Assembly: GCA_037129175.1 (NCBI GenBank)
Contig: JBAXVK010000003.1
Location: forward strand, 40,154-104,153
Source of the DNA: Polynucleobacter sp.
GTDB lineage: Bacteria; Pseudomonadota; Gammaproteobacteria; Burkholderiales; Burkholderiaceae
Direction of reading: 5' to 3'
Length of the DNA: 64,000 bases
The first letter of the stretch is position 1. Every line of letters starts with the position of its first letter. A model generated the notes under the pieces. It saw only the letters and a list, made by a program, of their open reading frames with translations, did no database searches and had not been told where the DNA came from. Made by a program: the position numbers and the translations under genes. Shown one piece after another: positions 1 through 64,000 of this stretch.

Positions 1-786
1 TTGGCTAATCCCCTGCAAGTGCTCGCCCCGGCATTGGTAAACAAAATACGCCCCGGTGGTCAAATTGTTTTATCGGGAGTGCTTGCTCGCCAAGCTGATG
101 AGGTCATTGCCACCTATAGTCAATGGCTAAGACTCTCAATCTGGAAAGAAAGTGATGGTTGGGTTTGCTTACAAGGTGTTCTACCCAAAGACAAACAGAA
201 GATCACAAATACTCTTTTTGTTGCACCTGCGCAAAAAAAAGGAATGAATTTCGCTTTACTAGCCTGCTTTTTTGTTCTCCTTCTTGTATTTAGTGAACAT
301 CTTTCTAGAAATTCTTTGCTTCCAGCATTAGCACCACAGGTGGATGGCACCAATTCTTTTTCAGTGACGGCATTTTCTATTTTGAAAGTTGTAGATGAAA
401 AAATATGTGGCGTACTAGGATGCGTAAATCGCCCTGTAAGCGATTTTGCTGCATGGAAAATAACTTCAGCCACACTATCGCCTGAAAACGCGCGAGAGGG
501 CCTTAAAAGTGGCGCAAATCAATCAATACTGCAAGTTGAAATACAAAATCGTCTTGCACTCGCTGTTTTACCCCCAAATTTAGAAATTTCGCTCACGGAT
601 GCAGAGGAATCTGAGATCAAACTAATTCGCTTCACTCCAAAAGAATGGTTACCCATTGCCTGGCAAGAATCTCACCTTGATTTTTTGCGCACTGGTATTG
701 CCTCAGGAGAGCTAATCCAAGCCGAATTACCAATCCAATTACCGCAGAATGCCGCTGGCTATCGAGTGAGGGTTGTTTACCCCTAA
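1..786 (+). CDS. prmA: C-terminus of ribosomal protein L11 methyltransferase running in frame into a membrane-anchored DUF3426-like domain (5' partial)
   Basis: First ~60 aa (ANPL..LAP...GG.IVLSGVLARQADEV...GWVCLQG) match the PrmA C-terminus. They are followed with no stop by a hydrophobic helix and a DUF3426-like beta domain ending GYRVRVVYP. Confidence 0.8.
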   Translation: MANPLQVLAPALVNKIRPGGQIVLSGVLARQADEVIATYSQWLRLSIWKESDGWVCLQGVLPKDKQKITNTLFVAPAQKKGMNFALLACFFVLLLVFSEHLSRNSLLPALAPQVDGTNSFSVTAFSILKVVDEKICGVLGCVNRPVSDFAAWKITSATLSPENAREGLKSGANQSILQVEIQNRLALAVLPPNLEISLTDAEESEIKLIRFTPKEWLPIAWQESHLDFLRTGIASGELIQAELPIQLPQNAAGYRVRVVYP

Positions 787-856
787 AAGATCCTCAATTG
801 TGCTTTTTCTTTATTCTTAACTCTGATTCATATTCATCTCTTACAGAAAGTAATTT

Positions 857-1816
857 ATGGCTAGCTTGATCTGTGGCTCTGTTGCCTACGACACCATCAT
901 GAACTTTGAAGGCAAATTTGCTGATCAAATCCTGCCTGAGCAGATTCATATTCTGAATGTAGCCTTCTTGGTGCCAACGATGCGCCGAGAATTTGGTGGT
1001 TGTGCGGGCAATATTGCCTATAACCTGAGTCTTTTGGGTGGAGACCCGATCATCATGGCAACTGTTGGTGGCGATGCAAAGCCCTACTTAGATCGACTCA
1101 AGCAATTGAAAATTGATATTAGCCACATTCGCCAAATTGATCAGGCGTTCACTGCGCAAGCAATGATTACGACCGATCGGTCCAATAATCAAATCACCGC
1201 CTTTCATCCAGGAGCTATGGATGAATCCCATCTCAACCAGGTTTCTGCAGTAGTTACCGAGCGGAGTAAAAATGCCAAAGGCACTGCTAAATTTGGAATC
1301 GTTGCGCCAGATGGTCGTCAAGGGATGTGGGAACACTGCCATCAATTAGCAGAAGCCAATATCCCGTTTATCTTTGATCCAGGCCAAGGCTTACCGATGT
1401 TTAATGGTCCAGAGCTGCTTGAGTTAGTCGAGATTGCAAGCTATCTGGCTGTGAATGACTATGAAGGTGAAATGCTTGCGCAAAGAACTGGGTTGAGCTT
1501 GGCAAAAGTCGCTGAACGAGTGAAGGCTTTGATTGTGACTAAAGGGGCTGAAGGTGCCGATATCTATTCTGCTGGTAAATGTATTTCTATTCCACCCGTA
1601 CCAGCGGTAAAAGTTACTGATCCAACTGGATGCGGCGATGCTTTTCGTGGTGGCTTACTTTTTGGACTAGAAAACAGTATGGACTGGGAAACTACGGGGC
1701 GCCTAGCCAGTCTGATGGGCTCAATCAAAATTAGTCATCAAGGACCACAAAACCACCAATTCTCCAAAGATCAGATTGCTGAGCAGTTCAAATCTGCTTT
1801 CGGCTTTAGCCTATAA
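857..1816 (+). CDS. PfkB-family carbohydrate/nucleoside kinase (adenosine kinase-like)
   Basis: GGCAGNIA, NDYE and DPTGCGDAFRGG PfkB signatures. Confidence 0.9.
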   Translation: MASLICGSVAYDTIMNFEGKFADQILPEQIHILNVAFLVPTMRREFGGCAGNIAYNLSLLGGDPIIMATVGGDAKPYLDRLKQLKIDISHIRQIDQAFTAQAMITTDRSNNQITAFHPGAMDESHLNQVSAVVTERSKNAKGTAKFGIVAPDGRQGMWEHCHQLAEANIPFIFDPGQGLPMFNGPELLELVEIASYLAVNDYEGEMLAQRTGLSLAKVAERVKALIVTKGAEGADIYSAGKCISIPPVPAVKVTDPTGCGDAFRGGLLFGLENSMDWETTGRLASLMGSIKISHQGPQNHQFSKDQIAEQFKSAFGFSL

Positions 1817-1855
1817 GGAAAGTTAAACCATCCCAAGCTAGGCTAGTTAGGCAAT

Positions 1856-1883
1856 AAAAAAGGGGTCTCATAGAGACCCCTTT
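1856..1883 (-). terminator. Intrinsic terminator, strongest on the minus strand, between the convergent pfkB and H1-like genes
   Basis: 9-bp stem aggggtctc/gagacccct with a 3-nt loop. U-run on the minus strand, short T-run on the plus strand. Confidence 0.85.
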
Positions 1884-1914
1884 GAACTTCTTACCACCCG
1901 TCTAAAGTTAAAAC

Positions 1915-2270
1915 TTAAGGACGAGTTCCAGTTGGGAAGGGCCAAGCAGCGGCAGTTGTTACTGATGCAGCTTTCTTAGCCGCGGGCTTTTTTACAGCAG
2001 GGCCCGCTTTCTTCGCAGCAGGTTTACTTACTTTTTTTTAGCTACACGCTTCTTTTTAGCAGCTGGACGCTTTTTAGCGGCTGGCTTCTTTTTTGCAGCT
2101 TTTTTAGCGGCTGGCTTCTTTTTAGCAGCTGGACGCTTTTTAGCGGCTGGCTTCTTTTTTGCAGCTGGACGCTTCTTAGCAGCAGGCTTCTTCTTAGCGG
2201 CTGGACGCTTCTTAGCAGCTACTTTTTTAGCAGCTGGTTTCTTTGCAGCAGGTTTTTTCTTTGTTGCCAT
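1915..2270 (-). CDS. Histone H1-like Lys/Ala/Pro-rich nucleoid protein; frame 0 stops at 2028 (80 aa), -1 frame continues to 1915 (118 aa total)
   Basis: AAKKxP repeats and a strong AAGGAG SD. The -1 frame from 2031 reads VSKPAAKKAGPAVKKPAAKKAASVTTAAAWPFPTGTRP*, with the AWPFPTG tail typical of Burkholderiales H1-like proteins. Confidence 0.85.
2041..2258 (-). repeat. Imperfect 15-18 bp coding tandem repeat (PAAKK[K/R])
   Basis: Repeated units such as gctaaaaagaagccagcc / gctaaaaagcgtccagct inside the H1-like gene. Confidence 0.85.
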
Positions 2271-2426
2271 GTGTGTTACTCCTTCACGTGAGGATTAGTA
2301 CGAACTAACGATTAAGAAGACCCGACCATTCATTTCCGCCTGGTTTTGCAACCAATTGGGCCTGACGAGCGAGCCATTCATCGGCGCGCGGCTTGATGCT
2401 AAGTGCTGCACGCTAATGAATCCTGG

Positions 2427-2462
2427 AAAAAAAGCCGTGGCCCCGAAGGACAACGGCTTTTT
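2427..2462 (-). terminator. Intrinsic terminator downstream of nrdAB with a cUUCGg tetraloop
   Basis: Minus strand reads AAAAAGCCGT-TG-TCC-TTCG-GGG-CC-ACGGC-TTTTTTT: a stem, a UUCG loop and a U7 tail. Confidence 0.8.
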
Positions 2463-2605
2463 AAATGTGCTGGAAAAAATAGAGAGAATAGCCCAAACAC
2501 CCTTGAGCAAGGGTTTTCGGATTTGAGTCTGATTTTGCTGACTTCTTAAACTATCCAACCGTCTAATCTCCTATTTAGCCGACTATGCGCTTGATACTTA
2601 CCTTA

Positions 2606-3790
2606 CTACTCCCAACTAAGCGCACCACCGGTTTGATACTCAATAACGCGTGTCTCAAAAAAGTTTCGTTCTTTCTTCAGATCAATCATTTCTGACATCC
2701 ATGGAAATGGATTCTCTTCATTTGGGAACATTGCGTCAAGTCCTATTTGCAAACATCTGCGATTACAGATGTATCTTAGGTACCCTTTGAACATCGGAGC
2801 GTTCAATCCAAGCACTCCTCGAGGCATCGTATCTTCGGCATAACGGTACTCTAATTCGACCGCTTTTTCGAAGATGGCTTTAATCTCATCTTTGAACGCG
2901 GAAGTCCATAACTGCGGGTTCTCCAGCTTGATTTGATTAATTAAATCGATGCCAAAATTACAGTGCATTGACTCGTCGCGAAGGATGTATTGATACTGCT
3001 CAGCAGCACCCGTCATTTTGTTTTGGCGACCCATTGCAAGTATTTGCGTAAAACCAACATAAAAGAACAAACCTTCCATTACGCAAGCAAAAACAATCAG
3101 CGAACGAAGTAATTTTTGGTCAGTTTCTAATGTGCCAGTCTTGAAATTTGGGTCAGTTAATACGTCAATATAAGGAATTAAGAACTGGTCTTTAGCGCGA
3201 ATTGACTCAATTTCGTTATACGCATTGAAGATTTCGCTCTGATCAAGACCCAAAGATTCAACAATATATTGATATGCATGGGTATGAATTGCCTCTTCAA
3301 AAGCCTGGCGCAATAAGTATTGGCGGCATTCTGGAGCGGTAATGTGGCGATAGGTACCCAAAACAATATTATTTGCAGCCAAAGAATCTGCGGTAGTAAA
3401 GAAACCTAGGTTGCGCTTAATAATGCGACGTTCATCTTCAGTTAGACCATTTGGATCTTTCCAAAGCGCGATATCGCGGTTCATATTGATTTCTTGTGGC
3501 ATCCAATGGTTTGCGCAACCAGCCAAGTACTTCTCCCAAGCCCACTTATATTTAAATGGAACCAGCTGATTTACGTCAGTCTTAGCATTAATCACGCGCT
3601 TATCAGCAGCATTCACACGCAAAGCTGCGCCACCAGATAATTTGGCGGCTTCTACTGGTGCAGATGCGGCAGTTTGTGGCGCCATTGCCACTTGATCTGG
3701 CTGTGGGCGTTGCGGCTCAGCTGCAATCGGCTGCGGTGCAAGGCTAACTTTCGCTAGCGCTGGAGCAACTTCCTCTTCCCAATTCAACAT
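2606..3790 (-). CDS. nrdB: Ribonucleotide reductase class Ia beta subunit
   Basis: [16 protein letters not shown] (radical Tyr retained), DESMH and NFFETRV motifs. Start set at ATG 3790, which has an upstream GGAGA SD. Confidence 0.95.
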
Positions 3791-3835
3791 AACTTTCTCC
3801 TCAATTCTTCTATTTCTGACCAATCGCCAAATTGC

Positions 3836-6808
3836 TTATTGGCATGCTTCACATTCATCAAAGCCGGCGTCCCCGGGGCGCATTGTGCACGCTGGGCCAT
3901 CTGCTTCTGCAGCACTTGCAGCTGCTGCATCTGTACCGTTTACCCCACCGCCACTCGATACGGAGTTCAATTGACCGCTAGCAACGGTTGATTTCTCAAC
4001 GTGAGTTGCAGCCATAGTACGGAGGTAATAGGTAGTTTTCAAGCCACGCAACCAAGCCAACTTGTAGGTGTCATCCAATTTTTTGCCAGATGCGCCACCC
4101 ATGTAGATATTTAATGACTGAGCTTGGTCAATCCACTTCTGACGACGAGAAGCTGCTTCAACCAGCCAGCTTGGCTCGACTTCAAAAGCAGTTGCATATA
4201 AATCACGCAAGTCTTGTGGAATACGATCGATCTTAGACAAAGTGCCGTCAAAATACTTTAAATCGGCAATCATGACTTCATCCCAGAGGCCGCGGTCCTT
4301 CAAATCACGAACCAAATACTCATTCACGACTGTGAACTCACCTGAAAGATTAGATTTCACGAATAAGTTCTGGAAAGTAGGCTCGATACAAGCAGAAACA
4401 CCAATGATGTTAGAAATCGTTGCTGTTGGCGCAATCGCTACGCAATTCGAGTTACGCATGCCATGCTGCTTGATACGAGCACGCAAATCGCTCCAATCCA
4501 TAGTAGAGGAGTTATCGACCTCTAAATAACCGCCACGTTCTTGAGCTAACAGCGCCACTGAGTCTTGTGGGAGGATGCCGCGATCCCATAAAGAGCCCTT
4601 ATAAGTACTGTATACGCCACGCTCTTCAGCCAATTCGCATGAAGCCTGATAGGCGTAGTAACAAACCGCTTCCATGGAAGAATCCGCAAACTTCACAGCC
4701 TCATCGCTAGCGTAGGGAATACGCTGCATGTGTAAACAATCCTGGAAACCCATGATGCCCATACCGACTGGGCGGTGCTTCAGGTTGGAATTACGCGCTT
4801 TAGCAACTGCGTAGTAATTGATATCGATGACGTTATCGAGCATACGCATCGCAGTACGCACAGTCTTTTGGAGCTTGTCGTGATCTAAAATCATCTTGCC
4901 GTTAGCGTCGGTGGTCATATGCGCTGTCAAGTTCACAGAACCCAAGTTACATACCGCAATCTCGGTCTCATTTGTGTTCAGAGTGATCTCTGTACACAAG
5001 TTAGAGGAGTGAACTACACCAACGTGCTGCTGAGGGCTACGAATATTGCAAGGATCTTTGAAAGTGATCCATGGATGGCCTGTTTCAAACAGCATACCAA
5101 GCATCTTGCGCCACAACTGCTGCGCAGGAATTCTGCGGAATGGCTTTAATTCACCACGATCCGCTTTTTGCTCATAGGCAACATAAGCTTCTTCGAAGGC
5201 TTTACCAAACTTATCATGTAAGTCAGGGGTATTGGATGGTGAGAACAAAGTCCAATCGCCATTTTCCATAACGCGCTTCATGAATAAGTCAGGAATCCAG
5301 TTCGAAGTATTCATGTCATGCGTACGACGACGATCATCGCCAGTGTTCTTGCGCAACTCTAAGAACTCTTCAATGTCTAAGTGCCATGTTTCCAAGTAGG
5401 CGCAAACTGCACCTTTACGCTTACCACCTTGGTTCACAGCAACTGCAGTGTCATTCACCACTTTTAAGAACGGCACAACACCTTGTGATTTACCGTTAGT
5501 ACCTTTGATGTGACTACCTAAGGCGCGCACATTAGTCCAGTCATTGCCTAAACCACCAGCAAACTTAGACAACAAAGCATTTTCTTTTAAAGCTTCGTAG
5601 ATCCCATCAAGGTCATCATCTACTGTAGTCAAGTAGCAGCTAGAAAGCTGTGGACGGGTTGTTGCTGAATTAAATAGAGTTGGCGTGCTGGACATGAAAT
5701 CAAATGTAGAGAGAATTTCATAGAACTCAATTGCACGAGCTTCGCGATCCATCTCATTCAGAGACAAGCCCATTGCTACACGCATAAAGAAAGCTTGTGG
5801 CATTTCAATGCGACGCTCTTCAATGTGCAAGAAATAGCGATCATACAAAGTTTGCAAACCAAGGTAGTTGAACTGCAAATCACGACTTGCATTCAGGGAG
5901 GCAGATAAACGTGGCAGATCAAACTCACGCATACGCGGATCTAACAACTCTGCAGAAATGCCTTCGTCGATGTATTTAGCAAAGTAAGTGCCATACTCAG
6001 CCTGTGTATCACCTTGTAATACTTCTTTACCAAAAATCTCTTTACGAATAACGTGCATCAAGATGCGCGCTGTCACCTGGCTGTATGCAGGATCTTTCTC
6101 AATCAAAGTGCGCGAAGCCAAGATCGCAGAGTCATACACTTGCGCCATTGGTACGCCATCGTACAAGTTCTTAATTGTTTCGGTGATGATTGGACTCGCA
6201 TCAATTTGATTACCTAAACCTTCGCAAGCTGCTTCAATCACAGTGCGCAAAGCAGCCATATCGAGCCACTTCTCTTCACCATCATCGGTAACCTTGATGC
6301 CATACTCACCAGCTTCTTTAGCCACTTGAGCATCTTGAGAAGCATCTTGTTGAGCCGCGCGCTCTTGATTACGCTTTTCACGATAGAGAACGTAAGCACG
6401 AGCAACATTGTGTTCACCACTACGCATCAAAGCCAATTCGACTTGGTCTTGGATATCTTCAATATGAAAAGTACCGCCATTCGGACGGCTGCGCAATAAG
6501 GCGCGTACTACAGCGTGTGTGAGCTGCTCAACTTGTTCACGCACACGTGCAGATGCTGCGCCTTGGCCGCCATTAACCGCTAAAAATGCTTTGGTTACTG
6601 CAATCGCAATTTTGGATGGCTCAAATGCAACAACAGAACCATTGCGGCGAATGATTTTGTAATCGGATAACTGGGTTGCCTCACCGCCGCCAACACCACC
6701 AGCTACGAAGCCAGCAGAAGGAGTTTGGTTAATCACTCCTGCAGGACTCATTCCTGGATTATTGGCTCCAGTTGGCTGGCCTGCTGACTGAGGGTTGGCG
6801 TATGTCAT
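3836..6808 (-). CDS. nrdA: Ribonucleotide reductase class Ia alpha subunit with two N-terminal ATP-cones
   Basis: TPTLFN, SSCYL, SNLCTEI, APTATIS, KTTYYLR motifs and C-terminal CEACQ. Two cone-like segments (IIRRNGSVVAF..., VTDDGEEKWLD...). Confidence 0.97.
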   Translation of the reverse strand: MTYANPQSAGQPTGANNPGMSPAGVINQTPSAGFVAGGVGGGEATQLSDYKIIRRNGSVVAFEPSKIAIAVTKAFLAVNGGQGAASARVREQVEQLTHAVVRALLRSRPNGGTFHIEDIQDQVELALMRSGEHNVARAYVLYREKRNQERAAQQDASQDAQVAKEAGEYGIKVTDDGEEKWLDMAALRTVIEAACEGLGNQIDASPIITETIKNLYDGVPMAQVYDSAILASRTLIEKDPAYSQVTARILMHVIRKEIFGKEVLQGDTQAEYGTYFAKYIDEGISAELLDPRMREFDLPRLSASLNASRDLQFNYLGLQTLYDRYFLHIEERRIEMPQAFFMRVAMGLSLNEMDREARAIEFYEILSTFDFMSSTPTLFNSATTRPQLSSCYLTTVDDDLDGIYEALKENALLSKFAGGLGNDWTNVRALGSHIKGTNGKSQGVVPFLKVVNDTAVAVNQGGKRKGAVCAYLETWHLDIEEFLELRKNTGDDRRRTHDMNTSNWIPDLFMKRVMENGDWTLFSPSNTPDLHDKFGKAFEEAYVAYEQKADRGELKPFRRIPAQQLWRKMLGMLFETGHPWITFKDPCNIRSPQQHVGVVHSSNLCTEITLNTNETEIAVCNLGSVNLTAHMTTDANGKMILDHDKLQKTVRTAMRMLDNVIDINYYAVAKARNSNLKHRPVGMGIMGFQDCLHMQRIPYASDEAVKFADSSMEAVCYYAYQASCELAEERGVYSTYKGSLWDRGILPQDSVALLAQERGGYLEVDNSSTMDWSDLRARIKQHGMRNSNCVAIAPTATISNIIGVSACIEPTFQNLFVKSNLSGEFTVVNEYLVRDLKDRGLWDEVMIADLKYFDGTLSKIDRIPQDLRDLYATAFEVEPSWLVEAASRRQKWIDQAQSLNIYMGGASGKKLDDTYKLAWLRGLKTTYYLRTMAATHVEKSTVASGQLNSVSSGGGVNGTDAAAASAAEADGPACTMRPGDAGFDECEACQ

Positions 6809-6879
6809 GTTTCTCCTGCTTATATATAGTTATTTGGACAAAATATCGTTAAAAAACAATGGGGCATTGCTGCAATAAA

Positions 6880-6895
6880 ACACTACATCTAGTGT
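6880..6895. promoter_or_regulatory. NrdR box 1
   Basis: ACACTACATCTAGTGT matches the acaCwAtATaTwGtgt consensus, upstream of nrdA. Confidence 0.9.
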
Positions 6896-6910
6896 TTTAA
6901 AACGCACTGG

Positions 6911-6926
6911 CTACTAAGTATAGGGA
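6911..6926. promoter_or_regulatory. NrdR box 2 (degenerate)
   Basis: CTACTAAGTATAGGGA keeps the C-T-A...T-A-G core and lies 31 bp from box 1, the usual tandem spacing. Confidence 0.6.
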
Positions 6927-7081
6927 AATATTTAATCTTTGGTAAGTTTTTTCTGACGAATACTGATAAGTATTTTTACGAAGCTTTGCTCTAATTTCGG
7001 AGTCATTTTGCTGCCGATTTTTTAGCCCTTTTTAGTTAAAGGCTAAAAAAGTGAGCGTATGCTCACATACAAAGATTTGGC

Positions 7082-7900
7082 CTACCGAGAAACCAATCCG
7101 AAAGGTATTTTTTCTTGCGAAATACCTGTCTCTTTTTGGAACTTTTCCCAATCAAAGTATTTTCCAGGATCCGTTTTTCGCTCTGGAGCGATATCGCTAT
7201 GCCCTGCAAACTGCAAGTTGGGATAAGCAATCTCTAATTTCTGAACGAGCTTTGTTAAAGATTGGTATTGAATACCCTCAAATGGTGTGTCACCATCACC
7301 CTCCAATTCAATACCAATCGAAAAATCATTACATCTATCTCTACCCATAAAATTCGATGCACCAGCATGCCACGCCCTATCTCGAGTCGAAACAAATTGG
7401 ATTAATTCTCCTGTGCGCGTAATCAAAAAATGGCTAGAAACTTTTTGGTTTGCGATCTGAGCAAAATAGGAATGTACATTTGGATCTAACGTATTTTGGA
7501 AAAAACTCACAATGTGCTGACTCGTTGTCTGACTTTTAAATTCACCGGGCGGCAAGCTAATGTGATGAATCACGACTAAGTTGGGCTTTACTTCATCTGG
7601 CCTTGCATCTTTGTTTGGAGAAATACGCCAGGCTGCGGTGCCAATCCAGCCTTGCTCGTCCAATAAACTTAAATGCTCTTTTGAACAATAAAACCGACCA
7701 TCATTGATGATGGCATCCGGCTGAGGTAGATGTACTTTGCAATATTGACACTGCACCATTGCTCCCGACTCGGCTAGCTTCTGATCCTGATTGGGGCTGG
7801 GATTGCTTGATTTCTGCCGATCAAATTTCGCCTGCTTTTTTCCCTTAAGCCAAAAATAAAAAAGGGCCGCTCCGACAAATAGTAAAAACCATTTAAGCAA
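7082..7900 (-). CDS. ampD: 1,6-anhydro-N-acetylmuramyl-L-alanine amidase AmpD fused to an N-terminal PP0621-like TM/Cys-cluster domain
   Basis: C-terminal part has VIHHISLPPGEF, VSSHFLI, AWHAG, NDFSIGIELEG, GHSDIAPERKTDPG. N-terminal part has a TM helix plus CQYCKVHLP...YCSKEH. The TTG start is uncertain. Confidence 0.9.
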   Translation of the reverse strand: MLKWFLLFVGAALFYFWLKGKKQAKFDRQKSSNPSPNQDQKLAESGAMVQCQYCKVHLPQPDAIINDGRFYCSKEHLSLLDEQGWIGTAAWRISPNKDARPDEVKPNLVVIHHISLPPGEFKSQTTSQHIVSFFQNTLDPNVHSYFAQIANQKVSSHFLITRTGELIQFVSTRDRAWHAGASNFMGRDRCNDFSIGIELEGDGDTPFEGIQYQSLTKLVQKLEIAYPNLQFAGHSDIAPERKTDPGKYFDWEKFQKETGISQEKIPFGLVSR

Positions 7901-7903
7901 GGA

Positions 7904-8752
7904 TCATGCTCTCTGAAGAACTACTTCCAATACAAACCGACTGCCAACATAAGCAAGTAGTAAAACAACATAGGCACTCAATACCCAACGTATTGCCGCC
8001 CAACCTCGCAAACCAACCCACCAACGAGCGATGAGTAAACCAGCAAACAAGATCCAGGAGACGAGTGCAAAAATAGTTTTATGGTCAAACACAAAAGGCT
8101 TACCAAATAAAACCTGTGAAAAGAAAAGACCAGAGAAAATGGTCATCGTTAAGAGTCCAAAACCAACATACAGCAAATTGAATAGCAGGCTCTCCATCAT
8201 CATCAGAGGTGGCAAATCTTCTAACCAATGCGCGAGACGACTATTGGGAACGATAGCCAGTTGACGATGCAGAGCGCGATCATAAACACTCATTAACATT
8301 GCCTGCATAGCCGCTAAACTTAATAAGCCCACAGAAATAGTTGCCACAATAAAGTGCGTCTTGAACCAGGGATCCGAAACAGCCACAGGTGAAATCAATA
8401 CCCCTGGGAAAAAAATTGGGAGCAAAGAACACGCTAAAGCAAACAATATTGACATCCAAAGCATGCTGGCAATTGGTAAAAACCAAGATTGGAACCAATA
8501 AAATGCTAAGCCTACCCAGGCAATTAAGGATAAGTCCTGAGCAAAGCCAAAGACGAAACCTGCGGGTGTAAAGACAGAATCATGTAATTCGATTCCGTGG
8601 AGTATCAAAATCACGAAAATGCATGCCTGCATCAGCCCAGCAGGGACGGCAGATCCCTTGCCAGCCCTAGTCCTCTGGCTCAAAAAGAGCAGTAAAAGTA
8701 AATAGAGGATCGGGGGAAGCCAGCCGAAACTTGAGTAACCTAAAATATCCAT
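7904..8752 (-). CDS. YpjD/CcsA-like cytochrome c assembly family inner-membrane protein
   Basis: Multi-TM protein with HKTIFALVSW..GLL..RW..GLRG and YVGSRFVLEV motifs; divergent from ffh. Confidence 0.85.
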   Translation of the reverse strand: MDILGYSSFGWLPPILYLLLLLFLSQRTRAGKGSAVPAGLMQACIFVILILHGIELHDSVFTPAGFVFGFAQDLSLIAWVGLAFYWFQSWFLPIASMLWMSILFALACSLLPIFFPGVLISPVAVSDPWFKTHFIVATISVGLLSLAAMQAMLMSVYDRALHRQLAIVPNSRLAHWLEDLPPLMMMESLLFNLLYVGFGLLTMTIFSGLFFSQVLFGKPFVFDHKTIFALVSWILFAGLLIARWWVGLRGWAAIRWVLSAYVVLLLAYVGSRFVLEVVLQRA

Positions 8753-8772
8753 ATGGAAAGTCTAATCGATAA

Positions 8773-10155
8773 ATGCTAGAGAATCTCACCGACCGCCTAT
8801 CGCGCGTTGTTAAAACAATGCGGGGCCAAGCCCGCCTCACTGAAGCCAATACCGCTGAAATGCTGCGGGAGATCCGCCTAGCCTTATTGGAGGCTGACGT
8901 AGCACTGCCAGTAGTGAAATCCTTGCTCGAGCAAATTAAATTTAAAGCCCTTGGTGAGGAAGTGGTTGGCAGCCTGAGCCCAGGACAAGCTCTGGTTGGC
9001 GTAGTCCAGCGTGAGCTGGTTCAAGTCATGATGGGTGATACCAATCAAAGCGGTGAACTCAACTTAGCAACCCAGCCTCCGGCAGTGATTTTGATGGCAG
9101 GCTTACAGGGTGCTGGTAAAACTACCTCCGTTGGTAAATTAGCCAAATGGCTTCAAGAGAAAAAGAAAAAGAAGGTTCTGACTGTTTCTTGTGACATCTA
9201 TCGCCCTGCTGCTATTGAACAACTTGAAACTGTTACCAAGCAGGTTGGTGCAGAATTTTTCCCAAGTAACGTTAATCAAAAACCAAATGACATTGCACTT
9301 GCCGCCCTGGATTGGGCGCGCCGTCATTATTTTGATGTTGTATTGGTTGATACTGCTGGTCGCTTAGGCATTGACGAAGTACTCATGCAAGAAATTAAAA
9401 CTTTGCATGCGAGCCTAAACCCCATTGAAACACTGTTTGTAGTTGATGCCATGCTAGGCCAAGATGCCGTCAATACTGCTAAAGCCTTTCATGAAGCGCT
9501 TCCGCTAACGGGTGTCATTCTCACCAAGCTCGATGGTGACTCCCGCGGTGGTGCCGCTCTTTCTGTGCGCCAAGTGACTGGTGTGCCGCTCAAATTTATT
9601 GGTGTGGCTGAAAAAATGGATGGGCTTGAAGCCTTTGATGCGCAGCGTATGGCTAATCGTATTTTGGGCATGGGCGATATTCTGGCTCTTGTTGAACAAG
9701 CCCAACAACACGTTGATGTTGCTCAGGCTGAGAAATTAGCAACGAAGATTTCTAAGGGCGGCTTTGATCTTGGAGACTTTCGTGATCAACTGATGCAAAT
9801 GCAAAAGATGGGTGGCATGGCGAGCTTGATGGATAAGTTACCAAGCCAAGTTACTCAAGCCGCCTCTAAAACAAACCTCAGCAATGCAGATAAACAAACC
9901 ACACGCATGCGAGGAATTATCGATAGCATGACACCACGTGAACGAAGCAAACCTGAATTACTCAAGGCTAGTCGCAAACGACGTATTGCCGCAGGTGCGG
10001 GCGTAGAGGTCCAAGAAGTCAATCGTCTGCTTGCCCAGTTTGAGCAAATGCAAACCATGATGAAGCAATTCAAGGGTGGAAAGATGGCGCGCACGATGGC
10101 AGGCATGGCCGCAAAAGGAGCCGCGAGGGGTATTGGCGGGCTCTTTAAGAAATAA
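8773..10155 (+). CDS. ffh: Signal recognition particle protein
   Basis: GLQGAGKTT, DTAGR, TKLDG motifs and a Met-rich M domain (SRKRRIAAGAG). Confidence 0.97.
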   Translation: MLENLTDRLSRVVKTMRGQARLTEANTAEMLREIRLALLEADVALPVVKSLLEQIKFKALGEEVVGSLSPGQALVGVVQRELVQVMMGDTNQSGELNLATQPPAVILMAGLQGAGKTTSVGKLAKWLQEKKKKKVLTVSCDIYRPAAIEQLETVTKQVGAEFFPSNVNQKPNDIALAALDWARRHYFDVVLVDTAGRLGIDEVLMQEIKTLHASLNPIETLFVVDAMLGQDAVNTAKAFHEALPLTGVILTKLDGDSRGGAALSVRQVTGVPLKFIGVAEKMDGLEAFDAQRMANRILGMGDILALVEQAQQHVDVAQAEKLATKISKGGFDLGDFRDQLMQMQKMGGMASLMDKLPSQVTQAASKTNLSNADKQTTRMRGIIDSMTPRERSKPELLKASRKRRIAAGAGVEVQEVNRLLAQFEQMQTMMKQFKGGKMARTMAGMAAKGAARGIGGLFKK

Positions 10156-11898
10156 TTAAGAAACGAGTTTCTTGGCTGCTTGAACAGCAGCAATCACTTT
10201 TGCTTTGATATCGGCTAGTGGAATATTTTGGGACTGGGCATCAGTTCGCCCTTTAAATTCCACTTCAGCATTGGCTAAACTGCGATCGCCAATCACCACG
10301 CGGAATGGTGCGCCAATCAGCTCCCAATCAGCAAACATTGCGCCTGGACGCTCATTGCGATCATCCAAAATCACATCGATACCAGCAGCGAGTAATTCAT
10401 CATGTAATTGATCACAAGCTACCTTAACAGCCTCTGACTTGTCGTAAGCCATCGGGCAAATTACCACCTCAAATGGCGCCATGGAAATTGGCCAAATAAT
10501 GCCGCGCTCATCATGACCCTGTTCGATAGCTGCGCCCAACAAACGCGTGACACCAATACCGTAACAACCCATCACCATTGGCTGTGCCTTGCCTTGTTGA
10601 TCAAGGTAGGTGCAACCCATTGCTTCAGAATAGCGGGTACCCAATTGAAATACGTGACCCACTTCAATACCACGGCAAATATCTAATACGCCTTTACCGT
10701 CGGGAGATGGATCACCAATCACGGCATTGCGAATATCGAGTACCAAAGGCTCAGGCAAATCACGGCCCCAGTTCACTCCTGTCAAATGGTGACCAGCATC
10801 ATTGGCGCCACAAACAAAATTAGACATATTAGCCACAGTACGATCAGCCACCACAGTCACATCAGCGCTTACGCCAACTGGGCCTAAATACCCTGCAGGT
10901 GCATTACATGCTTGCTTAATCTCAGCCTCATTAGCAAAGCGCGACTGACCCATACCAGGAACCTTACTTGCTTTCACTTCATTAAGCTCATGGTCGCCGC
11001 GCACTAATAACATGAAGAGTTTGGCAGGTCCTTTTTCTTGATCGACTGCAAAGAGTAGGGACTTCACAGTCTGCTCAAGGGGAATATTTAGAAACTTCGC
11101 AACATCCGCACAGTTTGTTTTATCGGGCGTTGGTGCCTTGGCCATAGATGCGCCTGCTGCAGCTCTTGCTGCTAACAATGCGAGTGATTCAGCAGCCTCA
11201 AGATTGGCTGCGTAATCTGAGCTTGGGCAATACACAATGGCATCTTCACCGGTATCCGCAATCACATGAAACTCTTGACTACCCGATCCGCCAATTGCGC
11301 CGTTATCAGCTGTGACTGCACGAAATTTCAGTCCCATACGATTAAAGATACGTGTGTAAGCATCAAACATGACTTGATAAGACTTCTTTAACCCTTCAAT
11401 ATCGCGATCGAATGAGTAAGCATCTTTCATGCTGAATTCACGACCACGCATGATGCCAAAACGGGGGCGACGCTCATCACGGAACTTGGTTTGAATTTGA
11501 TAGAAATTGATGGGTAGCTGTTTATAGCTTTTAATTTCATTACGAGCTAAATCAGTAATGACTTCTTCAGAAGTCGGCTGAATTAAAAAATCTCTATCGT
11601 GGCGATCTTTGATACGCAGTAATTCAGGACCCATTTTTTCCCAACGACCAGTCTCTTGCCATAATTCAGCAGGTTGGATCATTGGCATGAGCAATTCAAT
11701 CGCACCAGCCTGATTCATTTCTTCGCGAATGATATTTTCGACCTTGCGGATCACTTTCAAACCCAGCGGCAAATAGTTATAAATGCCCGCACTCAGCTTG
11801 CGAATTAAACCTGCCCGCACCATCAATTTGTGCGAAACCACCTCTGCGTCAGAGGGAGCTTCTTTTAGCGTGGCGAGAAATGATTGTGATGCTTTCAT
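10156..11898 (-). CDS. proS: Proline--tRNA ligase
   Basis: [17 protein letters not shown], an INS editing domain, [11 protein letters not shown] and GCYGIG. Confidence 0.97.
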
Positions 11899-11905
11899 GT
11901 ATGGA

Positions 11906-11911
11906 TATAAT
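11906..11911 (+). promoter_or_regulatory. Consensus -10 hexamer upstream of rppH
   Basis: TATAAT in the proS/rppH divergent gap, 35 nt before the rppH ATG. Confidence 0.5.
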
Positions 11912-11946
11912 CAAATCACTGATTTTAAAGGATTTGAGGCACGATC

Positions 11947-12546
11947 ATGCTTGACCGTGAAGGGTATCGCCCCAATGTCGGCATTGTCCTCCTTAATGGC
12001 CGTAACGAGGTTTTCTGGGGAAAACGCGTTGGGCAGCATTCGTGGCAGTTCCCACAGGGTGGGATTCAGCATGGTGAAAGCCCTGAGCAGGCCATGTACC
12101 GCGAATTGCATGAGGAAGTTGGCTTGCTGCCGGAACATGTCCAAATTGTTGGACGGACTAGGGATTGGCTTCGTTATGACGTCCCTGAGGAGTACTTGCG
12201 CCGTCAACACGCCACTCGCGTCCACCGGACCGCGTATCGTGGTCAAAAACAAATTTGGTTTCTCTTACGCCTAGTAGGCTTAGATAGCGATATTCAACTC
12301 CGCGCCTCGGATCATCCGGAATTTGATGCCTGGCGTTGGGTCCCTTTTTGGATTCAATTAGATGGAGTGATTGATTTCAAGCGTGAAGTTTATGAGCTTG
12401 CCCTTTCAGAGCTCGCTCGCTACCTTTCTAGGGGATTGCGAATGCAACAACTTGCTTGGGGAACCCCGCTCGATCTGATTCAGTCTTTTTATGCGGGCAA
12501 TGACGATCAAAATGAACCATCTACTAAATCGGATAAAGAAAAATGA
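11947..12546 (+). CDS. rppH: RNA pyrophosphohydrolase
   Basis: [17 protein letters not shown]...[12 protein letters not shown] Nudix box, GQKQIWF. Confidence 0.95.
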
Positions 12547-13112
12547 GCGCTACCTTACACAAAATAAGCGCCTATGCGTTTAGCATTTCAATCGGGGTGG
12601 GGTTAATTTCCTGTACGGGTGACCCGTTGCAGAGTGGACTAGATCCTTTTGCCCCTTCGGTATTTAAAGAAGGTACAACCAAAATGCCCTTAAATCCACC
12701 CAATCAATCTACCCTTCTGCCCTTCTACGTTACTCAAAATACAGTTTTCAAATTTGCAGTAGACACAAACTCAATCTTAATCGGGCAAGACGGGGTGACG
12801 CGTTACATCATAGTAATCACTAACCCAAATGGAGGGAAACAGGCTCAATACGAAGGCATTCGTTGCGACTCATTTCAGTGGCGCCTTTATGGAAACCTCG
12901 AAAATAATACTTGGAGAGAAAATCCTCTATCTACTTGGAGAGAAATTCAAACTCAGGTTCCCAATCGCTATCAAGCAGCTTTAGCCCAAGGAGCTTTGTG
13001 CACCTTAAATAGTCAGGAAAAAAGTCTCAATACTATTTTAAAATCCTTAGACCCCAATACCTTTATTGGCGGAACTCGACCCACCAACTCATTTGGAATA
13101 ATGGGTAACTAG
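12543..13112 (+). CDS. CNP1-like family lipoprotein
   Basis: Lipobox GLISC; the pattern [11 protein letters not shown]...YEGIRC...R.Y resembles CNP1-like proteins; position after rppH. Confidence 0.7.
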
Positions 13113-13900
13113 TTCTTGTTAGCTGGGGATAGATATGTGCCAATTTTCTCACCCGCCAAGAGGCGAGTAAGCACATTAGGTTCGCGCCCAGACGCAATAA
13201 TAGTAGACGCTCCTGTTTGAACCGCAATTTTTGCAGCTAGCACCTTAGTTAACATGCCGCCTTTACTGAACTCACTAGCTGCACCTCCAGCCATCTTCTC
13301 CAGAGCAGGGTCACCGGCAATAGCATTGCTTAATAAGCTTGCATCAGCATGATGACGAGGATCAGCAGTATATAAACCGCCTTGATCAGTCAAAATCACA
13401 AGCAGATCTGCCAGGATTAAGTTACTTACCAAGGCTGCAAGACTATCGTTGTCGCCAAACTTGATTTCGTCAGTGACCACTGTGTCATTCTCATTAATGA
13501 TTGGAACAACGCCGAGCTTTAACAAAGTCTCTAGCGTTGCTTTAGCGTTCGCATTACGCTCTGCATTTGCTAAATCAGCATTGGTTAGTAAGATCTGTGC
13601 GCTACGTAAATCAAAGCGTGCAAAACAACTCTCATAAACCTGTACTAAGCCCATTTGACCAATTGCAGCCGCTGCCTGAAGTTGATGAATTTCTTGTGGG
13701 CGCTTAGTCCATCCCAAACGCTGCATACCTTCGGCAATTGCTCCTGAGCTCACCATTAATACCTCATGGCCAGACTTTAATAAAGCTGCCATTTGCTCGG
13801 CCCACATCCCAATCGCAGCATGGTCTAGGCCTTGACCGTTATTGGTGACAAGACTAGAGCCTACTTTCACAACGATACGTTTAGGGTGTTTGGTATTCAT
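13109..13900 (-). CDS. proB: Glutamate 5-kinase lacking the PUA domain
   Basis: [29 protein letters not shown] and GGMLTK motifs; only 263 aa. Confidence 0.92.
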
Positions 13901-13926
13901 AAAAGTGAGTAATCTGTAGGGGTACT

Positions 13927-15015
13927 TTAATCGAGTTTTTTATCTTCAAGTTGATCTTTATAGCGAGGATCTTGAGCGCGCTCATCCTGCTCATCACGAT
14001 TACGACGTACTGAATCCAAGTAATCCTGTAGTGCGTAGCAAAGCTTATCGCAACCAAGACCAGTTAAAGCGGAGATCTCAAACGTTGGACCTTTCCACTT
14101 AAACTTTTTCACAAAGTCTGTAACTACTTTTTGACGATCCTCTTCAGGAATCATATCCACTTTGTTTAAAACCAACCAACGTGGTTTTTCAACTAAGGCT
14201 TCATCGTACTTACGCAGCTCATTCACAATTGCATTGGCATCAGCTACAGGATCAATGTTTTCATCAAAAGGTGCAATATCTACCAAGTGCAAGAGCACGC
14301 CTGTCCGCTGGAGATGGCGCAAGAAGCGATGGCCCAAGCCAGCACCCTCGGCGGCACCCTCAATCAAACCAGGAATATCGGCAATCACGAAACTGCGCTC
14401 ACTTCCCACACGAACTACACCTAAATTAGGATGCAAAGTAGTGAATGGGTAATCAGCAATCTTTGGCCGTGCATTAGAAACTGCAGTGATCAAAGTAGAC
14501 TTACCAGCATTAGGCATCCCAAGCAAACCAACGTCAGCTAACACCTTTAATTCCAACTTCAACTTACGGCGCTCGCCTGGCTTGCCATTTGTTTTTTGAC
14601 GTGGTGCTCTATTGGTACTACTCTTAAAGTGAATGTTCCCCCAACCACCTACGCCACCTTGCGCAAGACAGAGGCGTTCACCATGCGTTGTTAAGTCAGC
14701 AATAGGCTCACCTGTTTCGTAATCGGCAATGATCGTGCCAACTGGCATACGCAATTCAATATCATCACCTGCACGACCATAGCAATCAGCGCCACGGCCA
14801 GGCTCACCATTTTTTGCAGTATGTGTTTTAGCATAACGGTAATCAATCAAGGTATTGATGTTGCGATCGGCTATAGCCCATACGCTTCCGCCCTTACCGC
14901 CGTCGCCGCCGTCGGGTCCACCAAATTCAATGAACTTTTCACGGCGCATAGAGGCACTCCCGGCGCCACCCTGGCCGGCTATGACTTCAATACGCGCTTC
15001 GTCTATAAATTTCAT
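13927..15015 (-). CDS. obgE: GTPase ObgE/CgtA
   Basis: Gly-rich Obg fold, [23 protein letters not shown]. Confidence 0.97.
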
Positions 15016-15019
15016 GAAT

Positions 15020-15045
15020 AAAAAAGGCCTCGCTTAGCGAGGCCT
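15020..15045 (-). terminator. Intrinsic terminator between rpmA and obgE
   Basis: Minus strand AGGCCTCGC-TAA-GCGAGGCC followed by a U6 run that ends 4 nt before the obgE ATG. Confidence 0.8.
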
Positions 15046-15102
15046 GTTCCTAAGAGTTAAATTCGGAATCAATCTGAATCAAACCAGTCTCAGTCAGGCG
15101 CC

Positions 15103-15363
15103 TTATGAACGAGGCAAAACTGAAACTTGGGCCTTCTTCAAAGCACCCTTAACGCCGAATTGCACTTGACCGTCAATTAAGGCGAACAAAGTGTGATCCT
15201 TGCCAATGCCAACGTTTACACCAGGATGAACCTTTGTGCCACGTTGGCGAATGATGATGCTGCCAGCATTAATTTGCTCGCCGCCAAATACCTTAACGCC
15301 TAGGCGTTTCGATTCTGAGTCGCGGCCATTTCGTGTTGAGCCGCCGCCTTTTTTCTGTGCCAT
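15103..15363 (-). CDS. rpmA: 50S ribosomal protein L27
   Basis: [24 protein letters not shown]. Confidence 0.98.
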
Positions 15364-15382
15364 ATCTTTCTCCTACCCTAAA

Positions 15383-15694
15383 TCAGGCTTTAATCGTGTT
15401 GATCAAAATTTCAGTGAAATTTTGACGATGGCCTTGGTGCTTTTGATAATGCTTGCGACGGCGCATCTTAAAGATTGTCACTTTATCGTGACGTCCTTGG
15501 GAGACGACAGTGGCTATCACAGCTGCACCATTAACCAATGGATCACCTAATTTCAGTGAAGCGCCTTCGCCAACGGCGAGGACCTGGTCAAGAGTGATTT
15601 CGCTGCCGATTTCCGCTGGTATCTGTTCTATTTTCAATTTTTCGCCTGCAGCAACTTTATACTGTTTGCCACCGGTTTTTATGACCGCGTACAT
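15383..15694 (-). CDS. rplU: 50S ribosomal protein L21
   Basis: [14 protein letters not shown]...KHQGHRQ. Start corrected to ATG 15694. Confidence 0.98.
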
Positions 15695-15757
15695 GGTTTG
15701 AAACCTCAATTAATATCTACATTTAAGCTAATCCACCCTGGATGAGCTAAGCCCATT

Positions 15758-15786
15758 ATTATATCTTGCATGATGAGCACTGTCAA
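15758..15786 (-). promoter_or_regulatory. Perfect sigma70 promoter for rplU-rpmA
   Basis: TTGACA (15786-15781), a 17-bp spacer and TATAAT (15763-15758) on the minus strand. Confidence 0.9.
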
Positions 15787-16774
15787 AACCAATGACCTAA
15801 ACCAAATCCTGGCCCCAATTGCCCTAGATTTCAAGGCATTAGATGGGGTAATACGCCAGCGATTGGCCTCAAAAGTCGCCTTAATTGACCAAATTTCTAC
15901 CTATATTATCCAAGCTGGTGGAAAGCGGGTACGGCCAGCCCTATTAATGCTGGTAGCCAAGGCCCTCAGTAATGGCAAAGAAACTCCACACACCCTAGAA
16001 ATGGCTGCAGTAGTGGAATTTATCCATACAGCCACCCTGCTTCATGATGATGTTGTTGATGAGTCAACCCTCCGAAGGGGTCGGGAAACCGCAAATGCTG
16101 CTTTTGGCAACGCAGCCAGCGTTCTAGTGGGTGATTTTCTCTACTCCAGAGCCTTCCAAATGATGATTAGCCCAAATGACCTGCGCGTTATGCAAATTCT
16201 GTCAGATGCCACCAATACGATTGCCGAAGGCGAAGTCCTGCAATTGCTCAATATGAATGATCCAGAAGTAGATGAAGCAAGCTACTTGCAGGTGATTCGC
16301 TACAAAACCGCCAAACTATTTGAAGCCTCAACCGAGCTGGGCGCAATGTTGGCTAACGCAACAGACGTGCAGCGCGAACAGGCTGCAGCGTTTGGTCGCC
16401 ACATTGGCACCGCATTCCAACTGATGGATGATCTCTTAGATTACACAGCAAATGCTGCGCAGATGGGTAAGAATGCTGGTGATGATTTGCGTGAAGGCAA
16501 ACCAACATTGCCTCTGATTTACTTGCTAGAAAACGGCAGCAATGAAGAGCGTCTTTTAGTGCGGGCAGCTATTCAACAAAATCAAGATTTGCCAGATGAT
16601 GTATTTACACAAATTTTGAATGCCGTACAAACTTCTGGTGCTTTAGATTACACCCAAGCGGCGGCCAAACGTGAAGCAAACTTGGCTTTGGCATGCATTG
16701 TAGATTTCCCAACTAACGAGGCAACATCAGCACTACAGGCTCTGTGTGAATACTCGCTCGTTCGCCAAACTTAA
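15770..16774 (+). CDS. ispB: Octaprenyl/polyprenyl diphosphate synthase
   Basis: GGKRVRP, HDDVVDES..RRG, KTAKLFE, FQLMDD and DLREGKPTLP motifs. Confidence 0.93.
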   Translation: MMSTVKTNDLNQILAPIALDFKALDGVIRQRLASKVALIDQISTYIIQAGGKRVRPALLMLVAKALSNGKETPHTLEMAAVVEFIHTATLLHDDVVDESTLRRGRETANAAFGNAASVLVGDFLYSRAFQMMISPNDLRVMQILSDATNTIAEGEVLQLLNMNDPEVDEASYLQVIRYKTAKLFEASTELGAMLANATDVQREQAAAFGRHIGTAFQLMDDLLDYTANAAQMGKNAGDDLREGKPTLPLIYLLENGSNEERLLVRAAIQQNQDLPDDVFTQILNAVQTSGALDYTQAAAKREANLALACIVDFPTNEATSALQALCEYSLVRQT

Positions 16775-16780
16775 AAGAAA

Positions 16781-17716
16781 TTAATTCCCCACACTTTTTA
16801 TTCTTAAATCGCGTGCGCTGATTCGCACCTGCTCTGCCTCTTCTCTTAAGCGTGAAATTTCTTGCGCAGATAATCTTTCCAGACTTGAATAATCTAATTT
16901 CCAGGAGGGATCAGCAGACCAGATCAGGGGTGACTGCACAGTTGTGCGCGGTGTAGAGGCCGATTCTAAAAGGCGTAGAGCTAACTCAAAGTTCAGCGTC
17001 TGAGAGTCAGGGTCATTGGGCTTTGCAGCAGCATTTCCCAGAGGGAAATCGCTAAATAAAAATCTTGGTACCCCGCAATACTCAACAATATCTTTTGCAG
17101 CGCCCATCACAATGGTAGAAATACCGTTTGCCTCTAGATAACGCGCTAATAAACTTTGACTCTGATGACATATTGGGCAATTCGGAATTAAAACTGCAAT
17201 ATCAACCTTATCAGCACGCAGCATTTCTAAAATCAAAGGCGCATCTATTTCTAGAGTATGACGTTGGCTACGATTGGTAGGTAAACCATAAAAATTCGGT
17301 GAGAGCGCCTTTACTCTCCCGGACTGCACCGCTTGTTTAGCTGCCGCTAATGGAAACCAGCAATTGCTGTCTTCCATATTCGTATTTTTACGATCAATAC
17401 CGACATGAGCAATTCTTAAATCGATATCAGCATCCACAGGCTTTTGATAGGGCTGGTAAAACTTTGCAATGGCGTTATAAGCCGCACCTGGGCCCTGAAG
17501 ACCTTTATTGGGGTCATAAGGAACAGCGGTCGTAATGAGGCCCAACACAGATTGATTCAGTGGTTTTTGCAGTGCTGTAAATGGCACTTCAATGTAGTGT
17601 GCCCAGATATAAGGGTTCTCATAGCCTAAGCCCAGGTAATAGCTACGGGTACGCTCAATATAGCGAATAGGCTGATCCAATTCTGGTGCAAAAGTGAGCT
17701 CAGAAGCTTTAGACAT
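16781..17716 (-). CDS. Glycine/sarcosine/betaine/proline reductase selenoprotein-B (GrdB/PrdB)-like protein, Cys form
   Basis: PFT.L.KPL.QS.LGLITTA, D.NCWFPL, VD..VL.PNCPICHQS..LLARYLEA.GIST and VPRFLFSDFPLGN follow the PrdB/GrdB layout, with CxxC at the UxxC site. Confidence 0.75.
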   Translation of the reverse strand: MSKASELTFAPELDQPIRYIERTRSYYLGLGYENPYIWAHYIEVPFTALQKPLNQSVLGLITTAVPYDPNKGLQGPGAAYNAIAKFYQPYQKPVDADIDLRIAHVGIDRKNTNMEDSNCWFPLAAAKQAVQSGRVKALSPNFYGLPTNRSQRHTLEIDAPLILEMLRADKVDIAVLIPNCPICHQSQSLLARYLEANGISTIVMGAAKDIVEYCGVPRFLFSDFPLGNAAAKPNDPDSQTLNFELALRLLESASTPRTTVQSPLIWSADPSWKLDYSSLERLSAQEISRLREEAEQVRISARDLRIKSVGN

Positions 17717-17771
17717 CCGTTGATCCCTGTAATATATTGCCTATCAAATATTAACTTCACAGGAACCTATT

Positions 17772-18539
17772 ATGGCTCAATGGCTTAGATTTCAATATCA
17801 AGAAAAAAGTGGTTTGGGACAGCTACAAGGCGAGCAAATCGCAGTTTATTTGGGCGACTTGTTTAAAGATCCAAAACCTACGGGCGAAACACTCAAATTA
17901 GCTGATGTCACGCTTGACATCCCCTGCATCCCATCAAAAATGGTTGCCATGGTAGATAACTTCCATGCGCTAGTTACTAAACTGGAGCATGCAGTACCTG
18001 CCGAACCTTTGTACTTCCTTAAAGGAAATAACTCCTTTTTAGCTGCCAATCAAATTATTCGTACACCTAAGTCCTACTCTGGCAAAGTGGTTTATGAGGG
18101 CGAACTAGGAATTGTTATTGGCAAGCGCATCCATGAAGCTGACGAAGCTGAAGCTGCAAAAGCGATTTTTGGTTACACCTGCATTAATGATGTGACTGCT
18201 ATTGAAATTCTCAATCGCGATCCAGGCTATGCTCAATGGACACGCTCCAAGAGCTTTAATACCTTTGGTGTCTTTGGCCCCTACATTACTACCGGTGTAG
18301 ATCCAAGCAAGTTAGTTATTAAGACTATTCTCAATGATCAAGAGCGTCAAAACTACCCAATTGCAGATATGATTTTCCCGCCCGCAAAATTGGTCAGCTT
18401 CATTTCACAAGATGTTCCATTGGAAGCGGGCGACATCATCGCTTGTGGCACCTCAGTGGGGGTTGGTTCCATGAAACCTGGTAGCAATGTCAGCATCATC
18501 ATTGATGGCGTTGGTCGCCTCGATAATCGCTTCGAATAA
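17772..18539 (+). CDS. Fumarylacetoacetate hydrolase family protein
   Basis: YEGELGIVIG, FGYTCINDVTA, KSFNTF..GP and GDIIACGT. Confidence 0.9.
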   Translation: MAQWLRFQYQEKSGLGQLQGEQIAVYLGDLFKDPKPTGETLKLADVTLDIPCIPSKMVAMVDNFHALVTKLEHAVPAEPLYFLKGNNSFLAANQIIRTPKSYSGKVVYEGELGIVIGKRIHEADEAEAAKAIFGYTCINDVTAIEILNRDPGYAQWTRSKSFNTFGVFGPYITTGVDPSKLVIKTILNDQERQNYPIADMIFPPAKLVSFISQDVPLEAGDIIACGTSVGVGSMKPGSNVSIIIDGVGRLDNRFE

Positions 18540-18557
18540 TACCGAGATCCTTGAAAC

Positions 18558-18593
18558 AAAAAGCCTTGCTATGTTGAGTAGCAAGGCTTTTTT
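18558..18593. terminator. Bidirectional intrinsic terminator
   Basis: aaaaagccttgcta-tgttgag-tagcaaggcttttt, a 14-bp inverted repeat between convergent genes. Confidence 0.88.
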
Positions 18594-18627
18594 AATAATG
18601 AAAATTGACTACGTATTTTTTCGTTAT

Positions 18628-19647
18628 TTAATAACCTGAAACAGATGGCAAGGCTAAGCTACCTTTAGAGGCTTGTACGTTTTCATCTAAGTACTTTGTC
18701 AAAGCAAAGACAGCATTCAAACAAGGTGTTGGTGTTTTCGTAATCTTACCCAACTCAATCGCGGAGCCCAATAGCGCATCGATCTCTAAGCTACGGCCGG
18801 CTTCTAAGTCTTGCAACATCGAAGTCTTGTGCTTGCCCACTTTTTCAGCGCCTGCAATACGACGCTCAATATCAACCCGGAAAGTAACGCCCAACTTTTC
18901 TGCAACAGTTTGCGCTTCTGCCATCATGTTGCGCGCCAATTCTTTGGTCAATGGGTATTGGCAAATTCCCTCCAAAGTTCCATGTGTTAAAGCACTGATT
19001 GGATTGAAGGTCATATTGCCCCACAGCTTTAGCCAAATCTCCGAACGAATATCATCCAAAATAGGAGACTTAAACCCAGCTGCACCCATCATCTCGGAGA
19101 TCTTCTGAATACGCTCTGTAGGCTTACCATCCAACTCACCCAATGGGAAACGATTTCCCTCTACGTGACGAATCACACCAGGAGCTTGAGTAAAGGTTGC
19201 AGGGTAAACAACGCAACCAATAATATTGTTTGGGTTAATCGCTTTCTTTGCAACACCACCTGCATCCACTGTCTCAACTGAATGATCTTGATACTCACCG
19301 CCGAGCTTTTGGAAATACCACCAAGGAATACCATTTTGCATCGGAATCAAAATAGTCTCTGGGCCCATGATGGCTGCTAAGTCATTGATAATCGGCTCAA
19401 CTTGATGTGCCTTGACCGCTAACATCACTACGTCTGGGGCCTCAACGTCTGTAATTTTTTCAACTGCCTTAACTTCAGCCACCAATGGCTCTGGCTGGTC
19501 ATCCATGATTAATGCCAGGCCACGCTCTTTAATTGCGGCTAAGGTTGCACCGCGCGCTACAACGGTTACCTCATTACCCGCTCGCGCTAACATGACAGCT
19601 AGGTAGCCGCCAATTGCGCCACCGCCGCCAATTACACAGATTTTCAT
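18628..19647 (-). CDS. Ketopantoate reductase-family oxidoreductase (PanE2/oxalyl-CoA reductase-like clade)
   Basis: GGGAIGG Rossmann fold, KAHQ, QNGIPWWYF, EGNRF.LGELDG, IWLKLWGN..FNPISALT and HKTSMLQD. Confidence 0.85.
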   Translation of the reverse strand: MKICVIGGGGAIGGYLAVMLARAGNEVTVVARGATLAAIKERGLALIMDDQPEPLVAEVKAVEKITDVEAPDVVMLAVKAHQVEPIINDLAAIMGPETILIPMQNGIPWWYFQKLGGEYQDHSVETVDAGGVAKKAINPNNIIGCVVYPATFTQAPGVIRHVEGNRFPLGELDGKPTERIQKISEMMGAAGFKSPILDDIRSEIWLKLWGNMTFNPISALTHGTLEGICQYPLTKELARNMMAEAQTVAEKLGVTFRVDIERRIAGAEKVGKHKTSMLQDLEAGRSLEIDALLGSAIELGKITKTPTPCLNAVFALTKYLDENVQASKGSLALPSVSGY

Positions 19648-19751
19648 AGGAACCTTATAAGAATAAATAAATTTTGTATTAGTTAAATATTAGATGAGAA
19701 TATTTTGTGGCACAACACATTTGATTGCCTAATATTTAGGCAAAAGAGAGT

Positions 19752-21167
19752 CTAGACTGGCTTAAGTAGATCTTTAGGGACGTGGCTGCCTAAGACCATT
19801 CCCGCAATGCTAGCCAATAAGCCCGCTAACTGTGGCGGCAAAATAGCATTTGGCGCCAAAATTTCGCAACTGATCCAGACGGTCAGACCACAGACTACGG
19901 ATAGCAAGCCGCCTAAAGAATTTGCGCGTGGCCAGTACACCCCAAATGCTAGAGGCACAAATGCTGCAACTAAGGTTACCTTATAAGCACTCTCAACCAT
20001 CTTGAAAATTGATAGCTGAGAATTAATAGCAAAGAAAGTCACCACTACTGAAAAACACAAGACGGTGATGCGCATGATTTTTAGCAACTCTTGATCAGTT
20101 AAGTGCTTAAAAAATCCTCTCACAATATTTTCTGCAAATGTTACCGACGGGGCGAGCAATGTTGCACTAGCACAACTCTTAATTGCCGATAGCAAGGCTC
20201 CAAAGAACATCACCTGCGCAAGCAATGGCGCATGATTCAGAATCAATTTTGGCAGAATCATCTGTGGATCAGTATGCAAGTACTCCTTCACTAAGTCTGG
20301 GCTGATCAGTGTTGCCGAATACGCCAAATACATTGGTACAAAAGCAAAAATAAAGTAAAGGACACCACCTAAGATTGCCGCCTGCACAGCAATATTGACG
20401 TTCTTAGAAGAGGTGATGCGTTGAAAAACATCCTGCTGAGGAATTGAGCCAAGCATCATAGTGCATAAAGCAGCAACAAAGCCCAAGATCGAAGCCAGAT
20501 TCATATCTGGCCAGAAGTTGCTAAATTGACCTGCAGCAGCTGCATGCTCAATGACGACAGTAATTCCACCGGTTTGCCCAGCCATCTCTCCGCCGATATA
20601 CAGCATGCCAATCACGATAATGATCATTTGAATAAAGTCAGTAATGGCAACTGACCACATGCCCCCAAATAAGGTGTAGATCAATACACTTCCAGCCCCA
20701 ATAATCATGCCACCTGTCTGAGAGATGCCGCCATCAGACACCACATTAAATACGAGGCCTAAAGCTTTAATTTGCGCAGCAACCCAACCTAAATAAGAGA
20801 CCACAATACAAAGCGTCACCAATACTTCAACAGTACGCCCATACTTTTCACGAAAGAAATCACCAATGGTAAGCATGCGGCGGTTATAGAGATGGCGCGC
20901 AAAAAAGAGGCCAACTAAAATTAAACACATGGAAGAGCCAAAAGGATCGGAAACAACGCCACCCAAACCCTCTTTTAGAAAAGTAGCAGGTATACCTAAA
21001 ACTGTTTCAGAACCAAACCAAGTAGCAAAAACAGTTGCTGTAACAATTGGCAGCGGAAGGCTATGACCAGCAGCAGCAAAGTCAGCAGTATTTTTAACCC
21101 GTAAGGCAGCCCATAATCCAATACCAATGGATATAAGCCAATAAATGATGACAAACCAAATGAGCAC
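19752..21167 (-). CDS. Sodium:solute symporter family transporter
   Basis: About 13 TM segments; ATWFGSETVLG, GSIPQQDVFQR and SAIKSCASA motifs; GTG start. Confidence 0.88.
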   Translation of the reverse strand: MLIWFVIIYWLISIGIGLWAALRVKNTADFAAAGHSLPLPIVTATVFATWFGSETVLGIPATFLKEGLGGVVSDPFGSSMCLILVGLFFARHLYNRRMLTIGDFFREKYGRTVEVLVTLCIVVSYLGWVAAQIKALGLVFNVVSDGGISQTGGMIIGAGSVLIYTLFGGMWSVAITDFIQMIIIVIGMLYIGGEMAGQTGGITVVIEHAAAAGQFSNFWPDMNLASILGFVAALCTMMLGSIPQQDVFQRITSSKNVNIAVQAAILGGVLYFIFAFVPMYLAYSATLISPDLVKEYLHTDPQMILPKLILNHAPLLAQVMFFGALLSAIKSCASATLLAPSVTFAENIVRGFFKHLTDQELLKIMRITVLCFSVVVTFFAINSQLSIFKMVESAYKVTLVAAFVPLAFGVYWPRANSLGGLLSVVCGLTVWISCEILAPNAILPPQLAGLLASIAGMVLGSHVPKDLLKPV

Positions 21168-21274
21168 GCCCTATTTCCCCTTACATAATTTAGTGAAATT
21201 ATATGGCCATGTCACTTTTGCTAGTAAGGGAATTTCTACTAATTTATGGCACGCTACTCTGACATAATCCAAGG

Positions 21275-22255
21275 GTGAATCTATCTCAAATGAGCCTTAG
21301 CGATAACCCGAGCACTGATCTGGCTTATCAAAAAGCTATTTTGAACTCAGTCTCACGCACCTTTGCTCTGACTATCCCGCTTTTACCCCCCATGATTGAA
21401 AAAGTGGTGGGTAATACGTATTTGCTTTGCCGGATTGTGGACACTATTGAAGATGCGGAAGATTTAAGTCCGGAGACTAAGCAAAATCTTTCTCAATTAT
21501 TTTTAGACGCAGTCTTGGAGAGGGCACCCGTTGAGTCTTTTGTAGAACCCTGCCTGAAGGCGCTAGATCATTATGGTAATCAAGATGAGTTAGATCTGAT
21601 TACTCACACCCCAACCGTTTTACGAATTTTGCATACTTGCTCTCAGGACGATCAAGCTGCAGTGAGTCGCTGCGTCTCCATCATGTCAGAAGGTATGTCT
21701 TATTTTCATGGCAAACAGACTCAGGCAGGTCTAAAAGACTTACGTGAGTTTGAGAAATATTGTTATGTTGTTGCAGGTGTAGTGGGAGAACTTCTCACTA
21801 CTATTTTTAGTAACTACTCGTCTGCATTTGCAAAAAGTATCAAGGGTCATGATGAGCTTGCTCTAGCCTTTGGTCAAGCCTTACAAATGACCAATATCCT
21901 CAAAGATTCACCCGAAGATCACGCACGTGGCGTATCTTGGAAGCCAGCTGATATTAGCCAAAAAGAGCTTTTAAAGATTTCCTATCAAAAACTCCAAGAT
22001 TCCCTTAGCTACATTCTTCTCATTCCAAAAGAAGAGCTCGGGATGCGGCGCTTTTGTTTCTTAGCTTTTGGCTTAGCAGTAATGACACTCTCTAAGATTG
22101 CCAAGCGAAAAGAATTTAGTCGCCAAGATGAAGTGAAGCTTTCTAGAAAAACAGTGATGGCTTTTTACGCCTTCACTCAATTTGCAGTGAAAAGTGATGC
22201 TCTCATGCAGATCTTTTTTAATACATGTTCCACATCCCTCAAAAAAGAAATCTGA
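21275..22255 (+). CDS. Squalene/phytoene synthase family protein (single-enzyme SQS-like)
   Basis: SRTFAL, YLLCRIVDTIED, YCYVVAGVVG and QMTNILKD..ED motifs. Confidence 0.85.
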   Translation: MNLSQMSLSDNPSTDLAYQKAILNSVSRTFALTIPLLPPMIEKVVGNTYLLCRIVDTIEDAEDLSPETKQNLSQLFLDAVLERAPVESFVEPCLKALDHYGNQDELDLITHTPTVLRILHTCSQDDQAAVSRCVSIMSEGMSYFHGKQTQAGLKDLREFEKYCYVVAGVVGELLTTIFSNYSSAFAKSIKGHDELALAFGQALQMTNILKDSPEDHARGVSWKPADISQKELLKISYQKLQDSLSYILLIPKEELGMRRFCFLAFGLAVMTLSKIAKRKEFSRQDEVKLSRKTVMAFYAFTQFAVKSDALMQIFFNTCSTSLKKEI

Positions 22256-22257
22256 GA

Positions 22258-22770
22258 TTACAGTGCGCCCTCATGCGTTAAAAGCCATAATTTGATTTGG
22301 CGATATAAGCCTGGTGAATTTTCCTTCATGAAACCTCCAATCCCTTGCGTAGAAATAACTCGGTGACACGGTGTGATTAAAGGATAGGGATTGGCACCGC
22401 ATGCAGTTCCCACTGCACGTGGACCACTCTTAATCTTGTGCGCAATCTCGCCATAGGTTTTGGTTTTACCAACTGATATGGCCTGAATGCTTCTCCACAC
22501 CCTTTGCTGATGCTCGGTTCCTGATGGCTTTATTGGCAGATCAAACTGATAATACGGGTTTTTAAAATAGGCTTTGAACTGCTTTTCGGCTTCTCTTGCC
22601 AATTGGTTTTTAGGGCTCACTAGGGAAGTGGAAGTGGGTAGATACTCAATTCTGGACAACATCAAACTGCCATCAACTAGCTCAGTCAAAATACCTAATC
22701 TTCCAAAAGGGGCTGCAATGACGCAATATTGAGCGCTATCTGGGAAAGCTTGTTTTTTAACTGGGGCCAT
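22258..22770 (-). CDS. ogt: Methylated-DNA--protein-cysteine methyltransferase
   Basis: GKTKTYGEIA, RAVGTACGANP, active-site PCHRV. Confidence 0.9.
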   Translation of the reverse strand: MAPVKKQAFPDSAQYCVIAAPFGRLGILTELVDGSLMLSRIEYLPTSTSLVSPKNQLAREAEKQFKAYFKNPYYQFDLPIKPSGTEHQQRVWRSIQAISVGKTKTYGEIAHKIKSGPRAVGTACGANPYPLITPCHRVISTQGIGGFMKENSPGLYRQIKLWLLTHEGAL

Positions 22771-22888
22771 GAGCAATGATTCTCACATAATTAAACACTG
22801 AAGACGACACTACTTTCTTTCATATCTATAGCATGTGAAATGCCACTTTGCTATATTGACTCATCCTTACTTTTTGCAGGCAGCTCCC

Positions 22889-24178
22889 ATGGACACCTTT
22901 TTTGACGATTGGCCTTTTTATAGCCAAGTTGCTCTAGTCGTCTTTTTACTTGCCCTTTCTGGCTTTTTCTCAATGGCCGAAACCAGCATGCTGTCATCAA
23001 ATCGCCATCGCCTTCGTGCCATGGCTGGAGCTGGCAATAAAGGCGCTGCCTTAGCAGAGCGTCTACTCAAGCGCATTGATTCGCTTTTATCAGTGCTCTT
23101 AATTTCCAATAACCTCATCAACACCATTCTGCCAATCCTAGTAACTGGAATTGCCCTGCATATCTTTGGTGATAGCGGACTTGTACTTTCTATCGCAACT
23201 TTAGTAGTTGCTTTACTGATTATTATTTTTAGTGAAATCACCCCAAAAGTTATAGGGGCAGCCTTTCCAGAAAAGATTGCTTCTCGAGTGGGTTGGTTCA
23301 TTCTGCCGCTGAGCTTTTTACTAAAACCCTTGCTGTGGTTTATTAATAGCTTTGTATCAGGCCTGATGAAGATCTCGGGGCTGCAATCTTCATCAGATAG
23401 CAGAACCATGAGTAAAGAAGAATTGCGCAGCTTAGTACTGGAATCTAACCGCTTCGTATCAAACCATCACCGTAATATTTTGCTAAACCTATTTAACCTA
23501 GAAAACATTACGGTTGACGATGTAATGACTCCAAGGTCAAAAATTGAAATTTTGGATCTCTCGCGCCCGATTGAAGAAGTCATTCAGCAGCTAGAAACCT
23601 GCTATCACAATAAGTTACCAGTCTGTGATGGAGATTCTGAGCGCATTGTAGGTATCCTATCCGTCAAGAAAGCCTTATCACTATTGGGTGACACTGACTT
23701 AAAACATGAAGACTTTAAATGCTTATTAAATGAACCTTATTTCATTCCAAGTGGAACACCAGTCTTACAACAAATGCAATTCTTTCAAGATAATCAACAA
23801 CGCTTAAGCCTGGTTGTCAATGAATATGGCGAGGTCCTGGGTTTAGTCACCTTTGAAGATATTGTCGAAGAACTCATTGGCGAGTTCACAACCTCTTTTT
23901 CTAATCTTTCAACTGATCCACAATGGTTAGCGAATGGTACCTATCTGGCTAGCGGTACTGCATCTCTAAGAGATCTCAATCGTTTACTAAATCTCAATTT
24001 ACCCTTAGATGGTCCTCGTACCCTTAATGGCCTGATCCTAGACAAGCTCGAGGCAATACCGGATCATGATGTCAGCCTACGAATTGCAGGCATCGTAATG
24101 GAGATTGTCCAATTTGATGAGCAAGGCGTGAAGACCGTCAAGCTCTATCGACCCTCAGGCACTCAAGAGCAAGATTGA
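22889..24178 (+). CDS. CorC/HlyC (CNNM, DUF21-CBS-CorC) family transporter
   Basis: SGFFSMAETS, FSEITPK, a CBS pair, VNEYGEVLGLVTFEDIVEELIGE. Start set at ATG 22889. Confidence 0.9.
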   Translation: MDTFFDDWPFYSQVALVVFLLALSGFFSMAETSMLSSNRHRLRAMAGAGNKGAALAERLLKRIDSLLSVLLISNNLINTILPILVTGIALHIFGDSGLVLSIATLVVALLIIIFSEITPKVIGAAFPEKIASRVGWFILPLSFLLKPLLWFINSFVSGLMKISGLQSSSDSRTMSKEELRSLVLESNRFVSNHHRNILLNLFNLENITVDDVMTPRSKIEILDLSRPIEEVIQQLETCYHNKLPVCDGDSERIVGILSVKKALSLLGDTDLKHEDFKCLLNEPYFIPSGTPVLQQMQFFQDNQQRLSLVVNEYGEVLGLVTFEDIVEELIGEFTTSFSNLSTDPQWLANGTYLASGTASLRDLNRLLNLNLPLDGPRTLNGLILDKLEAIPDHDVSLRIAGIVMEIVQFDEQGVKTVKLYRPSGTQEQD

Positions 24179-25254
24179 GCAGCACTCATGATGACTCACT
24201 CATTATTCGTACCTGGCATGAAATCGCAGTTAATGCGCTGGAATCTAGGGCGAGTGATATTCATATTGAAGCTGGGCCACAAGCTACTTTAGTCCGCATT
24301 CGGGTGGATGGCTTGCTGCAAGTGCAAGCGCAATTTGAGATTCAACTTCATGAGCGATTAATCACTCGCATCAAGATACTAGCGCGTCTTGATATTGCTG
24401 AAAAACGCCTTCCACAAGATGGTCGATTATTAATTGGTCCTGATTTTTCTAAACCTAATATTGATTGCCGAGTTTCAGTGCTGCCTACCCTGCATGGTGA
24501 AAAAGCAGTCGTGCGGATTTTGCCAAACTGTATCGACGATCTTACTATCGAACAAGTTGGCTTACTCCCAGAACAGTTGGCGATATTTCAAAATGCTCTA
24601 AACCAAGCCAATGGTTTGATATTAGTCACTGGTCCTACTGGTAGCGGTAAAACCAGAACCCTCTACAGCTGTTTACGTGCCTTAAATCAAAGCCACCGCA
24701 ATCTTTGTTCTATAGAAGATCCCATTGAAATTCGTCTGCCCGGAGTGAATCAAGTGGCGTATCACCCTCGCTCAGGCTTAGATTTTCCAATAATTATTCG
24801 CGCTCTGTTACGGCAAGATCCAGACGTCATCATGATTGGTGAAATTCGAGATAGCGCCACTGCCGAGCTTGCCATACAAGCAGCGCAAACTGGCCATCTT
24901 GTCCTGAGCACGCTACACACCCGCAATGCCAGAGGTGTATTAGCTAGATTAAAAAGTTTAGGTATTGACCAAGAGTCTCTTGAATCTTGCTTACGTAGCG
25001 TGAGCTCACAACGCTTGGTTCGAAAGATATGCCAGCAATGTCTGGGGAGAAATATAGAAGAAATTAGCCCATGCCCTTCCTGTAAAGGAGCTCGTAGCTA
25101 TGGTCGCATTGGGGTGCATGAAGTATTAAGTGCAACGTATTTATTTGATCCGGCTTTAAAGTATCCCAGTATGTATGAGGCGGGCCTTCAATATGTAAAG
25201 GCGGGCTTAATTCGAGAGGCCGATCTAAAGACTGAGGTCGGCACATGGCACTAA
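24175..25254 (+). CDS. pilB: PilB/GspE-family assembly ATPase, N-terminally shortened
   Basis: ASDIHIE, RLPQDGR, GPTGSGKT, IEDPIE, DPDVIMIGEIRD, STLH and a CxxC..CxxC Zn motif; 359 aa. Confidence 0.8.
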   Translation: MSSTHDDSLIIRTWHEIAVNALESRASDIHIEAGPQATLVRIRVDGLLQVQAQFEIQLHERLITRIKILARLDIAEKRLPQDGRLLIGPDFSKPNIDCRVSVLPTLHGEKAVVRILPNCIDDLTIEQVGLLPEQLAIFQNALNQANGLILVTGPTGSGKTRTLYSCLRALNQSHRNLCSIEDPIEIRLPGVNQVAYHPRSGLDFPIIIRALLRQDPDVIMIGEIRDSATAELAIQAAQTGHLVLSTLHTRNARGVLARLKSLGIDQESLESCLRSVSSQRLVRKICQQCLGRNIEEISPCPSCKGARSYGRIGVHEVLSATYLFDPALKYPSMYEAGLQYVKAGLIREADLKTEVGTWH

Positions 25255-26291
25255 GTAAATCGGATCAACTCACATTTGCGCAGCAACTCTTATCACTTTT
25301 AACTGTTGGGCTTCCACTGCTAAATGCTATAGAGCTCATTCTTACATCCAGTCCAAAACATTGGCAACGCTGTTTGAGTCATTTGCGAACTCTGCTGAGG
25401 CAAGGAGAAAGTCTATCTCAAGCTTTGCTAGTTCAGAGAAACCAATTTTCTGCAGAATTTATTAATCTCATTAGAGTCAGTGAGCGCACCGGCAATATTG
25501 AGCTGGCGCTACAAACTATTTGCCTGCAACTTGAGGCGCAAATTGAGTTACGCCGTAAGGTCCAGCAAGCTTTGAGCTACCCCGCCATCACACTTGCCAG
25601 CTCCTTTCTGCTGATTCTGGTTATGATGATTTGGGTTGTGCCAGTATTTAAGGATGTCTTTGCCCATTTTCAGGCTGAGTTGCCGGCACCTACCAAAGCG
25701 CTCATTCAAATAGCTACCGTCATTGAACTTTTTTTCTTAGAAATGACCGCTCTTCTGGTTGGTAGTGCTGGAATATTACTACTCTGCTGGCTCAAAATAC
25801 CCCGCTTACAAAAAAAATGTGACCGCCTGAGTTTTTGTATTCCAATACTAGGTAAGTTATTTCGCCTCGCAACGCTGACCTACTGGTGCAGAACTTTGGG
25901 ACATTTATTAGACTCAGGTTTAGCACTTCCCGATGCACTTCGTGTGACCGCTCAATCCTCCAATCACTGGCTTAGCCATGACCTCAGTGCAGAAGTCTTC
26001 AAGCACCTTACTAGAGGTTGGCCACTGGGTGACGCGCTGATTCGCGCTGACCCTCAACATGTCTTATTTGATCTTGAAACTTTACAATTACTACAAATTG
26101 CTGCGGAAAGTGGATCCCTCCCCCAAATGCTAGGCAAACGAGCAAATACATTGGGCTCTCAACTCAGCAACCGCCTTAATACCTTAAGTCAAAGCTTAGA
26201 GCCCTTACTCATCATTTTTGTTGGCATTGTTATTGGTAGTCTTGTCATAATCCTATATCTCCCAATCTTTAATTTAGGACAGATTGTGTAA
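25245..26291 (+). CDS. pilC: PilC/GspF-family platform protein
   Basis: Two GspF repeats (GLPLL.AI, ERTGN, ALSYP; GLALPDAL, AESGSL, LEPLLIIFVG). Confidence 0.82.
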   Translation: MALSKSDQLTFAQQLLSLLTVGLPLLNAIELILTSSPKHWQRCLSHLRTLLRQGESLSQALLVQRNQFSAEFINLIRVSERTGNIELALQTICLQLEAQIELRRKVQQALSYPAITLASSFLLILVMMIWVVPVFKDVFAHFQAELPAPTKALIQIATVIELFFLEMTALLVGSAGILLLCWLKIPRLQKKCDRLSFCIPILGKLFRLATLTYWCRTLGHLLDSGLALPDALRVTAQSSNHWLSHDLSAEVFKHLTRGWPLGDALIRADPQHVLFDLETLQLLQIAAESGSLPQMLGKRANTLGSQLSNRLNTLSQSLEPLLIIFVGIVIGSLVIILYLPIFNLGQIV

Positions 26292-26791
26292 TGAGCTCTT
26301 TGGTAGTAATTGACTTGATTCGGCTTTTACTAATTTTGGTGTTAGCTTATTTAGCTTACATTGATTTACGCACTTTTCGATTACCTGATCTCATTACTTT
26401 GCCACTCATTTTTGTAGGTCTTTGTTTTAATGGTTTCTCAAACCTAGCATTTGTAGGCCCTCAAGAATCTATCCTTGGTGCGCTATTGGGCTATTTATTG
26501 TTATGGCTATTGAATCGCCTGTATCGACACATCAAGAAGGAGGATGGCATTGGGATGGGTGATGCCAAGCTCTTAGGTGCTCTAGGCGCCTGGCTTGGTT
26601 GGAGCGCCCTGCCTGGCATCCTATTCATAGCATCAGCCTCTGGAATCCTTGGTGGCATTCTCTGGCTCAAACTAAACAAAAAAAATCATGGGTCACCATT
26701 TCCTTTTGGACCATTTCTGATCTTTGCTGGCATCATTGAGTTGTTATGGCCACAGCTGCTACAAAATCTACTACTGAGCAATCCGACCTAA
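26291..26791 (+). CDS. pilD: Prepilin peptidase (A24 catalytic domain only)
   Basis: IDL.TF.LPD, GMGDAKL and PFPFGPFL; 166 aa with no N-terminal Cys-cluster domain. Confidence 0.78.
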   Translation: MSSLVVIDLIRLLLILVLAYLAYIDLRTFRLPDLITLPLIFVGLCFNGFSNLAFVGPQESILGALLGYLLLWLLNRLYRHIKKEDGIGMGDAKLLGALGAWLGWSALPGILFIASASGILGGILWLKLNKKNHGSPFPFGPFLIFAGIIELLWPQLLQNLLLSNPT

Positions 26792-27432
26792 GTGCACTAA
26801 AGGGGCATATACCCCTGATTGGCTTAACCGGCGGCATTGGCTCTGGAAAAAGTACTCTCAGTGACTTGCTGGCTAAGCTTGGTGCCGGCATCGTTGACAC
26901 CGACCTTATTGCCCACCAAATTACCGCGCCTAATGGGGCTGCAATCTCTCTGATTGAGAAACAATTTGGTTCAGACTTCATCACAACTGATGGCGCAATT
27001 AATAGAGACAAAATGCGCTCCTTAGTATTTACTAGTCCGGAAGCCAGAAAATCTCTAGAAACCATTACCCACCCACTGATACGCCAAGAAACCACCAGAC
27101 AAGCCATGCAGTTAAAAAAAGCTGGAGCTCCATACCTCGTCTTCGTTGTACCCTTGCTCATTGAGTCTGGGTCCTGGAAGAATCTGATTGATTGGCTAGT
27201 GGTCGTAGACTGCCCGAAAGAGACCCAAATAAAAAGAGTGATGCAGCGCAGCAATTTACCCAAAGAAGAGGTTGAGAGAATTCTGGCGGCTCAGGCTAGC
27301 AGAGAAGAGCGCCTGAAACATGCGGATGTAGTGATTGAAAACCAGGGAAGTCTTCAGGAATTAGAAGTAGAGGTGCAAAACTTGCATCAAAAAATCTTAC
27401 AGTTTCAGAAGGATCAACTCAGTTCGTCATAG
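26746..27432 (+). CDS. coaE: Dephospho-CoA kinase
   Basis: IGLTGGIGSGKS, DTDLIAH, LETITHPLI and VPLLIE. Start position uncertain. Confidence 0.93.
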   Translation: MATAATKSTTEQSDLSALKGHIPLIGLTGGIGSGKSTLSDLLAKLGAGIVDTDLIAHQITAPNGAAISLIEKQFGSDFITTDGAINRDKMRSLVFTSPEARKSLETITHPLIRQETTRQAMQLKKAGAPYLVFVVPLLIESGSWKNLIDWLVVVDCPKETQIKRVMQRSNLPKEEVERILAAQASREERLKHADVVIENQGSLQELEVEVQNLHQKILQFQKDQLSSS

Positions 27433-27443
27433 AATATGGGCTT

Positions 27444-28196
27444 GTGATTGTCTACGAATACCCATTTAACGAATTAGTTCGAAGCATGCTTCGGCTGGAG
27501 TATTTGTTCGCCCGTTTCAATCACTTCCTTCGCTCAGATGATCCAGAGCTTCACCATAACGCCATCTCTATTTTGTTTGATCTTGGTGATATTGGTGCAA
27601 GGGGCGATATCAAGTCTTTATTACTCAAAGAGTTCGAGCGCCAAAAATATACTCTCAATGGCCTCAAGTCATCACAGAAGGTAGATCAAGAAGCTCTAAC
27701 CCAAACTCTGGCTGAAATTGATTGTGCTGCTAGCAGCATCAACCATTCTGCTGGCAGACCCAACTCAGCTATTACCGAGAGTGAATGGTTAAATGCGATT
27801 CGCACTCGACTCAATATTCCTGGTGGAACAAGTCCCATTGATTTACCTAGCTATCACGCTTGGAAAAATAGTCCTTCAATCGAACGTCGCAAACTTTTAG
27901 AAAATTATGTGATGCCGCTCTTGCCATGGCAGGAATCATGTCAATTATTTTTGCGCCTATTGCGTCAGTCCGGCGAAGCAAAAGAGGTCGTTGCTACTAA
28001 CGGCTCATTTCAGCAAGCGCCTTCTGGTAAGGTATATCAATTAATGCGTATTACATTGGAAGATGACACCCTCTTCTCAGAAATCAGCGCCAATAAATAT
28101 CTACTCTCGGTACGTTTCCTAAAGGCCGATGGGGCCAAAAAGGCGCAACTTGTTAATGCGGATGTGCCATTTAAACTGACACTCTGTCAGTTCTAA
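27444..28196 (+). CDS. zapD: Cell division protein ZapD
   Basis: MIVYEYPFNE..R..LRLE, IPGGT..DLPSYH and EISANKY; follows coaE. Confidence 0.92.
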   Translation: MIVYEYPFNELVRSMLRLEYLFARFNHFLRSDDPELHHNAISILFDLGDIGARGDIKSLLLKEFERQKYTLNGLKSSQKVDQEALTQTLAEIDCAASSINHSAGRPNSAITESEWLNAIRTRLNIPGGTSPIDLPSYHAWKNSPSIERRKLLENYVMPLLPWQESCQLFLRLLRQSGEAKEVVATNGSFQQAPSGKVYQLMRITLEDDTLFSEISANKYLLSVRFLKADGAKKAQLVNADVPFKLTLCQF

Positions 28197-28609
28197 GCCA
28201 AAGACCTTTTAAGGCATTCTAGCATTGGCCAAGCGGCCGGCAGCAGTGGGCTGACACTCGGAGCCTCCGCACTAATGAACTCCCAAGATAGCGCTTGCCC
28301 CTCACGTCCTATAGGTTTACCTGTCCAATCACGGATGATGCTGACATATAAGCGGACATAAGCATGTGGATAGTCATGCTCCAAGACGGTTAATTCTTCA
28401 CTAGACTGAATATCGATACCAAGCTCTTCCTGCAGTTCACGCTGTAAAGCCTGAAAAATAGTTTCACCTTTTTCAACTTTTCCACCTGGAACTTCCCAGT
28501 AGCCAGCGTACGGTTTACCTTCAGGCCTCTGACCTAAAAGATAGCGGTTTTCCCCATCCAATAATATTCCTGCAGCAACAACAGTCACAGGACGATTCAT
28601 TTCATTCAT
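28193..28609 (-). CDS. mutT: Nudix hydrolase, MutT-like
   Basis: QRPEGKPYAGYWEVPGGKVE.GE...AL.RELQEELGI and HDYPHAYV. Start set at 28609. Confidence 0.8.
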   Translation of the reverse strand: MNEMNRPVTVVAAGILLDGENRYLLGQRPEGKPYAGYWEVPGGKVEKGETIFQALQRELQEELGIDIQSSEELTVLEHDYPHAYVRLYVSIIRDWTGKPIGREGQALSWEFISAEAPSVSPLLPAAWPMLECLKRSLA

Positions 28610-28623
28610 AGAAGTAAATGATC

Positions 28624-29481
28624 TTAAGTATGAGAGCCGGCCCAGTGTTTTGCAAATTGCCAAGCGACGCGGCCAGAACGTGAACCGCGCTCTAGCGCCC
28701 AAACTAGGGCTTCTGAACGCGCAGATTCAATTTGCGCTGCATTTAAACCAAAATGGCTTAACCAATGTGCAACGATGGCCAAATACTCATCTTGCTTTGG
28801 TGGATAAAAAGAGAGCCACAATCCAAAACGTTCAGATAAAGAAATTTTTTCTTCTACCACCTCACCCGGATGAATCTCGCCATCATCGCTGTAAGCATAG
28901 CCTTCGTTATCCTTCATGTATTCAGGCAATAAATGGCGGCGGTTCGAAGTGGCATAAATCAAAATATTATCGACTTGGGCAGAAACAGAACCGTCAAGCG
29001 CAGATTTCATTGCTTTATATCCTGATTCACCCTCATCAAATGACAAATCATCGCAAAAAACAATAAAACGCTCAGGTCGCTCAGCCAAGATATCCGCAAT
29101 ATCAGCCAAGTCTGCTAAATGGTCTTTCTCAACCTCAACTAAACGCAATCCTTGGCCAGCAAACTCATGAAGAGCAGCCTTAATGAGGGATGATTTACCA
29201 GTCCCTCTAGCGCCTGTAAGCAATATATTATTCGCGGGCTTCTTTTCGATAAAGTGTTTGGTGTTTTCACGTATAGCATCTCGTTGACGATCAATATTCT
29301 TCAAATCCTCAAATGTGATGTCTGAAATATGTTTCACTGGCTGCATAAAACCAATGCTGCCAAAAATACTATCGCGTCTACGCCATCTAAAAGCGGTGGA
29401 GGAATCCCACTCCTTCTCAGTTAAAGGCTTAGGCAGGAAAGTTTCTAGATGATTTAAGAGTTGCTCTAGTTTTTCGTTCAT
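28624..29481 (-). CDS. DUF815-family AAA+ ATP-binding protein
   Basis: GARGTGKSS, FCDDLSF, YATSNRRHL, SLSERFGL and RSGRVAWQF. Confidence 0.85.
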   Translation of the reverse strand: MNEKLEQLLNHLETFLPKPLTEKEWDSSTAFRWRRRDSIFGSIGFMQPVKHISDITFEDLKNIDRQRDAIRENTKHFIEKKPANNILLTGARGTGKSSLIKAALHEFAGQGLRLVEVEKDHLADLADIADILAERPERFIVFCDDLSFDEGESGYKAMKSALDGSVSAQVDNILIYATSNRRHLLPEYMKDNEGYAYSDDGEIHPGEVVEEKISLSERFGLWLSFYPPKQDEYLAIVAHWLSHFGLNAAQIESARSEALVWALERGSRSGRVAWQFAKHWAGSHT

Positions 29482-29495
29482 ATTTTTCTTAATAT

Positions 29496-30731
29496 TTAAG
29501 AGCGGTAGTCAGCGTTAATTGAAACGTATTCATGAGACAAGTCACACGTCCACATGGTTTGAGTAGCATTACCGCGCCCTAAGTCAATCTTGACAGTAAT
29601 CTCTGAAGATTGCATTACTCTTTGACCATCAGCCTCTTGATAACTTGGGTTACGACCACCATCTTTAGCAACCCAAACATCACCAAGCCACATCTGCACA
29701 CGACCTACATCTAAATCAGTAATGCCTGCATAGCCAATCGCTGCCAAAATACGGCCTAAATTTGGATCACTTGCGAAGAAGGCTGTTTTTACTAAAGGTG
29801 AGTGAGCAACCGCTTTTGCAACCAAACGACACTCTGCCTCGGTCTTGCCGCCAAGCACTTCAATAGTGATGAATTTAGTAGCGCCTTCACCATCACGCAC
29901 AATCATTTGCGCTAATTTTCTAGCGAGGATAATCAAAGCATCACGTATCACCGTATAGCTTGGATCTGTCGCCGATTGAATCTGTACTGCAGACTGGCCA
30001 GTTGCGATAATGATGAATGAATCATTCGTTGAAGTATCACCATCAATGGTGATGGCATTAAAAGAAAGATCAGCAATTTCACGAGTGAGCTTAGTCAATA
30101 AGCCTGGAGCAAAACCGGCATTGGTTGCGATAAAACCCAACATGGTCGCCATATTCGGATGAATCATCCCAGCACCCTTACAGATACCGGTAATCACTAC
30201 AGGCCCAGCCGGTGTTGGTACCGTCATTGAGCTTGCCTTAGGCTGGGTATCGGTAGTCATGATGGCCTGAGCAGCATCAAACCAATTGTCTTCACCTAAA
30301 TTGGAGACCGCCTTTGGTAAAGCACTAAGTATTTTTTCAATTGGCAAGGACTCTAGAATCACACCTGTTGAAAATGGCAGAATTTGTTCTGGATTAATCT
30401 TCAGGTCTTTAGCTAGAGCGGCACATGTTGCTAGGGCATGCTTCATGCCTGACTCACCAGTACCGGCATTGGCATTGCCAGTATTTACTACTAAAGCACG
30501 AATTTGTCCATTACGACCCTCTTGCGCTAAATGCTCACGGCAAACTTGTACAGGTGCAGCGCAAAAGCGATTTAAGGTAAATACGCCGGCAACTTGAGAC
30601 CCAGGTGCCAAAGTCATTACTAACAAATCTTTACGATTTGCTCTCTTGATTCCGGCTTCAGCAATGCCCATCTCAAAACCTTTGACGGGCTTGAGGTCAG
30701 ATTTTTGGGGGAGGGGTAGGTTAACTGTCAT
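29496..30731 (-). CDS. argJ: Bifunctional ornithine acetyltransferase/N-acetylglutamate synthase
   Basis: [41 protein letters not shown] and INADYRS. Confidence 0.96.
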
Positions 30732-30790
30732 AGTCTGACAATTGTAGATGAGGGTTTGAAGAGACGCTAGCTAACGCCTCTAGGCAGGAT

Positions 30791-33556
30791 CTAGCTTAAG
30801 GCGCCGCAGCAATTCTTATATTTTTTGCCGCTACCACAAGTACAGGGATCGTTACGGCCAATTTTGGGGCCTGTTCTTACAGGAGCAGGGATTACCTCAA
30901 TCGCATCGCCGCGGTCACCTGTTGAGCCAGCTACTTCTTTATCGGGATCAGCATGTTGATATTGGACGTCTGCTAATTTAGCCAAGTCCTCATTCATCAA
31001 TTCAGCAGCTTCATCTAATTCACTGGCGCTTCTAATCTTGACGGTCATGATACTTTTCACAACATCATTCTTAATCACACTGAGCAACTCGCCATACAAC
31101 TCAAATGCTTCACGACGGTACTCTTGTTTTGGATCTTTTTGAGCATAGCCACGTAAATGGATGCCTTGACGCAAATGATCTAGGGCTGCCAAGTGCTCAC
31201 GCCAGTGGGTATCAAGGCTATACAAAAGAACAGAGCGCTCAAATTTAGCAAAAGACTCACGTCCCGATAAATCAACTTTCGCATCATAGGTTTCTTTAGC
31301 AGCTTGTAGTACACGATCCACAATCTCTGCATCATCTACTGTCTGGGCACTCTCAACCCAATTGCGCAAGTCGACAGTCAAACCCCAATCGCTTGCTAAC
31401 GCATTTTCAAGTCCAGGCAAATCCCACTGCTCTTCCATAGACTCAAGAGGGATGTAGAGAGAGCAAATCGAGCGCAAAACATCTTCACGCAAATTGGCAA
31501 TTAAATCACCAATATCATTGCTTTCGAGAACTTCATTTCTTAAGCGATAAGTTTCTTTACGTTGATCATTGGCAACGTCGTCATATTCTAATAATTGTTT
31601 ACGAATATCAAAATTACGGCCTTCAACCTTACGCTGTGCTGACTCAATTGAACGCGTCACCATGCCAGCTTCAATTGGCTCACCATCAGGCATCTTTAAG
31701 CGTTCCATCACCGCGCGCAAACGATCGCCGGCAAAAATACGCAGCAGTGAATCGTCTAAGGAAAGATAGAAGCGGGATGAGCCTGGATCACCTTGACGGC
31801 CTGAGCGACCTCTTAATTGGTTATCAATACGACGACTTTCGTGACGCTCGGTACCAATGATATGCAAACCACCAGCGGTAAGGACATGATCATGTAGGCC
31901 TTGCCATTCATCTTGAAGCGCTTTAATCTTGCTTGCTTTTTCTGCATCAGACAGCGCAGAATCAGCTTCAATTAAAGTAGATTGCTTGCCTACATTGCCA
32001 CCAAGCACAATGTCGGTTCCACGACCAGCCATATTGGTAGCAATGGTAATCATTTTGGGCCGGCCTGCTTGCGCAATGATTTCTGCTTCGCGTGCGTGCT
32101 GCTTAGCATTCAACACTTGATGCGACAATTTACGTTGATCAAGCAATTTAGAAATCAGCTCGGAATTTTCAATCGAGGTAGTACCTACCAAGACTGGTTG
32201 GCCACGCTCGTAACAATCTTGAATATCTTTAGTGACTGCGTCATAACGCTCGCGAGAGGACTTAAAGATTTGATCTTGACGATCTTTGCGCTGACTAATT
32301 CTATTGGGTGGAATGACTACTGTTTCAAGGTTATAGATCTCCTTGAACTCATACGCCTCAGTATCAGCAGTACCCGTCATACCGGATAACTTACCGTACA
32401 TACGGAAGTAATTTTGGAAAGTAATCGTAGCGAGGGTTTGATTCTCATTCTGAATCGGCACACCCTCTTTAGCCTCTACCGCTTGATGGAGACCATCAGA
32501 CCAACGGCGACCTTGCATCAATCGACCGGTAAACTCATCAACAATGATGACTTCATTGTTTTGAACAACATATTGTTGGTCTCGGTTATACAGACAGTGC
32601 GCGCGCAATGCTGCATAAACGTGGTGCATCAAAGTAATATTTTGTGGGGCATATAAGGAAGCGCCATCATTTAAGGCGCCTAACTGCACTAAAATTTCTT
32701 CAGCTTTATCGTGCCCCTGTTCGGTCAGATAAACCTGCTGCGATTTTTCATCTACCCAGTAATCGCCAGGCTTTTCAACACCACTGCCATCGGATTTTTC
32801 TTCACCAATCTGACGCTCTAAGTGAGAAGGAAGTGCATTGATTTTGATATAAAGATCTGTGTGATCTTCAGCTTGACCAGAAATGATGAGTGGTGTGCGT
32901 GCTTCGTCAATCAGAATCGAATCAACCTCATCGACGATTGCATACGCTAAACCCCGTTGCACGCGCTGATCTAAATCCTGAACCATGTTGTCGCGCAAAT
33001 AATCAAAACCAAACTCATTATTAGTGCCGTATGTAATATCTGCGGCATAAGCTTCTTGTTTTGCCTTATGATCCATCTGGGATAGATTCACGCCAACTTT
33101 CATGCCTAAGAAGTTATATAAGGTAGACATCCACTCAGCATCTCGCTGAGCCAAATAATCATTCACCGTAACGACATGAACACCGTTGCCAGTTAAAGCA
33201 TTTAAATAGACTGGGAGTGTTGCTGTTAAGGTTTTTCCTTCTCCAGTACCCATCTCCGCAATCTTGCCTTGATGCAAAGCGAGGGCACCCATAATCTGCG
33301 CATCGAAATGGCGCATTTTCATGACGCGAACACTAGCCTCTCGAACCACAGCAAATACTTCTTCAGAAATATCCTCTAAAGTCTCCCCGCTAGCTAAGCG
33401 TGATTTGAACTCGGCTGTTTTGGCAGCAAGAGCAGCATCATCCAAAGATTGCAGGCTTGCTTCAAAAGCGGCAACCTTGGCAACGACTTTGCGATACTGT
33501 TTTAAGAGGCGGTCGTTACGACTGCCGACCAGGGTTTTTAGAAGACCGATTACCAT
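30791..33556 (-). CDS. secA: Preprotein translocase subunit SecA
   Basis: [40 protein letters not shown] and a C-terminal Zn motif [14 protein letters not shown]. Confidence 0.98.
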
Positions 33557-33610
33557 GGGATATTGGAGAAAATGAAGTCTTTGAGTTTATCACCTGCCAT
33601 CCCATTTTTT

Positions 33611-34111
33611 ATGAACTTTGCCCGCAAACCATCCCGCAATCATTCAGCCCATGACTGGATGGAATACCTACGGGAATCTCAGGGTCTTGGGGGTATTCTG
33701 GCTAAAACAGAAGATCTGGTCCAACTCAAGGCCAAGTTATTGATAGCTTTAGAGCGCCTAGATATCGGGCACTTGGGCTCGAAAATTGAGACTGGATGGC
33801 GCTTAGGGGCTCAAGATGAGCTTTTTTTACTAGTTAGTAGTGCCAGCATTGGCACCCGCCTGCAGCAAATTTTGCCTAGTTTAATCAGTGAGTTAGGAAA
33901 AATTGGGCTTTATTGCAAAGCTATTAAAGTCAAAGTAAAGCCTGCTACCGCAGACTGGGAAGTGAAACCGAGACAAAACCCCAAGAACGTGCCCCCTAAA
34001 GGTTTAAATGAGGTAGCCAAAAAGTCATGGCAAGACCTCTTAGAAAAACTTCCAGCAGACTCTGATCTGCGTAGAGCAGTTGAGCACCTGCTACAAAACA
34101 AATCTAAGTAG
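33611..34111 (+). CDS. DciA/DUF721-family protein
   Basis: Size, the L.LLVSSASIGTRLQQILPSLISEL...IKVKV pattern and the position between lpxC and secA. Start could be 33563, 33572 or 33611. Confidence 0.65.
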   Translation: MNFARKPSRNHSAHDWMEYLRESQGLGGILAKTEDLVQLKAKLLIALERLDIGHLGSKIETGWRLGAQDELFLLVSSASIGTRLQQILPSLISELGKIGLYCKAIKVKVKPATADWEVKPRQNPKNVPPKGLNEVAKKSWQDLLEKLPADSDLRRAVEHLLQNKSK

Positions 34112-34132
34112 CTAAATTATTTTTAGACCCCT

Positions 34133-35047
34133 CTAGAAAAAGAGGGGTTGGCTCTCTTGAGAATAGGCAGCAGGGGCCTTAGCTTGGTCAAAAGACTCAA
34201 TCGTATAAGAGCTTGGATCATCTAAAAGCTTACGCAAAAGAGCGTTATTGAGAGCATGGCCTGATTTTTCAGCTATATAAGCACCCACAATTGGGTGACC
34301 AACTAAATACAAATCCCCAATTGCATCCAAAATTTTATGGCGTACAAACTCATCTTCATACCGAAGTTCTTCATTATTTAAGATACGGTGCTCATCTAGA
34401 ACAATCGCATTGTCCAAACTACCGCCACGAGCGAGCCCCATCTCACGCAAAGCCTCTACTTCATGAGCAAAACCAAAGGTGCGTGCGCGCCCAATTTCGC
34501 TTCGGTAAGCATGTTCTGCAAAATCCACAATAAAACGTTGACCAGTTTTATCAACCGCTGGATGCTTAAAGTCAATTGTGAAATCTAACTTAAATCCAAA
34601 GAAAGGCTCTAAGCGCGCAAGCTTATCGCCCTCACGTACTTCAACTGGCTTCTTGATTACGAGATACTGACGTGATGCATCCTGCTCAACAATTCCAGCA
34701 GATTCAATTAAAAATAAGAATGAAGCAGCGCTGCCATCCATGATGGGAACTTCTTCACCATCAAGTTCTATCAATAAATTATCTAAGCCTAGGCCAGCAC
34801 ATGCAGATAGCAGATGCTCGACTGTAGAAACGCGCACACCATCCTTTTGAATGACAGATGCAAGTCTTGTATCGCAGACAGCCAAAGCGGTTGCGGGAAC
34901 CACTGACTGCTCTGGCGTGTCCACACGTACAAACTGCACCCCTGAATTTGCCGGCGCAGGCTTAATAGAAATGGTCACCTTACAGCCAGAATGCAAACCA
35001 ATGCCCACAGTCTTTACTGGAGCAGCAATGGTTCTTTGTTTCATCAT
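34133..35047 (-). CDS. lpxC: UDP-3-O-acyl-N-acetylglucosamine deacetylase
   Basis: [31 protein letters not shown] and SGHALN. Confidence 0.97.
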
Positions 35048-35087
35048 GGTGATATCTCTAAATTCAGGGGGTATTAAGTAATCAGAA

Positions 35088-35588
35088 TTACAGCTTTTTC
35101 AAGATTGAAGCAGCATCGCTCACCTCAAACTTACCAGGAGCTTCGCGATCTAAAGATTGCACTACCCCGTCCTCAATAATCATGGCATAACGATCTGAGC
35201 GCACACCTAAACCACGAGCAGTGAGGTCCAGCTCTGTACCCATGTTTTTAGTGAACTCGCCACTGCCATCACCCATCATACGAATCTTTTTACCAACTTT
35301 TTGATCACGCCCCCAAGCGCCCATCACAAATGGGTCATTCACGGAAATGCACCAGATCTCATCAACACCTTTTGCTTTAATCGCATCATAGTGCTCAACA
35401 TATCCAGGAACATGCTTTGCAGAGCAGGTTGGTGTAAATGCGCCAGGCAATGCAAAGATCACAATTTTTTTACCAGCTACAAGCTTCTCAACTTCAAAAG
35501 CATTTGGTCCTACAGAGCAGCCTTCGCTCTCTTCATTAAAAAATTCATAAAGAGTAGCGTTAGGTAATTTTTGTCCAACAGTAATCAT
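35088..35588 (-). CDS. Prx5-type peroxiredoxin
   Basis: [25 protein letters not shown] and RSDRYAM. Confidence 0.92.
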
Positions 35589-35596
35589 GACATCTC

Positions 35597-35686
35597 CAAT
35601 AGGTAATTGTTATTCAGCATGCCAACGCAAGCGCAGGATTCGTCGTCCGGAGGGGCGCCGCGCTGGCATTTCGCAATTACCTATTG
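35597..35686 (-). other. 90-nt imperfect long hairpin between ftsZ and the peroxiredoxin RBS
   Basis: 13-bp perfect inverted repeat caataggtaattg/caattacctattg, with an inner 10-bp stem AUGCCAGCGC/GCGUUGGCAU. Confidence 0.7.
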
Positions 35687-35699
35687 TATTGAGCTTTAG

Positions 35700-37043
35700 T
35701 TAGTCTGCTTGTTTACGTAAAAAAGCTGGAATTTCATAGTAATCAGCCCCTTTGTCCAACATAGATTTAGCCTGAGGAGAACTATCTGCGCCTAAAGTTG
35801 GTGCAGGAGTCGACTCACGGGAATTGCGGAATACCCGTGGCAAATCATATTGACTGTAATCAACGCTACTACTAACCGCTGGTTGAGCTGCCATTGATGG
35901 AGCGGCACCAGAACCAGTCAAAGCCATGCCTGCGCTTGTACTCACAGCAGAATCTAAACCTAGCTTACTCATAGCAGCAGATGCGCTAGTAGGAGCAAAA
36001 GTATTCAGATCAGCCATCGTTGGCATTGCATCGCTAGTGCCAGTAGCTTGTCTCCACACTACTTCTGGCTGATGGTTGTGACGAGCCTGAGGATTATTTA
36101 AGCCAGTAGCAACCACCGTCACACGTAAGGCATCACCCAAGCTTTCGTCATACACAGTACCGAAGATCACAGTTGCATCATCTGCAGCATAGCCACGAAT
36201 TGCGGCCATTACTTCACGTGTTTCAGACAATTTCAATGAACGGTTAGCAGTAATATTCACTAATACACCACGCGCGCCAGATAAATCAACCCCTTCTAGC
36301 AGTGGGGATGCAACTGCAGCTTCAGCAGCTAGACGAGCGCGATCCATACCAGAAACAGTTGCTGTCCCCATCATAGCTTTGCCTTGTTCACCCATAACAG
36401 TCTTCACATCTTCAAAGTCGACGTTGATCAAACCTTGAACATTAATGATTTCTGCAATACCAGAGACTGCGTTATGCAATACATCATCAGCACAAGCAAA
36501 GGCCTTATCAAACTCAGCGTCTTCACCCATGACTTCAAAGAGCTTTTCATTGAGTACAACAATCAATGAATCAACATAAGACTCAAGCTCTGCAGCGCCA
36601 TTCTCTGCCACCTTCAAGCGCTTGACGCCCTCAAAATCAAATGGTTTGCTGATAACGCCAACGGTCAAAATACCCATTTCTTTTGCTACTTGAGCAACGA
36701 TTGGAGCTGCACCAGTGCCAGTACCACCGCCCATACCGGCAGTAATGAATACCATATGCGCACCTTGCAAAGTATCAGCAATGCGAGCACGTGCTTCTTG
36801 CGCTGCAGCTTCGCCGATTTCTGGTTTAGCACCTGCGCCTAATCCACTAGAGCCCAGTTGCAAATTCACAGATGCCTCAGAGCGCTGTAAGGCGCCAGCA
36901 TCGGTGTTCATGCAAATAAACTCTACGCCGCTAACTCCGCGACGAATCATATGCTGGACAGCATTGCCACCAGCTCCACCGACCCCAACCACTTTAATAA
37001 TGGTTTTGCCAGCTATATCTTGATCTAACATTTCAAATTCCAT
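35700..37043 (-). CDS. ftsZ: Cell division protein FtsZ
   Basis: GVGGAGGN, GMGGGTGTG, NVDFED and the C-terminal EIPAFLRKQAD peptide. Confidence 0.98.
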   Translation of the reverse strand: MEFEMLDQDIAGKTIIKVVGVGGAGGNAVQHMIRRGVSGVEFICMNTDAGALQRSEASVNLQLGSSGLGAGAKPEIGEAAAQEARARIADTLQGAHMVFITAGMGGGTGTGAAPIVAQVAKEMGILTVGVISKPFDFEGVKRLKVAENGAAELESYVDSLIVVLNEKLFEVMGEDAEFDKAFACADDVLHNAVSGIAEIINVQGLINVDFEDVKTVMGEQGKAMMGTATVSGMDRARLAAEAAVASPLLEGVDLSGARGVLVNITANRSLKLSETREVMAAIRGYAADDATVIFGTVYDESLGDALRVTVVATGLNNPQARHNHQPEVVWRQATGTSDAMPTMADLNTFAPTSASAAMSKLGLDSAVSTSAGMALTGSGAAPSMAAQPAVSSSVDYSQYDLPRVFRNSRESTPAPTLGADSSPQAKSMLDKGADYYEIPAFLRKQAD

Positions 37044-37091
37044 ATACCCTCCTAGGTAAATAACTTACTACATTGACGACGACGAAAAAAC

Positions 37092-38321
37092 TTAAAAATT
37101 TCCTGCAAACCATTCCTTCATGCGCGACATGACTCCCTGCAGCGCGCCTGATTGAGAAACGCGACGACCACGTAAAAATTGCGCCTGGCCTTCCATCAAC
37201 AAACCAATGCTCGTGGCGTATCTGGGACTCCGAAGAACTTCATGTAAGTGGCCGCGGTATTCGGGTGTACCAATTCGGGCTTGCCTTAAGAAGACCTGCT
37301 CAGCTAACTCAACCATTCCTGGCATTAAGGATGTACCACCAGTGAGCACAATTCCAGAAGAAACCATGTCTTCATAACCAGAATCACGCACTACACCTCT
37401 CACTAAAGTAAAGAGCTCTTCAACACGTGGCTCAATCACAGCAGCAAGTGCTTGCTTAGACATTGGACGGGGTTCGCGATCTCCCACACCCGGCACATCA
37501 ATCATGGCGGCTGAATCGGCCATCTCTTGACGCGCAATTCCGTATGCAATTTTCAAATCTTCTGCATCGATAGTTGGAGTCCGCAATGCCATTGCAATAT
37601 CGTTAGTAATTTGATCGCCTGCAATTGGAATCACTGCTGTGTGACGAATGGATCCTTGGCAATAAATAGCGATATCTGTAGTACCACCACCAATATCAAC
37701 TAAGACAACGCCAAGTTCTTTTTCATCATCAGTAAGAACGGCCAAACTGGATGCCAAAGGCTGCAAAATCAGGTCATTCACTTCTAAACCGCAACGACGT
37801 ACACACTTCACGATATTTTGTGCAGCACTTACAGCGCCCGTTACGATGTGGACCTTCACCTCTAAACGCAAACCACTCATACCAATAGGTTCACGTACAT
37901 CTTCTTGACCATCGATAATGAATTCTTGAACGAGGATGTGCAAAATTTGTTGGTCGGTCGGAATATTGATCGCCTTAGCAGTTTCTAGGACACGCTCAAC
38001 ATCGCCATCGCCGACTTCTTTATCGCGAATAGCAACCATACCGCTCGAGTTAAAACTCACAATGTGATTTCCAGCAATACCAGTAAACACTTGAACAATT
38101 TGGCGATCAGCCATCACTTCGGCTTCTTCAAGAGCCTTCTGAATCGATTGAACAGTTGCCTCGATATTGACGACAACACCCTTCTTCAATCCCTTAGACG
38201 CAGTTTGTCCTACACCAACTACATTAAATTGGCCGTCAGGAGTTAGCTCTGCCACCAAGGCAACTACCTTAGAAGTGCCAATGTCTAAACCTACTAATAG
38301 GTCGCGATTATCTTTACTCAT
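37092..38321 (-). CDS. ftsA: Cell division protein FtsA
   Basis: GLDIGTSK, VDIGGGTTD, LTGG and a C-terminal amphipathic W-F helix. Confidence 0.97.
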   Translation of the reverse strand: MSKDNRDLLVGLDIGTSKVVALVAELTPDGQFNVVGVGQTASKGLKKGVVVNIEATVQSIQKALEEAEVMADRQIVQVFTGIAGNHIVSFNSSGMVAIRDKEVGDGDVERVLETAKAINIPTDQQILHILVQEFIIDGQEDVREPIGMSGLRLEVKVHIVTGAVSAAQNIVKCVRRCGLEVNDLILQPLASSLAVLTDDEKELGVVLVDIGGGTTDIAIYCQGSIRHTAVIPIAGDQITNDIAMALRTPTIDAEDLKIAYGIARQEMADSAAMIDVPGVGDREPRPMSKQALAAVIEPRVEELFTLVRGVVRDSGYEDMVSSGIVLTGGTSLMPGMVELAEQVFLRQARIGTPEYRGHLHEVLRSPRYATSIGLLMEGQAQFLRGRRVSQSGALQGVMSRMKEWFAGNF

Positions 38322-38330
38322 TCACATTCC

Positions 38331-39188
38331 TCATTGCTTCAGCTCACTTTTTTTTCCATCTACATCATTCTTTTTCACACTTGCAGAGGCAAGATGAACT
38401 GCAAAACCATTTGCATAACGAAGGTCTACAGCATCAATTCGGTTTGCCCATTTCTCTTGCACTTGTGGCCAGTACTTAAATAAGCGTGCTACACGTTCCT
38501 CTGTTAAGTTTTTGTCAGAGCTCTCTTCATCACGTCCAAACTCCACTTTCATGCCATTGGAAAGCTTGACGTGCCAGGCATAGCGCTCGGTTAATGCCAA
38601 GCTCACTACCTCTACATTCCAAGGCTTAAACCAATTATTGGCTTTTTCATAAAGACTCATCACTTCTTTAGCAGCATCATCTGGACCCGAAAAATCCAAC
38701 AAGCGTTTGTAATCAATAAGCTCCGAAACGCGACCAGAAAATAACTCGCCATGCGTATTCATGAGGGTATTGCTGCTCTCACTACCCCAAGTAGCAAATG
38801 GCTTTTGTTCTTCAATATTGACAATCAACCCATTGGGCCAAACTCGGCGGACATTAGCGTGGCGCACCCAGGGCATAGTTTCAAAACCCCGCTTAACATC
38901 CTCCAAGCGGACGCTAAAGAAGTTACCTTGTACGGTTTCTATTACCTGACGCTTCACGAGAGATTTATTGATATGTAGAAGCGTTTGGCCGGCAATAGGC
39001 TCCACTTGAATTTGCTTCAAAGTGAAGACAGGTCTCTGACTTAACCAAACTAGAACCCCAATCAGTAGCAGCACGATGAAGCAGCGCATCAAGAAACGAC
39101 TGAGCTTTTGCATCCGCTCTGGATAATTCCAAAGAGGGGACATGATGACAGAGAAGATATCTCCGAAGCGGTCTAAAAGCGTACTCAT
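38331..39188 (-). CDS. ftsQ: Cell division protein FtsQ
   Basis: TM helix, POTRA domain ([14 protein letters not shown]), [11 protein letters not shown]. Start set at 39188. Confidence 0.92.
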
Positions 39189-40195
39189 GCAGTAGCACCC
39201 TCTTGTTGCAAAGTTTGTTTTAGTAACCACAAAACTAGGTCCGCATAATCAATCCCAGCGGCTTTAGCTGCCATTGGCACTAAGGAATGAGAAGTCATGC
39301 CGGGTGAGGTATTCATCTCTAATAAGTAAGGCTTGCCCGTTTTTTGATCGAGCATCACATCAGCACGACCCCATGTGCGACAGCCCAAAGCTTTATAGGC
39401 AGCCAAAGCCAATTCTTGAACATGCTCGTTGATCTCAGGAGCTAGTCCCGTAGGGCATAAGTATTGGGTTTCATTTGAGAAATACTTATGATGAAAGTCG
39501 TAATTGGCTTGTGGCGGAATGATTTTGATAACCGGCAATGCTTCTGCTGTATCGCCCTGCCCAACCAATGGACAGGTTAATTCATCACCAACAATACAAG
39601 TCTCTGCAATGACTTTTTTATCTAAGCTTGCAGCTAACTGGTAGGCGGCTGGTAGCTCATCTACAGACTTGACTTTGGTCAAACCAAGTGAAGAGCCTTC
39701 ATGTGCTGGCTTCACAATCAAAGGCAAGCCTAATTTTTTTACTACTGCATTCCAATCACTAGTGGAAGTGAGCTCTTCAAACTCTGGAGTAGCTAAACCA
39801 TTGCTTAACCAAATTTGTTTGGTTGCAATCTTGTCAATGGATAAAGCAGAGGCCAATACACCGCTGCCGGTATAGGGTAGATTTAATAACTCTAATAAAC
39901 CTTGAATCGTTCCATCTTCGCCATAACGACCATGTAAAGAGATAAATACACGATCAAATTTTTCTTTTGCTAATTCGGTTGGGCATCGTAGGCCTGGATC
40001 AAAAGGGTGAGCATCTACCCCCTTAGAAAGCAAGGCGTCTAAAACACCATTGCCCGACATTAGAGAAATTTCTCGCTCACCAGAACGTCCGCCCAATAGA
40101 ACGCCAACGCGCCCAAGTGACTTCACATCCAACTCAGATAATTCGGACTTCACGCGATCGCCCCACATACCGAGGCCTAGATTTAGCTTAGACAA
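39185..40195 (-). CDS. ddl: D-alanine--D-alanine ligase
   Basis: [33 protein letters not shown] and [10 protein letters not shown]. Confidence 0.96.
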
Positions 40196-41624
40196 TCTTT
40201 GCCTCCGCTAAGGTATGTGACAGCGCAGAGATTGATCCTGCACCCATCGTAATCAAGACATCGCCATCTTTTAATACCTGTGATAACTTTTCGGGCATCT
40301 CGGTAATATTTGCTGCAAACGCTACCGCAGCAGAATTTAAAAGACCTTTTGAGACCTTCTCTTCTGCAAGCGCTGCCTTCATCAAACTCTTACCATCTGC
40401 ACCTGGAATTTTTGCCTCACCAGCGGGATATACCTCAGTCAAAACCAAGGCATCAAAGCTTCTGAGGACTTGAACAAACTCCCCAAAACAATCGCGTGTT
40501 CTTGTAAAGCGATGAGGCTGAAATGCCAACACCAAACGGCGCCCTGGGAAGGCTCCGCGAGCAGCCTCTAATGTTGCTGCCATCTCCACTGGGTGGTGTC
40601 CATAATCGTCAATCAATGTGAAACTGCCACCAGAGGCCAGAGGGATGTCGCCATAACGCTGGAAGCGACGGCCAACACCACTAAATTCAGCAAGCGCCTT
40701 GGTAATTGCTTCATCTCCAACACCCAACTCTGTGGCAATACCAATGGCAGCCAGAGCATTTTGCACATTGTGTAAACCAGGTAAATTGAGTGTCACATTG
40801 AGTGGGCCGGGCTTATTACCATGCCTACGAACTGTGCGGCGCTCTACCGTAAAGTGCATACGAGTTCCATCAGCGCGCACATTACTAGCTTTAATATCTG
40901 CATCATCGGATAAGCCGTAACGCAATACAGGTTGTGATACAAACGGAATAATGTCGCGCACATTGGCATCATCAATACATAAAACTGCTACGCCATAAAA
41001 TGGCATCCGCTGAATAAATTGCACGAATGCTTGCTTCAATCTCGCCATATCATGCTGATAGGTATCCATATGATCAGCATCAATATTGGTAACCACCTCC
41101 ATCGCAGGAAAGAGCTGCAAGAAGGAGGCGTCAGATTCATCAGCTTCAACCACAATGAAATCACCACGACCTAAGCGGGCATTGGCGCCAGCGGAATTCA
41201 ATTTGCCGCCAATCACAAAGGTTGGATCTAGGCCACCCTCAGCCAGCACCGATGCAACCAAACTAGTTGTGGTGGTTTTACCGTGAGTTCCAGCAATAGC
41301 GATACCCTGTTTTAAGCGCATCAATTCGCCCAACATCACCGCCCTCTGAATAACTGGAATTTTTGCTGCTCGCGCTGCAAGTACCTCAGGATTATTTCCC
41401 GCTACTGCAGTAGAAATGACAACTGCTTCAGCGGTACCAATATTTTTAGGATCATGTCCAATATGAATTACTGCGCCCAATTCCTTTAGACGCTTCGTTG
41501 CCACACCTTCAGCTAAATCAGATCCAGTGACTTGATATCCTAAATTCAATAAGACTTCAGCAATGCCGCTCATGCCGGCCCCACCAATCCCGATGAAATG
41601 GATTTGCTGAACGATATGCTTCAT
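40188..41624 (-). CDS. murC: UDP-N-acetylmuramate--L-alanine ligase
   Basis: [24 protein letters not shown] and DDYGHHP. Start set at 41624. Confidence 0.97.
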
Positions 41625-42694
41625 ACGCCTACCCCCGCACAATCAGCGCAAACCTCAGCCACTCGTAAGGTTGCATGTGGCTTAGCTAAAGCATGCGCAC
41701 GTATAGCCATTTCTTTGAGATCCGCGCGATTAAAGTTTTGGATCATCAATGCTAAATCTTGTGGATTAAGATAATTCTGCGGCAATAAAATAGCAGCATT
41801 GGCATCGGCTAAAAATTTTGCATTAGCAGTTTGATGATCATCAATTGCAAATGGGAAAGGAATTAAGCAAGAAGCAACACCACAAGCTGCTAGCTCTGAT
41901 ACCGTCATTGCGCCAGCACGGCAAATCACAAGATCTGCTTGTGCATATGCAGATGGCATATTGTCAATAAAGGGAAGAACCTCGGCCTTGACTCCTAAAT
42001 CAGCATAGCGCTTTTGCAGGTCAGCTAAATGCTTATCACCTGCTTGATGAATTACCTTAGGGCGAGCATCTTCAGAAATTAATGCCAATGCTGCAGGAAT
42101 ATTTTCATTTAGCGCAGCTGCGCCCAAACTACCACCCACCACCAATATCGATAGAGGACCTTGCCGCTGTTCGTAGCGTAATGCAGGTGCTGAAATATGA
42201 TCAAATTCTTCGCGAATGGGATTACCTACCCACTCGGCATCCGCCATCGTATTTGGAAAGCCAGTCAATGTTCGCATGGCAATTTTGGCTAGCGCACGAT
42301 TTGCACTACCTGCTACAGAGTTAGACTCATGCAGCACTAGGGGGCGCTTTAATAGTTTACTTACTAAGCCCCCAGGGAAAGTAATATAACCACCCATACC
42401 CAAAACTACAGATGGTTTTATACGACGCATAATCTTCCAACTTTGAAAGCAAGCGCGCATTAAATTCATTGGCAGCATCAATTTAGCTCTGAGCCCTTTG
42501 CCACGCAAACCACCAAACTCAACAGCTTCAAATGGAAAATTGCAAGACTTCACGAGGCGGTATTCCATACCGTTTTGATTGCCTAACCATGACACATTCC
42601 AACCGCAGATCCGCAAATATTCAGCGACAGCAAGGCCCGGGAAGATATGCCCACCCGTACCACCAGCCATTACTAAAATTGAGGGTTTTGTCAC
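41621..42694 (-). CDS. murG: Lipid II GlcNAc transferase
   Basis: [25 protein letters not shown] and DDHQTANA. Confidence 0.97.
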
Positions 42695-43962
42695 AGCTTC
42701 CCTCCACGCATCAAAATACGATTCTCATAATCAATTCGTAGCAGCATGGCAATCGCAATAGTATTCATCAAAATTGCGGATCCACCGTAACTCACTAATG
42801 GCAATGTCAAACCCTTGGTTGGTAATAATCCTAAGTTCACACCCATATTGATAAAGGCCTGCCAACCAATCCAGATAGCAACACCCTTAGCCGCAAGACC
42901 CGCAAAACTCCGATCCAATTGCAAAGCAGTTCGCCCAATTAAGAAGGCGCGTCGTACGATCCAATAGAATAAGAAGATCAAGACAACCACGCCAACGAAG
43001 CCAAGCTCCTCACCAATCACCGCCATGATGAAGTCGGTATGCGCTTCAGGTAGGTAATGTAATTTTTCGACACTGCCGCCCAGTCCAGTACCAAACCACT
43101 CCCCGCGACCAAAGGCCATTAAGGAATGGGTGAGTTGATACCCTTTATTTGCAGCGTTATCTGCCTGCCATGGATCAACAAAAGCCATGATTCGTTTTTG
43201 TCTGAAGGGGGAGAATGCAATAATCGTGACAGCACTTGCAATTCCAACTGCAATCAAGCCGCCAAATAATTTGGCATTAATACCGCCCAAGAACAAGATC
43301 CCAAATGCAATTAAGGAGACCACTACGAATGCACCTAGATCAGGTTCTGCCATCAATAGACCACCAACCACTGCCACTGCAATGCCCATTGGCAACATGC
43401 CCTTAACAAATGAGTGCAAGTACTCTTGACGTTGCACGGTATAACTTGCAGCAAAAATAATGGCTGCAAATTTCATTAACTCAGATGGCTGGAAATTCAT
43501 TAAGCCTAGTGGAATCCAACGTTTAGCTCCGTTAACACCCTTACCAATGCCAGGAATGAGAACTGCAATTAGTAACAGCACGGTCAAACCAAAAAGCAGG
43601 GGAGAATAACGATCCCACATCTTAGTTGGAATATTAAAAACTGAAATACCTACGCCAACAGCAATAGCTAATGAGATTAAATGGCGAATCAAAAAGTAGT
43701 TACTACTGTAGTTTGCATACTTAGGACCATCAGCTAAAGTAATCGATGCTGAATACACCATTACCAAACCAATCAACATGAGAGAGAGCACTGCCCATAC
43801 GAGGAGTTGGTCGTATTCCATCATGCGTGAGCGGGTTTGTTCAACTCCTGATACCGCATCTCTTAGGCCAGTACGGAAGTTATCAATCTCACCTCGAGAA
43901 AAATTCCAGAAGCGATCTAAACCTAAACGATTGTGAGGAAAAAATTTATCTTTTAGATTCAC
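42691..43962 (-). CDS. ftsW: SEDS peptidoglycan polymerase FtsW
   Basis: GAKRW, FQPSE, PEAHTDF and LPTKGLTLP..SYGGS. Confidence 0.96.
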   Translation of the reverse strand: MNLKDKFFPHNRLGLDRFWNFSRGEIDNFRTGLRDAVSGVEQTRSRMMEYDQLLVWAVLSLMLIGLVMVYSASITLADGPKYANYSSNYFLIRHLISLAIAVGVGISVFNIPTKMWDRYSPLLFGLTVLLLIAVLIPGIGKGVNGAKRWIPLGLMNFQPSELMKFAAIIFAASYTVQRQEYLHSFVKGMLPMGIAVAVVGGLLMAEPDLGAFVVVSLIAFGILFLGGINAKLFGGLIAVGIASAVTIIAFSPFRQKRIMAFVDPWQADNAANKGYQLTHSLMAFGRGEWFGTGLGGSVEKLHYLPEAHTDFIMAVIGEELGFVGVVVLIFLFYWIVRRAFLIGRTALQLDRSFAGLAAKGVAIWIGWQAFINMGVNLGLLPTKGLTLPLVSYGGSAILMNTIAIAMLLRIDYENRILMRGGKL

Positions 43963-45581
43963 GCTTGAGCTCCTTCAAAACGCATCCCTAATTCTTCAAC
44001 CTCGTCAACAAATGCCTGGGCGCGGGCAACATAATCTTTAAACTGGTCAAAACTCGCACAAGCAGGAGAAAGTAAAACCAAATCACCAGACTGCGCTTGT
44101 TCTCCTGCCGTCCTGACGGCAGCTTCTAAGCTGCCACTCATCGTGCAAGGAACGTCGTGGCCAAGGGCCTCACCAATTGCAGCGCCATCTTTGCCAATCA
44201 AGAAAACACCTTTAACAAAGCGCAGCGCAGGTTCACGCAATGGGCTAAAGTCTTGTCCCTTGCCATCACCGCCCGCAATTAGCCAAATCCTCTTACCGGA
44301 TTCATTACCACCTAAGCCGTTTAGGGCGGCTACAGTTGCACCGACGTTAGTTCCCTTACTGTCATCGATATATTCCACATCATTGACGATCGCAACACTC
44401 TGCATACGATGAGGCTCTCCGTGATAATCACGTAAACCATGCAAGAGAACATTCATCGGCAAGTTAGCAGATCTCGCCAATGCCAGCGCAGCTAGTGCAT
44501 TCAATGCATTGTGGCGACCACGAATTCTGAGTGCGTCAGCCGGAATTAAACGCTTCAAACGTAGCGACTCATCTTCTTTCATTGCATTAGATTTACGACG
44601 ACGTTTGGACTTTGGCTCAAAATCTTCATTTACCTCTGCCCATACTAGCCAGTCGATTCCGCCGGCTCGCAAGTCATGCTCGATACCAAAAGCACCTTGC
44701 TCATCAGGTCTATTAGAGCCAAAAGTCACAATCGACTTATCTACCTTTTGATCATCAGAAAGTAAATTCATCACAATTGAGTCATCGCGATTCAAGATGC
44801 AAATGGTGTCTGCACCAAATATTTTTGCTTTTGCATCTGCATATGCGTGCATATCACCATGCCAATCCAAATGATCTTGTGTGATATTGAGAACAGTAGC
44901 TGCAGTTGCATTAAGGGTGTGCGTATACAGCAATTGGAAGCTAGACAATTCCAACACCCAGATATCAGGCATATCTTCAATTTGGTCGGCCTCATTTAGG
45001 CAAGTTATCAGCTTGTCTAATGCTGCAGGACTAATATTTCCAGCTACTGCAACCTTCTTGCCAGCCCGCTCACAGAGCTGCCCAGTTAAGGCAGTGGTAG
45101 TTGTTTTCCCATTAGTACCAGTAATTGCTAACACTGCTGCTGAATAAGAAGAATTATTTGCTTCTGCCATGCGAGCTAAGGCTGAAATTGAACGCGCAAA
45201 AAATTCAATCTCGCTCCAAACATCAATCTTGGCTTTTCTAGCCTTTACTAAGAATGATTGAGTAAGCTCCTGAAGTGGCGATAAACCAGGGCTGATCCCA
45301 ATAACATCAATATTAATTAATAGATCATCACTCAATGGCCCAAACTGAATATCGCTCAGTCCGGCTATTTTTAATTCATCAAGCCAGGCATTCTGGCGTT
45401 CGGAAAATTGAGACTGAACACGTGTATCGATTAAACGAATAGTGGCTCCATTACGCAGACACCACTTAGCCATAGCAAACCCTGATTCACCTAGGCCCAT
45501 AATCAAAAATCGGTGGGGAGCCTGATAGCCTGCATCAGCTATAAAAGCAGGATTAGCGAAAGTGTTTTGTAAGTTCAGCAT
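43959..45581 (-). CDS. murD: UDP-MurNAc-L-Ala--D-glutamate ligase
   Basis: GLGESG, TGTNGKTTT, ELSSFQL, DDSKGTN, GGDGKGQDF and SPACASFDQF. Confidence 0.96.
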   Translation of the reverse strand: MLNLQNTFANPAFIADAGYQAPHRFLIMGLGESGFAMAKWCLRNGATIRLIDTRVQSQFSERQNAWLDELKIAGLSDIQFGPLSDDLLINIDVIGISPGLSPLQELTQSFLVKARKAKIDVWSEIEFFARSISALARMAEANNSSYSAAVLAITGTNGKTTTTALTGQLCERAGKKVAVAGNISPAALDKLITCLNEADQIEDMPDIWVLELSSFQLLYTHTLNATAATVLNITQDHLDWHGDMHAYADAKAKIFGADTICILNRDDSIVMNLLSDDQKVDKSIVTFGSNRPDEQGAFGIEHDLRAGGIDWLVWAEVNEDFEPKSKRRRKSNAMKEDESLRLKRLIPADALRIRGRHNALNALAALALARSANLPMNVLLHGLRDYHGEPHRMQSVAIVNDVEYIDDSKGTNVGATVAALNGLGGNESGKRIWLIAGGDGKGQDFSPLREPALRFVKGVFLIGKDGAAIGEALGHDVPCTMSGSLEAAVRTAGEQAQSGDLVLLSPACASFDQFKDYVARAQAFVDEVEELGMRFEGAQA

Positions 45582-45594
45582 ATAACTTTTAGGC

Positions 45595-46764
45595 TCACCG
45601 TAATTTCAGGCTAGATAAGCCGATTAATACCAATAAGATGGTGATGATCCAGAAACGTACAACTACTTGCGTTTCTTTCCAGCCACCTAATTCAAAATGA
45701 TGATGTAGTGGAGCCATACGGAAAATACGGCGGCCTTCACCAGAATATTTCTTAGTTAATTTGAACCACAATACTTGCAGCATTACAGAAACAGTTTCTG
45801 CAACAAATATTCCACCCATCACAAAGAGCACAATCTCTTGGCGAACAATTACTGCGATAGTTCCAAGTGCACCGCCTAGAGCAAGCGCTCCAACGTCACC
45901 CATAAAGACTTGTGCAGGATGCGCGTTGTACCAAAGGAAGGCTAAACCTGCTCCACCCATAGCGCCACAAAAGATCAATAACTCACCGGCACCAGGGATA
46001 TAAGGAAATATTAAATATTTGGCATAAATTGCATTTCCCATCACATAAGCAAATGCACCCAATGCAGCCCCCACCAAAATAACAGGCATGATCACCAGGC
46101 CATCGAGACCATCGGTCAGATTCACGGCATTACTGCTACCAACGATCACTAAGTAACTCAAGATGATGAATCCCAGCATACCCAGTGGATAACTAACCTC
46201 TTTAATGAAAGGCAATAGTAGGTTTGTTTTTGCTGGAAGATCCAAAGCAAAACCACTCCTAAGCCATTCATAGAAAAGTTGGAGTACTTTGAGGTTATTC
46301 ACCTCTGAGACTGAGAATGCTAAGTAAATTGCTGCGAATAAACCAATGCAAGTTTGCCAAAGAAATTTTTCTCTGGATGCCATTCCTTTAGGGTCTTTAT
46401 TTACAACCTTGCGATAGTCATCCACCCAGCCAATTGCCCCAAATCCAAAAGTGACAATCATCACAATCCAGATAAAGCGATTACTTAAGTCTGCCCACAA
46501 TACGCAAGAAACAAAAATGCCAATCAAGATCAACACTCCACCCATTGTTGGAGTACCGGATTTAACTAAATGGGTTTGCGGTCCATCAGGGCGGACAGCT
46601 TGGCCCATTTTCAAGGCAGTCAATTTACGAATTACCCATGGCCCTGCAGCCAAACCAATCAATAAGGCCGTGACTGTTGCCATCACTGCTCTAAAAGTGA
46701 TGTAGTTAAAGACTCGGAAGAATCCAAAATCATCCTGTAGCCATTGCGCCAAGATTAAGAGCAT
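45595..46764 (-). CDS. mraY: Phospho-MurNAc-pentapeptide transferase
   Basis: [30 protein letters not shown] and MAPLHHHFE. Confidence 0.97.
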
Positions 46765-48203
46765 GTTTTAGCCTCCTCTAACAAGGCCTGTACCACACGC
46801 TCCATGCGCATAAAACGTGAACCTTTAACCAAAATATTTAAATGCTCATTACTACCAGTTGACTGCGCATGTAATGCATCCCTCAACTGCGTAATCAGAC
46901 TATCCATCTCAGAAAAATGTTTTGCATTAGCGGTAGTTGCTCTATTCTTCTGCACATCATTAAAACCTTTAATAGCGAATTGGCATTGTTCACCTAAAGC
47001 AAATAATTTGGTGACTCCCTGCTCGGCAGCATAAGCACCAACCTCGCGATGAAACTCAGGCCCTTGGTTACCAACTTCACCCATATCACCTAAAACTAGC
47101 CAAGAGATATTGCCTGACTGCTTTAGTGCATCAATTGCTGCTCTGACTGAATCTGGATTGGCGTTATAGCTGTCATCAATTAAGGTGTGATTGGGATCAA
47201 TCTTCTTGGCCTGCATACGTCCATTAACAGGTGAGAATGATTCAAGACCTTGCTTGATTTTCTCAAGACTGATGCCAGCAGCTACTGCAACAGCACTGGC
47301 AGCTAATGCATTACGCGCATTGTGACTTCCTAAAGTATTTAATTGAACTTCTATAGAGCCTGTCTCTATTTGCACTTGTACGTGGCCATTACTTAACAGG
47401 CGCCCCATTACTGCAGCCTGTAATGTAGTCTGGCCGGATAGCAGAACAAAATCAATTACCTTACGTCCAGCAGCAGCCTCATGCCAGACGCCTGCAAACT
47501 CAGAGTCTGCTGGGAAGACAGCAATACCATTATTTGGTAAAGCAGAAATTGCATTGGAGTGCTCTTGTGCTACTGCGGCTACAGTAGCCATGAACTCTTG
47601 GTGCTCACGCTGTGCATTATTAATTAATGCAATATTCGCCTGCGCAATATTTGCTAACTGAGTAGTTTCACCCGGGTGATTCATGCCTAACTCAACTACG
47701 GCAAGCCGATCTGTCGAACGAAGTTTTAATAAGGTGAGGGGTAGACCAATATCATTATTTAGATTACCTTTAGTGACAAGCGTGTGCTGCTCACCTACCG
47801 CAGCCTTGAATATCGAAGCAATCATTTCTTTAACGGTCGTCTTACCGTTGCTACCAGTCACTAAAGCCAATGGAATAGAATGATTTGCGCGCCAAGCTTT
47901 TGCTAATAGTCCCAGGCTGATGCGAGTATCAGTAACAAAAACAGCGGGCAGATTTGTAGGGCATCTATCTTTGTTACTAATGAGCACTGCCGCTGCTCCT
48001 GCTTTAGCAACATCAGATAAAAAGTCATGTGCATCGAAGCGCTCACCCGCCAAAGCTATAAATAATTCTTTAGGGGTAATCTGACGGCTATCAGTTCCAA
48101 CCATTGAAATATTTAATGCCTGAGCATCTTGTGCAGAAATATTCAGGAGCGTACTTCCTGGTAGCATGGCGTGCACTTGAGCAAGCGTTGTCATTGCGGA
48201 CAT
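46755..48203 (-). CDS. murF: UDP-MurNAc-tripeptide--D-Ala-D-Ala ligase
   Basis: [37 protein letters not shown] and KGSRFMRME. Confidence 0.96.
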
Positions 48204-49753
48204 TAAGCTATACCTCCGCTAGCCAAGCGAATATGCTCTTGGTCGGAGAAATCGAATTTCTTACCATTAATTTCTTGGGTGGTTTCGTGACCCTTACCTG
48301 CAACTAAGACGATATCTTTAGGGGCCGCATTACGCACAGCAGCCATGATCGCTGCAGCACGATCAACGATCATCTGCACATTTGAAGATTCCTGGCTAAT
48401 ACCCCACAGAATCATTTCCATAATTGACTTTGGCTCTTCAGATCTAGGGTTATCGCTAGTAATAATGATTTGATCAGCATATTGCTGAGCTACCGCGCCC
48501 ATCTGAGGACGTTTACCAATATCACGATCCCCGCCACAGCCAAATACACACCAAATTTTTCCACCGCGCTGCTGCGCAATGGGGGCTAAGGCTTGTAAAG
48601 CCTTTTGGAGGGCATCAGGTGTGTGAGCGTAATCAACTATTACCAACAAACCTTCTGATTTTTGCTGCTTACCCACTTGAATTAATTCCATGCGGCCAAG
48701 AACAGGACGCAATTGACTTACTCGCTTGCTTGCCTCATGACAAGTTAAGCCTTGGGTTAGCAATACAGTCCACACTGCAAGCGCATTGCTTAAATTGAAT
48801 TCGCCTAATAAAGGAATATGTAAAGCATTGCTACCAATCCCTTGGTAGGTAAACAGGGAATCATACCCAGTGCCATTTAAGGCGCTATCTTTTGCATAAA
48901 TATGGTGTAGCCGATCGCCAAATTTTTCAAAACCCTTGAGAGTATCTTGCTTAATTGTGTATACCCAAACTTTTATGCCGCCTTTAGCTAAAAGTTTCAT
49001 AGCCAACTCACGACCAAAAGCATCGTCCAGATTAATCACTGCATGTTGCAGGCCTGTCAGTTGGAATAGTTTTGCTTTTGCCTCGGCATAGTTAGCCATG
49101 CTGCCGTGATAATCTAAATGATCTTGCGTCAGATTTGTGAATACAGCGCAATTTAATTGGGTGCCAGCTACCCGATTCTGATGTAAGGCATGTGATGATA
49201 CTTCCATCGCCACTTGCTTAGCACCAGCATTCAGTAATTCTTTAAATTGAGTTTGTAGCTTTGGTGCATCCGGAGTGGTATATCCAGTTTGCACCAAAGA
49301 ACTTAGAAAACCTGTACCTAGAGTGCCTAGTATTGCTGTGCGATGATTTGGCTCATCCAAAGCCTGAGCCAACCATTGCGTAATGCTCGTTTTACCGTTA
49401 GTCCCTGTTACACCAATCACCTTCAATTGTTTGCTTGGATGGTCGTACCATTGTGCAGATAATTCACCAACTTTTTCTGCCAGGTTTTCAATCGCAATGC
49501 ATTTTGACTGATCTAGATATTGGGCACCAGGACCTGAAGGGTCGAATATTACTGCTGCTGCACCATTCTCCAATGCAGCATCAATAAATTGGCGACCATC
49601 TCGTAATGCATTGCCATGACCAACAGGATAAGCAAAAAAGATATCACCAGACTGAATCTGGCGACTATCCGCACTGACCTTAGCTGTACTATTTGCCAGG
49701 CTATGCAAGTGTTCAATCAGATGATTGGGTTCTATATTCAATGCTGCCCTCAT
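48203..49753 (-). CDS. murE: UDP-MurNAc-dipeptide--DAP ligase
   Basis: TGTNGKTS, MEVSSH, DHLDYH, DYAHTPDA, DNPR and AGKGHE. Confidence 0.96.
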   Translation of the reverse strand: MRAALNIEPNHLIEHLHSLANSTAKVSADSRQIQSGDIFFAYPVGHGNALRDGRQFIDAALENGAAAVIFDPSGPGAQYLDQSKCIAIENLAEKVGELSAQWYDHPSKQLKVIGVTGTNGKTSITQWLAQALDEPNHRTAILGTLGTGFLSSLVQTGYTTPDAPKLQTQFKELLNAGAKQVAMEVSSHALHQNRVAGTQLNCAVFTNLTQDHLDYHGSMANYAEAKAKLFQLTGLQHAVINLDDAFGRELAMKLLAKGGIKVWVYTIKQDTLKGFEKFGDRLHHIYAKDSALNGTGYDSLFTYQGIGSNALHIPLLGEFNLSNALAVWTVLLTQGLTCHEASKRVSQLRPVLGRMELIQVGKQQKSEGLLVIVDYAHTPDALQKALQALAPIAQQRGGKIWCVFGCGGDRDIGKRPQMGAVAQQYADQIIITSDNPRSEEPKSIMEMILWGISQESSNVQMIVDRAAAIMAAVRNAAPKDIVLVAGKGHETTQEINGKKFDFSDQEHIRLASGGIA

Positions 49754-51522
49754 CTTTTCAGAACCACCTGCTGCGTCTGTACATTTGCAGTACGAATCTC
49801 TTCGGGACTCTTGTCTTGCAAAACCATTTGCTTCACTTTGTTATCAGGCAATACATTGAGAGTATTCAGTGTTTCACTCACAATGGTTGAGAACACTGGT
49901 GCAGCAACCTCACCACCGTAGTGACCACCAACGGTTGGCTCATCAATCATGACTGCAACCACAATCCGTGGAGCACTGATCGGTGCTAAGCCAGCAAAGT
50001 AAGCGCGATACTTATTGCCATACCCTTTACCAACCAATTTATGTGCAGTCCCTGTCTTACCTCCAACTCTAAAGCCTTCAGCCTGAGCCTTAATGGCAGT
50101 ACCACCGGGCTCAGTTACGGTCTCAAGCATGGTGCGCATTTCAATCGCAGTCTTCGCAGAAAGTACTCTCGTGCCTGGTTTGAAATTAGTACTACGCTCA
50201 ATAGTGAGTGGTACTAATTCACCATTGCGTGCGAATACTGTGTAGGCCTGCGCTACCTGAAAGAGCGATGCAGAGATTCCGTAGCCAAATGCAATGCGCG
50301 CTTGATCGGTTGGCATCCACTTTTTAAATGGATGCACTGTTCCAGCAACAGCTCCAGGGAAGCCAATTTTTGGCGCCTGACCAAAACCAACTGCAGTATA
50401 AAAATCCCACATCTCTTCTGGGGACAGGCTGTTCATAGCAATTTTTGCAGTACCAATATTGCTGGATTTCTGAATAATCTCTGCAACTGTTAGATTTCCA
50501 TAAGGGTGCGTGTCAGTAATGGGTTTAGGTCCGATAAGATACTTAGCACCAATCACCATATTGGTCTCTGGCTTTACTGCACCCTTTTCTAAAGCAATTG
50601 CAACCGTTAATGGCTTCATGGTTGAGCCAGGCTCAAATGTATCTGTCAGCACGCGATTGCGAAGCTGCTCACCCGTGAGATATTTACGATCATTTGGGTT
50701 ATAACTTGGGTAATTAGCCAAGGCTAAAATTTCTCCCGTCTGCGTATCTAGAACTACAGCACCGCCAGCTTTAGCGTGGTGCTTCTCTACTGCATCCTTA
50801 ACAGCGTTATAAGCTAGATACTGAATCTTGCTATCAATAGAGAGGTTTAAGTCCTTACCATTTTGTGGCAACTGCAAGATCGCCATTTCCTCAACAACAC
50901 GACCTAAGCGATCAACCACTACACGCCTTTGACCGGGATGGCCAGCAAGCTCTTTCTCTCTAGAAAGCTCCATACCCTCTTGGCCGCGATCCTCAACATT
51001 CGTAAAGCCAACGACGTGTGCCATCGCTTCACCCTCTGGATAGAAGCGGCGATATTCATTATTTAAGCCAATACCCGGAATTTCTAATTGCTTAATTTGT
51101 TGTGCAATTGCTGGCTCAACCTGGCGCTTTAAGAAAATCTGCTTACGATCTTCTTTTAATTTTTTGCGCAACTCTGATTCACTCATCTGTAACAGACTGG
51201 CAAGCTTTTGCACTTTAACTGCAGCCAAATCATCAGGGACTGTATCGTTATAAGCAATCACAGACTTTGCTTCCAAGCTGGTAGCAATGACTTGACCATT
51301 GCGATCTAAAATTTTTCCACGACTTGCAGGTAACTCCAATTCGCGCTGAGTTCCTCGTACTCCTTTGGCTTCATAGAATGCGTTTCCTGGGCCCTGAATC
51401 CAGAAGGCACGCAGCAATAACATCATGAAAACGAAGAACAAAAGGAATAGCATTAAGCGCGAACGCCACATTGGCAGGCGCAATACTAAATTTGGTGAAG
51501 TAGAAAAACCAACTGGCCTCAT
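49750..51522 (-). CDS. ftsI: Penicillin-binding protein 3
   Basis: RGKILDRNG, EPGSTMK (SxxK), SSN (SxN) and KTG. Confidence 0.96.
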   Translation of the reverse strand: MRPVGFSTSPNLVLRLPMWRSRLMLFLLFFVFMMLLLRAFWIQGPGNAFYEAKGVRGTQRELELPASRGKILDRNGQVIATSLEAKSVIAYNDTVPDDLAAVKVQKLASLLQMSESELRKKLKEDRKQIFLKRQVEPAIAQQIKQLEIPGIGLNNEYRRFYPEGEAMAHVVGFTNVEDRGQEGMELSREKELAGHPGQRRVVVDRLGRVVEEMAILQLPQNGKDLNLSIDSKIQYLAYNAVKDAVEKHHAKAGGAVVLDTQTGEILALANYPSYNPNDRKYLTGEQLRNRVLTDTFEPGSTMKPLTVAIALEKGAVKPETNMVIGAKYLIGPKPITDTHPYGNLTVAEIIQKSSNIGTAKIAMNSLSPEEMWDFYTAVGFGQAPKIGFPGAVAGTVHPFKKWMPTDQARIAFGYGISASLFQVAQAYTVFARNGELVPLTIERSTNFKPGTRVLSAKTAIEMRTMLETVTEPGGTAIKAQAEGFRVGGKTGTAHKLVGKGYGNKYRAYFAGLAPISAPRIVVAVMIDEPTVGGHYGGEVAAPVFSTIVSETLNTLNVLPDNKVKQMVLQDKSPEEIRTANVQTQQVVLKR

Positions 51523-51785
51523 TTAGCCTCCTTTAAGTACAAAGTACGTTCAGGAGAAATTGGGGACATGCGTAATTGATTACGGGCAACATCACGAATA
51601 CGCGCAGACTTTGAAAGATTGCGTTGCTCATATTCCAAGCGTAACCAGTCTTGATTTAATTTACGCTCTTCAATTTGGGCGCGCTCTTGAGCAATAAATA
51701 GTTTTCGCGCACGTTGCTGTGCCGCTACTAGCGATAAGGCACAAATCAATAACAAAGCGAGCAAAGTCAAGGTGGCGCGATTCAT
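51519..51785 (-). CDS. ftsL: Cell division protein FtsL
   Basis: TM helix plus coiled coil, between rsmH and ftsI. Confidence 0.9.
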
Positions 51786-52732
51786 GCAGATGCATCCATC
51801 CGTTTTTCGGCAATACGCATGATGGCTGAACGGGCACGTGGATTTTCTAGAACCTCAGCATCGCTTGGCTTAACGCGGCCAATAATTTCTAAGGCACTTT
51901 GTGGCAAATCCTTTTCACGCACAGGCAAACCACGAGGCACCTCTACTTTTGCATGCGCCTGTAGAAACTGTTTGACGATACGATCTTCCAGTGAATGAAA
52001 ACTAATCACTACAAGTCTTGCTCCTGGCTTTAATAAGCTCAAAGCTGCTTTCAGGCCAAGTTCTAAATCCTCTAGCTCACGATTAATAAAAATGCGCAAT
52101 GCTTGGAAAGTCCTGGTCGCTGGATCTTGACCAGCTTCACGTGTACGTACCACGCTAGCAACCAAACTCGCTAGTTGTGTGGTTGTTTTTGGGGACAAGC
52201 CTTCTTCTCGCTTTGCCACAATAGCTTTAGCGATCTGAAATGCAAAACGCTCTTCTCCGTAAGTCTTAATCACGTGCGTGATTTCCTCCTGCGGCGCCTG
52301 CTCCAACCACTCTGCAGCCGTTAAACCCTGATCTGTATTCATCCGCATATCGAGTGGACCTTCGCGCCGAAAGGAGAAGCCCCGATGCGCTTCGTCTACC
52401 TGTGGCGAACTGATTCCTAAATCCAACAAAATTCCATCGACCGATTCTGCTTGTGCATGCTGATCCATCTGCGCAAAACTGTCGTGCACAATGGTTAAAC
52501 GTGGATCGTTGATTTGCTGTGCCACCGCAATCGCATCCAAATCCTTGTCGAAAGAAATCATGCGCGCAGATGAGGGTAGCTGTTTGAGTAAAGCTTGCGT
52601 GTGACCCCCGCGCCCAAACGTTCCATCGATTACCAGAATATTTTTCGCTGCGTTTTGTTTTTGAATAAGCGGGCCACTGATTAGCGCCGTCACCGCCTCG
52701 GCCAGCAATACTGGGCGATGAGTTATGTTCAT
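51782..52732 (-). CDS. rsmH: 16S rRNA m4C1402 methyltransferase
   Basis: [46 protein letters not shown] and NPRARSA. Confidence 0.97.
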
Positions 52733-52744
52733 AGCACCCTGTCA

Positions 52745-53173
52745 TCAAAAATTAAATTGCTTGAGTGCTTCAGGCATGCCTAGTGCAATCGCAGCCTGTT
52801 CTTTTGCAGCGTATGTCGCTGCGTCCCATAATTCCAAGTGACTGCCCATACCAAGCAAGATCACTTCTTTTTCGATTCCTGCTGCTGCACGTAATTCGGG
52901 GCTCACTAAAATTCTGCCAGCATTATCCAAATCAATTTCTGCGGCATTACCAAGAAAAATTCTGCGCCACCAATGTGCGTCCATAGGAAGTTGCGCAACT
53001 CGGGCTCTGAAACTTTCCCACTCGGGTCTTGGAAATAGCAACAAGCAGCCATCTGGGTGTTTTGTGAGCGTAAGGCGACCTTCACCTTGAACTAGCAAGG
53101 CGTCACGATGCTTAGCTGGAACAGACATCCGGCCTTTTGCATCTAAATTGAGAGCTGAAGCACCTTGAAACAC
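52745..53173 (-). CDS. mraZ: Division/cell wall cluster repressor MraZ
   Basis: MFQG..LDAKGR..VP and [11 protein letters not shown]; GTG start. Confidence 0.96.
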
Positions 53174-53180
53174 TATTTAC

Positions 53181-53205
53181 CCCACTTTTTCACACTTCCT
53201 CCCAC
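53181..53205 (-). promoter_or_regulatory. MraZ operator: three GTG(G/T)G repeats at 10-bp periodicity
   Basis: Plus strand has cccac at 53181, cacac at 53191 and cccac at 53201. Confidence 0.88.
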
Positions 53206-53232
53206 TTTAGAGGATCGTCTGAGGGGGGTCAA
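53204..53232 (-). promoter_or_regulatory. Pmra-like sigma70 promoter of the dcw cluster
   Basis: TTGACC, a 17-bp spacer and TAAAGT. The -10 element overlaps the first MraZ repeat. Confidence 0.8.
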
Positions 53233-53391
53233 GTGTTTTTGGGTATTTTTTTAGGAAATTCTCTAGTGTTTACAAACACTTAGCGCTATGTGTTGATAAA
53301 ATGGTGATAATAAAATAGCTACTTGAAACAATGGCTTGGAAAATATACTTAAGAATAGGTCTTAGCTATATGACTAGATAATGCTTAAATA

Positions 53392-53411
53392 TACTGTATT
53401 TAAAAACAGTA
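53392..53411. promoter_or_regulatory. LexA (SOS) box-like palindrome
   Basis: TACTGTATTTAAAAACAGTA = CTGT-N8-ACAG with TA flanks. Confidence 0.65.
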
Positions 53412-53487
53412 GTATTCAAAAAATATATCATAATTAATCTGAAATTAAATCCCCTGATTAATTTGGACTAAATCGCAAATATCAATT

Positions 53488-54117
53488 TCAAATTTTGTAA
53501 GCAGCTGTTGTCATCACCTTGGACATTGCTTGCATTATTTTTTGAACTGGCTCAGGCAAAGTCGCTCCACCTGCATGCAAGGCTGCTTGCCCATGTTCGA
53601 TTTCATCAATCCGCATTTGATCAACGATCGCACGCGAGCGATGATCTTCTTCAGGCAATTTTTTGAGGTGGCTCTCAAGATGACTTTCAACTTGTTTTTC
53701 AGTTTCAGCAACAAAACCTAAACTCCACTTATCACCCGCTAAGCCTGCTGCCAGGCCGATCGCAAAGGATCCTGCATACCAAAATGGATTGAGATAACTG
53801 GTGTGCGAACCAAGCTCTTTAAGACGAGTTTCACACCAAGCCAAATGATCTACTTCTTCTTGACCGGAGTGATTGAGCATCTCTTTAATTTCTGAATTTC
53901 TGGCAACTAATTTTTGTGATTGATACAAAGCTTGTGCACACACTTCACCAACGTGATTAATCCGCATCAACCCTGCTGCATGCTTTCGTTGTTCAGAATC
54001 TAATGCGGCATTTGCGCCAAGCTCTGAACCAGGAGTAGGTCTTTGCGCATTTGCTCCGCCAACAACCGAACGCAATGCGGTATCAAACTCAACAATGAAG
54101 CGGTCTATTGGGGTCAT
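53488..54117 (-). CDS. coq7: Demethoxyubiquinone hydroxylase Coq7
   Basis: [34 protein letters not shown] and DEIEHG di-iron motifs. Confidence 0.93.
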
Positions 54118-54127
54118 ATACGGAAAA

Positions 54128-55165
54128 TTAAACCAGAACTTCAGCTTTACAGCTTTGCTTGGTCTTTAATCCTAGCTCTGCCAAGAGCTCACGGTCTTCT
54201 TCTGCCTCTGGATTACCAGTAGTGAGTAATTGCTCACCATAGAAGATTGAATTAGCGCCGGCCATAAAGCACATGGCCTGAACAGCCCTGCCTAATTGTT
54301 GACGACCAGCTGATAAGCGCACGCGAGCCTTAGGCATGGTGATGCGAGCTACTGCAATGGTTCTCACAAACTCCAAAGGATCTAAAGGCTTCTGATCAGC
54401 CAAAGGTGTTCCAGCAACAGGCACTAAGTGATTGATGGGAACAGACTCAGGATAAGGGCTCAAATTTGCTAAACGAGCCAAGAAAGCAGCTCGCTGTTCA
54501 CGGGACTCGCCCATGCCCACAATGCCGCCGCAGCAAACCGACATGCCAGCTGCACGGACATTGGAAATCGTATCCAAGCGGTCCTGGTACCCCCGTGTAG
54601 AAATTACTGAACGATAAAAATCTTCACTGGTATCAAGGTTATGGTTATAAAAATCTAAGCCCGCCTCTTGTAGCGCCAAAGCTTGATCAGCCTCTAACAT
54701 GCCCAAGGTGGCACAAGTTTCTAAGCCCAAAGCTTTGACACCCTTAATCATTGCAGCGACTTTTTCAATATCGCGATCTTTAGGCTCTCGCCAAGCCGCG
54801 CCCATGCAGAAGCGGTTTGATCCTGCCGCTTTAGCAGCTCTAGCGGCCTCTAAAACCTCCTCCAAGCCCATCAACTTCTCAGCCTTAACGTCAGTGTCAT
54901 AGCGCGCCGCCTGCGGGCAATAGCTGCAATCCTCAGGGCAGCCACCGGTCTTAATGGACAACAAGGTAGCCAACTCCACATCGCCTTCAGGGAAATTGAT
55001 TTTATGAGTCTCTTGAGCCTTGAGCATTAATTGATCAAAAGGCAAGGCAAACAATGCTTCAATTTGGGCCACGGTCCACCCACCGGAGGCATCTACCTCT
55101 TTGCGTAAATTAGCCATAGATTTGACTAAGGTAAGAGGTTTTTCAGCAGTTTGGGAGTCCAACAT
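54128..55165 (-). CDS. bioB: Biotin synthase
   Basis: [10 protein letters not shown] radical-SAM motif, YNHNLDT, ESVPIN and AGANSIF. Start ATG 55165 (alternative TTG 55171). Confidence 0.96.
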
Positions 55166-55254
55166 GGGCAAATTCCAGAAAATAGATCAATTCAAGGCAT
55201 AAACATAACAGATACAAGCCGGCAATTGGAAAAACTAGTGGTCAAATATCAAAC

Positions 55255-56601
55255 ATGAAGGTTATTTCTGATTTAAATCAACCCACTCTCGTTGATCGCA
55301 GCCTGGCTGCCGTTTGGCACCCCTGCACTCAGATGAAACATCACGAGTCTTTTCCCCTGATTGCCATCACCAAAGGCAAGGGTCCGTGGCTCTATGACGA
55401 ACAGGGAAACGCCTTACTTGATTGCATCAGCTCTTGGTGGACCAATTTATTTGGCCACTCAAATCCAAGGATTAATCAAGCCATTATTAATCAGCTAGAA
55501 AAAATTGAGCATGTCATGCTTGCGGGTTTTACACATCAACCAGTGGTTGAGCTCTCGGAAAAACTTTCCGCCCTGACAAACGGAAATTTAGGCCACGTCT
55601 TCTATGCATCAGACGGCGCATCTGCAGTAGAAATTGCGTTGAAGATGAGTCACCATTTTTGGCAACTGAATGGTAAACCGCAAAAGAAAAAATTTGTCTG
55701 CTTAGAAAATGGTTATCACGGAGAAACGCTAGGCGCATTAGCAGTGACCGATGTTGCTATTTTTCGGGAAGCCTATGGATCACTCTTGCAAGATGTGTAT
55801 ACCGTCACATCACCTGATGCACGCAAAGCAAAATCTGGCGAGAGTCCAATAGCTGTAGCAAAATATGCTGCGGCTGAACTAGAGCAGTTATTTAAAAAAG
55901 AACATCAACATATTGCCGCCATCATCATTGAGCCCCTAGTGCAATGCGCTGGACAAATGGCAATGTATTCCCCAGAATATCTTCGGCTTGTAAGAGACTT
56001 ATGCAATCGCTATGAGGTGCATCTCATAGCCGATGAGATCGCTGTGGGTTGTGGGCGAAGTGGGAAGTTTTTTGCTTGTGAACATGCTGGCATTTGGCCA
56101 GACTTTCTAACTCTATCTAAAGGTATTAGCGGCGGCTACCTTCCTCTCTCGGTTTGTATGACTACCAACACAATTTATCGTGCTTTTTATAGTGATAAAA
56201 CGCAACAAGGCTTCTTGCATTCACACTCATACACTGGAAACCCACTAGCTTGCTCAGCAGCACTAGCCTGCTTAGCAATTTTTGAAACTGAAAATGTTTT
56301 AGAAAAAAATATTGGACGCTCACAAGATTTAGCGAATGCTTTTGCGTGGGCAAAAGCAGATTCTCGAATAGAGCACTGGCGCCAGCAAGGGATGATTCTG
56401 GCTTTTGATCTTAAGAATGAATATCTTAAAAATCCAAGCACCTTTCCACGCGAAATGTTCTCTAAAGGTTTGGAAGAAGGGGTTCTGATTAGACCAATCG
56501 GTAATACGATTTATGTCATGCCACCCTACATTCTGTCTACTGAAGAAGCAATACACATGGGAAATGCTATTAAGTTTGCACTCGAGAAGGCTTTGGCATG
56601 A
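55255..56601 (+). CDS. bioA: DAPA aminotransferase
   Basis: WHPCTQM, SSWWTNLFGH, ADEIAVG.GRSG, SKGISGGYLP and HSHSYTGNP. Confidence 0.95.
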   Translation: MKVISDLNQPTLVDRSLAAVWHPCTQMKHHESFPLIAITKGKGPWLYDEQGNALLDCISSWWTNLFGHSNPRINQAIINQLEKIEHVMLAGFTHQPVVELSEKLSALTNGNLGHVFYASDGASAVEIALKMSHHFWQLNGKPQKKKFVCLENGYHGETLGALAVTDVAIFREAYGSLLQDVYTVTSPDARKAKSGESPIAVAKYAAAELEQLFKKEHQHIAAIIIEPLVQCAGQMAMYSPEYLRLVRDLCNRYEVHLIADEIAVGCGRSGKFFACEHAGIWPDFLTLSKGISGGYLPLSVCMTTNTIYRAFYSDKTQQGFLHSHSYTGNPLACSAALACLAIFETENVLEKNIGRSQDLANAFAWAKADSRIEHWRQQGMILAFDLKNEYLKNPSTFPREMFSKGLEEGVLIRPIGNTIYVMPPYILSTEEAIHMGNAIKFALEKALA

Positions 56602-57836
56602 CAAGTTCATTTAGCGCCTTAAAGCTTGCGCAAGAACAAATTGCAGCCTTAGATGTGCAACTGCTCAAACGGAATTTACGTGTCACACAATCCCCTTGTG
56701 ACACCAGAGCAACTATAGATGGCAGGCAACTGAAGGTCTTTTGCAGCAACGATTACCTTGGGCTTGCCAATCACCCAGAATTAGTAAATGCCTTAGCACA
56801 AGGTAGCCAAAAATATGGTGTTGGTAGTGGTGCTTCGCATTTAATCAGCGGTCATAGTGCAGCACATGAGCTACTTGAAAAGCAGTTAGCTTCTTTTCAA
56901 GAGAAGCATATCCCCAAAGTACGTGCCTTATTTTTTAGCACTGGCTACCTAGCTAATCTTACCGCCATTACTGGCCTAGCTAGACTTGCTGAGCGTGGAG
57001 ATCTGAGTATTTACTCCGCCAAACTCAATCACGCTTCGCTGATTGATGGAGTTCGATTGGCAGCTGCGCAAATGCATGCCACAGTCAACTTGTTTGATCA
57101 CACTGAGCTTACTTCATTAACTGAGCTACTCAAAAAAGATACAGCATCTCTTAAACTCATTATCACTGATGGTGTCTTTAGCATGGATGGCGATCTAGCA
57201 CCAGTTAAAGCATTACTGCAGATAGCAGAACAATACGATGCCCTGTTAATAGTTGATGATGCCCATGGTTTTGGGGTACTAGGTAAGCAAGGACATGGCA
57301 TCTTAGAGCAAGAAAATATTCATTCTGATCGCATCATTTATATCGGTACCTTAGGGAAAGCTGCTGGGGTCAGCGGTGCTTTTATTTGTGCTCAAGATTC
57401 TTTTATTGAATGGCTCATTCAAAAGGGTCGCCCCTATATTTACAGTACTGCAACCCCACCTGCTATCGCGCACACATTACTCAAAAGCCTTGAGATCATT
57501 GCAAGTGACAAGGGCATAAAACGTCGTACACAACTAAATCAGCTCATCAAACTTTGGCAGGACGAAATGGTATTTTTAGAATGGCAAAAGGGCTCTTCCT
57601 GCACGCCTATTCAACCAGTTCTCGTGGGTAGCAATGCCAATGCGCTCATGGCAGCAAAGTTATTAGATGAAGCAGGTTATTGGATTCCAGCAATTCGTCC
57701 ACCAACAGTGCCTGTTGGTAGCGCACGCTTACGGATTACTTTTTCTGCAAATCATAGCGCCGATGATTTACGTAAACTCATCACTACCTTAAAAAGGATA
57801 GAACAAGAAATTCATCAAAAGGCTGCTCATGACTAA
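56598..57836 (+). CDS. bioF: 8-amino-7-oxononanoate synthase
   Basis: SNDYLGL, GSGASHL, DGVFSMDG, DDAHG, TLGKA and AIRPPTVP. Confidence 0.95.
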   Translation: MTSSFSALKLAQEQIAALDVQLLKRNLRVTQSPCDTRATIDGRQLKVFCSNDYLGLANHPELVNALAQGSQKYGVGSGASHLISGHSAAHELLEKQLASFQEKHIPKVRALFFSTGYLANLTAITGLARLAERGDLSIYSAKLNHASLIDGVRLAAAQMHATVNLFDHTELTSLTELLKKDTASLKLIITDGVFSMDGDLAPVKALLQIAEQYDALLIVDDAHGFGVLGKQGHGILEQENIHSDRIIYIGTLGKAAGVSGAFICAQDSFIEWLIQKGRPYIYSTATPPAIAHTLLKSLEIIASDKGIKRRTQLNQLIKLWQDEMVFLEWQKGSSCTPIQPVLVGSNANALMAAKLLDEAGYWIPAIRPPTVPVGSARLRITFSANHSADDLRKLITTLKRIEQEIHQKAAHD

Positions 57837-58551
57837 GATGACTGGTTTTTTTGTAACGGGTACCGATACTGAAGTTGGTAAAACTTTGGTTAGTGGTGCG
57901 CTGATTCTCAAGTTACGTAAACAAGGGAAACAAGCTATTGGCTTTAAACCTGTCGTTGCTGGAACATATCAAAGTACCAGTGGCAGCATTCTCAACGAAG
58001 ATCTAGAAACTTTACGGATTGCTTCCGAGCTAGCGCCAGGCCAATTAAGCTTATCTCCTTATGTTTTAGATATGCCGGTAGCTCCCCATTTGGCTGCGGT
58101 AAATAAAGGTATTACCCTAGACTTGAAGACCATCATGCAAGCGCTTGATGAAATTCAAAAGCACAGTGATTGTCTTGTTATCGAAGGGGCTGGCGGATTT
58201 TTAGTTCCACTAAATCATGATGAAGATTTAGGCGATCTTGCGCAGCAAATCAATTTGCCAATCATTTTGGTGATTGGCATGAAGTTAGGATGTATTAATC
58301 ATGCTCTACTAACTCAAGAAGCGATTAAAGCCCGTGGTTTAAAAATTGCAGGGTGGATTGCTAACTCCCTAACAAATAATGAAATGCCCCTACTAAAAGA
58401 AAATATTGCTACGTTAGAAGCAAAAATCAATGCACCCTTTTTAGGACTAATCCCCTCCTTGCCTAAAACACTTCAAAAATCTCATAACAGCCCTTATTCA
58501 ATAGAAGCACTTGATTTTGCTGCACAGCACATCCAAATAACAAGTAATTAA
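57829..58551 (+). CDS. bioD: Dethiobiotin synthetase
   Basis: TGTDTEVGKT, FKPV, EGAGG and LGCINHA. Confidence 0.95.
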   Translation: MTKMTGFFVTGTDTEVGKTLVSGALILKLRKQGKQAIGFKPVVAGTYQSTSGSILNEDLETLRIASELAPGQLSLSPYVLDMPVAPHLAAVNKGITLDLKTIMQALDEIQKHSDCLVIEGAGGFLVPLNHDEDLGDLAQQINLPIILVIGMKLGCINHALLTQEAIKARGLKIAGWIANSLTNNEMPLLKENIATLEAKINAPFLGLIPSLPKTLQKSHNSPYSIEALDFAAQHIQITSN

Positions 58552-58608
58552 AGCCCCTAGAGCAAGTCCTAAGATGAAACTGGTGGGAGTTTCAGATAAG
58601 ATAAAGGG

Positions 58609-59805
58609 ATGCATTTACTCCCTGAAATCCTTGATTCTGCAAAAGCTATACAAGATATTCGTCGCAACATTCACGCTCATCCTGAATTACGCTTCGAAGA
58701 AAATCGCACGTCTGACTTAGTTGCAGAAGCGCTTTCCAGTTGGGGGATTACGGTTTACCGAGGCATGGGTAAAACAGGTGTTGTTGGTCGTCTTGATGGC
58801 GATTTAGGTTCCGGAAAAATGATTGGCTTGCGGGCTGATATGGACGCACTCCCATTACAAGAGCACAACAATTTTGAGCATGCTTCTCGCAATCCCGGAA
58901 AGATGCATGCCTGCGGTCACGATGGTCACACTGCAATGCTTTTAGGTGCTGCCCAATATCTATCAAATCATCGCGACTTCAAAGGGACTGTGATATTTAT
59001 TTTCCAGCCCGGCGAAGAAGGCGGTGCTGGTGCCAAAGAAATGATTAAAGATGGGCTCTTTAAACAATTTCCTTGTGATGCTGTTTTTGGGTTACACAAT
59101 TGGCCAGGCCTAGGCGAAGGTCACTTTGGAGTTACTCCTGGTCCTATGATGGCTTCAAGCAACGCTTTTGAAATTACCATTACCGGTAAGGGTGGTCACG
59201 CTGCACTACCTCACAATAGCGCTGACCCAGTACTTACTGGAGCGCAAGTCGTGTTAGCACTCCAAAGTATCATTACTCGTAATAAGCGTCCAGTCGATGC
59301 AGCAGTTCTCTCAGTCACGCAGTTTCATGCGGGCGAAACAAGTAATGTCATTCCTGACAGCGCCTTTATTGGCGGCACTGTCAGAACATTCACCTTGGAA
59401 GTACTAGATTTAATGGAGCAACGACTTCGTGAAATTGCACACAGTGTCGCAAGCGCATTTGATTGCAAAGCTGAAATTTCTTTTAAGAGAAGCTATCCGC
59501 CATTGATTAATCATGATGCTGAAGTTCAGTTTGCCAGCGAGGTAATGAGCGAATTAGTCGGCAAACAAAACGTCAATACAAATATTGATCCCACAATGGG
59601 CGCAGAAGATTTTGCCTTTATGTTGCTAGAGAAGCCAGGATGCTATGTATTTTTAGGCAATGGAGATGGAGATCACCGCTCTACAGGTCATGGCATGGGC
59701 CCATGCCATCTCCATAATCCCTCTTATGACTTTAACGATACATTAATTCCGGTAGGTGTGAGCTACTGGGTAAAGCTCGCGCAACGCTATCTAGAAAAAA
59801 GTTAA
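58609..59805 (+). CDS. M20D amidohydrolase (hippurate hydrolase/aminoacylase-like)
   Basis: HAHPEL, RADMDALP, MHACGHDGH, QPGEE, GGHAA and EDF. Confidence 0.9.
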   Translation: MHLLPEILDSAKAIQDIRRNIHAHPELRFEENRTSDLVAEALSSWGITVYRGMGKTGVVGRLDGDLGSGKMIGLRADMDALPLQEHNNFEHASRNPGKMHACGHDGHTAMLLGAAQYLSNHRDFKGTVIFIFQPGEEGGAGAKEMIKDGLFKQFPCDAVFGLHNWPGLGEGHFGVTPGPMMASSNAFEITITGKGGHAALPHNSADPVLTGAQVVLALQSIITRNKRPVDAAVLSVTQFHAGETSNVIPDSAFIGGTVRTFTLEVLDLMEQRLREIAHSVASAFDCKAEISFKRSYPPLINHDAEVQFASEVMSELVGKQNVNTNIDPTMGAEDFAFMLLEKPGCYVFLGNGDGDHRSTGHGMGPCHLHNPSYDFNDTLIPVGVSYWVKLAQRYLEKS

Positions 59806-59809
59806 ACCC

Positions 59810-60586
59810 TTAAGAGTTAGTAAATTTAGCTGGACGTTTTTCTATAAATGCGGCCATGCCTTCTTTTTGATCATTCGTTCCAAAGCAAGTGTGGAACAAG
59901 CGACGCTCAAAATGGATCCCCTGTGAAAGCGTAGTTTCATAAGCAGTGTTAACTGCTTCTTTGACCATCATTGCTGTTAGTAATGGCATATCAGCAATCT
60001 CTTTAGCAATTATTTTTACTTCTTTTAATAAATCTGCTTTTGGAAAGACTCGAGATACCAAGCCTGAACGTTCAGCCTCTGCAGCATCCATCATCCTTCC
60101 AGTTAAAGCTAAATCCATTGCTTTCGCTTTAGAAACTGCACGTGGCAAACGTTGCGTACCGCCAGCACCAGGGATAATTCCCAACTTAATTTCTGGTTGC
60201 GCAAACTTGGCATTATCTGCAGCCATGATGGTGTCACACATCATGGCCAATTCACATCCGCCTCCAAGTGCATAGCCCGATACTGCAGCAATCACAGGCT
60301 TACGAACTTTTTGCATATGCTCCCAATTACGGGAAATAAAATTATGACGATATACATCTTGCAAGTTACGCTTCGCCATTGATGCAATATCAGCACCGGC
60401 AGCAAATGCCTTTTCACTACCTGTCACAATGATGCAACCAATATTGTCATCTGCATCAAATGTAAGTAATGCCTCGCCTAACTCATCCATTAGCTGATCA
60501 TTTAGTGCATTGAGAACTTCAGGGCGATTTAAGATAATGGTAGCAACCTTGCCATCAACCTCAGTCAAAATTGTTTTGTAGTTCAT
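59810..60586 (-). CDS. Enoyl-CoA hydratase
   Basis: [32 protein letters not shown] and EGMAAF.EKR. Confidence 0.92.
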
Positions 60587-60611
60587 GGATTTCTTTCCTG
60601 TATGTAATCAA

Positions 60612-61721
60612 TTAACGCGGCAACAATAGCCACATCTTGCCATTTTGTTTCATGCGACCAGCCATTTCTCCTGCAGCATCACCGGATCCCCAATAGTAAT
60701 CAGCCCTGACGCCGCCCACAATGGCTTTACCAGTATCCTGGGCCATTACTAACTTTTGCAAGGGTTCAGCACTCAAAGGTTTGGTGGTAGCAAGAAATAC
60801 TGGGGCACCCAAGGGTATCGATTGCGGATCAATCGCAATACTGCGCTCACCGGTTAATAACACCCCAAGGGCGCCAATAGTGCCAGATGTCTCTTTAAAA
60901 AAGACAAAACGGGGATTGGCGTTGAGCATTTCATTCACGCGCTCAGGATTGCGTTTGGCCCATTGCGAAATACCCTGCATAGTGGCTTCTTTACTTGTAA
61001 TCTCTTTGCGATCAAGCAACCATTGTGCTGAAGATTTAAAGGGTTGCTCATTCGTTCCAGCAAACCCTAACTGCAATATTGTGCCGTTTTCAAGACGAAT
61101 TTTTCCTGAACCCTGTATTTGCATGGAGGCTGCTTCAACAGGATCTTGCACCCAAGCAATTTCCGATCCTTTTAAAACGCCTGAACTCATCAGCTCTGCA
61201 CGCGTTGGACCTGGATTAGGTTTAGATTTTCGCCATGTATTTGGATACGCATAAAGCGGCACACTGTAAGTGCTTGTTCGTGTTTGTGAGCCATTCATCA
61301 TGGGTTCGTAGTAACCAGTAATTAAACCTGTCTCACTGCCTGAGTTATTTCGGATTTCATAGGCCTGGAAGTTGCTTTCAAAATATCGACGGATTGCTTG
61401 AGGATCCCGCGAAGATAGGCTTGCAGCTTGCGTACACACCTGACGCCAATTCACCTCTCCACCTCGCTTACGTAATACATCACAACTTTTTAGCCACGCA
61501 GACCAAGCTTGAGATAAATCATCTTCTTGCCAGCCTGGCAAGGCTTGCCAAGATACTGCATTAAATCTCGCTATCGATGAACTATAAGATGTCGGTGATA
61601 CACCAGAGTCGCTAGATCGATAAGCTGTGCCTCGGGTAGGGGGTGTTGAACACCCAACAACTAAGCTCGCAATTAGAATAGCGAATAGACTTACTTGAAA
61701 TAACTTAAATTTAAAAATCAT
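60612..61721 (-). CDS. mltA: Membrane-bound lytic transglycosylase A (lipoprotein)
   Basis: Lipobox LVVGC, ITGYYEP, IQGSG, NPRFVFF, AQDTG and a 3D domain. Start set at 61721. Confidence 0.88.
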   Translation of the reverse strand: MIFKFKLFQVSLFAILIASLVVGCSTPPTRGTAYRSSDSGVSPTSYSSSIARFNAVSWQALPGWQEDDLSQAWSAWLKSCDVLRKRGGEVNWRQVCTQAASLSSRDPQAIRRYFESNFQAYEIRNNSGSETGLITGYYEPMMNGSQTRTSTYSVPLYAYPNTWRKSKPNPGPTRAELMSSGVLKGSEIAWVQDPVEAASMQIQGSGKIRLENGTILQLGFAGTNEQPFKSSAQWLLDRKEITSKEATMQGISQWAKRNPERVNEMLNANPRFVFFKETSGTIGALGVLLTGERSIAIDPQSIPLGAPVFLATTKPLSAEPLQKLVMAQDTGKAIVGGVRADYYWGSGDAAGEMAGRMKQNGKMWLLLPR

Positions 61722-61852
61722 GATTGCCAATTTACTCGATGAATACCCAATGCTGCTCTTTATAATAGAAGGCGCTATCGCTTTAGGACTGTTGCTATTT
61801 ATTGTCCTATGGACGGGCAAAGGGAAAAAATAGTTTTTCCAAACACTTCGCT

Positions 61853-62227
61853 CTAATGTAAGGTTCGGGGCATTACTAGGGCAAATTCAGGAATTAATGC
61901 CTGGAAAAACTGCGCCTCCTCAGTAACGCAAAAGTACTCACCTCGCATAGTTCCTGCTGGTGTGGGTAAAGTGGCCCAACTGGTGTACTCAAATTGCTCT
62001 CCGGCACGCAATAAGGGTTGTTGGCCAACCACGCCTAAACCACGCACCTCCTGAACATCATTGTCCCCATCGGTAATGAACCAATGGCGGGCAATTAGCT
62101 GAACACTGGAGGTACCAGCATTGCGAATAGTGACCGTATAAGCAAACGCAAATTGACGATTATCGGGGTCAGATTGCTCTGGAAGGTACTGGGCTTTGAC
62201 CGTAATACTAATTTCATGAGGATTCAT
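61853..62227 (-). CDS. apaG: ApaG/CorD protein
   Basis: FAYTVTI.N, QLIARHWFITD, V.GLGVVGQQP, FEYTS and GTMRGEY. Start probably ATG 62227 (alternative 62245). Confidence 0.93.
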   Translation of the reverse strand: MNPHEISITVKAQYLPEQSDPDNRQFAFAYTVTIRNAGTSSVQLIARHWFITDGDNDVQEVRGLGVVGQQPLLRAGEQFEYTSWATLPTPAGTMRGEYFCVTEEAQFFQALIPEFALVMPRTLH

Positions 62228-62276
62228 GCTCGAATTCTGCTCCATCCCAAGGCCAACTGCAAGCTAGAATCTAGGG

Positions 62277-63002
62277 ATGGAAAGCCAAAAATCAACTCTA
62301 AATCGTCAATTCGTCATTGCCCCCTCGATTCTGTCAGCTGACTTTGCCTGTCTAGGTAAGGAAGTCCAAGATGTTCTGGCAGCGGGTGCCGATTGGATTC
62401 ACTTTGATGTGATGGATAACCATTTCGTCCCTAACCTCACAATTGGCCCACTGGTTTGTGAGGCTATTCGTCCATATGCCATGAAAAATGGCAAGCCTGC
62501 AATGATCGATGTTCACCTCATGGTTGAACCTGTGGATCGTATCGTGCCTGATTTTGCAAAAGCTGGCGCAAACTTAATTAGCTTTCACCCTGAGGCAAGT
62601 CCTCACGTGAATCGCACTCTTAATTTAATTCGTGATCAAGGCTGTCAAGCGGGTCTGGTATTAAACCCTGCAACACCACTTGATCATTTAGATCACACCC
62701 TAGAATTAATCGACTTAGTACTGCTCATGTCTGTCAATCCAGGATTTGGTGGTCAATCTTTTATTCCAAGCACCCTCAATAAGATTGAACAAGTTCGTAC
62801 ACGCTTAGATCGTTACGAAGCTCAAACAGGTCGCCACATTCGTCTTGAAGTAGACGGCGGAATCAAGGTGGATAACATTGCGCAGGTTGCGCAAGCGGGT
62901 GCCGATACCTTCGTTGCTGGCTCAGCCGTTTTTGGAAAAGAAAATTACGCCCAAGTAATTGAGGCAATGCGCACTGAATTAGGAAAGATTGGAAAAGCCT
63001 AA
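62277..63002 (+). CDS. rpe: Ribulose-phosphate 3-epimerase
   Basis: [35 protein letters not shown] and VDGG. Confidence 0.97.
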
Positions 63003-64000
63003 TGCAGCGCGAAGAATTTCACGCCCTAACCAAACAGGGTTTCAATCGCATTCCTCTTGTTAAAGAGGTTCTTGCTGATTTAGAAACGCCGCTATCGCTC
63101 TATGTCAAACTGAGTCAAGCCTTTGGTGAGAAAAATACCTACCTACTCGAGTCCGTATTAGGTGGTGAGCGTTTTGGCCGATTCTCCTTTATTGGTCTAT
63201 CCGCTAAAACGATTATCAGAACGGTTGGCACTCCCTCAGCACCAGTCAATGAAGTACTCACTGACGGAAAAGTAGTAGAGAGTAATACCGATAATCCGCT
63301 AGATTTTGTAGACGCTTATTTCAAACGCTTTAAGGTTGCCGTTCAAGTAGGTCTGCCGCGTTTTTGCGGCGGTCTTGCTGGCTACTTTGGCTATGACACT
63401 GTTCGGTATATTGAATCACGCTTAGCGAAACATCATTTGCCAGATGAACTCGGGGTGCCTGATATTCAGCTCATGCTTACTGAAGAGTTAGCGGTGATTG
63501 ATAACGTCGCTGGCAAGATTTACTTCATTGTCTATGCAGACCCCAGTATTACCGAGGGCTTTGAAAAAGCCCAAGACCGCTTAACAGAATTGCTTACTTG
63601 CCTGGGTAAACCAGCGAATATGCCGGCATCATTGCCGAGCACAAAGACAGATTTAATTCGTAAATTTAAGACTTCAGATTTTGAAGATGCAGTACGTAAA
63701 ACCAAAGAATATATTTTGGCTGGTGACTGTATGCAGGTCGTGATTGGTCAACGAATTAGCAAGCCCTTTACCGACTCACCATTAGCGCTATACAGAGCAC
63801 TTCGCTCTCTGAACCCCTCGCCTTATATGTATTTTTATAATTTTGGCGATATGCAAATTGTGGGTTCATCCCCAGAGATTCTCGTGCGACAGGAAAAACG
63901 CGCTGCTGAAAAGATTGTGACGATTCGTCCGCTTGCAGGCACCCGTCCCCGCGGTGCTAGCCCAGAAGAAGACGAGCGTCTAGCTAAAGAGTTGCTTGCA
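63002..64000 (+). CDS. trpE: Anthranilate synthase component I (3' partial, runs off the window; not in the supplied ORF track)
   Basis: Translated by hand from ATG 63002 (TAATG overlap with rpe): MQREEF...DLETPLSLYVKL, LLESVLGGERFGRFSFIG, GDCMQVVIGQR, NPSPYMYF, GSSPEILV, RPLAGTRPRG. Confidence 0.93.
   Translation, partial: MQREEFHALTKQGFNRIPLVKEVLADLETPLSLYVKLSQAFGEKNTYLLESVLGGERFGRFSFIGLSAKTIIRTVGTPSAPVNEVLTDGKVVESNTDNPLDFVDAYFKRFKVAVQVGLPRFCGGLAGYFGYDTVRYIESRLAKHHLPDELGVPDIQLMLTEELAVIDNVAGKIYFIVYADPSITEGFEKAQDRLTELLTCLGKPANMPASLPSTKTDLIRKFKTSDFEDAVRKTKEYILAGDCMQVVIGQRISKPFTDSPLALYRALRSLNPSPYMYFYNFGDMQIVGSSPEILVRQEKRAAEKIVTIRPLAGTRPRGASPEEDERLAKELLA

Follow-up and report, generated by a model that had tools for sequence, protein, structure and literature searches.

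On the minus strand of the window, the whole 64-kb stretch of Polynucleobacter sp. DNA analysed here, lies a gene for a histone H1-like nucleoid protein whose reading frame breaks at a run of adenines. The frame-0 ORF (2028..2270, minus strand) begins with an ATG at 2270, closes with a TAA at 2030-2028 and encodes a short isoform of 80 aa, built of AAKK/PAAKK repeats and ending in the C-terminus VAKKK. A Shine-Dalgarno sequence, AAGGAG (2279..2284, minus strand), is read 8 nt 5′ of the ATG and is enclosed by the leader CTCACGTGAAGGAG, which is present in all orthologues whose leader is displayed. This leader (2271-2295, minus strand) also holds a CACGTG palindrome abutting the Shine-Dalgarno sequence, as do the displayed orthologues of classes C and D, and the conserved palindrome may be a regulatory or processing site.

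The 3′ end of the gene reads GCT AAA AAA AAG TAA. Its A8 run (2032..2039, minus strand), with G as the next base at 2031, is the candidate slip site of RNA polymerase and/or the ribosome, and is overlapped by an A_AAA_AAG heptamer of the dnaX/IS3 type in the 0 frame (2031..2037, minus strand). The sequence TAAGTAA (2024..2030, minus strand) supplies a 0-frame stop at 2030-2028 and a +1-frame stop at 2026-2024, so that only -1 frame reading proceeds past the run. The tail ORF in that frame (1915..2031, minus strand) reads VSKPAAKKAGPAVKKPAAKKAASVTTAAAWPFPTGTRP up to a TAA at 1917-1915. It is open just two codons ahead of the end of the run, and the third frame is closed. The -1 frame sequence is KKVSKPAAKKAGPAVKKPAAKKAASVTTAAAWPFPTGTRP, and conceptual fusion to the repeat body gives a protein of 118 aa with the C-terminus ...AAAWPFPTGTRP. 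This C-terminal motif (1918..1953, minus strand) is conserved, and the same tail is found in Cupriavidus homologues. Separate initiation of the tail ORF was ruled out: the ORF listing of the window has no ATG, GTG or TTG start in the tail frame.

An intrinsic terminator-like hairpin with a T run (1859..1883, minus strand) follows the tail stop. The first-pass annotation had put the distance between the two at about 30 nt, and it was measured as 31 nt. That annotation had also read frame 0 as an 80-aa AAKK-repeat protein ending in this A8 run and stop, all of whose coordinates were verified, and the -1 frame as giving 118 aa with the AWPFPTG tail. The latter was recovered on re-reading the sequence and is joined by coding-type conservation in 171 genomes.

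Recurrence of the frame break across Polynucleobacter

The orthologous locus was gathered and classified in 200 species-representative Polynucleobacter genomes. An identical -1 break at the same junction is present in 171 of them, comprising 133 class A genomes (A9, one A10), 10 of the GCT+A8 form, 7 of class A′ and 21 of class B; since the species are related, such genome counts exceed the number of independent observations. The source species falls within the GCT+A8 group, made up of the window's genome and nine other species, and eight of its nearest relatives (89-99% identity over the region) have the same GCT AAAAAAAA G TAA form. The break is equally found in 50 of the 63 single-contig assemblies and in named isolates. 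An exact-pattern scan of metagenomes provided 80 independent lake and river contigs, of which 78 require a -1 shift (72 with A9, 6 with GCT+A8), one has an A10 in frame and one was left unjudged because its upstream sequence is too short. That break, run and tail recur together in 171 of the 200 genomes is far beyond chance. Across species the short isoform varies between 49 and 122 aa and the long one between 92 and 163 aa, through gain and loss of PAAKK-type units. Similar gain and loss of repeat units is described for chlamydial Hc2.

The remaining lineages include in-frame alleles of several kinds. An in-frame A10 occupies the same junction in the basal lineages G059, G079, G150, G161 and G088, an A11 takes its place in the likewise basal, in-frame G020, and in a clade of 12 species the gene is continuous and lacks any long A run. 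In a tree of the upstream nrdB flank (about 1 kb of sequence), the broken state falls in clade B and in clade A+A′ with in-frame lineages between them, and at least four switches between the broken and in-frame states are required. Secondary restorations of the frame are seen in G014 (one extra base 5′ of the run), G071 (A7) and G147 (a deletion).

Some individual alleles merit description in their own right. The deletion in G147 (locus L184), a class B genome, removed the A run and fused body and tail in a single frame of 84 aa from stop to stop, or about 70 aa from the ATG, producing a natural long-only allele. Two genomes, G056 (L055) and G087 (L103), one of them a single-contig assembly, carry GC+A8, in which one more A is lost and the tail lies in the +1/-2 frame. 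That tail is out of reach for a ribosomal -1 shift and would be reached by an mRNA with one A fewer or two more; provided that these are genuine alleles whose tail is still expressed, they would speak for slippage by the polymerase. A clade-C-like copy (L178, in G093) has a different break, GCA AAA AAA AAA GTA GCA AAA AAG TAG, in which an A10 precedes another A_AAA_AAG with TAG directly behind it, and the tail is again in the -1 frame. Either the same design arose here independently or the MAG is misassembled at this point.

Constraint on the tail and on the A run

Over the last 16 codons of the tail, nucleotide diversity among the 171 broken genomes is 0.088 at first, 0.055 at second and 0.306 at third codon positions, a pattern of purifying selection on the -1 frame of the tail. 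In the motif AAAWPFPTG(T/S)RP, 10 of the 12 residues are retained in 169-171 of the 171 broken genomes; the first Ala is invariant and the residue following the Gly alternates between T and S. The motif codons vary synonymously (CCC/CCT, ACT/ACC/ACA/ACG, GGC/GGT, CGT/CGC and CCT/CCA).

The tail by itself matches NF038053, the profile of a Burkholderiales histone H1-like DNA-binding protein (hist_H1_lk_Burk, NCBIfam), over positions 150-195, its last 46, with E = 3.3e-6, and a fused orthologue covers profile positions 67-195. Scores against this profile lie below its curated cut-off of 80 bits for both the fused 118-aa product of the window gene (26.3 bits) and its short form (18.4 bits), and a fused orthologue of 124 aa reaches 57.6 bits; the sub-cut-off scores of the Polynucleobacter proteins result from their short repeat body. 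A Cupriavidus homologue of about 204 aa, encoded in one frame, scores 108.4 bits. It ends in ...KTALNPAAAWPFPTGTRP, with a motif, NPAAAWPFPTGTRP, identical to that of the Polynucleobacter tail. Proteins of the NF038053 family have a body of Ala/Lys/Pro pentamer repeats, as in Polynucleobacter, and the C-terminal ...LNPAAAWPFPTG.RP tail is common to Polynucleobacter and Cupriavidus. In these relatives, however, body and tail are in one frame, whereas the Polynucleobacter proteins are split, shorter and below the cut-off. Given the homology of the tail to NF038053 and the one-frame Cupriavidus protein, the -1 frame restores the usual architecture of the family. Other searches returned little: the Pfam search gave a sub-threshold HC2 match only, and that of Rfam nothing near threshold. 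A protein homology search with the tail region, a short and low-complexity query, yielded no match at E <= 0.001, and none of eight exact short, fused or in-frame proteins is present in the protein cluster collection.

The run has constraints of its own. Its length is A9 in about 160 of the 171 broken genomes, and in the source genome and nine other species it is only A8. The terminal AAA AAA AAG is invariant, and in the same frame, in every broken genome classed. The codon 5′ of it ends in A in 144 of 151 complete broken genes (95%), being GCA or GTA in 143, whereas in the rest of these genes Ala and Val codons 5′ of a Lys codon are 15.5% A-ending and 77.6% T-ending. Lys codons elsewhere in these genes are AAA in 51% of cases, and the bodies of the 151 genes hold no further A run longer than A7. 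This codon usage indicates that the A run is under selection beyond coding needs. The bases after the run are similarly fixed: all broken genomes keep G-TAA-N-TAA, where N is G, C or T, and in-frame A10 lineages have G TAG T TAA, by which both other frames are likewise closed.

In the source genome as a whole, a draft of roughly 2.2 Mb in 136 contigs (90% complete), A/T runs of 5-7 occur at about double the iid expectation, runs of 9 number 9 where about 21 would be expected, and of runs of 10 or more there are none against about 7 expected. Depletion of long runs has been linked to slippage-prone lengths (Baranov et al., PMC1088944). Within long ORFs of this genome, an A9 or T9 is found, for example, at C104:74211 (in an 872-aa ORF), C44:932, C24:49901, C78:3631 and C93:60667, and the ORFs that bear them could be further slippage-sensitive genes.

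RNA structure downstream of the run

Beginning 8 nt past the heptamer, the transcript of the window gene can form a hairpin, S1 (2003..2022, minus strand), in which CCUGCU (2022-2017) pairs with AGCGGG (2008-2003) across the loop GCGAAGAA. This 6-bp stem had been picked out in the first reading of the sequence, and its pairing and spacing hold; in the source genome its stability of -11.2 kcal/mol (z = -1.55) is equalled by 16 of 200 shuffles and is not significant alone. In S1 the source genome has a weak counterpart of the hairpin of 8-12 bp seen in class A, AGCCUGCU / loop / AGCGGGCU, which begins 6-8 nt past the heptamer in 142 genomes and whose consensus reaches -17.1 kcal/mol (z = -3.3 vs shuffles). 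A different hairpin in a similar place is found in class B1 (z = -2.9), where compensatory changes convert U-A to A-U and U-A to C-G. The corresponding values are z = +0.29 in class A′ (7 genomes) and weak in B2 (about 10 genomes), two subclades that both keep the break; in-frame A10 lineages have no such hairpin. The mean folding energy of the 40 nt past the site is -13.4 kcal/mol vs -7.5 in windows of the gene body. Alignment of the orthologues, which the first-pass annotation had listed as a check on frame break and hairpin alike, bears out the break (171 of 200) and finds a hairpin in most lineages but not in two subclades.

A structure scan also detected an alternative hairpin, S2 (1982..2007, minus strand), formed by GCGGGC and GCCCGC around a 14-nt loop. 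Because S1 and S2 share an arm, they are mutually exclusive. Covariation in class A consists, for S1, of 87.5% pairing with a single compensatory cell, and, for S2, of one clean change (GCGAGC/GCUCGC in G024) and two further cells, probably artefacts of the alignment. On the plus strand the S2 stem has a terminator-like score (GCGGGC...GCCCGC, then TTTCTT), a signal that is probably incidental since it lies antisense within coding sequence.

Candidate mechanisms and known counterparts

Recoding at this locus is very probably programmed: slippage on the A run would give two isoforms of the Polynucleobacter orthologue of the histone H1-like protein found in Burkholderiales. The original suggestion of a possibly programmed break that gives a short and a long nucleoid protein is supported by the conserved break and by selection on tail and run; from these sequence patterns we infer the production of two isoforms, their ratio and the machine that slips. 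Standard decoding would end at the TAA after GCT AAA AAA AAG and release the protein made of AAKK repeats only, which is 80 aa long here, and some products would shift to the -1 frame and gain about 40 residues ending in AAAWPFPTG(T/S)RP. By either route of slippage, the predicted junction peptide of the long form is ...VAKKKVSKPAAK... (...VAKKKVSKP...). The primary and ancestral step would be RNA-polymerase slippage that inserts one A into the mRNA. The ribosome is a probable second contributor in most lineages, through a -1 slip on A_AAA_AAG that would be aided by the adjacent stop and, in most lineages, by the hairpin 6-8 nt downstream.

Programmed -1 ribosomal frameshifting of the dnaX type could instead dominate, with polymerase slippage as minor noise, which is the less probable reading. 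In it, two tRNA-Lys would slip back together, or the P-site tRNA would slip with UAA in the A site, and the hairpin would act as stimulator. Such a process agrees with an in-frame heptamer that is intact in all broken genomes, including the ten A8 genomes with their shortened run, and with a 0-frame stop directly 3′ of it. It agrees as well with the placement and stability of the class A hairpin, with the compensatory changes in that of B1, and with the absence of a hairpin from the in-frame A10 lineages. It agrees less well with a run held at A9, two bases beyond the need of the heptamer, or with the A10 of in-frame relatives, which is superfluous for a frameshift signal. Covariation in the class A hairpin is almost nil, and A′ and B2 retain the break without a good hairpin. 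Upstream of the heptamer, all classes have AAGCG(T/C)GTAGC(T/A) or similar, with no GGAGG-like Shine-Dalgarno stimulator, and ARAGORN detects a tRNA-Lys(CUU) besides tRNA-Lys(UUU) in the genome. In E. coli, reading of AAG by the UUU anticodon only makes A_AAA_AAG very shifty, and the presence of a tRNA-Lys(CUU) should lower this shiftiness. The overlong run, the A10 kept in frame, the presence of tRNA-Lys(CUU) and the breaks of A′ and B2 with no hairpin nearby also favour the polymerase, as do the closure of both alternative frames by stops and the genome-wide depletion of long runs. Transcriptional slippage, which the first-pass annotation had also mentioned, fits at least as well as -1 ribosomal frameshifting, and the polymerase is more likely than the ribosome to be the primary, ancestral actor. 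In E. coli reporters, shifting amounts to about 40% with 9 As and 10% with 7 As (PMC3711429). A caveat is that the A8 of the source genome and of nine related species should slip less at transcription.

The remaining explanations dispense with a programmed signal. That the break is a sequencing or assembly error in the draft, or that the gene is a dead fragment, is hardly credible: the draft is fragmented and incomplete and homopolymers are error-prone, but the break is shared by 50 single-contig genomes, named isolates and 78 metagenome contigs, eight of the closest species have the exact GCT+A8 form, and the tail is conserved in the manner of coding sequence. The mundane alternative raised at the outset, a sequencing error in the homopolymer or a recent deletion confined to one strain, is refuted by the single-contig assemblies, by the 78 of 80 metagenome contigs, by the nine other GCT+A8 species and by 161 species with A9 or A10. 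Phase variation at the DNA level, in which slipped-strand mispairing would toggle cells between short-only and long-only states, is very unlikely. Run-length variants do occur, namely A7 (G071), GC+A8 (G056 and G087) and A10 (metagenome contig L274), but they number only about five in some 250 assemblies and contigs, and the consensus is nearly fixed, unlike contingency loci, at which ON and OFF alleles are both common. Runs of 8-9 are, moreover, short for efficient replication slippage. Somewhat less improbable, but still unlikely, is a rescue by slippage, in which a mildly harmful deletion of one A was fixed by chance, only the long protein matters and the short form plays no part. In favour of this account are the in-frame A10 ancestors and the homologues encoded in one frame, and Tamas et al. 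reportedly described a comparable rescue by poly(A) tracts in endosymbionts in 2008. Back-mutation from A9 to A10, however, has a high rate and is seen (in one of the 80 metagenome contigs, with other restorations in G014, G071 and G147), yet 171 of 200 species and 78 of 80 contigs show the -1 state, which is found in free-living bacteria and in two separate clades. The persistence of this state despite easy reversion indicates selection for the broken state. Because repair to A10 is easy and found in nature and the split is nevertheless nearly fixed, the short form or the isoform ratio would be advantageous; this sequence record speaks against a defect that is simply tolerated.

The function of two isoforms can be approached through proteins of similar build. 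DNA binding and granule tethering are known of AKP-repeat proteins: AlgP acts on polyphosphate granules (PMC9239181), and PhaF, PhaM and an HC2-like protein of Herbaspirillum act on PHB granules (PMC3783465). The source genome encodes a PHB synthase. By analogy, one may speculate that the repeat body binds DNA, that the tail, which is aromatic and rich in proline, is a short motif for binding a partner or a granule, and that the short form acts as a tail-less competitor. A more elaborate proposal, and a rather unlikely one, is that the A run is a tunable device, in which the share of tail-bearing protein is set by the behaviour of polymerase or ribosome and is thereby coupled to physiological state. 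The share might respond to pauses before the base that follows the run (a G in all lineages), to growth rate and to the supply of tRNA-Lys or release factor at the UAA. AWPFPTG.RP would tether the nucleoid protein to PHB granules, polyphosphate granules or another partner, and the default would be reset by flips between A10 (mostly long) and A9 (mostly short), which would have occurred at least four times in the genus.

Polynucleobacter is among the most abundant genera of freshwater bacteria. If two isoforms are made, current annotation leaves out a C-terminal motif conserved in about 170 species and gives a wrong picture of what is probably a very abundant chromatin protein. The occurrence of in-frame A10, split A9/A8 and repaired alleles in close relatives, many of them cultured, makes the genus suitable for studying why a split gene is retained. 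The locus also offers an entry point to the role of the AWPFPTG.RP tail, which is common to Burkholderiales H1-like proteins.

Recoding on poly-A is well known from dnaX, from insertion sequences and from a few secretion genes. In E. coli dnaX and in IS3/IS911, the same A_AAA_AAG in the 0 frame yields a short and a long product from one gene. The Polynucleobacter site differs from these in the hairpin, which lies 6-8 nt downstream in most lineages but is weak here and missing in two subclades, and also in its lack of an upstream SD-like stimulator, in the presence of tRNA-Lys(CUU) and in the extension of the run to A9. The dnaX gene of Thermus thermophilus and a two-ORF dnaX with A10 use programmed transcriptional slippage on A9/A10 (PMC1088944, PMC3711429). 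Like Thermus dnaX, the Polynucleobacter locus has 9-10 As inside a cellular gene and stops close behind the run, and it would yield mRNAs framed in different ways past the run and two proteins with a common N-terminal part. The Thermus gene, however, encodes a replicase subunit whose templated frame gives the long product, whereas in the nucleoid protein of Polynucleobacter slippage would be needed for the long form, as in Shigella mxiE; for Polynucleobacter, this mechanism is putative. In mxiE and in tssM of Citrobacter rodentium, slippage restores the longer protein from a split gene (PMC1088944, PMC4256274). There, as here, the templated frame ends early, and an extra mRNA base unites, or here would unite, two ORFs, but mxiE and tssM are virulence or secretion genes of few strains or species, in contrast with a core nucleoid gene in about 170 species. 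The searchable literature contained no published description of recoding in Polynucleobacter or in a histone-like nucleoid protein, and none is given in the Atkins 2016 review or in the Antonov 2013 GeneTack paper. The class of mechanism is known; the gene family in which it would operate and its genus-wide conservation appear to be new.
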